Virus record (IMG/VR): IMGVR_UViG_3300014167_000007
Span: 1 to 33,886 of that record
Origin: a virus
Taxonomy: Duplodnaviria > Caudoviricetes
Strand: one strand, 5' to 3'
Length of the DNA stretch: 33,886 nt
This document shows positions 1-33,886 of this stretch, one piece after another. Under the pieces are notes generated by a model that did no database searches, was not told where the DNA came from, and worked only from the letters and a program-made list of their open reading frames with translations. How positions within the stretch are numbered: position 1 is the stretch's first letter; every line of letters begins with the position of its first letter. Position numbers and translations under genes: made by a program.

Positions 1-1
1 C

Positions 2-253
2 AAGAACAAAAAGAACCTGGCCGTCTATAACGAGGCCGTGAAAGCGATCATCGCCGAATGCGCTAAAAAGCCCGGCCTGCTCACGGAGATTGGAAACCAG
101 TTTGATCGGCTGTCCGGCAAACGGCTTACCCGGCAGGTGTTCCATCAATGGCTGAACCCGGACCCATCGAAGCGCGTGGAACCAAAATACGGGTCAGCGG
201 TGCTGCTCCTGGCGGCGGCTGAGGCGGCAAGGAAGGCGGTGGGAATTCCGTGA
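2..253 (+). CDS. Cro/XRE-like helix-turn-helix protein, probably 5'-truncated by the window edge
   Basis: Frame is open from base 2 through the GTG at 38; 'LTEIGNQF..LSGKRLTRQVFHQWLN....RVEP' resembles an HTH ending in W..P. Confidence 0.5.
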   Translation, partial: KNKKNLAVYNEAVKAIIAECAKKPGLLTEIGNQFDRLSGKRLTRQVFHQWLNPDPSKRVEPKYGSAVLLLAAAEAARKAVGIP

Positions 254-522
254 ACATCTGGAAATGGCTGACAGCGCCTGGTAAAAAAACATCCATGCTG
301 AGAGACAGTAACGGAAAATATGTCGCCTCAGTCACGGAGCCGGGGCCGTCACGACTCCGGAGAATCATATCCCGAATTGGTGACACCAAAATAAAAACAC
401 CGGACCGCATCCCCATGTTCTGCGCCGGATGCTTCCTTTTGATCGGTCCTCAATCTCCAGTAATCACGCAATTCTGCGTGGCCATGATTTTACTGGATCT
501 GGCCGTCGAATATCGACGCTGA
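250..522 (+). CDS. Hypothetical small membrane protein
   Basis: GTGA overlap with upstream stop; hydrophobic C-terminal half. Confidence 0.55.
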   Translation: MNIWKWLTAPGKKTSMLRDSNGKYVASVTEPGPSRLRRIISRIGDTKIKTPDRIPMFCAGCFLLIGPQSPVITQFCVAMILLDLAVEYRR

Positions 523-552
523 CAAATTAAGCAACCCAAACCAAAAGGAAAA

Positions 553-771
553 ATGAGAATCACAAATACAATCGCAATCATCGTCGGCCTGGCCCTGGCT
601 TTCGCTGGGGGCATGGCGCTGCAAAACCTGCGGGACGGCGAGACGTTTATTCAGCTTGAGAAGCAACTGGACGGATGGCGGGATTACGCCATCGCCGTCC
701 AGCCGAAGCAGACGGACAAAGAGCTTGAGGAATTGTGGACAACCAACAGCGGAAAGGCGGTGGCCAAGTGA
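553..771 (+). CDS. Hypothetical protein with N-terminal transmembrane/signal segment
   Basis: A/C-rich leader; MRITNTIAIIVGLALAFAGG. Confidence 0.65.
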   Translation: MRITNTIAIIVGLALAFAGGMALQNLRDGETFIQLEKQLDGWRDYAIAVQPKQTDKELEELWTTNSGKAVAK

Positions 772-1025
772 ACCTGCAAATCGCAAATGAGATCCAAGCA
801 GAACAGGAACATGGCCGCCAAAAATACGGCAAAGGCCCAAACGACTTTGGACACGATGACCTGCACGCCCGCGAGGACTGGCATCAATTCATTGCCGACA
901 TGAACGAACGGGCCAGAAACGGAACTCCGATGGAGCGACGACAATACCTCATCAAGGTCGCAGGACTTTGCGTGTCAGCGGTAGAATCATTGGACCGACG
1001 GATGAAAGGCAATTATGAACGCTAA
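768..1025 (+). CDS. Phage hypothetical protein, possibly MazG-like all-alpha fold
   Basis: GTGA-coupled start at 768; 'EIQAEQEHGRQKYG...LIKVAGLCVSAVESLDR' pattern recalled from phage MazG-like proteins. Confidence 0.55.
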   Translation: MNLQIANEIQAEQEHGRQKYGKGPNDFGHDDLHAREDWHQFIADMNERARNGTPMERRQYLIKVAGLCVSAVESLDRRMKGNYER

Positions 1026-1989
1026 CCAAGAACCCCTCGACCAATACTACGGATTCCTGCCCACGGCGAAGACGCTGGAGCAGAAACGTACCCTTGGGAC
1101 AAGAGCGGAGGGCGATCAAGGTTTCGTCGACGGAGCTTGGCTCCCACTGGACCCCACTCCCGCCGCAACAACCTACAGCGCATTCGGTTGTCCCATCCGC
1201 CGTCCCATCGACGTGAACGGCGACCAGCCGAAGGGGCGGGAGCCTTACGAACTGGCGCCAAAGGACGCGGCCGATGTTTACGCCGTTGAGATAACATCGG
1301 ACGGTCTGAAATGGCACCGGGTATGGGCATCCATTAACATGTCGGAATACTTGTCACTGAATCCCGAAATCCTCGCCGTGCGACGCCGGAAGCAGGTGGC
1401 GGAACCTCAATACGTCTGCCCCCAGTCAGTGTTGGACGCGGCCAAAGGGCCGGTGTTTACGCCGTCGAATCCAATGAAGGAACCAACCGCACCAATCTAC
1501 ACGCCAGCGGAGCTGGACGCGGCGGCGAAGGATTTGTTTCCTGAAATTAGCAAACCGTTGTTCTGCTCCAAAAACCGCGAAGCCTGCCGCCGCCACATCG
1601 CGAAGGTGAAGGAGTTGCAAACGCTTGCCGACCAATACAAAGCCGATTACTACGAAGCGGTTGAAAACGGCAAGCAACTCGCCGCTCAAATCCCGCGCTG
1701 GCACCGTGTCCGCGACGGCAAGCTGCCGGGGAAGGGAGAGCCGTTTGACGCTTACAACGAAAATGAACATTCAGGCGGACACCTCCCTTTCGGGTCAGTG
1801 GGTGTAGAGGAATTATTCAAGTCGATGGGTTACACCCATTGGCACCCCCTCTCTCCCCTCCCCAAACAGAAGAGCGAGGCGGAGCGGTTGTATGGTGAGT
1901 TTAGCAAGCAGCCTCAGTTTGACAGCAACCCGGATAACATAATGATCAAATTCGCCGAGTTCATTCTGGAGCGAAAGGACAAGCAATGA
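1015..1989 (+). CDS. Mosaic phage early protein with DUF551/Eaa-like C-terminal motif
   Basis: 324-aa ORF; 'YTHWHPLSPLP' resembles the THWMPLPEPP motif. Confidence 0.65.
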   Translation: MNANQEPLDQYYGFLPTAKTLEQKRTLGTRAEGDQGFVDGAWLPLDPTPAATTYSAFGCPIRRPIDVNGDQPKGREPYELAPKDAADVYAVEITSDGLKWHRVWASINMSEYLSLNPEILAVRRRKQVAEPQYVCPQSVLDAAKGPVFTPSNPMKEPTAPIYTPAELDAAAKDLFPEISKPLFCSKNREACRRHIAKVKELQTLADQYKADYYEAVENGKQLAAQIPRWHRVRDGKLPGKGEPFDAYNENEHSGGHLPFGSVGVEELFKSMGYTHWHPLSPLPKQKSEAERLYGEFSKQPQFDSNPDNIMIKFAEFILERKDKQ

Positions 1990-2338
1990 CAAACGACGAA
2001 ATCAGAATCGCGGTGGCGGAGTTGCGTGGATGGCGAAACGTGGAACGTCTAAAAGATACCAATGGGCGATGGGCCATTGTTGGCATGACAGGGAACAGAA
2101 ACTACAGAATACCTGTCCCCAACTACCCTGAGTCACTCGATGCCTGTTCGGAGTTTGAGCAGACATTAGGCGGGCATAAGCAGATAAGCTACGGAAGGGA
2201 ACTTCTGCAACTGCTTGGATTTGTGACTCCGCCAAGCGGTTTTTATGAATATGTCACAATCGCAATGGCAACCCCACTCCAACGCTGCCAGGCCTTTCTT
2301 CGCCTGCATGGCAAGTGGAAGGAGGACAAGCAATGACA
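1976..2338 (+). repeat. 16-bp direct repeat AGGACAAGCAATGACA at two consecutive gene junctions (1976-1991, 2323-2338)
   Basis: Exact match read from the sequence; contains AGGA and the ATGA stop/start overlap. Confidence 0.85.
1986..2336 (+). CDS. Phage protein, ABA-sandwich-like family
   Basis: ATGA overlap; 'EIRIAVAELRGW...VPNYPESLDAC...ATPLQRCQAFL' pattern. Confidence 0.65.
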   Translation: MTNDEIRIAVAELRGWRNVERLKDTNGRWAIVGMTGNRNYRIPVPNYPESLDACSEFEQTLGGHKQISYGRELLQLLGFVTPPSGFYEYVTIAMATPLQRCQAFLRLHGKWKEDKQ

Positions 2339-2596
2339 CCGGAAGTTGAATCCATCCTGAGAAGAGTGGAAGCTTTCACGCGAGAGTCTTCCTTGCCTCT
2401 ATGGACCGACTTGAGGCTTGTCTGCTCAACCCTTCGCACCCTCGACGCCGAACTGGTGGAGGCGAGGAAGGACACTGCACGCTTGGAGTGGCTCATAAAA
2501 GCTTCGGGTGCAATTCAGGAGATAGAGATTGCCCCCGGTAAAACCGCCACATTCCGCGATGCGATTGACGCCGCGATGGCGAAAGGAAAAGCGTGA
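2333..2596 (+). CDS. Phage hypothetical protein
   Basis: ATGA overlap; 'KDTARLEWL...FRDAIDAAM' is a common phage early-gene motif. Confidence 0.7.
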   Translation: MTPEVESILRRVEAFTRESSLPLWTDLRLVCSTLRTLDAELVEARKDTARLEWLIKASGAIQEIEIAPGKTATFRDAIDAAMAKGKA

Positions 2597-2742
2597 ACCC
2601 AAACATACTCTGTTGGATCGTGCTGCCGATGCTGTGCGGTGTCATCATCTGGTGGCTTTACCATCTGGTGATGGCCTGCGCCGAAGTGCCGCGCGAACGG
2701 AAGAGCGAAGATTGGCCGCACGAGAGAAAGGACCGCGAATGA
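2593..2742 (+). CDS. 49-aa small membrane protein (MNPNILCWIVLPMLCGVIIWWLYHLV...)
   Basis: Not in the ORF track; GTGA and ATGA overlaps at both ends; one TM helix. Confidence 0.55.
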   Translation: MNPNILCWIVLPMLCGVIIWWLYHLVMACAEVPRERKSEDWPHERKDRE

Positions 2743-2786
2743 GCAAAAACGCTGAACTGAAACCGTGCCCGTTCTGCGGGGATTGA
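2739..2786 (+). pseudogene. 15-codon stub of a Lar-like (restriction alleviation) zinc-finger gene
   Basis: MSKNAELKPCPFCGD*; LKPCPFCG is the typical N-terminus of this family. Confidence 0.6.
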
Positions 2787-2812
2787 CACCCCGCGCCAAA
2801 CCATCGTAAATT
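2783..2812 (+). promoter_or_regulatory. Sigma70-type promoter
   Basis: TTGACA (2783-2788), 18 bp, TAAATT (2807-2812). Confidence 0.65.
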
Positions 2813-2818
2813 CCAAAC

Positions 2819-2920
2819 ATGCAAGACAGTGAAACCAGAATTCAGAAGACCAGCCGGTCAAGCCCGCTTGTGTCGCTGTCTTGCAACTCCGCCAGAGCGG
2901 CGGATCGGCTGGCCTTCTGA
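2819..2920 (+). ncRNA. Structured leader RNA, CI/C4 antisense-RNA-like architecture; overlaps a 33-codon ORF
   Basis: 2820-2832 pairs with 2873-2885; 2842-2859 pairs with 2903-2920; inner hairpin 2888-2904. Confidence 0.55.
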
Positions 2921-2937
2921 GAACTGAAAGAAAAACC

Positions 2938-3768
2938 ATGAGACTGCATCCCCTCTGCAAATTGTTCCCGCAAATCAACGACTCCGAATTGGCTGACCTG
3001 GCCAAAGACATCAAAGCCAATGGCATGCGGGATCCCATTGTCACGCTCGACGGAGAAATCTTGGACGGTCAGAACCGGTTCCGCGCCTGCGAAATGGCTG
3101 GCGTGAAACCGCAATTTGATCCCTATATCGGAGATAATCCCGTCGGCTACGTGATTTCAAAAAACATCGCCCGCCGCCATTTGGACGCCAGCCAGCGGGC
3201 CATGATTGCCGCGGAACTGTCCGGCGGAAAGTGGGGCGGAAATCACACGCCACAGCAAGACGCAAATTTGCGTCTTGCTAATCCAGTGATTACCGATGAG
3301 TCCGCGGCGAAGCTGATGAATGCCAGCGAACGCTCATTGGTGGACGCCCGGGCGGTCAAGACCGCAAGCCCGGAACTGGCCGCAGAAGTCCGGGACGGCA
3401 AGGTGAAATTGAACGCCGCTAAGAAGGCCGCCAAAGCATCACCCAAGGCACTCAAGAAAGCGCTGGCCGAAGGCACGGATGCGGTAAAGAAGCTGGCCAA
3501 AAAGACCGCATCGAAGAAATCGCGCAAAGGCATTTTCTCAGATGACACCAAGGCCAAAGCTCAAGCCAAGCTGGATGCCATCGCGAAAGAACCCGAGCGA
3601 CCGCATATTGAGATGGAGTGCAACCCCATCGACATCATTGAGGAGGTTTACCGGATTCACCAAAAACGGTGGAACGATCCGAAACGGGTTCCGGCTCCGC
3701 GGACCATCGTCGATGCGATTGTAAAGGCGTTCAAGCTGGCCGGATTCAAAGGAACGGTTAAAGCGTGA
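2938..3768 (+). CDS. ParB/Srx-like N-terminal domain protein with HTH and Lys/Ala-rich tail
   Basis: 'HPLCKLFP...LAKDIKANGMRDPIV...ILDGQNRFRAC' and 'NIARRHL..SQRAM' motifs; ATG at 2938 after A-rich leader. Confidence 0.8.
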   Translation: MRLHPLCKLFPQINDSELADLAKDIKANGMRDPIVTLDGEILDGQNRFRACEMAGVKPQFDPYIGDNPVGYVISKNIARRHLDASQRAMIAAELSGGKWGGNHTPQQDANLRLANPVITDESAAKLMNASERSLVDARAVKTASPELAAEVRDGKVKLNAAKKAAKASPKALKKALAEGTDAVKKLAKKTASKKSRKGIFSDDTKAKAQAKLDAIAKEPERPHIEMECNPIDIIEEVYRIHQKRWNDPKRVPAPRTIVDAIVKAFKLAGFKGTVKA

Positions 3769-4337
3769 ATCCAACCGACTCTGATACGCTGGACATCAGC
3801 GACCTCCGCCAGCTTGCAGCAGCCTGGCGGAACCGGTCCATGCAATGGGAGGCTGAATGCCAAAAATTGCGGGAGAAACATCACCAACTTGAGGACCAGA
3901 TTAGAGTCGTCTTGTCGGACTTGGAAACCATGCGCGGAGAGAGGGACGCCGAAACGCAAATCCGTAGAAGCTTGGAAAAAGACATCACCGACCTCAAAGC
4001 AGAATTGGACGCGGCGCGCGCAGCGGGGGGACATTCACCATTACCAACCTCAATGGAGGATTGGACGCAGCGCCAGCGTCCCAACATAGCAGACCCCAAG
4101 AAAGATGCGCCACAGACCATACAGCGCTCCAAAGCGCAGGCATTCACGCCGGGATGCCAAGTCCAACTCAAAAAAGAGTGGATTCTTGGCGACGGCAGAA
4201 TAATTCCAGTCGGCCAGACATTTCACTACCATCACGCCTGGCGCGGAGACCCGCAGAACTATGCCGTAATCGACATCCCCGGACGCAAAGGCGGAGTCGT
4301 CATCCCACACAATCTACTCACCATCATCACACAATGA
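3765..4337 (+). CDS. Hypothetical coiled-coil protein
   Basis: GTGA overlap; heptad-rich N-terminal half. Confidence 0.65.
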   Translation: MNPTDSDTLDISDLRQLAAAWRNRSMQWEAECQKLREKHHQLEDQIRVVLSDLETMRGERDAETQIRRSLEKDITDLKAELDAARAAGGHSPLPTSMEDWTQRQRPNIADPKKDAPQTIQRSKAQAFTPGCQVQLKKEWILGDGRIIPVGQTFHYHHAWRGDPQNYAVIDIPGRKGGVVIPHNLLTIITQ

Positions 4338-4433
4338 CTTTGCGGGCCGCACGGTTGGCGCGAATCCTGAAGGATTGCAGCGCATCGTAGTCATCATCCG
4401 GGCGGCCCGCATTCCATTCTGCCGCTAATCGCT

Positions 4434-4530
4434 GCCCCTTCTGAGCATACCCCTTCCAAAAAAGGAGGGTCATGCCCCATACCCCTTGCGCCCCTTCCAT
4501 CCAGGGTGGTGCGCCCCTTCCATCCATACC
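4434..4530. repeat. Pyrimidine-rich repeat cluster: five CCCCTT, including 17-bp direct repeat TGCGCCCCTTCCATCCA (4487-4503, 4510-4526)
   Basis: Read directly from the sequence. Confidence 0.8.
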
Positions 4531-4641
4531 CATTCACTGGCCGCCCGCAGGCGACAACTTTCCCATTTCATAATCTGACGGCTTCCAGGTCCGGATCACC
4601 ACACTATCCAAAATCTGGACATATAAACCGCATTAAAAAGG

Positions 4642-4714
4642 TTTACACTTTTCGACACCTCGATTTCGATCAATGAATACAGGGGTGTTCGCAATTCTGA
4701 GAGAAAAGTGTAAA
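4642..4714. repeat. 12-bp perfect inverted repeat TTTACACTTTTC / GAAAAGTGTAAA
   Basis: Arms at 4642-4653 and 4703-4714. Confidence 0.85.
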
Positions 4715-4754
4715 GAAACGGGGTAAGGGAATCCGACGTGTCGGAAAAGGCTAC

Positions 4755-4823
4755 ATGTCCAATGTCAGGACATTATCAGGAAAACTGTCTTGAGCTGGGA
4801 CAGTTTTGTCCAGGGATGGGACA
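4755..4823. promoter_or_regulatory. Three tandem TGTCC-N7-GGACA dyad sites (operator or enhancer)
   Basis: ATGTCC-N7-GGACAT 4755-4773; AAAACTGTCT-N7-GGACAGTTTT 4781-4807; TGTCC-N7-GGACA 4807-4823. Confidence 0.7.
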
Positions 4824-4854
4824 CTCCTCAGCACAACCGACGGCTCAATCGGGC

Positions 4855-4870
4855 TGGCACGCAGCCTGCT
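4855..4870 (+). promoter_or_regulatory. Sigma54 (-24/-12) promoter candidate
   Basis: TGGCACGCAGCCTGCT versus consensus TGGCACG-N4-TTGCW; exact GG-N10-GC spacing; intergenic, 43 bp before ATG 4913. Confidence 0.65.
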
Positions 4871-4912
4871 AATGGAGATGTGTCCAGTAATTACACCGGA
4901 CGCAAAAATAAA

Positions 4913-5152
4913 ATGAGAACACAAAAAAATTCAGGTCCGTGCGAACATCCCGGCAGCATCGGAATCCGAAAAGCGTTCGACGGATGCTTTGCGCGAGTCA
5001 TCGCGACAAGCGGCGCGGGAGACCAAAAGCTGACGCTGTGGTATTGTGCTGCAAAAAAACTCGAAGCAATCGAAACCAATGGAGACCCGGTGTTTCCTGG
5101 GGATGAAGGATTCGATGAAGCCCGCGCCGCGCTGAATGGGGGTGGCAAGTGA
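4913..5152 (+). CDS. Hypothetical protein
   Basis: ATG after A-rich leader; coupled to next gene. Confidence 0.6.
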   Translation: MRTQKNSGPCEHPGSIGIRKAFDGCFARVIATSGAGDQKLTLWYCAAKKLEAIETNGDPVFPGDEGFDEARAALNGGGK

Positions 5153-5505
5153 AAGCCCCAATTGTCATCCCTCGCTCGGAGCGCGGGACAAACTATTCGG
5201 TTGCCGGGGAAACCTGGTGCGAGAATTTTGAGCGAGAAAGTTTTGCACAAGCGTTTGCCATTGCGCTCTCGTCGGAAACCGGACAGACGGAAAGCGTGCT
5301 GCGCGAAAGCGATTGCGCGGTTTGGCTTACGAGTCGTCGGCAATGGGAAGGGGGAACGCCCGCCGGGATGCGCCGGGCAGCACGGCGCTACCGGCTCGCC
5401 ATCGACCCGCACACCATTTGGTCATCCTGGGATGCCAGGGTCGCCGCCGGGGTCGCCGCGATCCAATCGGCTGTCCGGCTCCGCGAGTTGAGCCGGATAA
5501 AATAA
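5149..5505 (+). CDS. Hypothetical protein
   Basis: GTGA overlap; followed by a terminator. Confidence 0.6.
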   Translation: MKAPIVIPRSERGTNYSVAGETWCENFERESFAQAFAIALSSETGQTESVLRESDCAVWLTSRRQWEGGTPAGMRRAARRYRLAIDPHTIWSSWDARVAAGVAAIQSAVRLRELSRIK

Positions 5506-5523
5506 TCCATCACCCGCCCATGC

Positions 5524-5551
5524 AGCCCGGCCTAATCCGCCGGGCTTTTTT
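5524..5551 (+). terminator. Rho-independent terminator
   Basis: AGCCCGGC-ctaatcc-GCCGGGCT followed by a T run. Confidence 0.85.
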
Positions 5552-5563
5552 GCGTCCGCATAC

Positions 5564-5720
5564 TGTCCCAAAAAGATACATGTCCAACTGGACATGTCCA
5601 CAAACGGGACATTGAATCCAAGCCGGCAAGCGTCGGAACAATGCTGCCTCCTGAGTAAGCCAATCCGACGCTCGTCGGCAGCCTAATCAGCCAAACCGAT
5701 CAGTGTCCATAAATGGGACG
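5564..5720. promoter_or_regulatory. Second cluster of TGTCC/GGACA dyads
   Basis: ATGTCC-N7-GGACAT 5594-5612; TGTCC-N7-GGACG 5704-5720; degenerate 5564-5580; palindrome ACATGTCCA-ac-TGGACATGT 5578-5597. Confidence 0.65.
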
Positions 5721-5853
5721 CACCGCAGCGCAGTCCCAATAGGCCGCCAGTCTTCTGCGGAACTACCTACCGCATCCAACCCGCTGGCGCGCTGGCTTGG
5801 TGCAACCATGAGTCATTCTGTAACGCTAAAGAATGTAAACAATTCCGACGTTT

Positions 5854-5900
5854 GGGTCCTTCTGTAAGGAATTCCGACGCGAGCAGGTTGCCGAGCTTCG
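5854..5900 (+). other. Probable cos region (cosQ-like GGGTCCT at 5854-5860; nick site expected shortly downstream)
   Basis: Identical to the lambda cosQ heptamer, in non-coding DNA upstream of a lambda-type terminase operon. Confidence 0.55.
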
Positions 5901-5905
5901 AGGAT

Positions 5906-5934
5906 TTGACATGAGAGGCAGAAATTCATAGGTT
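5906..5934 (+). promoter_or_regulatory. Sigma70-type promoter
   Basis: TTGACA (5906-5911), 17 bp, TAGGTT (5929-5934), upstream of ATG 5950. Confidence 0.6.
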
Positions 5935-5949
5935 AGGGGTGTAAAACGA

Positions 5950-6402
5950 ATGCCCGACCAGCCGCACCCATACCATTACAGCGAAGAGCCGCGTTCGGAC
6001 TCTTTCAACGGTGACCACACCGGACTGACCGCTCATTTTCCCTACGCAGAGGTTTTTGCGCGCATGGATGGGCCGTCACTGGATTGCGAGCTGGATTCCG
6101 CGCCATCGGCGGATGGGGCCGAGGCTTTGGCGCATCTGCTGCGGTGGTTCTGGTCTGCGGAGGGTGACGATTGGCACCGGGTCAAGAGTGCTTGCGTGAA
6201 ATTCGTGGCGCTGACGGCCAGCCTCAGACCGGACCTGACTAGGAACATGAACTTCCGGGACTTGGGCATTTGCCTGGGGGTGAGTCGGCAGAGATTGAGC
6301 AAAGCCAGTTTGGAGTTTTCCGACCTTTACGGCATCAAGTGGGGGCGATCATGGAGTAAGACCCAGCGTGATGAGCAACGGAGAAAGATGCGCGAACTGT
6401 GA
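5950..6402 (+). CDS. Sigma70 region-4-like HTH protein; candidate late-gene regulator
   Basis: 'MNFRDLGICLGVSRQRLSK' resembles sigma region 4.2 (TLxEIGxxLGVSRERV). Confidence 0.6.
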   Translation: MPDQPHPYHYSEEPRSDSFNGDHTGLTAHFPYAEVFARMDGPSLDCELDSAPSADGAEALAHLLRWFWSAEGDDWHRVKSACVKFVALTASLRPDLTRNMNFRDLGICLGVSRQRLSKASLEFSDLYGIKWGRSWSKTQRDEQRRKMREL

Positions 6403-6983
6403 AAAAAAAATCTGCGCGCGCTAAAACAAAGTTGAGCGCGAAAGACCGGGTGAAGGGATTGGAAGCCTGCTCTAACGCGATTCGGGAGAAGTTCAACATC
6501 CCATGCTATGACCAATTGATCCGCAAATGGCAGCGGACGCGAAACCCGCCATTCCCGGCGCCCGACAAGGACAAGGTTTATCACCTTGAGGAATGCTTCG
6601 AGTGGGTGCAGAAATACATCATACCAGACCGGAGCGGTGAGACCGCAATGGCGGACTTGGGGAAGCTGGCTTTGGAGGCTGACTACCGGAGCAGGATTGC
6701 GAAGAACGAGCGGGAGCAAATGGAGTTGAAGGCGCTTCAAGGGCAACTGATTGACCGCATGACGGCTTTGCGAAGTGCGCAGGCGGCTTTCCGGTCGCAT
6801 CATGCTTTTGTTCGGCAGGCGCTGGAGAAGCACAGTCCGATTGCGCGGCGGGACAAGCTGGCGGATTTGGGAGTCGCGAAGAAGACCGTGGCGGCCTTCC
6901 ATGCGTGGGATGTGGCGGACGCTCAAAAGACGATTGATGAGATTGAGGCTTCCCTGGCGGAGGAATCCAAAAATGGAGGCTGA
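6399..6983 (+). CDS. terS: Terminase small subunit (Nu1-like)
   Basis: Directly precedes terL; N-terminal winged-HTH-like region then 'RIAKNEREQMELKALQGQLIDR' coiled coil. Confidence 0.75.
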   Translation: MKKKSARAKTKLSAKDRVKGLEACSNAIREKFNIPCYDQLIRKWQRTRNPPFPAPDKDKVYHLEECFEWVQKYIIPDRSGETAMADLGKLALEADYRSRIAKNEREQMELKALQGQLIDRMTALRSAQAAFRSHHAFVRQALEKHSPIARRDKLADLGVAKKTVAAFHAWDVADAQKTIDEIEASLAEESKNGG

Positions 6984-8892
6984 CCGGGATTACTACCGGG
7001 AGATTTGCGCTTCGGCCGGGAAAGCATTCCGCGGCCAGATATGGGAGAACTGTTCCAGGTTCACGCTGGTTGGAGGCGGTTACAAATCCATGCCGACGGC
7101 GCAGCGCGGGCATTTCAAGATTGAGAGCGCGAGGCATCTGGAAGGGCCACTGCGGGCGCTGCTCGACCCGAACGTGGAGATTGTGGGAGTGGCTGGCGCA
7201 ACGCAGGTGATGAAGTCGGTGCTGATTGACATCCTGATTCCCTACATCATGGAGCATGATCCCCGGAACACGATTGTGTATTTCGAGGATGATCCGAAGG
7301 CGAAGCTATTTGCGGATTCCCGGCTGATGCACACCATCCGCGGGCATCCGGTCATCAGCAAATGGATCAAGGAGGTTGACCGGCACAAGGCGAGCAACAC
7401 GAGGATTAACCTGCCCGGCATGTTCCTGGAGATTTGCGGGCTCAATCAGGGCAACACGTCCAGCGCGGCATGGCCGATGGTGATCGTGAGCGAAGCCTGG
7501 CAGCACGGGGCAGACGGCCTTTTGCGGCTGGCCATCAAGCGGGCGGATCGTTTCGTGGGGAACGGGCGGAAAGTGCTGATTGAGTCGCAACCCGGTATGG
7601 TGGGAGAGGATTGGCACACGGAAGCTGAGGCCATGCACAAGGTGCCGTTGACCTGGGCCTGCCCGGAATGCGGCGGCCGTCAGGAATGGGACTTCTTTGC
7701 CAAGCGCCCGGAGGATTTCAAACCAACCGTCAAGGATTCCTTGTCAGTTCCCAAGCCCGGCACTTATGCGGGGATGCGATTCGACGCAGAAGGTGAAATC
7801 GAAGAAAGGGCGGCGTCGGCGGTCTGGGAGTGCTTCCACTGCGGATTCCTGATTCGGGACGTGCGGCCGGTCCGCAAAGGCCTGATGGACAGCTACCGGC
7901 AGGATTACCAGATAAACGGAGTCTCTCCGAAAGCAGTCTGCTTCTACATCCCGCGTGAGGCGGCGACCGGGAACACGTTCCGGGACAGCGTGGCCAATTA
8001 CCTGAGCGCCAAGGCGGCGCAGGACATGGGAAACATGGTGCCGCTCGAAAACTGGTTTATGAGCGAGCGGGCGGTTTTCTACGACCCGCGGCTGGCGCAA
8101 CCTAAAATAACGTCGAACGTCGGAAGTTATGACCTCACGGAGATCATAAAAGACGAGCACCACCGCGGCATGGTGATTGACTGCCAGAAGCATCTCGAAT
8201 TGGATACCGTGGGGACGTTCTGGTATGAATGCTGGGTGGCTGCGAAAAACGGGGACAGCTTCCAACTGGAGCGCGGTTTCGTCGATTCGTTCGACAAACT
8301 CACGGAAATTCAAAAGCGATGGAAGATTCAGAACCGGTATGTGTGCATCGACGGCCGGAAGTGGACACCGGAGATTTTGCGGCAATGCGCGGCGCGCGCC
8401 GAATTGGTGGACGGCCAGTTTTTGGGGCATCCCTGCAAAATGTGGAGTAGTTGGATTGTGCTGCTCGGAGACGCACCGGCCCGGCATTATCAGCATCCGG
8501 ACAAGGTTTACCGGGTATGGAGCATGCCGACGCGGCGGCTTGAGAGAATCGTCGAGCCGGACGGAAAAGCGCGAGTCGTGCCCGTGCTCATGTATCGCTG
8601 GTCGAATCTCAGTGTGAAAGACCAGGTAAATGACTTGCGCATCGGCGGGGATGGAAAGCCGAAATTTGCGGCGCTCGCGCGGGAACAATGCCCGCCGGAG
8701 ACTCAGGCAAAGGAGGTTGGAGATTTGACATTTGAAAACCAGATGAGTGCGGAAGTCCGGACGGAGAAGAACGGCAAGGCATACTGGGAAAAGCTCAGGC
8801 CGGGGAACCATTATTGGGACCTGGCCTGCATGCGGCTGGTGAGAATGAACATGGACGGGCTTGCGGGGCACCAGGTTACGGTGGAGAATTGA
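6973..8892 (+). CDS. terL: Terminase large subunit, lambda gpA family
   Basis: Walker A-like GATQVMKS, CPECG...CFHCG zinc motif, 'VIDCQ' nuclease, C-terminal NHYWD; ATG 6973 preferred over 6775. Confidence 0.9.
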   Translation: MEADRDYYREICASAGKAFRGQIWENCSRFTLVGGGYKSMPTAQRGHFKIESARHLEGPLRALLDPNVEIVGVAGATQVMKSVLIDILIPYIMEHDPRNTIVYFEDDPKAKLFADSRLMHTIRGHPVISKWIKEVDRHKASNTRINLPGMFLEICGLNQGNTSSAAWPMVIVSEAWQHGADGLLRLAIKRADRFVGNGRKVLIESQPGMVGEDWHTEAEAMHKVPLTWACPECGGRQEWDFFAKRPEDFKPTVKDSLSVPKPGTYAGMRFDAEGEIEERAASAVWECFHCGFLIRDVRPVRKGLMDSYRQDYQINGVSPKAVCFYIPREAATGNTFRDSVANYLSAKAAQDMGNMVPLENWFMSERAVFYDPRLAQPKITSNVGSYDLTEIIKDEHHRGMVIDCQKHLELDTVGTFWYECWVAAKNGDSFQLERGFVDSFDKLTEIQKRWKIQNRYVCIDGRKWTPEILRQCAARAELVDGQFLGHPCKMWSSWIVLLGDAPARHYQHPDKVYRVWSMPTRRLERIVEPDGKARVVPVLMYRWSNLSVKDQVNDLRIGGDGKPKFAALAREQCPPETQAKEVGDLTFENQMSAEVRTEKNGKAYWEKLRPGNHYWDLACMRLVRMNMDGLAGHQVTVEN

Positions 8893-8895
8893 ATT

Positions 8896-9093
8896 ATGAA
8901 CGAAGAAGAAACTCGAAAATGGTTCAGAACCTGGCTAAAATCTGCTGTTGCTTCCGGTCAACTTAACATCCCGGCTGAGAAGCTGGACGAAATGATAGCG
9001 AGTACCACATTCAAGCCGTTTCCAAGATGGCTCTATGTGAGTCGCAGCAAAGACAGCGGACCTGCAGGGCATCAGGCAGTCTCTGAACCATGA
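8896..9093 (+). CDS. Small hypothetical protein
   Basis: 65-aa ORF filling the gap after terL. Confidence 0.5.
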   Translation: MNEEETRKWFRTWLKSAVASGQLNIPAEKLDEMIASTTFKPFPRWLYVSRSKDSGPAGHQAVSEP

Positions 9094-9434
9094 CAATAGA
9101 CTGGCAATCGGCATTCCGCGACGCGCATCTGACATCCTGGCCGCGCGCCGGTCTGCGCATTTCCCGAGTCAGTCCGGAACCCGGACAGGGCAGCCGGAAG
9201 ATTTACGACGCGGATAAGATGGAGATTCATGCGGCGGCCGAAAGGTTCGGCTACCAGATGACCGAAAAGACGCAGAGTCATGTTTCGTTCACGCATCCGA
9301 CACTTGCCGGAATGGCCGGATTGACTTGGCGACCAATTATGAATGACCGAGACGCCATGCCGCGAGCCCATGATTTTCGCCGCCGGGGACACGCTGCTTT
9401 TCCAGCGGCATCTCCGGGATTACCAACCATCTGA
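9090..9434 (+). CDS. Hypothetical protein (3' end overlaps next gene)
   Basis: ATGA-coupled start; 92-bp overlap lowers confidence. Confidence 0.35.
   Translation: MTIDWQSAFRDAHLTSWPRAGLRISRVSPEPGQGSRKIYDADKMEIHAAAERFGYQMTEKTQSHVSFTHPTLAGMAGLTWRPIMNDRDAMPRAHDFRRRGHAAFPAASPGLPTI
9321..9342 (+). promoter_or_regulatory. Late-promoter-like motif, copy 1
   Basis: TTGACTT-GGCGAC-CAATTA-TGA immediately before ATG 9343. Confidence 0.65.
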
Positions 9435-9966
9435 CGGCTGGAGCCTGCTTTACCAGATTCGCGGGGGTGTCACCGGGGATGCGGCCTGCCAGTTCACTTC
9501 CACGGCCCTGGGGGAACTCCATGAAATTTCCGTTGCCAACACCGTCACCGCGGGCTGGCTTACAGGTGCTTACGTGCTCGTGGGCTATGCGGTCAGCAGC
9601 ACGGAGCGTCATCAGATTTACTACGGTGAGTTGAGGATTCAGCCGAATCTAGGGACGGCGAAGAATGACGCGGTGGTGACGACGCATTACCAGCGCATGG
9701 TCACCATCCTGGAGCAGCAATTGGAGCAACTGGCGCAGAACATCCTCGTGGAAACCAACATCGAACGGACGCAAATCCTGCGCGTTGACCGGGAGAAGCT
9801 GGAGCGGCAACTGGCCGTAAACAAGGAACTGCGGGCGAACGAGATTGCCTGTGAGAACGTGCGCAACGGTCGCCCGAGCGGCAATGTCATTCAAGGCGTC
9901 GGCCAAATCGTTCCTTCGGGACCGCTCTGGGGGTATCCTGGCCGGCCTTACGCGATCAATCCATGA
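9343..9966 (+). CDS. Head-tail adaptor (gpW position)
   Basis: Between terL and portal; 'EP..F.AGDT..F.R.L.DY..SDGWSL.Y' pattern. Confidence 0.7.
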   Translation: MTETPCREPMIFAAGDTLLFQRHLRDYQPSDGWSLLYQIRGGVTGDAACQFTSTALGELHEISVANTVTAGWLTGAYVLVGYAVSSTERHQIYYGELRIQPNLGTAKNDAVVTTHYQRMVTILEQQLEQLAQNILVETNIERTQILRVDREKLERQLAVNKELRANEIACENVRNGRPSGNVIQGVGQIVPSGPLWGYPGRPYAINP

Positions 9967-11645
9967 AGCTGATTCCCTCGTTTCTCCGCCGGTCAAAGCC
10001 TGCCGACATGACAGGCGAAGTCATCCGGTCAGTCACCGTTGACCCGAACCATGCGGCCATGATTCGCGAGGCGACCGCGTCCAACCGGAAAACGCTGCGC
10101 ATGTATGAAGCCGCGCTGACCACCTCGATGACGCAGGATTTCCAGCCGACATTCGGGAGCGCCAATGCGGAAATTGTTTCGAGTCTGGACGTGGTCCGGG
10201 GCCGGTGCCGCACGCTTTGCAAGGATGATCCCACGGCCAAAGGTGCATTGCGGGTGTTCAAAAATAACGTGGTGGGTGATGAACCTTTCCCGCTGGACAT
10301 GCGCGTCGGTTCATGGTCCGCGGACGGGAAGACCTTCACCCTTGAAACGGAAACCAACCGGAAGATCAAAGAGGCATGGGAAGAGGCCGGATTGCCGGAG
10401 AATTGCACCGTGCGTCAGGACATGACGCGGATGGAACTTTATCAATGCCTCGAAGCATCGGCGCTTCGGGACGGCTCGGTTTATTTGCGGCATCGGCGGG
10501 GCTATCCGGCCAACAAATTCAGCTATGCCGTCGAACTCGTAGAAAGCGACCGGTTGCAGACCCAATACCAGGGATTCTACAATGGGAACCCAATTCGCTT
10601 TTCGATTGAGCGCGATTTCAATTACAACTTCCCGGTGGCCTATTGGATTCTGACCCGGCATCCAGGTGACCTGTTTGGCTACCAGGGACGGCCGACCAAT
10701 CTGTTCCGGGACCGCGTGCCTGCCGCTGACATCATCGCTTTCAATAATTTGCGGGACCGGGCGGAACAGGACATAGGTTTCCCGGAATTCGACAGCGTGG
10801 CGAACCCGCTGCATCGAAACAAACAATTCGACATAGCGCACGTCAACGCGGCCATTCGTGCGGCCTGCAAGGCGTTCTACATCACCAAGCAGATTCCCAC
10901 CGGCATGACCTATTCGGGTGACCCGAATTCGCAGTTTGGGGCGATTGGCTGGGGTGGTGGATTGCCTCCTTCCACGGATCCCAAGACGGGCGGCGCGAAC
11001 AAGCTCAACACGATCAAGCCTGGCGAAGCGGAACTTTTGGACTGGGGATTCGAGCCCAAGATGCTCGACCCGAAATTTCCAGTGGAGTCCGCGACCTGTT
11101 TCAAAAAGGACAACCTCAAGACCACGGCCAGCGGCATGGGGCTTTCATACGCGGCCATCAGCGCGGATTACGAGGGATTTTCATTCTCGACGGCGCGCGC
11201 CGCGCAGATACCAGAGCGGGATTACTTCAAGGTCCGGCAGAAAAACCTGATTAATACCGTCGTGCGCCGTCACTTCAACGAGTGGCTAAAATACGCGATT
11301 CTATCCGGAGTGCTTCCCGCAGAATGGATTGGCCGGCTGGAGGAATTGCAGAAGGCGGCCGACTTCACCGGCAAGCGCTGGCCCTACATCAATCCGCAGG
11401 ACGATGCCAAAACGGACATCATGCTGATTGAGGCGAATCTCAAAACACGCGGTCAAGTGTTGCGAGAAAGCGAAGGGTGTCAGGACTGGGAGGAAGTCAT
11501 CACGGCTTTGGCGGAAGAGAAGAAAATCGCGGAGGCGCATGACATTGACCTGACCCAAGATGTGACCAATCCCACCCTTCCCAAGGGCGAGCCGGGGGCC
11601 ACGAAAGCGCCGGATGCGCAACCCATAGGACCGGGGGGCAGTTGA
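9963..11645 (+). CDS. Portal protein, lambda family
   Basis: 'VRGRCRTLCKDDPTAKG', 'RDGSVYLR', 'VELVESDRL', 'SADYEGFSFSTARAA', 'WPYINPQDD' match lambda gpB-type motifs. Confidence 0.92.
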   Translation: MKLIPSFLRRSKPADMTGEVIRSVTVDPNHAAMIREATASNRKTLRMYEAALTTSMTQDFQPTFGSANAEIVSSLDVVRGRCRTLCKDDPTAKGALRVFKNNVVGDEPFPLDMRVGSWSADGKTFTLETETNRKIKEAWEEAGLPENCTVRQDMTRMELYQCLEASALRDGSVYLRHRRGYPANKFSYAVELVESDRLQTQYQGFYNGNPIRFSIERDFNYNFPVAYWILTRHPGDLFGYQGRPTNLFRDRVPAADIIAFNNLRDRAEQDIGFPEFDSVANPLHRNKQFDIAHVNAAIRAACKAFYITKQIPTGMTYSGDPNSQFGAIGWGGGLPPSTDPKTGGANKLNTIKPGEAELLDWGFEPKMLDPKFPVESATCFKKDNLKTTASGMGLSYAAISADYEGFSFSTARAAQIPERDYFKVRQKNLINTVVRRHFNEWLKYAILSGVLPAEWIGRLEELQKAADFTGKRWPYINPQDDAKTDIMLIEANLKTRGQVLRESEGCQDWEEVITALAEEKKIAEAHDIDLTQDVTNPTLPKGEPGATKAPDAQPIGPGGS

Positions 11646-11663
11646 CTTTCCGCACAATCTTGA
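11642..11663 (+). promoter_or_regulatory. Late-promoter-like motif, copy 2
   Basis: TTGACTT-TCCGCA-CAATCT-TGA, 1 nt before ATG 11665. Confidence 0.65.
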
Positions 11664-11664
11664 A

Positions 11665-13545
11665 ATGCCAGTGCTGACACACAGAGCGGTTGAGATCGAC
11701 GGCGAAGTTGACATCGCGTCGGGCATCATCCGGCTTTCTTTCGTGTCCGAACTTCCCGTTCTGCGCACCGATTCCAAGGGCGCGAAATACTGGGAAGTGC
11801 TGTCCCATGACCCGGGCGATGCCAATCTGGGCCGGATAAACCGGGACGGCATGCTGCTGGCCAATCACGATGAAAAACAGGAGATCGGCGAAGTGGTCAA
11901 GGGTAGCGTCCAAGTGGAGGCCGACAAGAAAACGCGAGCCTCGATCAAGATCACCGACCCGGCCTGGAAGGAGCGCATAGCACGGGGGGAACGGCCCGGT
12001 GTAAGCGTCGGGGCGATGATTCTATCGACGCTGTCAGAAGCTCCGGGCCCGGACGGAATCCCGGTCAAACGCTTTGCCTGGAGTCCATACGAGATTTCGC
12101 TTTTGGACGGCAAGCCCGCGGATGACACGGTGGGGATATTTCGGTCTGCGGTTGACTTGACGACAAAAGTTGAAGACAGAAAAAATTTAACTCCGGAAAG
12201 AACAAAACGTATGCCTGAAACAACCACCACCACCGTTGACCCGGCGATCGAGCGGGGTTCCTATCTCGCCGCTGACCGCAAACGAATCGGCGACATCACC
12301 CGGATGGCCGACCTCTTTGAGGTGGATCATGGCAAGCGTTCCGGCGGAAAATTCGCCGCCACCATCCGTCAACTCGCGCAAACCGCCTCCGAAAAAGGTG
12401 ACACGGCGGACTCATTCCGGGCCAATTTCTGGGACGCCTACGCCAAATCGGTTGAGGCCGACAAGGTGACCGAGAAGGCGCTCGGGATCAAGCGCGGTGA
12501 GTATTCGCTGGGACGGGCCATCCGTTCCTGTGTGGAACGAAACAAGGCCATGCCGGAGGGATTCGAGTTGGAAATCCACCAGGAAATCTGCAAGCGCGAC
12601 CTCGGGGTCACGCCGGGCGGTTTCATGGTGCCCTTCTCCGAACCCGAGCAGGACATTCCCATTTCGCGGACCAAGCGCGACTCCCAAGCCACGGTTTTCA
12701 ACACCGGCGGCGCTTTGGTGCCCACCGAGCTTCTGCCCCCGATTGAGCTGCTCCGGAACCGGCTCATCTCGACGCAGGCGGGAATCCGGATGCTGGCCGG
12801 TTTGACTGGCGGCAACATCCTGATTCCGCGTCAGACCGCCCCGGCAACCGCCTATTCCGTGTCGGAAATCGCGACCCTGACCTCAAGCAATCTGCTCCTG
12901 GATCAAATCGCGATGGCTCCGCACCGGGCGGGCGCCACCACGAATTATTCAAAGCAGCTTCTCCTGCAAGGGCAGGGTCCGGTGGAAGCCTTGATTTACG
13001 ACGATGCCATGCAGGTGCTGGCCCTCTACATCGACTTGATGACCATCGCGGGCAGCGGGTCCAATGACCAGCCAATGGGCATTCTCCAGACGCCCGGCAT
13101 TGGTTCGGTTCTGTTTGGCGGAACGGCCACTTACTCGAACATCATCAACTTCGAGAACTTTCTCGACATCAATAACGCGGATTCGGACGCCTCCTGCTGG
13201 GTGGTTACTCCGGCCGTCAAGAACGCATGGAAGAAAATCGCCGTCGCGCTCACGGGCTCGACCGTCATCGGTGGAGTGCAGAACGCCCTGTGGGTTGGCA
13301 AAGGCCGGGACGGTGAAGTGGCCGGTTACCGGGCCATGTCCACCAACCAAATGCCGAACAACCTCGCGCTGTTTGGCGACTTCTCGTCCTGCATGATGGC
13401 TATGTGGGGCGGGTTTGACGTGGTGCTCGATCCCTACACCCTGGCCAAACAGGCCGAATACGTCCTGACGATGAACACCTGGTTCGACATCGCGCTGCGG
13501 CATCCGCAGAAATTTTGCGCCAGCGCTGACGCGGGCAACCAATAA
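11665..13545 (+). CDS. Prohead protease - HK97-fold major capsid protein fusion
   Basis: N-terminal 'LLANHDEKQEIG' and 'PYEISLL..KPADDTVG..R' protease motifs; C-terminal 'GGALVPTE', 'IPRQT', 'GSGSNDQPMGI', 'FGDFS', 'DIALRHPQKF' capsid motifs. Confidence 0.92.
   Translation: MPVLTHRAVEIDGEVDIASGIIRLSFVSELPVLRTDSKGAKYWEVLSHDPGDANLGRINRDGMLLANHDEKQEIGEVVKGSVQVEADKKTRASIKITDPAWKERIARGERPGVSVGAMILSTLSEAPGPDGIPVKRFAWSPYEISLLDGKPADDTVGIFRSAVDLTTKVEDRKNLTPERTKRMPETTTTTVDPAIERGSYLAADRKRIGDITRMADLFEVDHGKRSGGKFAATIRQLAQTASEKGDTADSFRANFWDAYAKSVEADKVTEKALGIKRGEYSLGRAIRSCVERNKAMPEGFELEIHQEICKRDLGVTPGGFMVPFSEPEQDIPISRTKRDSQATVFNTGGALVPTELLPPIELLRNRLISTQAGIRMLAGLTGGNILIPRQTAPATAYSVSEIATLTSSNLLLDQIAMAPHRAGATTNYSKQLLLQGQGPVEALIYDDAMQVLALYIDLMTIAGSGSNDQPMGILQTPGIGSVLFGGTATYSNIINFENFLDINNADSDASCWVVTPAVKNAWKKIAVALTGSTVIGGVQNALWVGKGRDGEVAGYRAMSTNQMPNNLALFGDFSSCMMAMWGGFDVVLDPYTLAKQAEYVLTMNTWFDIALRHPQKFCASADAGNQ
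12152..12173 (+). promoter_or_regulatory. Late-promoter-like motif, copy 3, inside the fusion gene
   Basis: TTGACTT-GACGAC-AAAAGT-TGA, upstream of A-rich leader and in-frame ATG 12211. Confidence 0.55.
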
Positions 13546-13574
13546 GCAACCAACCGACCCAATCCATAAAAAAT

Positions 13575-14189
13575 ATGTTCAAGAAACTCACTCTTATCGG
13601 CGCGCTGCTCACGGCCTGCCTGCCCGGCGCGTTCGCGCAGTCCGGGTTCGACTATTACCAGGTTCCGCGAACCATTGTCATCACCGCGGCAACCAAGTTC
13701 ACCGGCTCGACGGTCTGGTCGAACAACCCCGTCGATTTGCATGGCTCGGTCGGCATAGCCAAGGTGGACATCGCCGTTTACACCAACGGCGCGGCCGGGA
13801 AGCTGGACATCAGCGGTTACACCAGCCCGGACCTGACTAACTGGACACTGGTGGGAAGCTGCTCGGTGGTCTCCAACACGACCAGCTTTAATTACACCAA
13901 CTCAACCTACATTTCGGCAGGCAACACCAATCCGATTCTGGCGACCAACATCCTGGCTTATCCGTTCCTGGCCACGACTCCGGTGGCCTCATCCGCCGGG
14001 TTTGCGACCTTATATCCGTTCCCTTATCCGTTCACCAACAGTTTCGTCATTGACGGATCGAAGGGCGGCACATTCGAGTTTGGATTCAACGCGCAGGACA
14101 TTAACCGATACTTCAGCCTGCAATACGCCGGGGCCTCCACCGGCACCAATTTTGTCGCCGCGTTCATCACCATCCGAAAACAGCAATAA
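13575..14189 (+). CDS. Signal-peptide-bearing beta-rich protein in capsid decoration/cement position
   Basis: MFKKLTLIGALLTACLPGAFA|Q; 'SPDLTNWT...RYFSLQY' resembles jelly-roll cement proteins. Confidence 0.7.
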   Translation: MFKKLTLIGALLTACLPGAFAQSGFDYYQVPRTIVITAATKFTGSTVWSNNPVDLHGSVGIAKVDIAVYTNGAAGKLDISGYTSPDLTNWTLVGSCSVVSNTTSFNYTNSTYISAGNTNPILATNILAYPFLATTPVASSAGFATLYPFPYPFTNSFVIDGSKGGTFEFGFNAQDINRYFSLQYAGASTGTNFVAAFITIRKQQ

Positions 14190-14192
14190 CCC

Positions 14193-14489
14193 ATGAAACT
14201 CATTGCCAAAGCCGGTTTCCGAAACAACATCGAGCCCCCCCTGGAGATCGACAAAGCCAAAAACAAGGATCATGTCCACAAGGGGGCCATCTTCGAGTAT
14301 GGTCGCGGTGCGACACTCAAGGAATGCTCCCAGGCGGAGCAGCGCATCATCGGACAACTGGCGCTGGCCGGTTGCATCGCCGACGCAACGGACTCCAAGA
14401 TTGTCAAACGCATTCAGGATGAAGTGGCCCAGGAGGCCAAGACCGAAAAGAACATCGCGGAGCAGAACGCGGGCATGGCCGGCAAATAA
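14193..14489 (+). CDS. Small head-region hypothetical protein
   Basis: 98-aa ORF in operon, followed by hairpin. Confidence 0.7.
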   Translation: MKLIAKAGFRNNIEPPLEIDKAKNKDHVHKGAIFEYGRGATLKECSQAEQRIIGQLALAGCIADATDSKIVKRIQDEVAQEAKTEKNIAEQNAGMAGK

Positions 14490-14509
14490 TTTTTGTGGGT
14501 GCATGTCAA

Positions 14510-14552
14510 GCCGCCGCGCCGGGTACGAGACGGCGCGGCGGCCTTTCACTTT
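14510..14552 (+). terminator. Probable terminator closing the capsid operon
   Basis: 12-bp perfect stem GCCGCCGCGCCG/CGGCGCGGCGGC followed by CTTTCACTTT. Confidence 0.7.
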
Positions 14553-14918
14553 GTGAATCCCTACCAAATACATGCCGACGCCATCCAGGCGGTGCAGAAC
14601 GAGCTGGGGGACGAATGCCCGATGATTGTGTTTCAGACCAAGAATCTCAAGATTCTGCCCGGGAGCGCGCACCAGACAAAGGATTTGCAGGAGGGAGGAT
14701 TCCAGTTCAACTCGGACTTCACTTTCACGATCCTGGTCTGCACGCTGATTGCCGCGAATCTGACTCCTTCGGTTACGGACGCCGAATCAGCCAAGCTGAC
14801 GCTCCTGCAACGCGAGATAGGCTATCTTGGCGGGCGCTACAAGGTGTCTGCGGCCAGCATCACGGCAGGCGGACTGTTTCTCCAAGTGGAAGCCGACAGC
14901 CTCAACATCCGGCCATGA
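14553..14918 (+). CDS. Head closure / head-tail joining protein (by position)
   Basis: GTG start just after the hairpin; size and beta-rich C-terminus fit gpFII-like proteins. Confidence 0.55.
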   Translation: MNPYQIHADAIQAVQNELGDECPMIVFQTKNLKILPGSAHQTKDLQEGGFQFNSDFTFTILVCTLIAANLTPSVTDAESAKLTLLQREIGYLGGRYKVSAASITAGGLFLQVEADSLNIRP

Positions 14919-15703
14919 TCACCCCGACGGTCACCATCGATGCCAGCGGGTTAAATCGCGGACTGGCTTTGGCGGCGCTTTACACGCGCAAGACCCCGGC
15001 TCGGGCGTGCAATTACGCGGCGCTGGAAGTGGCTTTCGAGACGCAGAAGACAACTCCGATGGTGACCGTCCCGGAGATTGACTCGCAACTTTCGGTAATC
15101 AAAGTCGAGGTGATAGGTAAGCGCGGCAAGCCATTGAAGCGGAAATGGTTCACCGGAACCAAGACGGCTCGGAATCCGGAAGTGCCGCTGGCCGTGCTGA
15201 TTGTTCAGGCGCGCGCTAATCCAAACTCGCGATACAATCTGGAATTCACAAATAGCCGATACGCCCGGCCGTCACCTTTCAAGGGTGTTTCACGGGCGGC
15301 CGGGCGCATGGCAATGGCCCTGGCAGTTCACGAGATGATTGCTTTGCGGCACAAGTCGATTGCGTTTCTGCGGGCCGGATGGAGCCCGGTGATTAAGACG
15401 CTCAAGCAAGCCCGAAGAGGTTCAATTGTGAACACCGGCATCGAAGCCTTGACCCCGTCGAACGACACGCTTGGTGCGGCCATCCCGGCCAAAGAAGGTG
15501 ATGTCCGGGCAACCTGCATCATCGAAAACCAGGTGGGTTATAAGGGGCAGAATCAAGTCAGCTTCGACAAGGCGCTGCAACTTTACGGCGCTCCAGCCCT
15601 GCAACGGGCGCTCGACGGGCAAGGCGAGAAGGAGATGCAATACTACCTCGACAAATCCTATCAATCCGAGCTGGTGCAACCATTTAACGCGATGAATAAA
15701 TGA
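14915..15703 (+). CDS. Basic tail completion / neck protein (by position)
   Basis: ATGA-coupled start at 14915; Arg/Lys-rich. Confidence 0.6.
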   Translation: MITPTVTIDASGLNRGLALAALYTRKTPARACNYAALEVAFETQKTTPMVTVPEIDSQLSVIKVEVIGKRGKPLKRKWFTGTKTARNPEVPLAVLIVQARANPNSRYNLEFTNSRYARPSPFKGVSRAAGRMAMALAVHEMIALRHKSIAFLRAGWSPVIKTLKQARRGSIVNTGIEALTPSNDTLGAAIPAKEGDVRATCIIENQVGYKGQNQVSFDKALQLYGAPALQRALDGQGEKEMQYYLDKSYQSELVQPFNAMNK

Positions 15704-15924
15704 GCACTCCAATATTCAAAGGTCCAAAATTCGTGTTCGGAATTCAAGAACTGAAGCCAATCATCGGGGCTCCGGATGGCCGACGCAAACTCGTAATGAG
15801 ACATAATTGCATCGCTCGTTTTTTTGTGCGCTCTGCCGATGGCATCCGGCATTACGCCCTTGAGGATCGTGGGGACCATTGGTATTGCAATCCCGACTGG
15901 CTGCAAGGAGGCAACTTCCGCTGA
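15700..15924 (+). CDS. Small inserted hypothetical protein
   Basis: Coupled by overlaps at both ends. Confidence 0.5.
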   Translation: MSTPIFKGPKFVFGIQELKPIIGAPDGRRKLVMRHNCIARFFVRSADGIRHYALEDRGDHWYCNPDWLQGGNFR

Positions 15925-16484
15925 TGGCCGCTCCATTCTCAACCCTGCGCAGCAAGCTCAACCGGGCGGTATGCGCCTATCTGATTTCTCAGGGAGTCGG
16001 CAGCACTGAGGACACCGTGCCAGCCTATTCTCAGGGGACTTACGCATTTCCGAACACCACCGTTCGGGCGACGCTGGGAACGCCGGACCCGCCTTTCAGC
16101 GGCAATTACCGCATCACCCTGCATGTCAGCATCAAGGGCAGCGCGGTGCAGAGCGCACAAGATCCCAATGGCGACTTGGCACACATCGAATTTGATGAGC
16201 GCGTGGCGGCGGTGCAGGACGCTTTGATGATGGGGAACGGATGCGACAGCCTGGCGGACACCGCGGCGGCCATCAATGCGGCCGGCCGGGCGCTGGCGGT
16301 TGCGCAAGACCCGTCCGACCCCGCCAGTGTTCAACAGGCGGCCAACAATGCCGACATGGTGGACTTCACCCTGATTCAATGGATTGACCGGGGCTTCGGG
16401 GATGGCATGGCCGACGCCAAGGACTGCACCTGGGAAGAGATTCTGATTTTCGAGGCATACTGCTGTTCCCGGAACGTCGATTGA
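15924..16484 (+). CDS. Tail terminator-like protein (by position)
   Basis: TGATG overlap; acidic; immediately before tail tube. Confidence 0.6.
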   Translation: MAAPFSTLRSKLNRAVCAYLISQGVGSTEDTVPAYSQGTYAFPNTTVRATLGTPDPPFSGNYRITLHVSIKGSAVQSAQDPNGDLAHIEFDERVAAVQDALMMGNGCDSLADTAAAINAAGRALAVAQDPSDPASVQQAANNADMVDFTLIQWIDRGFGDGMADAKDCTWEEILIFEAYCCSRNVD

Positions 16485-16502
16485 CTTGCCGACCAATTGT
16501 GA
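16481..16502 (+). promoter_or_regulatory. Late-promoter-like motif, copy 4
   Basis: TTGACTT-GCCGAC-CAATTG-TGA, 20/22 identical to copy 1. Confidence 0.7.
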
Positions 16503-16523
16503 AAGTGAACACCAACTAATTTT

Positions 16524-17021
16524 ATGGCTACTGCACCAGTTTTCAGAGGTTACGCAACGATTACCGGCATTGCTGAGGCGGCCACTTTCGATTGCTTGAT
16601 TGCCGGACCACCGACTTCCTCAGTCCTTATACAATCCGCCAAGGGGACTCAGGAATGGGATGAGGAAGTAATCAAGGACAGTCAGGGTTACGACGCGCTT
16701 TGGATCATGCGCAATGAACGAGAAATGCTGGACATAGACATGTTTATTGTCGGCACATCAGCGGCAATCGCCGCAGTCCCATTCCAGGCTTCTGGCTCTG
16801 CTGGTGCTTTGATTTCCGCGCTTGGCACCGCTCCGTTCCTAGGGCCGGGCTCCATTCTCACGCTTTCAGGATTCATCCCCACGGCATTTAACGGTGTGTT
16901 CCGGGTGATGAGCGGCGGGGCAACCGACCTGACGAATACTACCGCGTGGAAATATTCGCTCAAGCTGCTCAAATACGCTTCCTCAGCTCAGAACACGGCA
17001 ATGGCCGTCATTCCTTCATAA
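16524..17021 (+). CDS. Major tail tube protein (probable)
   Basis: 165 aa, beta-rich, own promoter motif, two genes before tape measure. Confidence 0.65.
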   Translation: MATAPVFRGYATITGIAEAATFDCLIAGPPTSSVLIQSAKGTQEWDEEVIKDSQGYDALWIMRNEREMLDIDMFIVGTSAAIAAVPFQASGSAGALISALGTAPFLGPGSILTLSGFIPTAFNGVFRVMSGGATDLTNTTAWKYSLKLLKYASSAQNTAMAVIPS

Positions 17022-17026
17022 AATCC

Positions 17027-17608
17027 ATGAATGCACTCGCGTTTGCCGACGCGGCGCGGCCTACGCGGTGCGTTATTCTCCGGCTCCCGATGATGGACTA
17101 CTCCATCGGCCACGAGCTTTTGCTTCTGCACGAGCGCAACGCCTTGATCGTCCCGGACGATTCAGCCACGGATGAGACCTATCGTTTTGCCATCCTGCGG
17201 GCCGTGATGATCTGCTCGCGGTCATGGGAGGAAAATCAGCGTCCGATGCGCTGGCGCCGGGTCTGGAGCTGGCTGGCGCGGCGCTGTGACCTGGCCGCGG
17301 CAATCCAGGCATTCCGGGAATATCGACTGGCGGGCGTGTCCATGCCGGAAGTGAAGCCGATTCCGGGCGAGAAAGGCCGGGCGCTTGGCGGACCTCACCT
17401 TGCCCGCGTGCTCGAATTCGCGATGCGTTTGCGTGGGCAGGAGGCTTTTGACATGCCGTTCGGACTGGCGCAGTGGCTCTACTATTGCGGCGCGGAATCG
17501 GAAGGGGCCTGCATGATGCTGAGTGACGAAGAGAGAGAGATGGAGTCCGCGAAGGATGCTTTGATTGCGGAAATCCGCAAGGAGAAGGAGGCAAAATGGC
17601 CGGCTTGA
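17027..17608 (+). CDS. Tail assembly chaperone (probable)
   Basis: Between tube and tape measure; C-terminal 'AFDMPFGLA' like TAC proteins. Confidence 0.6.
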   Translation: MNALAFADAARPTRCVILRLPMMDYSIGHELLLLHERNALIVPDDSATDETYRFAILRAVMICSRSWEENQRPMRWRRVWSWLARRCDLAAAIQAFREYRLAGVSMPEVKPIPGEKGRALGGPHLARVLEFAMRLRGQEAFDMPFGLAQWLYYCGAESEGACMMLSDEEREMESAKDALIAEIRKEKEAKWPA

Positions 17609-19203
17609 TGGCCATCATCGGGGCGAACGCGGATCCCATGCGCCGGGAATTCAAGGAGGTTGAGCGCATGGCAATGCGGACGGGAAGAGCCATCCAGACA
17701 AGCATGGGAGGTTCACCTCTTGGGCATGGCGCCCGCGGCGGTGTGATTGGTGAAACACTCGTTCTGTTTCGTGAACTGGGACGTGGAAATTTTGCGAGAA
17801 TTCCCGGATCATTGACCATCCTCATTCAGCGGCTTGGCATTCTAAAATACGTGTTCAAGGACACCGCCGTCGCCGCAAATGCTCTAGCGACCGCACAGGA
17901 AGCGCAGGCGGCCAAAGCCATGCTGGCAGCGGCTGCGGCGAAAGAGGTTGTTCGCCGGAATGAGGCTAACGCGGCGACGATGCTTCGATTGAAGGAATCG
18001 GAGATTGCCGTGATGGCGGCCGACCGGGCGAAAGCGGCATCAGCGCTCCAAGTAGCTGAAGCTGAAAGAGTGCAGGCCGTGGCGGCAAGGCAGGCCGCCG
18101 TGGCCACTCAAGAACTTGGCGTCGCCTCGCGCTTTTCACTTGGTCCGATTGGCTGGATTATCATCGGAGTCACCGCGCTGGCAACCGCTCTTTACTTCAC
18201 TTGGAAGCACATCAAAACCACCACTGAACAGGCTCGAACTCTCCGGGATATGCTCGACGTGGCGAACGTGAAATTCACGGATCAGGCGGAGATAATGAAG
18301 GACCATGCCATTGCTGCTCAGTCGAATGTGGACTGGCTTAACAAGCTGGCCGAAGCGCAGGAAGGAGTTGCCGATGCAACTGAAGATGCTTTGAAAGCGC
18401 AGCGTGAGCAGTTCAAATATCAGCGCGAACTGGCAGAACACAAAGGCGCATCCAAAAAGCAACTGGCTCAGATGGACATCGCTGAGGCTCAAAAAGAGTT
18501 AGACATTGTAAATGAGGCCAAGCTCAAAGCCCGCCGCCAGCTTGAGATTGACAAGTCCGAAGAGCAGAAGGCATTCGACGCGGCAAACAACGATCATCGT
18601 TCGGGGAGAATAAAAACCCTCAATGAGCGGAGTCATGGCATGGGCTCTGTGATTGATGACATTCAGAGACAGATGCGCGACGCCGGGACGATGCGGGTGA
18701 TTGATGAAGCTGCTTCGCGAATCTCCGCAACGGCGGGCGGTGGTCCAGTTTACAAATATCGCGCCGCCAATGCTGACGACAAGTTCACTGTGAAGGTTGA
18801 CGGCAAGGAAGTGCAGATGAGTTTGAATGAGGCTAAGGAGGCTTGGACCAATATGACCCGGCAGGCGGAGAAACTGGAGAAGGTGCAGAAGGAGCTTGCC
18901 GACATTCTCGAATCAAAAAAGAAGCTGACCGAAAAGGAAAACGAGTCAGTATTAAAGCTTCAGCGGGAATCTCAGGAACTCGCCTCAGACCTGGCACTGA
19001 AAAAGAAATACCTGCCTCAGTTGTCGGACATCGGCTCATTCAAACATGGCCATGTAAACGCGCTACAACAAATCGGCGGCTATGCCGCACCGGCGGTGGA
19101 CATCCAGAGGGGGATGCTGCATCACCTGGCCAACATCGACCGCAACACCAGCCGGGGAACGGCAACGGCCGGCGCAACCCATGAAAGGGGAGTGAGGTTC
19201 TAA
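17596..19203 (+). CDS. Tape measure protein (short, 535 aa)
   Basis: Ala-rich helical/coiled coil, 'GPIGWIIIGVTALA' TM segment, position. Confidence 0.8.
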   Translation: MAGLMAIIGANADPMRREFKEVERMAMRTGRAIQTSMGGSPLGHGARGGVIGETLVLFRELGRGNFARIPGSLTILIQRLGILKYVFKDTAVAANALATAQEAQAAKAMLAAAAAKEVVRRNEANAATMLRLKESEIAVMAADRAKAASALQVAEAERVQAVAARQAAVATQELGVASRFSLGPIGWIIIGVTALATALYFTWKHIKTTTEQARTLRDMLDVANVKFTDQAEIMKDHAIAAQSNVDWLNKLAEAQEGVADATEDALKAQREQFKYQRELAEHKGASKKQLAQMDIAEAQKELDIVNEAKLKARRQLEIDKSEEQKAFDAANNDHRSGRIKTLNERSHGMGSVIDDIQRQMRDAGTMRVIDEAASRISATAGGGPVYKYRAANADDKFTVKVDGKEVQMSLNEAKEAWTNMTRQAEKLEKVQKELADILESKKKLTEKENESVLKLQRESQELASDLALKKKYLPQLSDIGSFKHGHVNALQQIGGYAAPAVDIQRGMLHHLANIDRNTSRGTATAGATHERGVRF

Positions 19204-20006
19204 TGCTACCAATCATTCGAGGCACCGGAACACCGCTCCAGCAGGAAGCGTCCCAGTCTTACGACCCCATACATGGATGGCTCTACAGCTATCATTTCAA
19301 GGGCGCGAACGTAACCCAAGTTCTGCAACTGCAAACCGATTACGCGAATCTGGGAATGCCTTCGCGGCTGGTGGCGCATCAAGGCGGAATGGTGAGTTTG
19401 GACGTGGAAGACCCAACGCAACAATTCACCGTGGACTCATGGGAACTGGTGGGGAGCGAGATTAATATCGACGGATTCAGCCATCCTACTTTGCTGGCCA
19501 TCTTCGCCAACAGCCCGAACGCAATTGCGAGCCTGCGTCAGGACCTGGAAAACAACAAGACCGTGACCCAGCTTAAATCGGACCTCGCGGCGGTGGGACT
19601 CTCCGCCGGTAATGTGGCAACGGTGTCCGCCTTTTACTCATTGGCTCAGGCAGGCTCAACAGAATTCCGCGTGGCGCAATACGTGGTTCGCCACACGTCA
19701 AACCTGCCAAACCGCGGCACAACGGCCCAGGCAATCTACACGCACGGCGTGAATCAAATCTACACGCCCGCGCAGGGACTGGCGGACTTCACCGCCTCAG
19801 CTTGGAGCCCGGCCATGCCCACCGTCATCGTGAACACGATCGAAGCCATTCCTGCACCCGCCGACATCGACCGATACCAATGGGGCTGGCTTAAGGGGAG
19901 TCCGACGTTCACGAGCGCGGCGAATAACCGGGTGGACGTGAAACAGGAATACACCCTCTATCAGTGGTCCACTGATTACTACACGCCACTCGTGTCATCA
20001 TCATGA
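19203..20006 (+). CDS. Distal tail / tail tip protein (by position)
   Basis: TAATG overlap after tape measure. Confidence 0.6.
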   Translation: MLPIIRGTGTPLQQEASQSYDPIHGWLYSYHFKGANVTQVLQLQTDYANLGMPSRLVAHQGGMVSLDVEDPTQQFTVDSWELVGSEINIDGFSHPTLLAIFANSPNAIASLRQDLENNKTVTQLKSDLAAVGLSAGNVATVSAFYSLAQAGSTEFRVAQYVVRHTSNLPNRGTTAQAIYTHGVNQIYTPAQGLADFTASAWSPAMPTVIVNTIEAIPAPADIDRYQWGWLKGSPTFTSAANNRVDVKQEYTLYQWSTDYYTPLVSSS

Positions 20007-20590
20007 GCCGACCGCTAAGACCCACGGGCCAGACCCCGGAAGCCAATTACATGAAATGGGTCTGGGATGAGCTGAACAAGCAGTTTCAGAATTCCTCCAC
20101 CATCAGCGTGGACCGGAAGAGCAATGGGTATTCATGGAACGTAATCAATCCTTTGCCGGGCGGTGGATCATCTCCGGCGGGTGTCCGGGTGCTGACTTTC
20201 AACTATTCACTCGGTGATTACTTCACGACGACTGAGAATGTCAACGTCGCGAAGCCCTACAAGCTGCGATGCTCCATCGCTTCCGAGTTGATTTACGGAA
20301 CGCCAGTCAGTTATTCCTACCCTCACAACCCGTCCGGAGGCCGGGGAACCGACCCTCTCGGGCTGGCCTATCTGTATCGCGTGGCGACGATTAACGGATT
20401 GTTCGTAGAGAACGAGGGGGTCTGCCCGCAATACATTCAGGGAGATAAAATTCTCGCCATCGAGGTGCCCGGCGGGACCGGTGTGGGAACTGACGTGGCG
20501 GATTACGGAAGCGTGGTTCCGGTCACCTGGCAGCAAATCAGCACCGCACAGGCATGGACCCGTTTTGCGGATCAAACTTTTGGAACATGA
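20003..20590 (+). CDS. Tail tip region protein
   Basis: ATGA overlap; in tail operon. Confidence 0.65.
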   Translation: MSRPLRPTGQTPEANYMKWVWDELNKQFQNSSTISVDRKSNGYSWNVINPLPGGGSSPAGVRVLTFNYSLGDYFTTTENVNVAKPYKLRCSIASELIYGTPVSYSYPHNPSGGRGTDPLGLAYLYRVATINGLFVENEGVCPQYIQGDKILAIEVPGGTGVGTDVADYGSVVPVTWQQISTAQAWTRFADQTFGT

Positions 20591-20591
20591 T

Positions 20592-21359
20592 ATGGCAATC
20601 GACGGCGCGGAAACGGGATGCTTTGGGGGATCTGGAATGAACCCGGCGACCAAGCCGGATAGCGGCGGCCTGTGGTTCATAGAAAGCCCCGGTCATGCCC
20701 GCGACGTAAACAACATGCCGGTGAATTCCTCATGGGATTTCTTCCTGAATGGCGGCACCGCATTCACCAGTTACAATGGGGCCGATCCTGCTTACAGCTA
20801 CGATTTGGGCGGATTCCTGCTTCCCCCATTCATCGCCACACCGCCCAATCCATCGACCGATCCTTTCAGGATGATCCTTGGACCTGGATGGTTCAACGTG
20901 CCTGCGAACCAGCTTTCATCGTCTGTTTACGCCGGTGACTACCCCGTGCCGAACGCGCGCTGGGGACTGGGCAGCAACGCGATCGTGCGCCTGATGCAGA
21001 TAATGTATCCGGGGCTTTATGAATGCCACATTCAAGTCCAATCGTTTTCCTCAATAAGCACCGTTCCTTACGTGACAACGAAGGCGGTGCCGGTCCCGTG
21101 TTCACTGCAAATCGTGAGCCCGGACGGCCGGCATATCGTGGATGTGACGCCCTCCGGACTGGACGTGAGCGGAAACGGACCCGACATTATTTTTCAGTTT
21201 GACTCCCGGGTCATTCTCGGTTCTGAAATAGGCTTTGGAACCGGGCTGGGTTTCTTCCCGCAAATCAACATGGGGCCGTTCTCAGACCCCGGCATCGGGG
21301 GAAGCACCACGGCGTTTTACAACGGAGCGGCCCGTTTCATCGGAGCAAAGATTGCCTGA
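20592..21359 (+). CDS. Tail tip region protein (Gly/Pro/aromatic-rich)
   Basis: ATG 1 nt after upstream stop. Confidence 0.65.
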   Translation: MAIDGAETGCFGGSGMNPATKPDSGGLWFIESPGHARDVNNMPVNSSWDFFLNGGTAFTSYNGADPAYSYDLGGFLLPPFIATPPNPSTDPFRMILGPGWFNVPANQLSSSVYAGDYPVPNARWGLGSNAIVRLMQIMYPGLYECHIQVQSFSSISTVPYVTTKAVPVPCSLQIVSPDGRHIVDVTPSGLDVSGNGPDIIFQFDSRVILGSEIGFGTGLGFFPQINMGPFSDPGIGGSTTAFYNGAARFIGAKIA

Positions 21360-21380
21360 TTGACTTCAACCCAATATTGA
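21360..21380 (+). promoter_or_regulatory. Late-promoter-like motif, copy 5
   Basis: TTGACTT-CAACC-CAATAT-TGA (one base shorter) in the 25-bp gap before ATG 21385. Confidence 0.6.
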
Positions 21381-21384
21381 GCTT

Positions 21385-22035
21385 ATGCCGCAACTAAATC
21401 TCTTCATCGACACCACCGTGCAAGGCGGCCAGCTTCTGGCGTCACAGACCAGTTCCAGCCCGATCAATGCGGCTTCCCTGCCATTCCAATACGGCGACAC
21501 CATCTCCCTGCAGGTTTACCTCCTGACGCGGATTGCCAATCCGAACGGGCCGGGGACCATCCTGAGCGGAATTTCGACGGTGGGCATCAGCCTTCAGGTT
21601 TACTTGTGCGACACGCTTTCCTCAACGGTTTACACGCAGCAGATCGTCTGGACAACCGACCCGAACAATTCCTATTTCATTGGGAACCTGGCATTGAACA
21701 CTACGGGATTGCTCGAGCTGCTCGGCGGCGGGGCATCCCCGATGCTGGCGAGCGCTCAGTGCCAGTTGAAGATCAATTACGTGCAGAACGGCCTGCCGAC
21801 TACGGTTTACAACCAGACGGTGACCGTGGGAGTGGGCAGCCCGAACGCGGCGCAGAGCGTTCCCGCGGGGCTCACGCCGCTCTCGGTGCAGGTTGCGCAA
21901 AGTCTGTTCCTGCCGAAACAGCCCGTCAACGGGCAGGGCATCATTCTAGCATCGAATGCCGGGAAGCAATTCATTCTGCAAATCGTGGACAACCCGGACG
22001 GCACGGCCTCCTTTATCGCGAGCGAAATCACATGA
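21385..22035 (+). CDS. BppU-like baseplate / fibre-attachment protein
   Basis: 'FQYGDTISLQVYL' resembles the BppU N-terminal domain; precedes fibre genes; no signal peptide. Confidence 0.55.
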   Translation: MPQLNLFIDTTVQGGQLLASQTSSSPINAASLPFQYGDTISLQVYLLTRIANPNGPGTILSGISTVGISLQVYLCDTLSSTVYTQQIVWTTDPNNSYFIGNLALNTTGLLELLGGGASPMLASAQCQLKINYVQNGLPTTVYNQTVTVGVGSPNAAQSVPAGLTPLSVQVAQSLFLPKQPVNGQGIILASNAGKQFILQIVDNPDGTASFIASEIT

Positions 22036-23450
22036 TGAAAACCCTACTCTCCATCCTATTTTTGGCCCTGGTATGCCTCACGAGCGAAGCGCAGATCATC
22101 ACCGCAACCGTTACGGTCACCAATGTAGCAGGCATCACGAATGGTTCGACCATCGTGGTGAACGGCAACACGCGGCTGTTCACGAACAACGTCACCAGCC
22201 CGTCAACGCAGATCACCAACGCGGCCAGCATTGGGCAGGGAGCGACAAACATCTGGATTGCCTACGTGCTGAATGGCGCGCCGCAGATCAATGTTTTCCA
22301 GAGCGGCACAAACGCGATCATCTTCCAATCGTTCAACGGTTCGCCGAACGTCATCACCATCGGTGGCACGTTCGGGACAGTCACAACCACAACCTCGAAT
22401 CCGACAAACGGATGGGTGGTGCGCGTGCCCAAGACAGTGGAAGGGGCGAACCAGCGGACGAACGTGTCAAGCGCATTGGTTTCGTGGATCGATGATGGAA
22501 CATATGTCACCAACATCATTTCCCAGGGCTCGGTGGCGCTGTCGAATTATGTGAACACGGGCAACTCGCAGGTCATTTACGGCGCGAAGAATTTCACAGG
22601 CGGATTGAGCGGCACGGGCGGGACGCTGACGAATGCCAACTTCCTGAATCCGTCTCTGACCAATGGCTACAACTATGGCACGCCGTTCAGATCCCCGGGC
22701 AGCGGATTGTATTCCGAGCAATTCGGATCGAATGCGGTTGCGTCGGCTCAGGGTGCCACGGCGCTCGGGAATCATGCCACGGCAACCAATACCTACTCAC
22801 TGGCCGTCGGACAGACCGCAAACGCTCCGGGAAATTCCGCCACGGCCCTTGGCGCGTTCACGGCTGCCACCGGGGCGTCGTCAACGGCTCTCGGCGTGAA
22901 TGCTCAGGCTTCCCAAACAGATTCGATTGCCATCGGTGACTTGGCGATTTCTCAAAACTCCACTGCCGTCGCGCTTGGGGCCGGTGCGACCACAACGGCC
23001 AACAATCAGCTTCGTTTCGGGACCGGCTCGGAATTCGTCAGCATCCCCGGCGGCTTGCAAGTGGAAGGCAGCATCACCAACTCGCATTTCGTGGGAACGA
23101 ACACGCTGGCGGGTGACCTGTCATTCAGCCGGGCCAACAATTCGAGCTTGGCCAACGGAAACAACGCCGCGGTGAACGTCTCAACCAACCTCTATGTGAA
23201 GGTGTCCGGTCCAACCGGCTCCTTCGCGATCAATGGCATTGCGGGCGGCCGGGATGGCCGGCTCATCATCCTGCAAAACTCGACGGGTCAGACCATGACC
23301 ATCTCGAATGATTCCGGCAGTGACCCCACGGCGGCGAACCGGATTTACACCGGCACGGGCGCAGACATTTCGCTGGCTAACAATCCCGGCTGTTGCACGC
23401 TGATTTATGATGCTTCAGTCACCCATTGGATCATCGTCTCGACGCACTGA
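22032..23450 (+). CDS. Signal-peptide-bearing fibre/adhesin with YadA-head (Hep_Hag) repeats
   Basis: MMKTLLSILFLALVCLTSEA|Q; 14-aa repeats ATALG/SLAVG/ATALG/STALG/SIAIG/AVALG. Confidence 0.75.
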   Translation: MMKTLLSILFLALVCLTSEAQIITATVTVTNVAGITNGSTIVVNGNTRLFTNNVTSPSTQITNAASIGQGATNIWIAYVLNGAPQINVFQSGTNAIIFQSFNGSPNVITIGGTFGTVTTTTSNPTNGWVVRVPKTVEGANQRTNVSSALVSWIDDGTYVTNIISQGSVALSNYVNTGNSQVIYGAKNFTGGLSGTGGTLTNANFLNPSLTNGYNYGTPFRSPGSGLYSEQFGSNAVASAQGATALGNHATATNTYSLAVGQTANAPGNSATALGAFTAATGASSTALGVNAQASQTDSIAIGDLAISQNSTAVALGAGATTTANNQLRFGTGSEFVSIPGGLQVEGSITNSHFVGTNTLAGDLSFSRANNSSLANGNNAAVNVSTNLYVKVSGPTGSFAINGIAGGRDGRLIILQNSTGQTMTISNDSGSDPTAANRIYTGTGADISLANNPGCCTLIYDASVTHWIIVSTH

Positions 23451-23455
23451 CGCCC

Positions 23456-26251
23456 ATGAAAACCTACCTAAAATCCCCGCTCCTTCTTGGTCTTGCATTG
23501 CTGCTCTGCGCCGTTCCCTCAATGGCGCAGAGCGGCGTCAATGTCACCTACAATTTCACGGACTTCACCAGCGCTCCGCAGGCCATCAATCGGATCATCC
23601 TGACGCCGTTGCAGCCGTTCGCGGACTACAATGGAGCGATCCTGACTGCGGTTCCGATCACCGGCGTCACGGGGACAAACGGGAGCTATACCTATTCCAA
23701 CGTCATTCCGGGCTACACCTACCGGGTCGAACTGGACTCGGCTTACGCGGTGACCATCCGGACAAACGGGCTGCCATCCGGTCTGTCGAATACGAATGTG
23801 AATGCTCGGGATTTTCTGGGTGTGGCCGTTACGCCGCAAATCTTCGCCTATCTCTACTCGACAAATGGCGCACAACTGGCGGACATCACGAATGCGGTGA
23901 ATGCGCTCGCCGTGCTTCGGGTTAATGGCACGAGCACCGGACAGACTATTTACAACGGGTCGAGCAGCAATCAAGTCATCACCTTTGCGCAACTCGTGCC
24001 CACGAACGTCGTCCCGATTAGCGGCACGCTTTACATGACAAACGGGACGCACACGGTTACCGTGGTGGGAGGAAATTTCAACAGCGTCCGGCGCGGCTGG
24101 AACATTGGGTTTACGAACGGCATTCAGGATCAATACGTCGTGCTTGAAGTTGAGAACGCGACCAACCTGACTGTCTGGCCTGCAGTCTCGATAACTCATG
24201 GTGGTGATGCCACGGGCTTGTGGTATCCAAACGCCATCCAATTTAACGACATCACCCCGCGAGACGTGGGCGGCATCGGGAACGACGGAAGCTACTTCGT
24301 GCAGGGGCCGTCCGGCTCGACGAACAACTCGGGGAAGATATTCCTTGGAGGCGGCCAGCACACGATGATCCTGAGCAGCCAGCAGACCTTCGACGGCTAC
24401 CGTTTCCAAGTGCAGACGTTCAACGCGCAGTCGCCACTCGAAGTGGATGACCTCGCCGATGAGGATTCCTTGCGCGTGCTGAGCAACAGCGTCGTCAGCA
24501 TCAAACACGGGATCACCAACAAGGACGGCGGCGGGACGCTGACGCTTTACGGCCCCGTAGCCGCACCGCAGACGCTGACGGTTACCGGTTTATTGACGGC
24601 CAACGGCGGCCAGCTTCTTGGCACCGGACAGGCCATTCAATGGCTGGGCTCTGGAACCATCCTCAACCTGAACGGCGATTCCTCCCTCTACAACCCCACG
24701 GGCAGCGATCCCCTGAGCGGCTTCTGGAATTGGAACACCACGACCACCAACCAGGCCACGACCGCGCGTCTGTGGGACTTGGCGAACTTGCAGGCGACCG
24801 ATACGGCCGCCGTGCGAAATGCCACGAATACCACCGGCGTCATCACTGCCAATGGCTACCAGTTCCCCACGAACCTCTGGAGTGGACGCCTTTTCCCAAT
24901 TGGCACGAATTATCAAATCGTCACCTCGAGCAACCTGCTATTCACGGGCGTTGCCAACGTGCCGGCCGGAACGGCGGCGGCTTCCGGGGAGCTGATTGCG
25001 CTGGTGACCGGAGGCAACATCACCGTCACGAATCCGCTGAGCTGGTATTGCAACGATGGTTACACCAACCGCACGGGAACGAACGGCAACCTGCTCGTGA
25101 TGGCGATGGAAGTCGTCCCGGGTGTCTCGACGAATTTCATTTTCACGCAGCACGCGGCGACCGGGCAGGGCATGGGTCAGGGCTCGGGCGGTGGTGTTGG
25201 CGGCGGCGTGACTCCCACCTTCAACGTCAATCAATTCAGCAGCGGCAGCGGAGCCGACGGCACCAACATCGTCTCGAATGTCCTCCTGACGAACGTCAAC
25301 GCACATACGTTCTTCACGCAGACCAATGCCACGACCGGCAATCATTTCGATGTCACGCAGGGTGGCTTTGTGGCCACAAATGCGCAGACCGGACAAACCA
25401 TCCGCGGCACCAACGGCGTGCTGACCCTCGGAACCGGGACCTCGGCGACGATCACCGCCACGGGAAGCTCGGGTGACATTACCGCTTCAACGTTCACCGG
25501 CAGCGGAGCGAACCTCACCAGCCTGCCCGCGGGCAACCTTAGCGGATCAATTAACGATGGCCGACTGAGTGCCAACGTCGCACTTTACAACAGCACGGGC
25601 TATTTTTCCGCGCAGCAAAGTCTCACCAATCAGAACAACATCATTGCCGCCGCCAACATCACCAACTTCAACCTGAGCGCTTCATCCATTTCCGGTAGTG
25701 ACGCGAACAAGGCGGGAATTTCCTACAGTCTGGCTGGCGGTTTGAGCATTTCCGGAACGTCCCTGACCGCCGTCAACGTCACGAACAACATCCGGCATAC
25801 ACTGTTCAGTTCCGGGGCCATCGTTTCCAACAGTGGAACATCCGAAACCGCTTTCAGCACCAACACCATTCCCGCCGGAACGCTGGCCGCCAACGGCAAC
25901 GCAATCGACTACTGGATGGGGATTACGAACAATGGAACATCCGCCAAGACGTTCACCTATAACCTCTATTTCGGAACCACGAAGATAGCCTCGGCCACTC
26001 TCACCAGCCGGGCGACGGCAGAGCGCGGTGTGCTGCACGTCCAAGTGCAACGCACCGGAGCTTCGACCGAATACGGTTTTCTGGCGCTCAACATCGCCAC
26101 AGCCGGCGGCGCGAACCCGGATGAAACCATCGGCATTGGCAATGCGGCGGAGAACACTGCGAACGCCCTGGGCTTCTCAGTGACGTTTACATCCACCGGA
26201 TCGTCAGGCGACATCAACGGATGGTATGAGAAAGCGGAGTTTGTCCCGTGA
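23456..26251 (+). CDS. Large signal-peptide-bearing tail-fibre/adhesin-like protein (931 aa)
   Basis: MKTYLKSPLLLGLALLLCAVPSMA|Q; Thr/Asn/Gly-rich; 'FTGSGANLTSLPAGNLSG' fibre-shaft motif. Confidence 0.75.
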   Translation: MKTYLKSPLLLGLALLLCAVPSMAQSGVNVTYNFTDFTSAPQAINRIILTPLQPFADYNGAILTAVPITGVTGTNGSYTYSNVIPGYTYRVELDSAYAVTIRTNGLPSGLSNTNVNARDFLGVAVTPQIFAYLYSTNGAQLADITNAVNALAVLRVNGTSTGQTIYNGSSSNQVITFAQLVPTNVVPISGTLYMTNGTHTVTVVGGNFNSVRRGWNIGFTNGIQDQYVVLEVENATNLTVWPAVSITHGGDATGLWYPNAIQFNDITPRDVGGIGNDGSYFVQGPSGSTNNSGKIFLGGGQHTMILSSQQTFDGYRFQVQTFNAQSPLEVDDLADEDSLRVLSNSVVSIKHGITNKDGGGTLTLYGPVAAPQTLTVTGLLTANGGQLLGTGQAIQWLGSGTILNLNGDSSLYNPTGSDPLSGFWNWNTTTTNQATTARLWDLANLQATDTAAVRNATNTTGVITANGYQFPTNLWSGRLFPIGTNYQIVTSSNLLFTGVANVPAGTAAASGELIALVTGGNITVTNPLSWYCNDGYTNRTGTNGNLLVMAMEVVPGVSTNFIFTQHAATGQGMGQGSGGGVGGGVTPTFNVNQFSSGSGADGTNIVSNVLLTNVNAHTFFTQTNATTGNHFDVTQGGFVATNAQTGQTIRGTNGVLTLGTGTSATITATGSSGDITASTFTGSGANLTSLPAGNLSGSINDGRLSANVALYNSTGYFSAQQSLTNQNNIIAAANITNFNLSASSISGSDANKAGISYSLAGGLSISGTSLTAVNVTNNIRHTLFSSGAIVSNSGTSETAFSTNTIPAGTLAANGNAIDYWMGITNNGTSAKTFTYNLYFGTTKIASATLTSRATAERGVLHVQVQRTGASTEYGFLALNIATAGGANPDETIGIGNAAENTANALGFSVTFTSTGSSGDINGWYEKAEFVP

Positions 26252-27384
26252 TGCGCAAGACCTCACTCGCGCTTTTTATCCTGCTCGGATTGGCCGCTCT
26301 ATGCTGCTTCGGTCAGGGCCTGGCGCACTCGCCCGCGTACCGCGCCGCGGCAGTCCCCATCACAACCGGCGGAAGCGGCAATATCTCGGTCAACGTGGAC
26401 TTCGCGGAGACTTGGCAAGGGGGCACCAATGGCAACGTCGGTGTGGAAATCGACGCGGTTACGAATGCGCTCTCATGGCGAAGCTCCTGGAGGCCGTGGA
26501 CATGGACAGGGTTGAACAGCCTGAGCGGCGGCAGTCAGACGAATCTCAACACTGCAAATACCATGCGGTTCGCGTTCACCAACGACAGCGTGCCGCCGTC
26601 GCCTTACATCACTTGGAATGTCACCGGGACGAATTTCGGAGGCGGCGCACTTGGTTACGTGCTGCGCTACAACAGCCGGACCAATGGAGTTCCGGGCATG
26701 AACCCGAGTGACACTTGGGAAGTCATCGACGGCAACCCGCCGTATTTCCCAAGTAACTCCGTGACATTCTGCAAGTTCATGACGACAGTGGACAACAGCG
26801 CCGGGGATGGAAGCTCACGCGACATCTATGTCAGCGTTTCGACCGTGGGCAGCCAGTCTTGGAGCATAAATCTTGCGCGCGGGACATCCGGAACAACTGA
26901 GTATTTTCGAATCGAGGTCGGGACAAACGGGACGGTAAACCTGCCGATACTGACGAATCGCTGGTATCTGGCCGCCGTCCTCTCCACCAATTATGTCGCC
27001 GCTGGATTCCCAAGCAACGTGGCCTATCTTTACGACATCGCCAGCAATTATGCGGTGGTGGGAGTCGTGGGAACGAATGCGGGGGTGATTGCGGCGCTCA
27101 CCGGCTACAGTCACCAGCGCTGGGGCCAGAGCGGGCACGCGCCAAGCTCGAACGTGCAGGCGAAGGCTTACGATTACTTTGGGGACTGGGCCATCCAGAT
27201 CACCAACATTGTCTGGCCTCCGGTGGTGTCCGCCGAAGGCTACTTGGACAGCCAAGGTTTCGTCCACGCGTGGGAGCCGTTGCCGTTTGCGAATCAGCAG
27301 CAGGCAGAGGCTGGCGATCCTGAGCCTGCCGACAAGCGAGAATGGCTGCCGGGTGAAACGGTGTTCATTAGAGCATTGAAATGA
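26251..27384 (+). CDS. Signal-peptide-bearing beta-sandwich (lectin/LamG-like) protein
   Basis: MRKTSLALFILLGLAALCCFG|Q; 'ILTNRWYLAAV' resembles the LamG W-Y/H strand. Confidence 0.65.
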   Translation: MRKTSLALFILLGLAALCCFGQGLAHSPAYRAAAVPITTGGSGNISVNVDFAETWQGGTNGNVGVEIDAVTNALSWRSSWRPWTWTGLNSLSGGSQTNLNTANTMRFAFTNDSVPPSPYITWNVTGTNFGGGALGYVLRYNSRTNGVPGMNPSDTWEVIDGNPPYFPSNSVTFCKFMTTVDNSAGDGSSRDIYVSVSTVGSQSWSINLARGTSGTTEYFRIEVGTNGTVNLPILTNRWYLAAVLSTNYVAAGFPSNVAYLYDIASNYAVVGVVGTNAGVIAALTGYSHQRWGQSGHAPSSNVQAKAYDYFGDWAIQITNIVWPPVVSAEGYLDSQGFVHAWEPLPFANQQQAEAGDPEPADKREWLPGETVFIRALK

Positions 27385-27800
27385 CAAACCAATCAAGCGA
27401 AGGTTTCTATATGATAAAACAAGCGACAGCGTTGTTTGATGCAGTGACCGCCGGGCCGCTGTGGATCATCATCGCGGCCGTGGCCATCTGCCTTTCGCTT
27501 TTCCTGACCTGGCTCAGGTGGTTTCCGAATCAAGCCGTGGCACCGACTATCGTGGTCGTTTCGACGCTGCTTTACGGGCTGCTTGGGGATCCGAAAGTTT
27601 ACGGGCCGAACCAGCGCTATCCGGTCTTGATGCTGATGCTCACCGGATTTATTTTGGGAACGGCTGCCTGGGTGTCGCATGTGGCGGTGCTTGCCGCGGC
27701 GAGGCGCAAGCTGGCCGCCATCCTGCCGGGATTCGGGAACGGAGATTCTGAAAATAACCAACCAACGAAAGAAGACAAAAATGCAAACGACAAAACATGA
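27381..27800 (+). CDS. Holin-like membrane protein (three TM segments)
   Basis: Three hydrophobic helices and a charged tail; follows tail genes; start may be 27411. Confidence 0.55.
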   Translation: MTNQSSEGFYMIKQATALFDAVTAGPLWIIIAAVAICLSLFLTWLRWFPNQAVAPTIVVVSTLLYGLLGDPKVYGPNQRYPVLMLMLTGFILGTAAWVSHVAVLAAARRKLAAILPGFGNGDSENNQPTKEDKNANDKT

Positions 27801-28335
27801 CACTCGCAGCACTGACACGGCCTTTTCCAAGCTCGCCAAACGCGCGCCGAATTTGACCGGCTATAGCATCCTGGGGCTGATAAGTTTCAGCCTCCTGGCA
27901 CTCCTGATATTCATCGGCATTGCCATCCGTCGCGGCTGCCTCGTGGCCCTGCTCGGCATCGGGCTTTTACTCGGGCTGGCGGAAGCCCGGGCGCAAACTC
28001 CCGCAACCACGTCCACGAATCCCCCGGCGACCGCCCCGGCAACCTTCGTGGATTCGCTCAAGACCTACTTTGGGTCATTCGACACCAACTCGACCACGTT
28101 CAAGAAGGCGAACGAGATCGACGTGATGGTCAGCGCCGACACGCAATCCGGAGTCACGTCGGCCGGCCTGGGACTGTCATACAACCTCTGGTCATTCGTG
28201 AGCGTGGAAGAGGTGACGCGCAATGCGGGCATCGGCGGGACCATCTGCGGACAAATCCCCGGCTCCCGAATCCGCGTCCGCCGCTTCACACACGTAAAAT
28301 TTGCAAATTTGCATGCGGTCAACTCTCAACCATAA
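27781..28335 (+). CDS. Membrane/exported protein, possibly C-terminally truncated
   Basis: Two hydrophobic segments, ARA|Q site, Pro/Thr linker, amphipathic beta strands 'AGLGLSYNLW'. Confidence 0.55.
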   Translation: MQTTKHDTRSTDTAFSKLAKRAPNLTGYSILGLISFSLLALLIFIGIAIRRGCLVALLGIGLLLGLAEARAQTPATTSTNPPATAPATFVDSLKTYFGSFDTNSTTFKKANEIDVMVSADTQSGVTSAGLGLSYNLWSFVSVEEVTRNAGIGGTICGQIPGSRIRVRRFTHVKFANLHAVNSQP

Positions 28336-28354
28336 ACTCAAAACCAACTCCCCC

Positions 28355-28630
28355 ATGAAACAAATCCTCACTGTCCTTTCCCTCCTGGCCGCCGTCGTCC
28401 TGACCGGCTGCATCAGCGGCTGCTCGACCACCAATATATCCGAACTCACCAAAGCGCTGGCCAACGATCCCGCCACCGTCCAGGTGAACGTCAGCTCGAT
28501 CTACGGCACGCTGCGCTTCACGCGCGTCGGCGGCCAGTCTGTTGGCAGCAAAACCACCGTCGCGCCCGACGGGACCATCACGATGACCCCGGCCGAGGCC
28601 GCGCCCGTGGTGGCCCCGGCCGCGAAGTAA
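28355..28630 (+). CDS. Small lipoprotein (spanin-like position)
   Basis: MKQILTVLSLLAAVVLTG|C lipobox. Confidence 0.7.
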   Translation: MKQILTVLSLLAAVVLTGCISGCSTTNISELTKALANDPATVQVNVSSIYGTLRFTRVGGQSVGSKTTVAPDGTITMTPAEAAPVVAPAAK

Positions 28631-28661
28631 AAAACCTTTTTTAGCCACGGATGAAACCCGG

Positions 28662-29267
28662 ATGAACCGCGTTTTCATCTTCATCCACGGCATATTGTCA
28701 AACCCCGCCGACAGCAAGGTGTGGGACCACCGGGCGGTCTCGTGGGTGAACCGCGAGACGCCGTGGAAGGGCGACAACCTGCCGTACCGCTGCGGCGTCA
28801 TCGGCCGGGCGTTCGGGCAGGACCGGCGGATCGAGCACCTGGCGGCGCTGCTGACATACTATTCTGGTGATCAGGTTGTACTGGTCGGCCACAGCAACGG
28901 TTGCGACATCGCGGTCAAGGCGCTGAGCCAGTGCGGGGCCATCGTGTCAACCCTGCACCTGTTCAATGCGGCCACGTCACCGGACTGGCAGCACAACGGG
29001 ATGAACGACGCGATGAAGAGCGGGCGGCTTGGGCGCGCGGTGATTTACTGCGCCGGCCGGGACACGGCCCTGGCGATCGTGCATGACAACCCGCTGGCGC
29101 GCTGGCTGGGGTATGGGACGCTCGGCATTCACGGGCCGCGGAAAGTTTCAGCGCTGGTGAGTGGGCGCGTGTGCGCCGTGCGGGAGGGAGTGTGGCGGAG
29201 CTACGGGCATTCAACATGCTGGGCAGAATCGAACTTCGATGCGACCATGCGATTGATTGCCGCGTGA
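28662..29267 (+). CDS. Alpha/beta hydrolase (esterase/lipase-like)
   Basis: 'FIFIHG' oxyanion motif, 'VVLVGHSNG' nucleophile elbow, Asp in 'GRDTAL', C-terminal 'YGHS'. Confidence 0.85.
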   Translation: MNRVFIFIHGILSNPADSKVWDHRAVSWVNRETPWKGDNLPYRCGVIGRAFGQDRRIEHLAALLTYYSGDQVVLVGHSNGCDIAVKALSQCGAIVSTLHLFNAATSPDWQHNGMNDAMKSGRLGRAVIYCAGRDTALAIVHDNPLARWLGYGTLGIHGPRKVSALVSGRVCAVREGVWRSYGHSTCWAESNFDATMRLIAA

Positions 29268-29349
29268 TTTTCGCTGGCAGGCACGGTGCCCGGTGAGCCT
29301 CATAAACTCCGCCGCCCGCAACCAAGTCCAGCAAAAGTGAGGTTTGAGC

Positions 29350-29721
29350 ATGCTTTTCAGGCATGCTGAGCATAACAAAAAAGTATGCTCGCTTGTAATA
29401 AAATCTATTGACGCGCAACACGGGACGTGCGAAGCTTACACCAGATCGAAGGGCGAAGAGCCCGACGGTCAGGAAATGGAAAAGATTATGAGCGGAAGCA
29501 GCAAAACAGAGCGGGTGTTGGAGCATCTGGCTGGATTATTCGACGTAAAATATCCCGGACAGGTTGATCTTAAAAACCGGGCAATGGAGCTTTACCGCAC
29601 CGCTATTTCCCGCGAGTCGGATTTCGAGTCGCAAATCACAATCAGCGGTCAGTCCGCAACTTTGCGGAACCTGATGGCGAAACACCAAGACATCTACCTG
29701 CAAATTAAAGCTCTCAAATAA
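29350..29721 (+). CDS. Hypothetical protein
   Basis: 123-aa ORF, lower GC than neighbours. Confidence 0.6.
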   Translation: MLFRHAEHNKKVCSLVIKSIDAQHGTCEAYTRSKGEEPDGQEMEKIMSGSSKTERVLEHLAGLFDVKYPGQVDLKNRAMELYRTAISRESDFESQITISGQSATLRNLMAKHQDIYLQIKALK

Positions 29722-29776
29722 GCCAATCACCCACGACGGCAGGCCGGTCAAAGCCTGCCGAAACCAACCACCAAAA

Positions 29777-30247
29777 ATGTTCCACATGGAACAATCCCAA
29801 AAAATGAGAACCATCCCACTGGCCGAAGTCCTTCAAATGGGGGACGGCGAACCCGTTCCCCGAACGCGTGGAATTCTCAAGGCGATTTTCATCCGGTTCG
29901 ATGACCGGAACGAGAATGGGCCGTGGTCAATTCAGAACGTGATCCTCTCCGACGATGGCGCGGAAGTGAAATGCGTCATCAAGGACCGACCGGCCATCAA
30001 TCCGGAGTGGCAGGGAAAGACGCTGTTTCTGATTTCCCGCGAAGAGTCGGACGGCAAAAGCCTGGGGCTCACCGTCGCTCAAGGCAGCTACGCCAACAGG
30101 GCGGCTAAAGTCCTGTTGGTGACGCCGGAAGCGACGATCATGCCCTCTGCCCCCATCGAATATCCAGATCCCGGCCCGACGCCGGAAGATGACCGGAATT
30201 GGCCGACTTCCAACCGCAACCGAAAACCCACCAACAAAAACAAATGA
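29777..30247 (+). CDS. OB-fold protein, candidate ssDNA-binding protein
   Basis: 'WSIQNVILSDDGAEVKCVI' resembles the RPA-type OB strand pattern; adjacent to bet. Confidence 0.55.
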   Translation: MFHMEQSQKMRTIPLAEVLQMGDGEPVPRTRGILKAIFIRFDDRNENGPWSIQNVILSDDGAEVKCVIKDRPAINPEWQGKTLFLISREESDGKSLGLTVAQGSYANRAAKVLLVTPEATIMPSAPIEYPDPGPTPEDDRNWPTSNRNRKPTNKNK

Positions 30248-31239
30248 GCACACAAGCAGTCCAGACAACCGAAAAGGAGATGTCCTACGTCCCATACGCG
30301 GGTGTGGACAAAATCAAGCTGACCGTCAGCATCGTTCAAAACCTCATCGCCGTCCCGACCCGGAGCGGCAAGACATGTTCGCCGAAAGATGCCATCAAAT
30401 TCATGATGCTGTGCGAGGCGCAACGGTTGAACCCGTTCGCCGGGGATGCTTACCTCGTGGGGTATGACAACCAGAAGAGCGGGCAGGCCACATTCTCACT
30501 CATCACCGCGCACGTCGCCCTGCTAAAACGGGCGGAGGGTTCGGAGTATTTCGAGGGCATGGAAAGCGGCATCATCCTCAAGGATGACAACGGGCATGTC
30601 ACCGAACGCGAGGGGGATTTCCATCTCCCGGAAGAAATCGTCATGGGAGGATGGGCGCGGGTTTACCGCAAGGGCCGGAAGTCAACCTATCGTCGGCTGG
30701 CCATCACGCAGCGCCGGCCAGCTTACGAAACTCCGTTCTGGCAGGGGGACAAGGCGAGCGAACAAATCGTGAAATGCGCTGAATCGGATGCTCTCCGCGC
30801 CGCGTTCCCCTCTCTAATGGGCGGACTTTACACCGAAGGTGAGCACGGCCGGGCCGTTATCGACGTTTCCACCGTCCCGACTGACCTGCCCGCCGCGGGA
30901 AGCAGGCTCGTTTCCTTCGCTCCACAGGCGGATGCCGCACCCGAACCACACTCAGATGGCGGGAGGCAGGAGGAAAACGCGCCTACGGGCAGGGTAGAGC
31001 CAAAGCCAGCCATCCAGGAAGCCAAGCCAACCGTCCAAGATAGCCTCGCGAAGCTGGTTCTCGGCGCCGGGTTCGACTTCAACCAGTTGGTGGCGTGGGG
31101 CACTGACACTGGCAACATCCCCGACGCGGTGAGCCTGACCGGGTTTGACGACCTCCCGGATTCAGTGTGCCAACGCCTGCTCCGGGCACAGAAGGGCCTG
31201 CTCGCGGGCTTGGCGATGGTGAAGGGAGGCGGCAAGTGA
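30244..31239 (+). CDS. bet: Phage single-strand annealing recombinase, Bet/RecT family
   Basis: 'FMMLCEAQRLNPFAGDAYLVGY', 'GGWARVYRK', 'QIVKCAESDALRAAFP...GLYTEGE'. Confidence 0.9.
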   Translation: MSTQAVQTTEKEMSYVPYAGVDKIKLTVSIVQNLIAVPTRSGKTCSPKDAIKFMMLCEAQRLNPFAGDAYLVGYDNQKSGQATFSLITAHVALLKRAEGSEYFEGMESGIILKDDNGHVTEREGDFHLPEEIVMGGWARVYRKGRKSTYRRLAITQRRPAYETPFWQGDKASEQIVKCAESDALRAAFPSLMGGLYTEGEHGRAVIDVSTVPTDLPAAGSRLVSFAPQADAAPEPHSDGGRQEENAPTGRVEPKPAIQEAKPTVQDSLAKLVLGAGFDFNQLVAWGTDTGNIPDAVSLTGFDDLPDSVCQRLLRAQKGLLAGLAMVKGGGK

Positions 31240-32213
31240 GCGACACCGCTTTAATCACGCTGGATATTCAGAAATTATCCGCCGCCGTGACGCCGCAAGC
31301 CGTGGCGCTCAAGGAGGCTGCGCTGGAAGTTGCGGCGCTGATCGGCAAGGTGGACGACGCGGCGAGCAACGCCAACGCCGCCGCCGCACAGGGCGAGCTT
31401 ACGAAGATCATCAGGATGGCCGAGGTTGCGCGTAAAGCGGCCAAGGCGCCCGTCCTGGAGCTTGGCAAGGCGATTGATGCGACGATGGAGGCATTCACAG
31501 CCGATCTCAAGCAAGACGAATGGCGCATATCGAAGCTGGTTGGCGACTTCCACCAGCTTGAAGAGGCGAAGCGGAAGGCGGCTGCGGAGGCTGCTCGGCT
31601 GGAGCAGGAGCGGATTGAGAAACTGCGGCGCGACGAGGAAATGCGGATTCTCCGGGAGCAGGTTGCCCGCGAAGCCAAAGAGCGGCAGGAACGGGAAGAG
31701 GCCGAACGCAAAGTGCGCGAAGCCGCTGCGCGTGAGCAGGCCGAAAAGGACGCCGGCGCCCGCGCCATCCAGCAAGCCAAGAATGCGGCAGAACGTGAAC
31801 GGTTGGCCAAAGAACAGGCCGAACGAGACGCGCAGAACGCTCGCGCCCGAGAATTGGCCGAACGCGAAGCCATCGAACTCCGCCGTCAGCAGGAACTCGC
31901 CGCCGCCAAGACTCACGACGACCTTGACGCCGCACAGGAACGGGCCAGCCAGATGCAAGCCGAAGTACAAGCCGCGCCGATGCCCGCACCCATCCGGGCG
32001 AGCGGTCAGCGCATCGCGAAGGATTGGGACATCCAAGTGACCGACATCTGGCTCTTGGCGCGGACGCACCCCACCTGTGTAAAGATCGAGCCTCTGTTGG
32101 GTGAGATCAAGAGCCTGTTGAAGTCCGGGGCGAAGCTCTCGGGCATCACCGCAACCGAAATCACCAAGGCCGGAGTGACAACCGGCCGCATCCTGAAAGC
32201 GATTGAAATATGA
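31236..32213 (+). CDS. Long E/A/R/K coiled-coil protein, Gp157/Gam-like C-terminus
   Basis: GTGA overlap; 'EIKSLLKSGAKLSGI' terminus; next to bet. Confidence 0.65.
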   Translation: MSDTALITLDIQKLSAAVTPQAVALKEAALEVAALIGKVDDAASNANAAAAQGELTKIIRMAEVARKAAKAPVLELGKAIDATMEAFTADLKQDEWRISKLVGDFHQLEEAKRKAAAEAARLEQERIEKLRRDEEMRILREQVAREAKERQEREEAERKVREAAAREQAEKDAGARAIQQAKNAAERERLAKEQAERDAQNARARELAEREAIELRRQQELAAAKTHDDLDAAQERASQMQAEVQAAPMPAPIRASGQRIAKDWDIQVTDIWLLARTHPTCVKIEPLLGEIKSLLKSGAKLSGITATEITKAGVTTGRILKAIEI

Positions 32214-32337
32214 GCACGTTCCAGAAATGCGACCAGACAGTAAACGAGAAAGCCGCCCGAGCAATCAAAACCAAAAACACCAAATAACCACATGACCATC
32301 CCCGAAATGACGCCCGTGAAGTCCTCGCTACAATACT

Positions 32338-32685
32338 ATGAACGAAACAACTGAACCAGCAGCCGTCGCTGGCACGTTTGAAGAGCGGGCTGAAGCCGTG
32401 CTGGCCTGCACATTCTACGGCATCCACCACTGCCCCGACATCAAGAAGGTGCCTGATGAGTTCGGCCGCTGGGAGGTGAACATGGTCGGGCAGCTTTCCA
32501 CGTTCGACTCTGACCAGCTCACCCGGCTGGTGGTCGCAGCCCACCACTACTGCGTCCGCGCGAGCGTCACATACAGCGGGCCGCGCATGATCAAAATTAT
32601 GCTGCACAACCGCAAAGGCCGGACGGGCGGGTTCAGCCAGCGCCACCCGACAATGGAGGAGGCCGTCAGTGCGATCGGCCTGTGA
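32338..32685 (+). CDS. Phage hypothetical protein
   Basis: 115-aa ORF; 'LSTFDSDQLTRLVVAAH' motif. Confidence 0.7.
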   Translation: MNETTEPAAVAGTFEERAEAVLACTFYGIHHCPDIKKVPDEFGRWEVNMVGQLSTFDSDQLTRLVVAAHHYCVRASVTYSGPRMIKIMLHNRKGRTGGFSQRHPTMEEAVSAIGL

Positions 32686-32801
32686 GCGCAAAAAAACATC
32701 TTGCCGCCGACCTCCCGTGGAGACTCGGAGCACGGCAGAACCCCCGGCGCGGCGGGTTTTATTTACTGTTTGACCGCTGCGCCGGGAACTGGATTTGAAA
32801 T

Positions 32802-33083
32802 ATGAATGCGAACGAACCAGCCTTTCCTGTTTTGGCGGCTTCTGAAATACATCAGGGGCGGCTAAATGACTATGTGGCCACTCATGTAATATCAGGCGGC
32901 TTGTCAAAAAGAGAGCTTATCGCCGCGATGGTGTTGCAGGGACTGCTTTCAAATCCCACCATGAACCAGATTGAGAAATGTCAGCCTGTGGATCCCTCGC
33001 AAATCAAAAAATCGTATGTGTCATGTTCCGTTTCGATGGCCGACATTCTGCTCTCCGAACTGGAAAGGACGCAGCCAAAATGA
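32802..33083 (+). CDS. Conserved phage hypothetical protein
   Basis: 'PAFP...GLSKRELIAAMVLQGLL...ADILL' is a very common phage family pattern. Confidence 0.8.
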   Translation: MNANEPAFPVLAASEIHQGRLNDYVATHVISGGLSKRELIAAMVLQGLLSNPTMNQIEKCQPVDPSQIKKSYVSCSVSMADILLSELERTQPK

Positions 33084-33274
33084 ACACCGTCGAATGGCTG
33101 AGGCGCGGCACGGGCGGTGAAGCCAACGCGGTCAAAAACTGGCACGGCCAAATCGCAACGGCTCATTGCGGCAAAATCATCACGGGTTTCCGAGAGACCC
33201 CTTTGCAAATAAAAAAATGCAAACGCTGCGTGCGGGCGCTCAAATTCGCCGCGGCGAGAAAAGCAACGGCATGA
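33080..33274 (+). CDS. Small Cys/His (zinc-binding-like) protein
   Basis: ATGA coupling at both ends; H..CG..CxxC. Confidence 0.55.
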   Translation: MNTVEWLRRGTGGEANAVKNWHGQIATAHCGKIITGFRETPLQIKKCKRCVRALKFAAARKATA

Positions 33275-33474
33275 CCTCGAACACCAGACGTAAAGTGGCC
33301 ACACTCAAAAAACGCCGCGTGTGTCAGAACTCGACCCTGAAAGAATCGAAGCTGGTTGAGGAAATTCGCCGCCATCTAGCCAAAGGCCGCTCCATTGAGA
33401 CCATCTGCGTCTGGATGGAACTGCTCGGGATTGAACTGCCCGAGAGCCGGGTAAGGGAACTGCTGGCGAAATAA
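33271..33474 (+). CDS. Small basic hypothetical protein
   Basis: ATGA-coupled start. Confidence 0.5.
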   Translation: MTSNTRRKVATLKKRRVCQNSTLKESKLVEEIRRHLAKGRSIETICVWMELLGIELPESRVRELLAK

Positions 33475-33512
33475 TTAGAACGACGGAAAATAAAACAAAC
33501 CAACAGAAAACC

Positions 33513-33851
33513 ATGATAAACATTGAAGAAATCACCATCGGAGACGCCCGCAAACTGGCGGCTCTTTTCGGAAACCAACCGCAGCAAACGGAGTCGCCTT
33601 ATCGCATCGGAGGAAAATACTTCATCCGCACGGTGACTCATCACCACACTGGCCGATTGGTCCGGGTGACTGGACAGGAGCTTGTCCTTGAGGATGCCGC
33701 GTGGATTGCGGATGACGGCAGGCTGACTCAGGCTTTGGCCACAGGCACTTTCGGCGAGGTTGAAATGTTCCCAAAAGGGCCGGTGATTATCGGGCGCGCC
33801 AGCGTGATTGATGCCGTGGAAATTTCCACCATCCCGGAGAGTCAGAAGTGA
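33513..33851 (+). CDS. Sm/SH3-like beta-barrel phage protein (DUF6948-like)
   Basis: 'IGGKYFIRTVTHHHTGRL..V...ELVLEDAAWI' pattern; A/C-rich leader. Confidence 0.75.
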   Translation: MINIEEITIGDARKLAALFGNQPQQTESPYRIGGKYFIRTVTHHHTGRLVRVTGQELVLEDAAWIADDGRLTQALATGTFGEVEMFPKGPVIIGRASVIDAVEISTIPESQK

Positions 33852-33886
33852 ATGCGGCGATTCTGATGGAAGGTCTCGACCGGTCG
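33848..33886 (+). CDS. Partial gene running off the window
   Basis: GTGA overlap; MNAAILMEGLDRS open to the end. Confidence 0.45.
   Translation, partial: MNAAILMEGLDRS

Follow-up and report, generated by a model that had tools for sequence, protein, structure and literature searches.

Virions of tailed phages, fibres included, are normally made of leaderless proteins that are assembled in the cytoplasm. The DNA analysed here (the window; 33,886 nt of IMG/VR virus record IMGVR_UViG_3300014167_000007) carries, at the tail fibre position, consecutive genes whose products begin with predicted Sec-type signal peptides. This raises the question of where such a phage would build its outer surface.

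Leader-bearing genes in the late region

As the preliminary description had it, three consecutive, tightly packed genes occupy the fibre slot (these and the other parts given below with coordinate ranges are on the + strand). They are 22032 (positions 22032-23450, 472 aa), whose start overlaps the stop of the upstream gene 21385; 23456 (23456-26251, 931 aa), which begins 5 nt past the 22032 stop; and 26251 (26251-27384, 377 aa), whose start overlaps the 23456 stop. To call leaders, a home-made rule was used that looks for a basic n-region together with a hydrophobic window of 9 residues and small residues at -3 and -1; it yields false positives, gene 28662 probably being one. All three products pass, with predicted cuts after MMKTLLSILFLALVCLTSEA, LLCAVPSMA and LAALCCFG, respectively, each time before a Q. 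The corresponding leader segments are 22032-22091, 23456-23527 and approximately 26251-26313. A fourth late gene with a leader, overlooked in the earlier account, is 13575 (13575..14189; leader approximately 13575-13637), in whose family 11 of 11 members carry one. By the same rule, the core head, tail and stub genes of the window have no leader.

The signal peptides are kept in homologues. Among 120 listed for 22032, 111 pass the rule (101 directly and 10 more with a longer n-region); several of the nine that fail are truncated or visibly leader-bearing. When 16 loci were compared (the window and 15 relatives, up to eight upstream genes each), 36 of 46 genes standing at the 22032 position or in one of the two slots after it passed, as against 2 of 121 upstream genes. 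None of 150 members of the 21385 family did. The leaders are confined to the fibre slot and to the slot following the capsid gene.

Phage type, host and distribution

The genome is probably of the siphophage type, with a lambda-type head and a long non-contractile tail. It is that of a dsDNA head-tail phage with an HK97-type capsid: terminase large subunit (PF05876), portal (PF05136) and capsid (PF05065) were identified in the window (phrog_15, 21 and 617). The tape-measure protein is encoded at 17596..19203 (weak match to phrog_1686, E 8.1e-7), 16524 is the tail tube gene by position only, and a sheath was not matched among the 36 proteins scanned. The host likely belongs to the Verrucomicrobia. 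A prophage inserted into the genome of a member of the Verrucomicrobiia contains the same module, and full-length 22032, searched for in 401 genomes of that class, turned up once, within this prophage. When proteins were scanned singly for close relatives, viral contigs yielded nothing for 21385 and genome contigs nothing for 22032; the capsid matched only a fragment of the same phage. A homologue of 22032 and one of 21385, used as queries, had no hit among 50,697 phage records, and no cultured member was found; the relatives of the capsid in cultured phages are all below 60% identity, the 15 listed ones at 28-30%. The fibre module lies beside the adaptor gene in the window, and most of the 15 relatives show the same order. 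In L011, L014 and L017 its place is behind the presumed tail-tube gene and not behind the tape measure, these genes being placed by position; the module stays within tail operons of differing layout.

A Thr-Asn signature in the leader-bearing proteins

The dipeptide Thr-Asn is in excess (z 3.8-5.5) in exactly four of 28 window proteins: 13575, 22032, 23456 and 26251. There are 29 copies in 23456 against 12.4 expected, and 11 in 26251 against 2.5. Among phage proteins, the observed-to-expected ratio is 2.64 in 56 leader-bearing and 1.20 in 214 leaderless ones; the 21385 family stands at 0.69. The secreted proteins of a related host bear the same mark. In a Verrucomicrobiae genome (G001, 720 kb), Thr-Asn ranks first among the dipeptides of leader-bearing proteins (411 vs 213, n = 100) and is at expectation in cytoplasm-like proteins (112 vs 117, n = 203). 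The match between host and phage held in three Thr-Asn-poor pairs (G243, G251, G303) and was weak or reversed in three others represented by small samples (G045, G060, G290). Within 22032, Asn residues following Thr are better conserved (0.65, n = 15) than other Asn residues (0.38, n = 36); over the final 110 residues matched in the family's own C-domain, no excess is seen (15 vs 17.6).

These figures suggest that a group of Verrucomicrobiia from soil and wetland has an envelope modification not yet described, and would make Thr-Asn a sequence mark for phage proteins that pass the envelope. N-glycosylation at N-x-S/T was considered and rejected, since the sequon is not enriched in the four proteins (z -0.3 to 0.9) and STT3 (PF02516) was found in none of three genomes, two of them possibly incomplete. 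For the same reasons, the Thr-Asn excess could instead be structural. Disulphide-driven export is likewise unsupported because mature chains are poor in cysteine (64 of 120 22032 homologues have none after residue 45).

Could these leaders belong to virion parts that never leave the cytoplasm, acting as uncleaved inner-membrane tethers or lying ahead of internal starts? All the virion-type evidence given below would fit, export is predicted by a home-made rule, and codon 23 of 23456 is an in-frame ATG that lies two residues ahead of the predicted cut. However, the corresponding Met is absent in two of three homologues, and no in-frame ATG past the leader was found in the first 80 codons of 22032, 26251 or 13575. 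Moreover, cleavage sites with small residues persist across diverging leader sequences, and the Thr-Asn signature tracks secreted, not cytoplasmic, host proteins. We regard this reading as highly improbable. Since the leaders are conserved in form, confined to two slots and accompanied by a Thr-Asn signature shared with the secretome of a related host, the sequences strongly support the predicted export of the 22032, 23456 and 26251 products, as originally proposed, and of 13575.

A leaderless stub and a variable tail-tip gene upstream

Gene 21385 (21385..22035) encodes a leaderless fibre stub or adaptor of 216 aa, with a beta-sandwich N-domain and a short C-terminal GxxIxLxSPDG element. The preliminary description called it BppU-like. 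By structure, the likeness is weak (Atlas TM 0.44 to a BppU cluster, below the bar set by the tool), and Pfam gave no match, BppU_N (PF10651) included. The family comprises 1522 clusters at 50% identity. Elsewhere, the N-domain heads long leaderless ORFs, three of six tested having collagen repeats, and in other Verrucomicrobiia prophages it heads one-piece leaderless collagen fibres. A short stub followed by a leader-bearing gene was seen in 7 of 30 loci. In a tree of 39 stub-domain rows, with the forms labelled by eye, split and one-piece forms are intermixed; six changes account for the split form, of which the starred branches force only one. We predict that 21385 is the cytoplasmic docking point for what lies downstream.

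A phage-specific motif of the form TTGACTT-N4-7-CAATNNTGA occurs four times in the window and not once in 100 shuffles, preceding 9343, 11665, 16524 and 21385. The copy at 21360..21380 is likely a late promoter or a regulator site. The three exported genes had been said to share this motif; it does stand before 21385, and they merely lie downstream, without copies of their own. Searching the loci of close relatives with a relaxed version of the motif gave no match. Two RNA runs (X4 and X6) contain pieces of the late region, as contigs that show neither transcription level nor timing.

Immediately upstream, leaderless gene 20592 (20592..21359) occupies a hypervariable tail-tip slot. The 13 genes at this slot (window and 12 relatives) encode 135-966 aa and have no mutual blastp match at E 0.01; Pfam matched none of the 12 scanned. 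The product is possibly a receptor-binding or tip protein, and may suffice by itself to bind the receptor as a part made in the cytoplasm. The earlier statement that no other fibre or receptor-binding gene is visible is weakened by this candidate.

Predicted fibre 22032 combines virion-type folds with a YadA head

The 22032 product, predicted to be an exported, conserved fibre, has 209 homologues and was modelled as a monomer (pLDDT 88.5). In the model, the N-domain (aa 21-121) has a fold like those of sheath, T7 nozzle tip and T4 gp11, and the C-domain (aa 363-472) is a beta-sandwich of the TSP4 XD1, T4 gp9-10 and CpaA fold. Between them, the YadA-head repeats claimed for the fibre-slot genes were recovered (aa 220-338; PF05658, E 5e-9). 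YadA heads are trimeric; the one in 22032 superimposes on trimeric autotransporter heads with Z 21.8 and rmsd 1.5 over 119 residues. Structure matches in VIA were Z 11.8 (8kee), 21.8 (3s6l), 9.3 (24qj) and 7.5 (7rej). Pfam found no YadA_anchor in 22032. On these grounds the protein is predicted to join virion-type folds to a YadA head, free of any membrane anchor.

Two assignments were discarded: the N-domain is not the T7 "fibre dock", the matched stretch fitting the nozzle tip, and the C-domain matches XD1, not the docking domain XD2. The part of PMC6702177 that deals with T7 nozzle tip and T4 gp11 describes the folds found at one end of 22032; that of PMC8825819 on TSP4 describes XD1 (residues 79-178) as gp9-like, the fold of the other end, and as not docking partner trimers. 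Because the matched domain is XD1, a docking role of the 22032 tip is not implied by the match. The C-domain is also found in 36 leaderless proteins from other viral contigs; with a leader, it is part of 15 genes of host type from Bacteroidota and related groups (Chitinophagaceae, Ignavibacteria). One homologue ends in a phage K1-lyase C-domain. In relative L007, only a conserved segment near residues 126-160 of the N-terminal part is kept.

These features also lend themselves to a rival explanation, namely that the module is host-surface cargo: domesticated fibre-like adhesins or exclusion factors that host secretion systems would display on, or release from, the infected or lysogenic cell and that never enter the virion, adsorption being left to 20592 or another tip protein. 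The leaders, the Thr-Asn signature of the host secretome, the closeness of the YadA head to those of autotransporters and the leader-bearing host proteins with the 22032 C-domain all agree with it, as does the fact that lambda lom and bor sit among late genes. The Bdellovibrio MAT fibres (PMC10769870) offer a precedent. However, no anchor, barrel, lipobox-type or PEP-CTERM signal was found, and none of 43 exported family proteins has an inner TM-like stretch or PEP-CTERM. The module lacks its own motif copy and any convincing promoter or terminator (one 9-of-12 site among two promoter-like sites, vs 3.8 expected), is tightly coupled to 21385 and has a GC content of 57-60%, like the rest of the genome. 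It keeps a fixed neighbourhood with the fibre-anchor stub in close relatives, except L011 and L061. The marks of a moron (own promoter and terminator, odd composition, sporadic presence) are missing, and the position is conserved. A gene for an exported protein of predicted cement fold, right behind the capsid gene, would be hard to explain as cargo. We therefore consider host-surface cargo rather unlikely.

Predicted mosaic fibre 23456 and probable lectin-like protein 26251

Gene 23456 is predicted to encode an exported mosaic fibre or receptor-binding protein. A conserved N-domain of about 100 aa (alignment of 12) is followed by a variable body; the three homologues each match only 15-22% of the protein. 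The N-domain has a weak likeness to prealbumin/SdrD-B (Pfam E 0.013-0.02), and its profile retrieved nothing significant from PDB sequences (best E 0.086). The sequence FTGSGANLTSL, labelled a shaft motif in the preliminary description, is at residue 680. This layout, constant anchor and variable body, is that of receptor-binding proteins and indirectly supports a place in the virion. The 26251 product is likely an exported, lectin-like (ConA/LamG) accessory protein; the LamG-like strand noted among the fibre-slot genes is weakly upheld in it (Atlas neighbours TM 0.4-0.56, model pLDDT 0.43). At the same slots, relatives have pectate-lyase-like, LamG, GDSL or GH27 modules. The S74 chaperone domain was not found in window proteins or in the relatives' genes scanned.

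Some neighbours in relatives are complete secreted-type enzymes, such as GH27 + NPCBM in L060, which speaks for another possibility: that the exported proteins form a periplasmic store set free when the cell lyses, to act as soluble decoys, as receptor masks or as helpers that degrade capsule, and to promote spread unattached to particles. Once cleaved, they would be soluble and without anchor, and the idea may well hold for distal variable genes such as 26251. It leaves unexplained, however, the conserved stub, which in other loci serves as a fibre anchor, the constant N-domain of variable fibre 23456 and the predicted cement fold of 13575. As a general account we find it improbable, and the two cargo readings taken jointly are unlikely, though worth keeping in mind.

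A putative exported cement protein behind the capsid gene

The leaderless major capsid protein 11665 (11665..13545), of HK97 type and fused to a protease (PF05065, E 8.6e-23; phrog_617, E 3.5e-71), has no Thr-Asn excess. Directly following it, 13575 is modelled as a single jelly roll (pLDDT 57.8) in which some 55 inserted residues are of low confidence; it contains seven Thr-Asn pairs, five of them invariant in the family. VIA matched it to YomS (Z 10.9), XepA (Z 10.7) and 3j4u chain H (Z 9.0, rmsd 3.2, 108 residues), the BPP-1 capsid jelly roll, which, going by the entry title, we take to be the cement. The fold is common, GOLD and protease domains scoring Z 8.2-8.6. Exported genes occupy the same post-capsid slot in L007, L011 and L060, matching 13575 with an hhalign probability of 93.6 that is inflated by the aligned leaders; a profile search of viral loci yielded no relative beyond a fragment of the same phage. 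From its model we predict that 13575 is an exported capsid cement or decoration protein. A predicted cement-type fold at the cement position supports the view that the exported proteins belong to the virion.

A proposed assembly in two compartments

Virion membership of the exported proteins is supported indirectly, on predicted folds, gene position, modular fibre layout and the split from a leaderless stub. The reading that we favour, and hold to be moderately probable, is that the outer parts of this phage mature in the periplasm and join a cytoplasm-built particle at lysis. Sec-type leaders would send 22032, 23456, 26251 and the predicted cement 13575 to the periplasm, where signal peptidase I would remove them and the proteins would trimerise. 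There, the Thr-Asn sites would likely be modified, by glycosylation or a similar mark. In a fibre split in two, stub 21385 would supply the proximal half and bind 22032, likely via the segment near residues 126-160, with 23456 and 26251 docking further out. Attachment to the finished head and tail, probably through 21385, would take place once the inner membrane breaks.

Conversely, intact particles might cross the inner membrane, by extrusion or in vesicles, and be finished in a spacious periplasm with no classical lysis. The scan of 36 proteins recognised no endolysin, and downstream of the module lie several genes for membrane proteins or lipoproteins. Yet hydrophobicity, taken alone, suggests holin and spanin-like roles for 27381, 27781 and 28355, the contig may be incomplete, and no export portal is evident. 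We give this scenario hardly any credence.

If lysis-time addition of exported fibres and cement is borne out, assembly would gain a second compartment and virions could acquire envelope modifications. As a design, it could keep glycan-binding or glycan-cutting parts away from the cytoplasm, or particles unarmed until release. Annotation would be affected as well, since leader-bearing phage genes are usually classed as host cargo. We found no paper on exported fibres, exported cement or the Thr-Asn excess in tailed phages. As to reach, only part of the 1522-cluster stub family is followed by exported genes. A broader version, to which we would give slightly less than even chances, envisages a large lineage of Verrucomicrobiia tailed phages in which a bare head and a tail ending in its stub arise in the cytoplasm, whereas the outer parts (cement, hub fibre and receptor binders) are all made in the periplasm, where a host system, as yet undescribed, modifies Thr-Asn; the particles would wear a host-type glycan dress and be armed only at lysis.

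Comparison with known systems

Multi-part fibres and tailspikes (CBA120 TSP4, T4 gp9/gp10/gp11, lactococcal BppU-type) share with this module the late-operon position, an adaptor with separate fibre genes, and a constant N-domain joined to a variable body. They are leaderless and assemble in the cytoplasm, whereas in this phage every part past the stub bears a leader. Jelly-roll cements (BPP-1 3j4u chain H and similar chains in 7-7-1, Carin1 and KHP40 capsids) resemble 13575 in their post-capsid position and, going by its model, in their single jelly roll; 13575 differs by its conserved leader, its insertion and its invariant Thr-Asn pairs, and YomS and XepA score higher. With trimeric autotransporter adhesins (YadA, BoaA, EibD), 22032 has in common a Sec leader and a YadA head. 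In contrast to them, it has no C-terminal barrel anchor, it scores far under the NCBIfam cut-offs (23 bits vs 750), its head is flanked by phage-type domains, and the full-length protein is found only in phage context.

Bacteria also secrete phage-fibre-like proteins for their own use, as seen in Bacteroidota and Bdellovibrio. According to PMC10769870, the MAT fibres are trimers that resemble phage fibres and are preceded by a signal peptide, their N-domain being conserved and their tips variable; the Chitinophagaceae genes contain the 22032 C-domain, as here. Unlike the module, both are chromosomal host genes outside virion operons and have no Thr-Asn excess (ratio 0.80). Among viruses, the inovirus proteins pIII and pVIII are virion components that pass through the envelope with signal peptides, membrane-anchored, and coat an extruded ssDNA. 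The phage described here is instead a dsDNA head-tail phage, and its exported proteins have no anchor.

Genome organization and the upstream motif

The window, 33,886 bases and thus the entire virus record, carries nearly all of its called genes on the + strand; fractions of 1.00 and 0.91 of its sampled words were present in two wetland metagenome runs, the former being a possible source. Pfam and PHROG scans of 36 window proteins identified terminase (6399, 6973), a head-tail joining protein (9343), a lambda-type portal (9963), a protease-fused HK97 capsid (11665), RecT and, by a weak match, the tape measure (17596). The tail module is uninterrupted between the tape measure and the genes for membrane proteins. 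No endolysin was recognised among the 36 proteins, including those of region 27381-29267. There, gene 27381 encodes a multi-TM, holin-like product; in that of 27781 a TM stretch precedes a second leader-like one (EARA|Q); that of 28355 is lipoprotein-like in appearance; and that of 28662, which has a relative in the related locus L005, carries a GHSNG motif of alpha/beta-hydrolase-like type.

The preliminary description had the fibre-slot genes 22032, 23456 and 26251 share a late-promoter motif with the preceding gene, 21385. The motif (TTGACTT-N4-7-CAATNNTGA) is real, with four copies against none by chance, but its sites, at 9321, 11642, 16481 and 21360, lie only before 9343, 11665, 16524 and 21385. 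Three copies end a few bases from the start codon, without a Shine-Dalgarno sequence, a placement with which late transcripts could possibly be leaderless.

Leader-bearing genes in the fibre and post-capsid slots

Genes 22032, 23456 and 26251 and their leaders (Sec-type signal peptides) are as originally described, leaders being called by a self-written rule. Of 209 homologues in the 22032 family, the 120 listed were read for leaders: 101 pass the rule, another 10 do so with an extended n-region, and 9 do not. Across 16 loci, the window plus 15 relatives (without the duplicates L006 and L073-L077 or the prophage remnant L061), 36 of 46 genes in the 22032 slot and the next two pass, as opposed to 2 of 121 upstream genes, both of which seem to carry true leaders. 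The adaptor family of 21385 comprises 1522 clusters, with no leader in the best 150. Gene 13575, directly 3' of the capsid gene, had been overlooked; all 11 members of its family have a leader, and the post-capsid slot also holds exported genes in L007, L011 and L060.

Two further loci deserve mention. In the integrated relative L060, the gene occupying the major-capsid position (L060:470-1570; G002:C60:23847-24947) starts with a long hydrophobic leader-like stretch; its product has no Pfam match. In L011:10378-13221, a cold-shock domain ORF (PF00313) lies in frame upstream of the fibre gene's leader-like stretch; it may be a small gene, either inserted or overlapping.

One-piece and split fibres

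Of 401 Verrucomicrobiia-class genomes, 33 have a match to the 21385 profile. We sorted 30 listed loci by eye. In about 13, the domain heads an extended leaderless ORF of 364 to over 860 aa, with collagen repeats in three of six such ORFs tested, one under the Pfam cut-off. Elsewhere a short stub is followed immediately by a gene that satisfies the leader rule (7/30), by a hydrophobic-start gene failing it (4/30) or by a leaderless gene (3/30); the remaining loci show no clear layout. Given these layouts, the domain is a fibre anchor in other loci, and in the window the body of the fibre has apparently been severed from the stub and equipped with a leader. In a tree compatible with one or several such events, the window's stub and that of the G002 prophage fall in one well-supported clade.

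Predicted folds

The 22032 model (pLDDT 88.5; 92 sequences) has three parts. In it, residues 21-121 match the sheath domain of 8kee (Z 11.8, rmsd 1.7, 88 aligned) and residues about 140-248 of T7-type nozzles (Z 8.2-9.3), whose tip is gp11-like according to the available text of PMC6702177; T4 gp11 itself scores Z 7.0, but flagellin does so equally. The YadA head proposed earlier is recovered in the model at residues 220-338 (Z 21.8). Residues 363-472 are predicted to match the end of an Acinetobacter tailspike (Z 9.3), CpaA (6o38; Z 9.0) and residues 79-178 of TSP4 (Z 7.5). The latter form XD1, which according to the available text of PMC8825819 has a gp9-like fold of glycan-binding type and does not dock trimers in TSP4. 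Elsewhere in viral contigs this C-domain occurs in 36 leaderless and 6 leader-bearing proteins, and it is found in 15 host-type genes from Bacteroidota and related groups. Genomes of Chitinophagaceae, Ignavibacteria and Kapaibacterium (L062-L072) contain clustered secreted host proteins with this domain at the end, often behind a two-component system.

Protein 23456 combines a mosaic body with an N-domain, roughly 100 residues long, that is conserved, and 26251 may be ConA-like, the model's match being weak. Among 27 proteins scanned at these slots in the relatives, most have no Pfam match; five contain modules of pectate-lyase-like, LamG/Ig, GDSL or GH27 type. The 13575 model (pLDDT 57.8) shows one jelly roll, with phage proteins as best matches (YomS, Z 10.9; XepA, Z 10.7; BPP-1 capsid jelly roll, Z 9.0), common jelly rolls following close behind BPP-1 (Z 8.2-8.6).

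The exported proteins might instead be cargo for the host surface, which we judge unlikely. Bdellovibrio MAT fibres, in the part of PMC10769870 consulted, offer a precedent and the Chitinophagaceae genes a second, and adsorption could fall to 20592 (20592-21359), a leaderless candidate tail-tip or receptor-binding protein whose slot holds unrelated genes of 135-966 aa in relatives. Against this, the genes have no separate promoter, a gene with a predicted cement-type fold is exported too, and no anchor was found: the 43 exported family proteins that reach 200 aa all lack an inner TM-like stretch and PEP-CTERM.

A Thr-Asn signature

Shuffling each of 28 window proteins revealed a Thr-Asn excess only in 13575 (z 4.4), 22032 (3.8), 23456 (5.4) and 26251 (5.5); N-x-S/T showed no departure from expectation. 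Five Thr-Asn pairs do not vary within the 13575 family; the C-domain of the 22032 family has no excess, which cautions against over-reading. In 36 stretches of the Verrucomicrobiae genome G001 (L080-L099, L104-L119; 720 kb of 5.9 Mb), leader-bearing proteins are enriched in Thr-Asn more than in any other dipeptide (ratio 1.93), cytoplasm-like proteins being neutral (0.95). The excess ties the four proteins to the host's exported class, independently of the leader rule. That the leaders are present but non-exporting seems to us quite improbable.

Secreted proteins of Bacteroidota have a ratio of 0.80. Several further members of the class that were sampled are not enriched either (0.68-0.97), which suggests an envelope modification restricted by lineage. 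Of six further host-prophage pairs, three agree (both poor) and three gave no clear match. By likeness to Bacteroidota, our guess is that Thr-Asn would mark a periplasmic O-linked modification; STT3 was searched for in three genomes and not found. For a planctomycete, the available text of PMC5088730 gives another motif, G-T/S. In five relatives, genes for glycosyltransferases (GT2, GT9) and/or FkbM-type methyltransferases lie within or beside the head-tail block (L002:1831-3168, L004:2164-3480, L008:201-3552, L010:650-1417, L012:648-1232; Pfam, some matches below cut-off), which suggests that these phages may encode extra glycosylation of the virion. The scans returned no such gene in the window.

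Hosts

Full-length relatives of 22032 occur in three settings. One is a contig of a Verrucomicrobiia MAG (L060, G002:C60), whose prophage continues into apparent host genes; another is a prophage remnant in the chromosome of a Verrucomicrobiae member (L061). The third is a 35-kb contig (L059) that binning placed in Terriglobia, which may reflect a binning error or a second host. Across the 401 class genomes the full-length protein appears once, the other matches listed spanning mainly YadA repeats. In the remnant (L061:10022-12783, G001), the leader-bearing homologue lies beside a tape-measure-like gene and the stub is absent; its survival would fit host-cargo retention or simple decay.

Assembly and comparison with known systems

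Finished particles accept fibres or decoration proteins in vitro, as with T4 fibres, P22 spikes and lambda gpD. The most likely reading, which we hold probable, is that head and tail are cytoplasmic and are joined at lysis by cement and fibres processed in the periplasm. Heads and tails, the latter ending in the 21385 stub, would be built in the cytoplasm while processed cement (13575) and fibres accumulate in the periplasm; upon lysis these would bind the particles, through a putative stub-fibre interface in the case of the fibres. Release of the exported proteins as free helpers is improbable, and passage of the particles out of the cell by a non-lytic route very improbable.

In titles and abstract openings, with few subscription journals covered, we found no description of exported fibres or cement in a tailed phage, nor of the Thr-Asn motif in the Verrucomicrobia glycosylation literature; proteomic supplements on cultured phages may bear on the former. 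New here are the combination of exported fibres, cement and Thr-Asn in one siphophage-type genome, the integrated Verrucomicrobiia relative, the comparison of one-piece with split fibres and the host secretome control. Canonical tail fibres are leaderless, whereas the window's fibre-slot proteins have leaders; autotransporters are defined by an anchor, which these proteins lack; and morons are independent units, unlike the window's exported genes.
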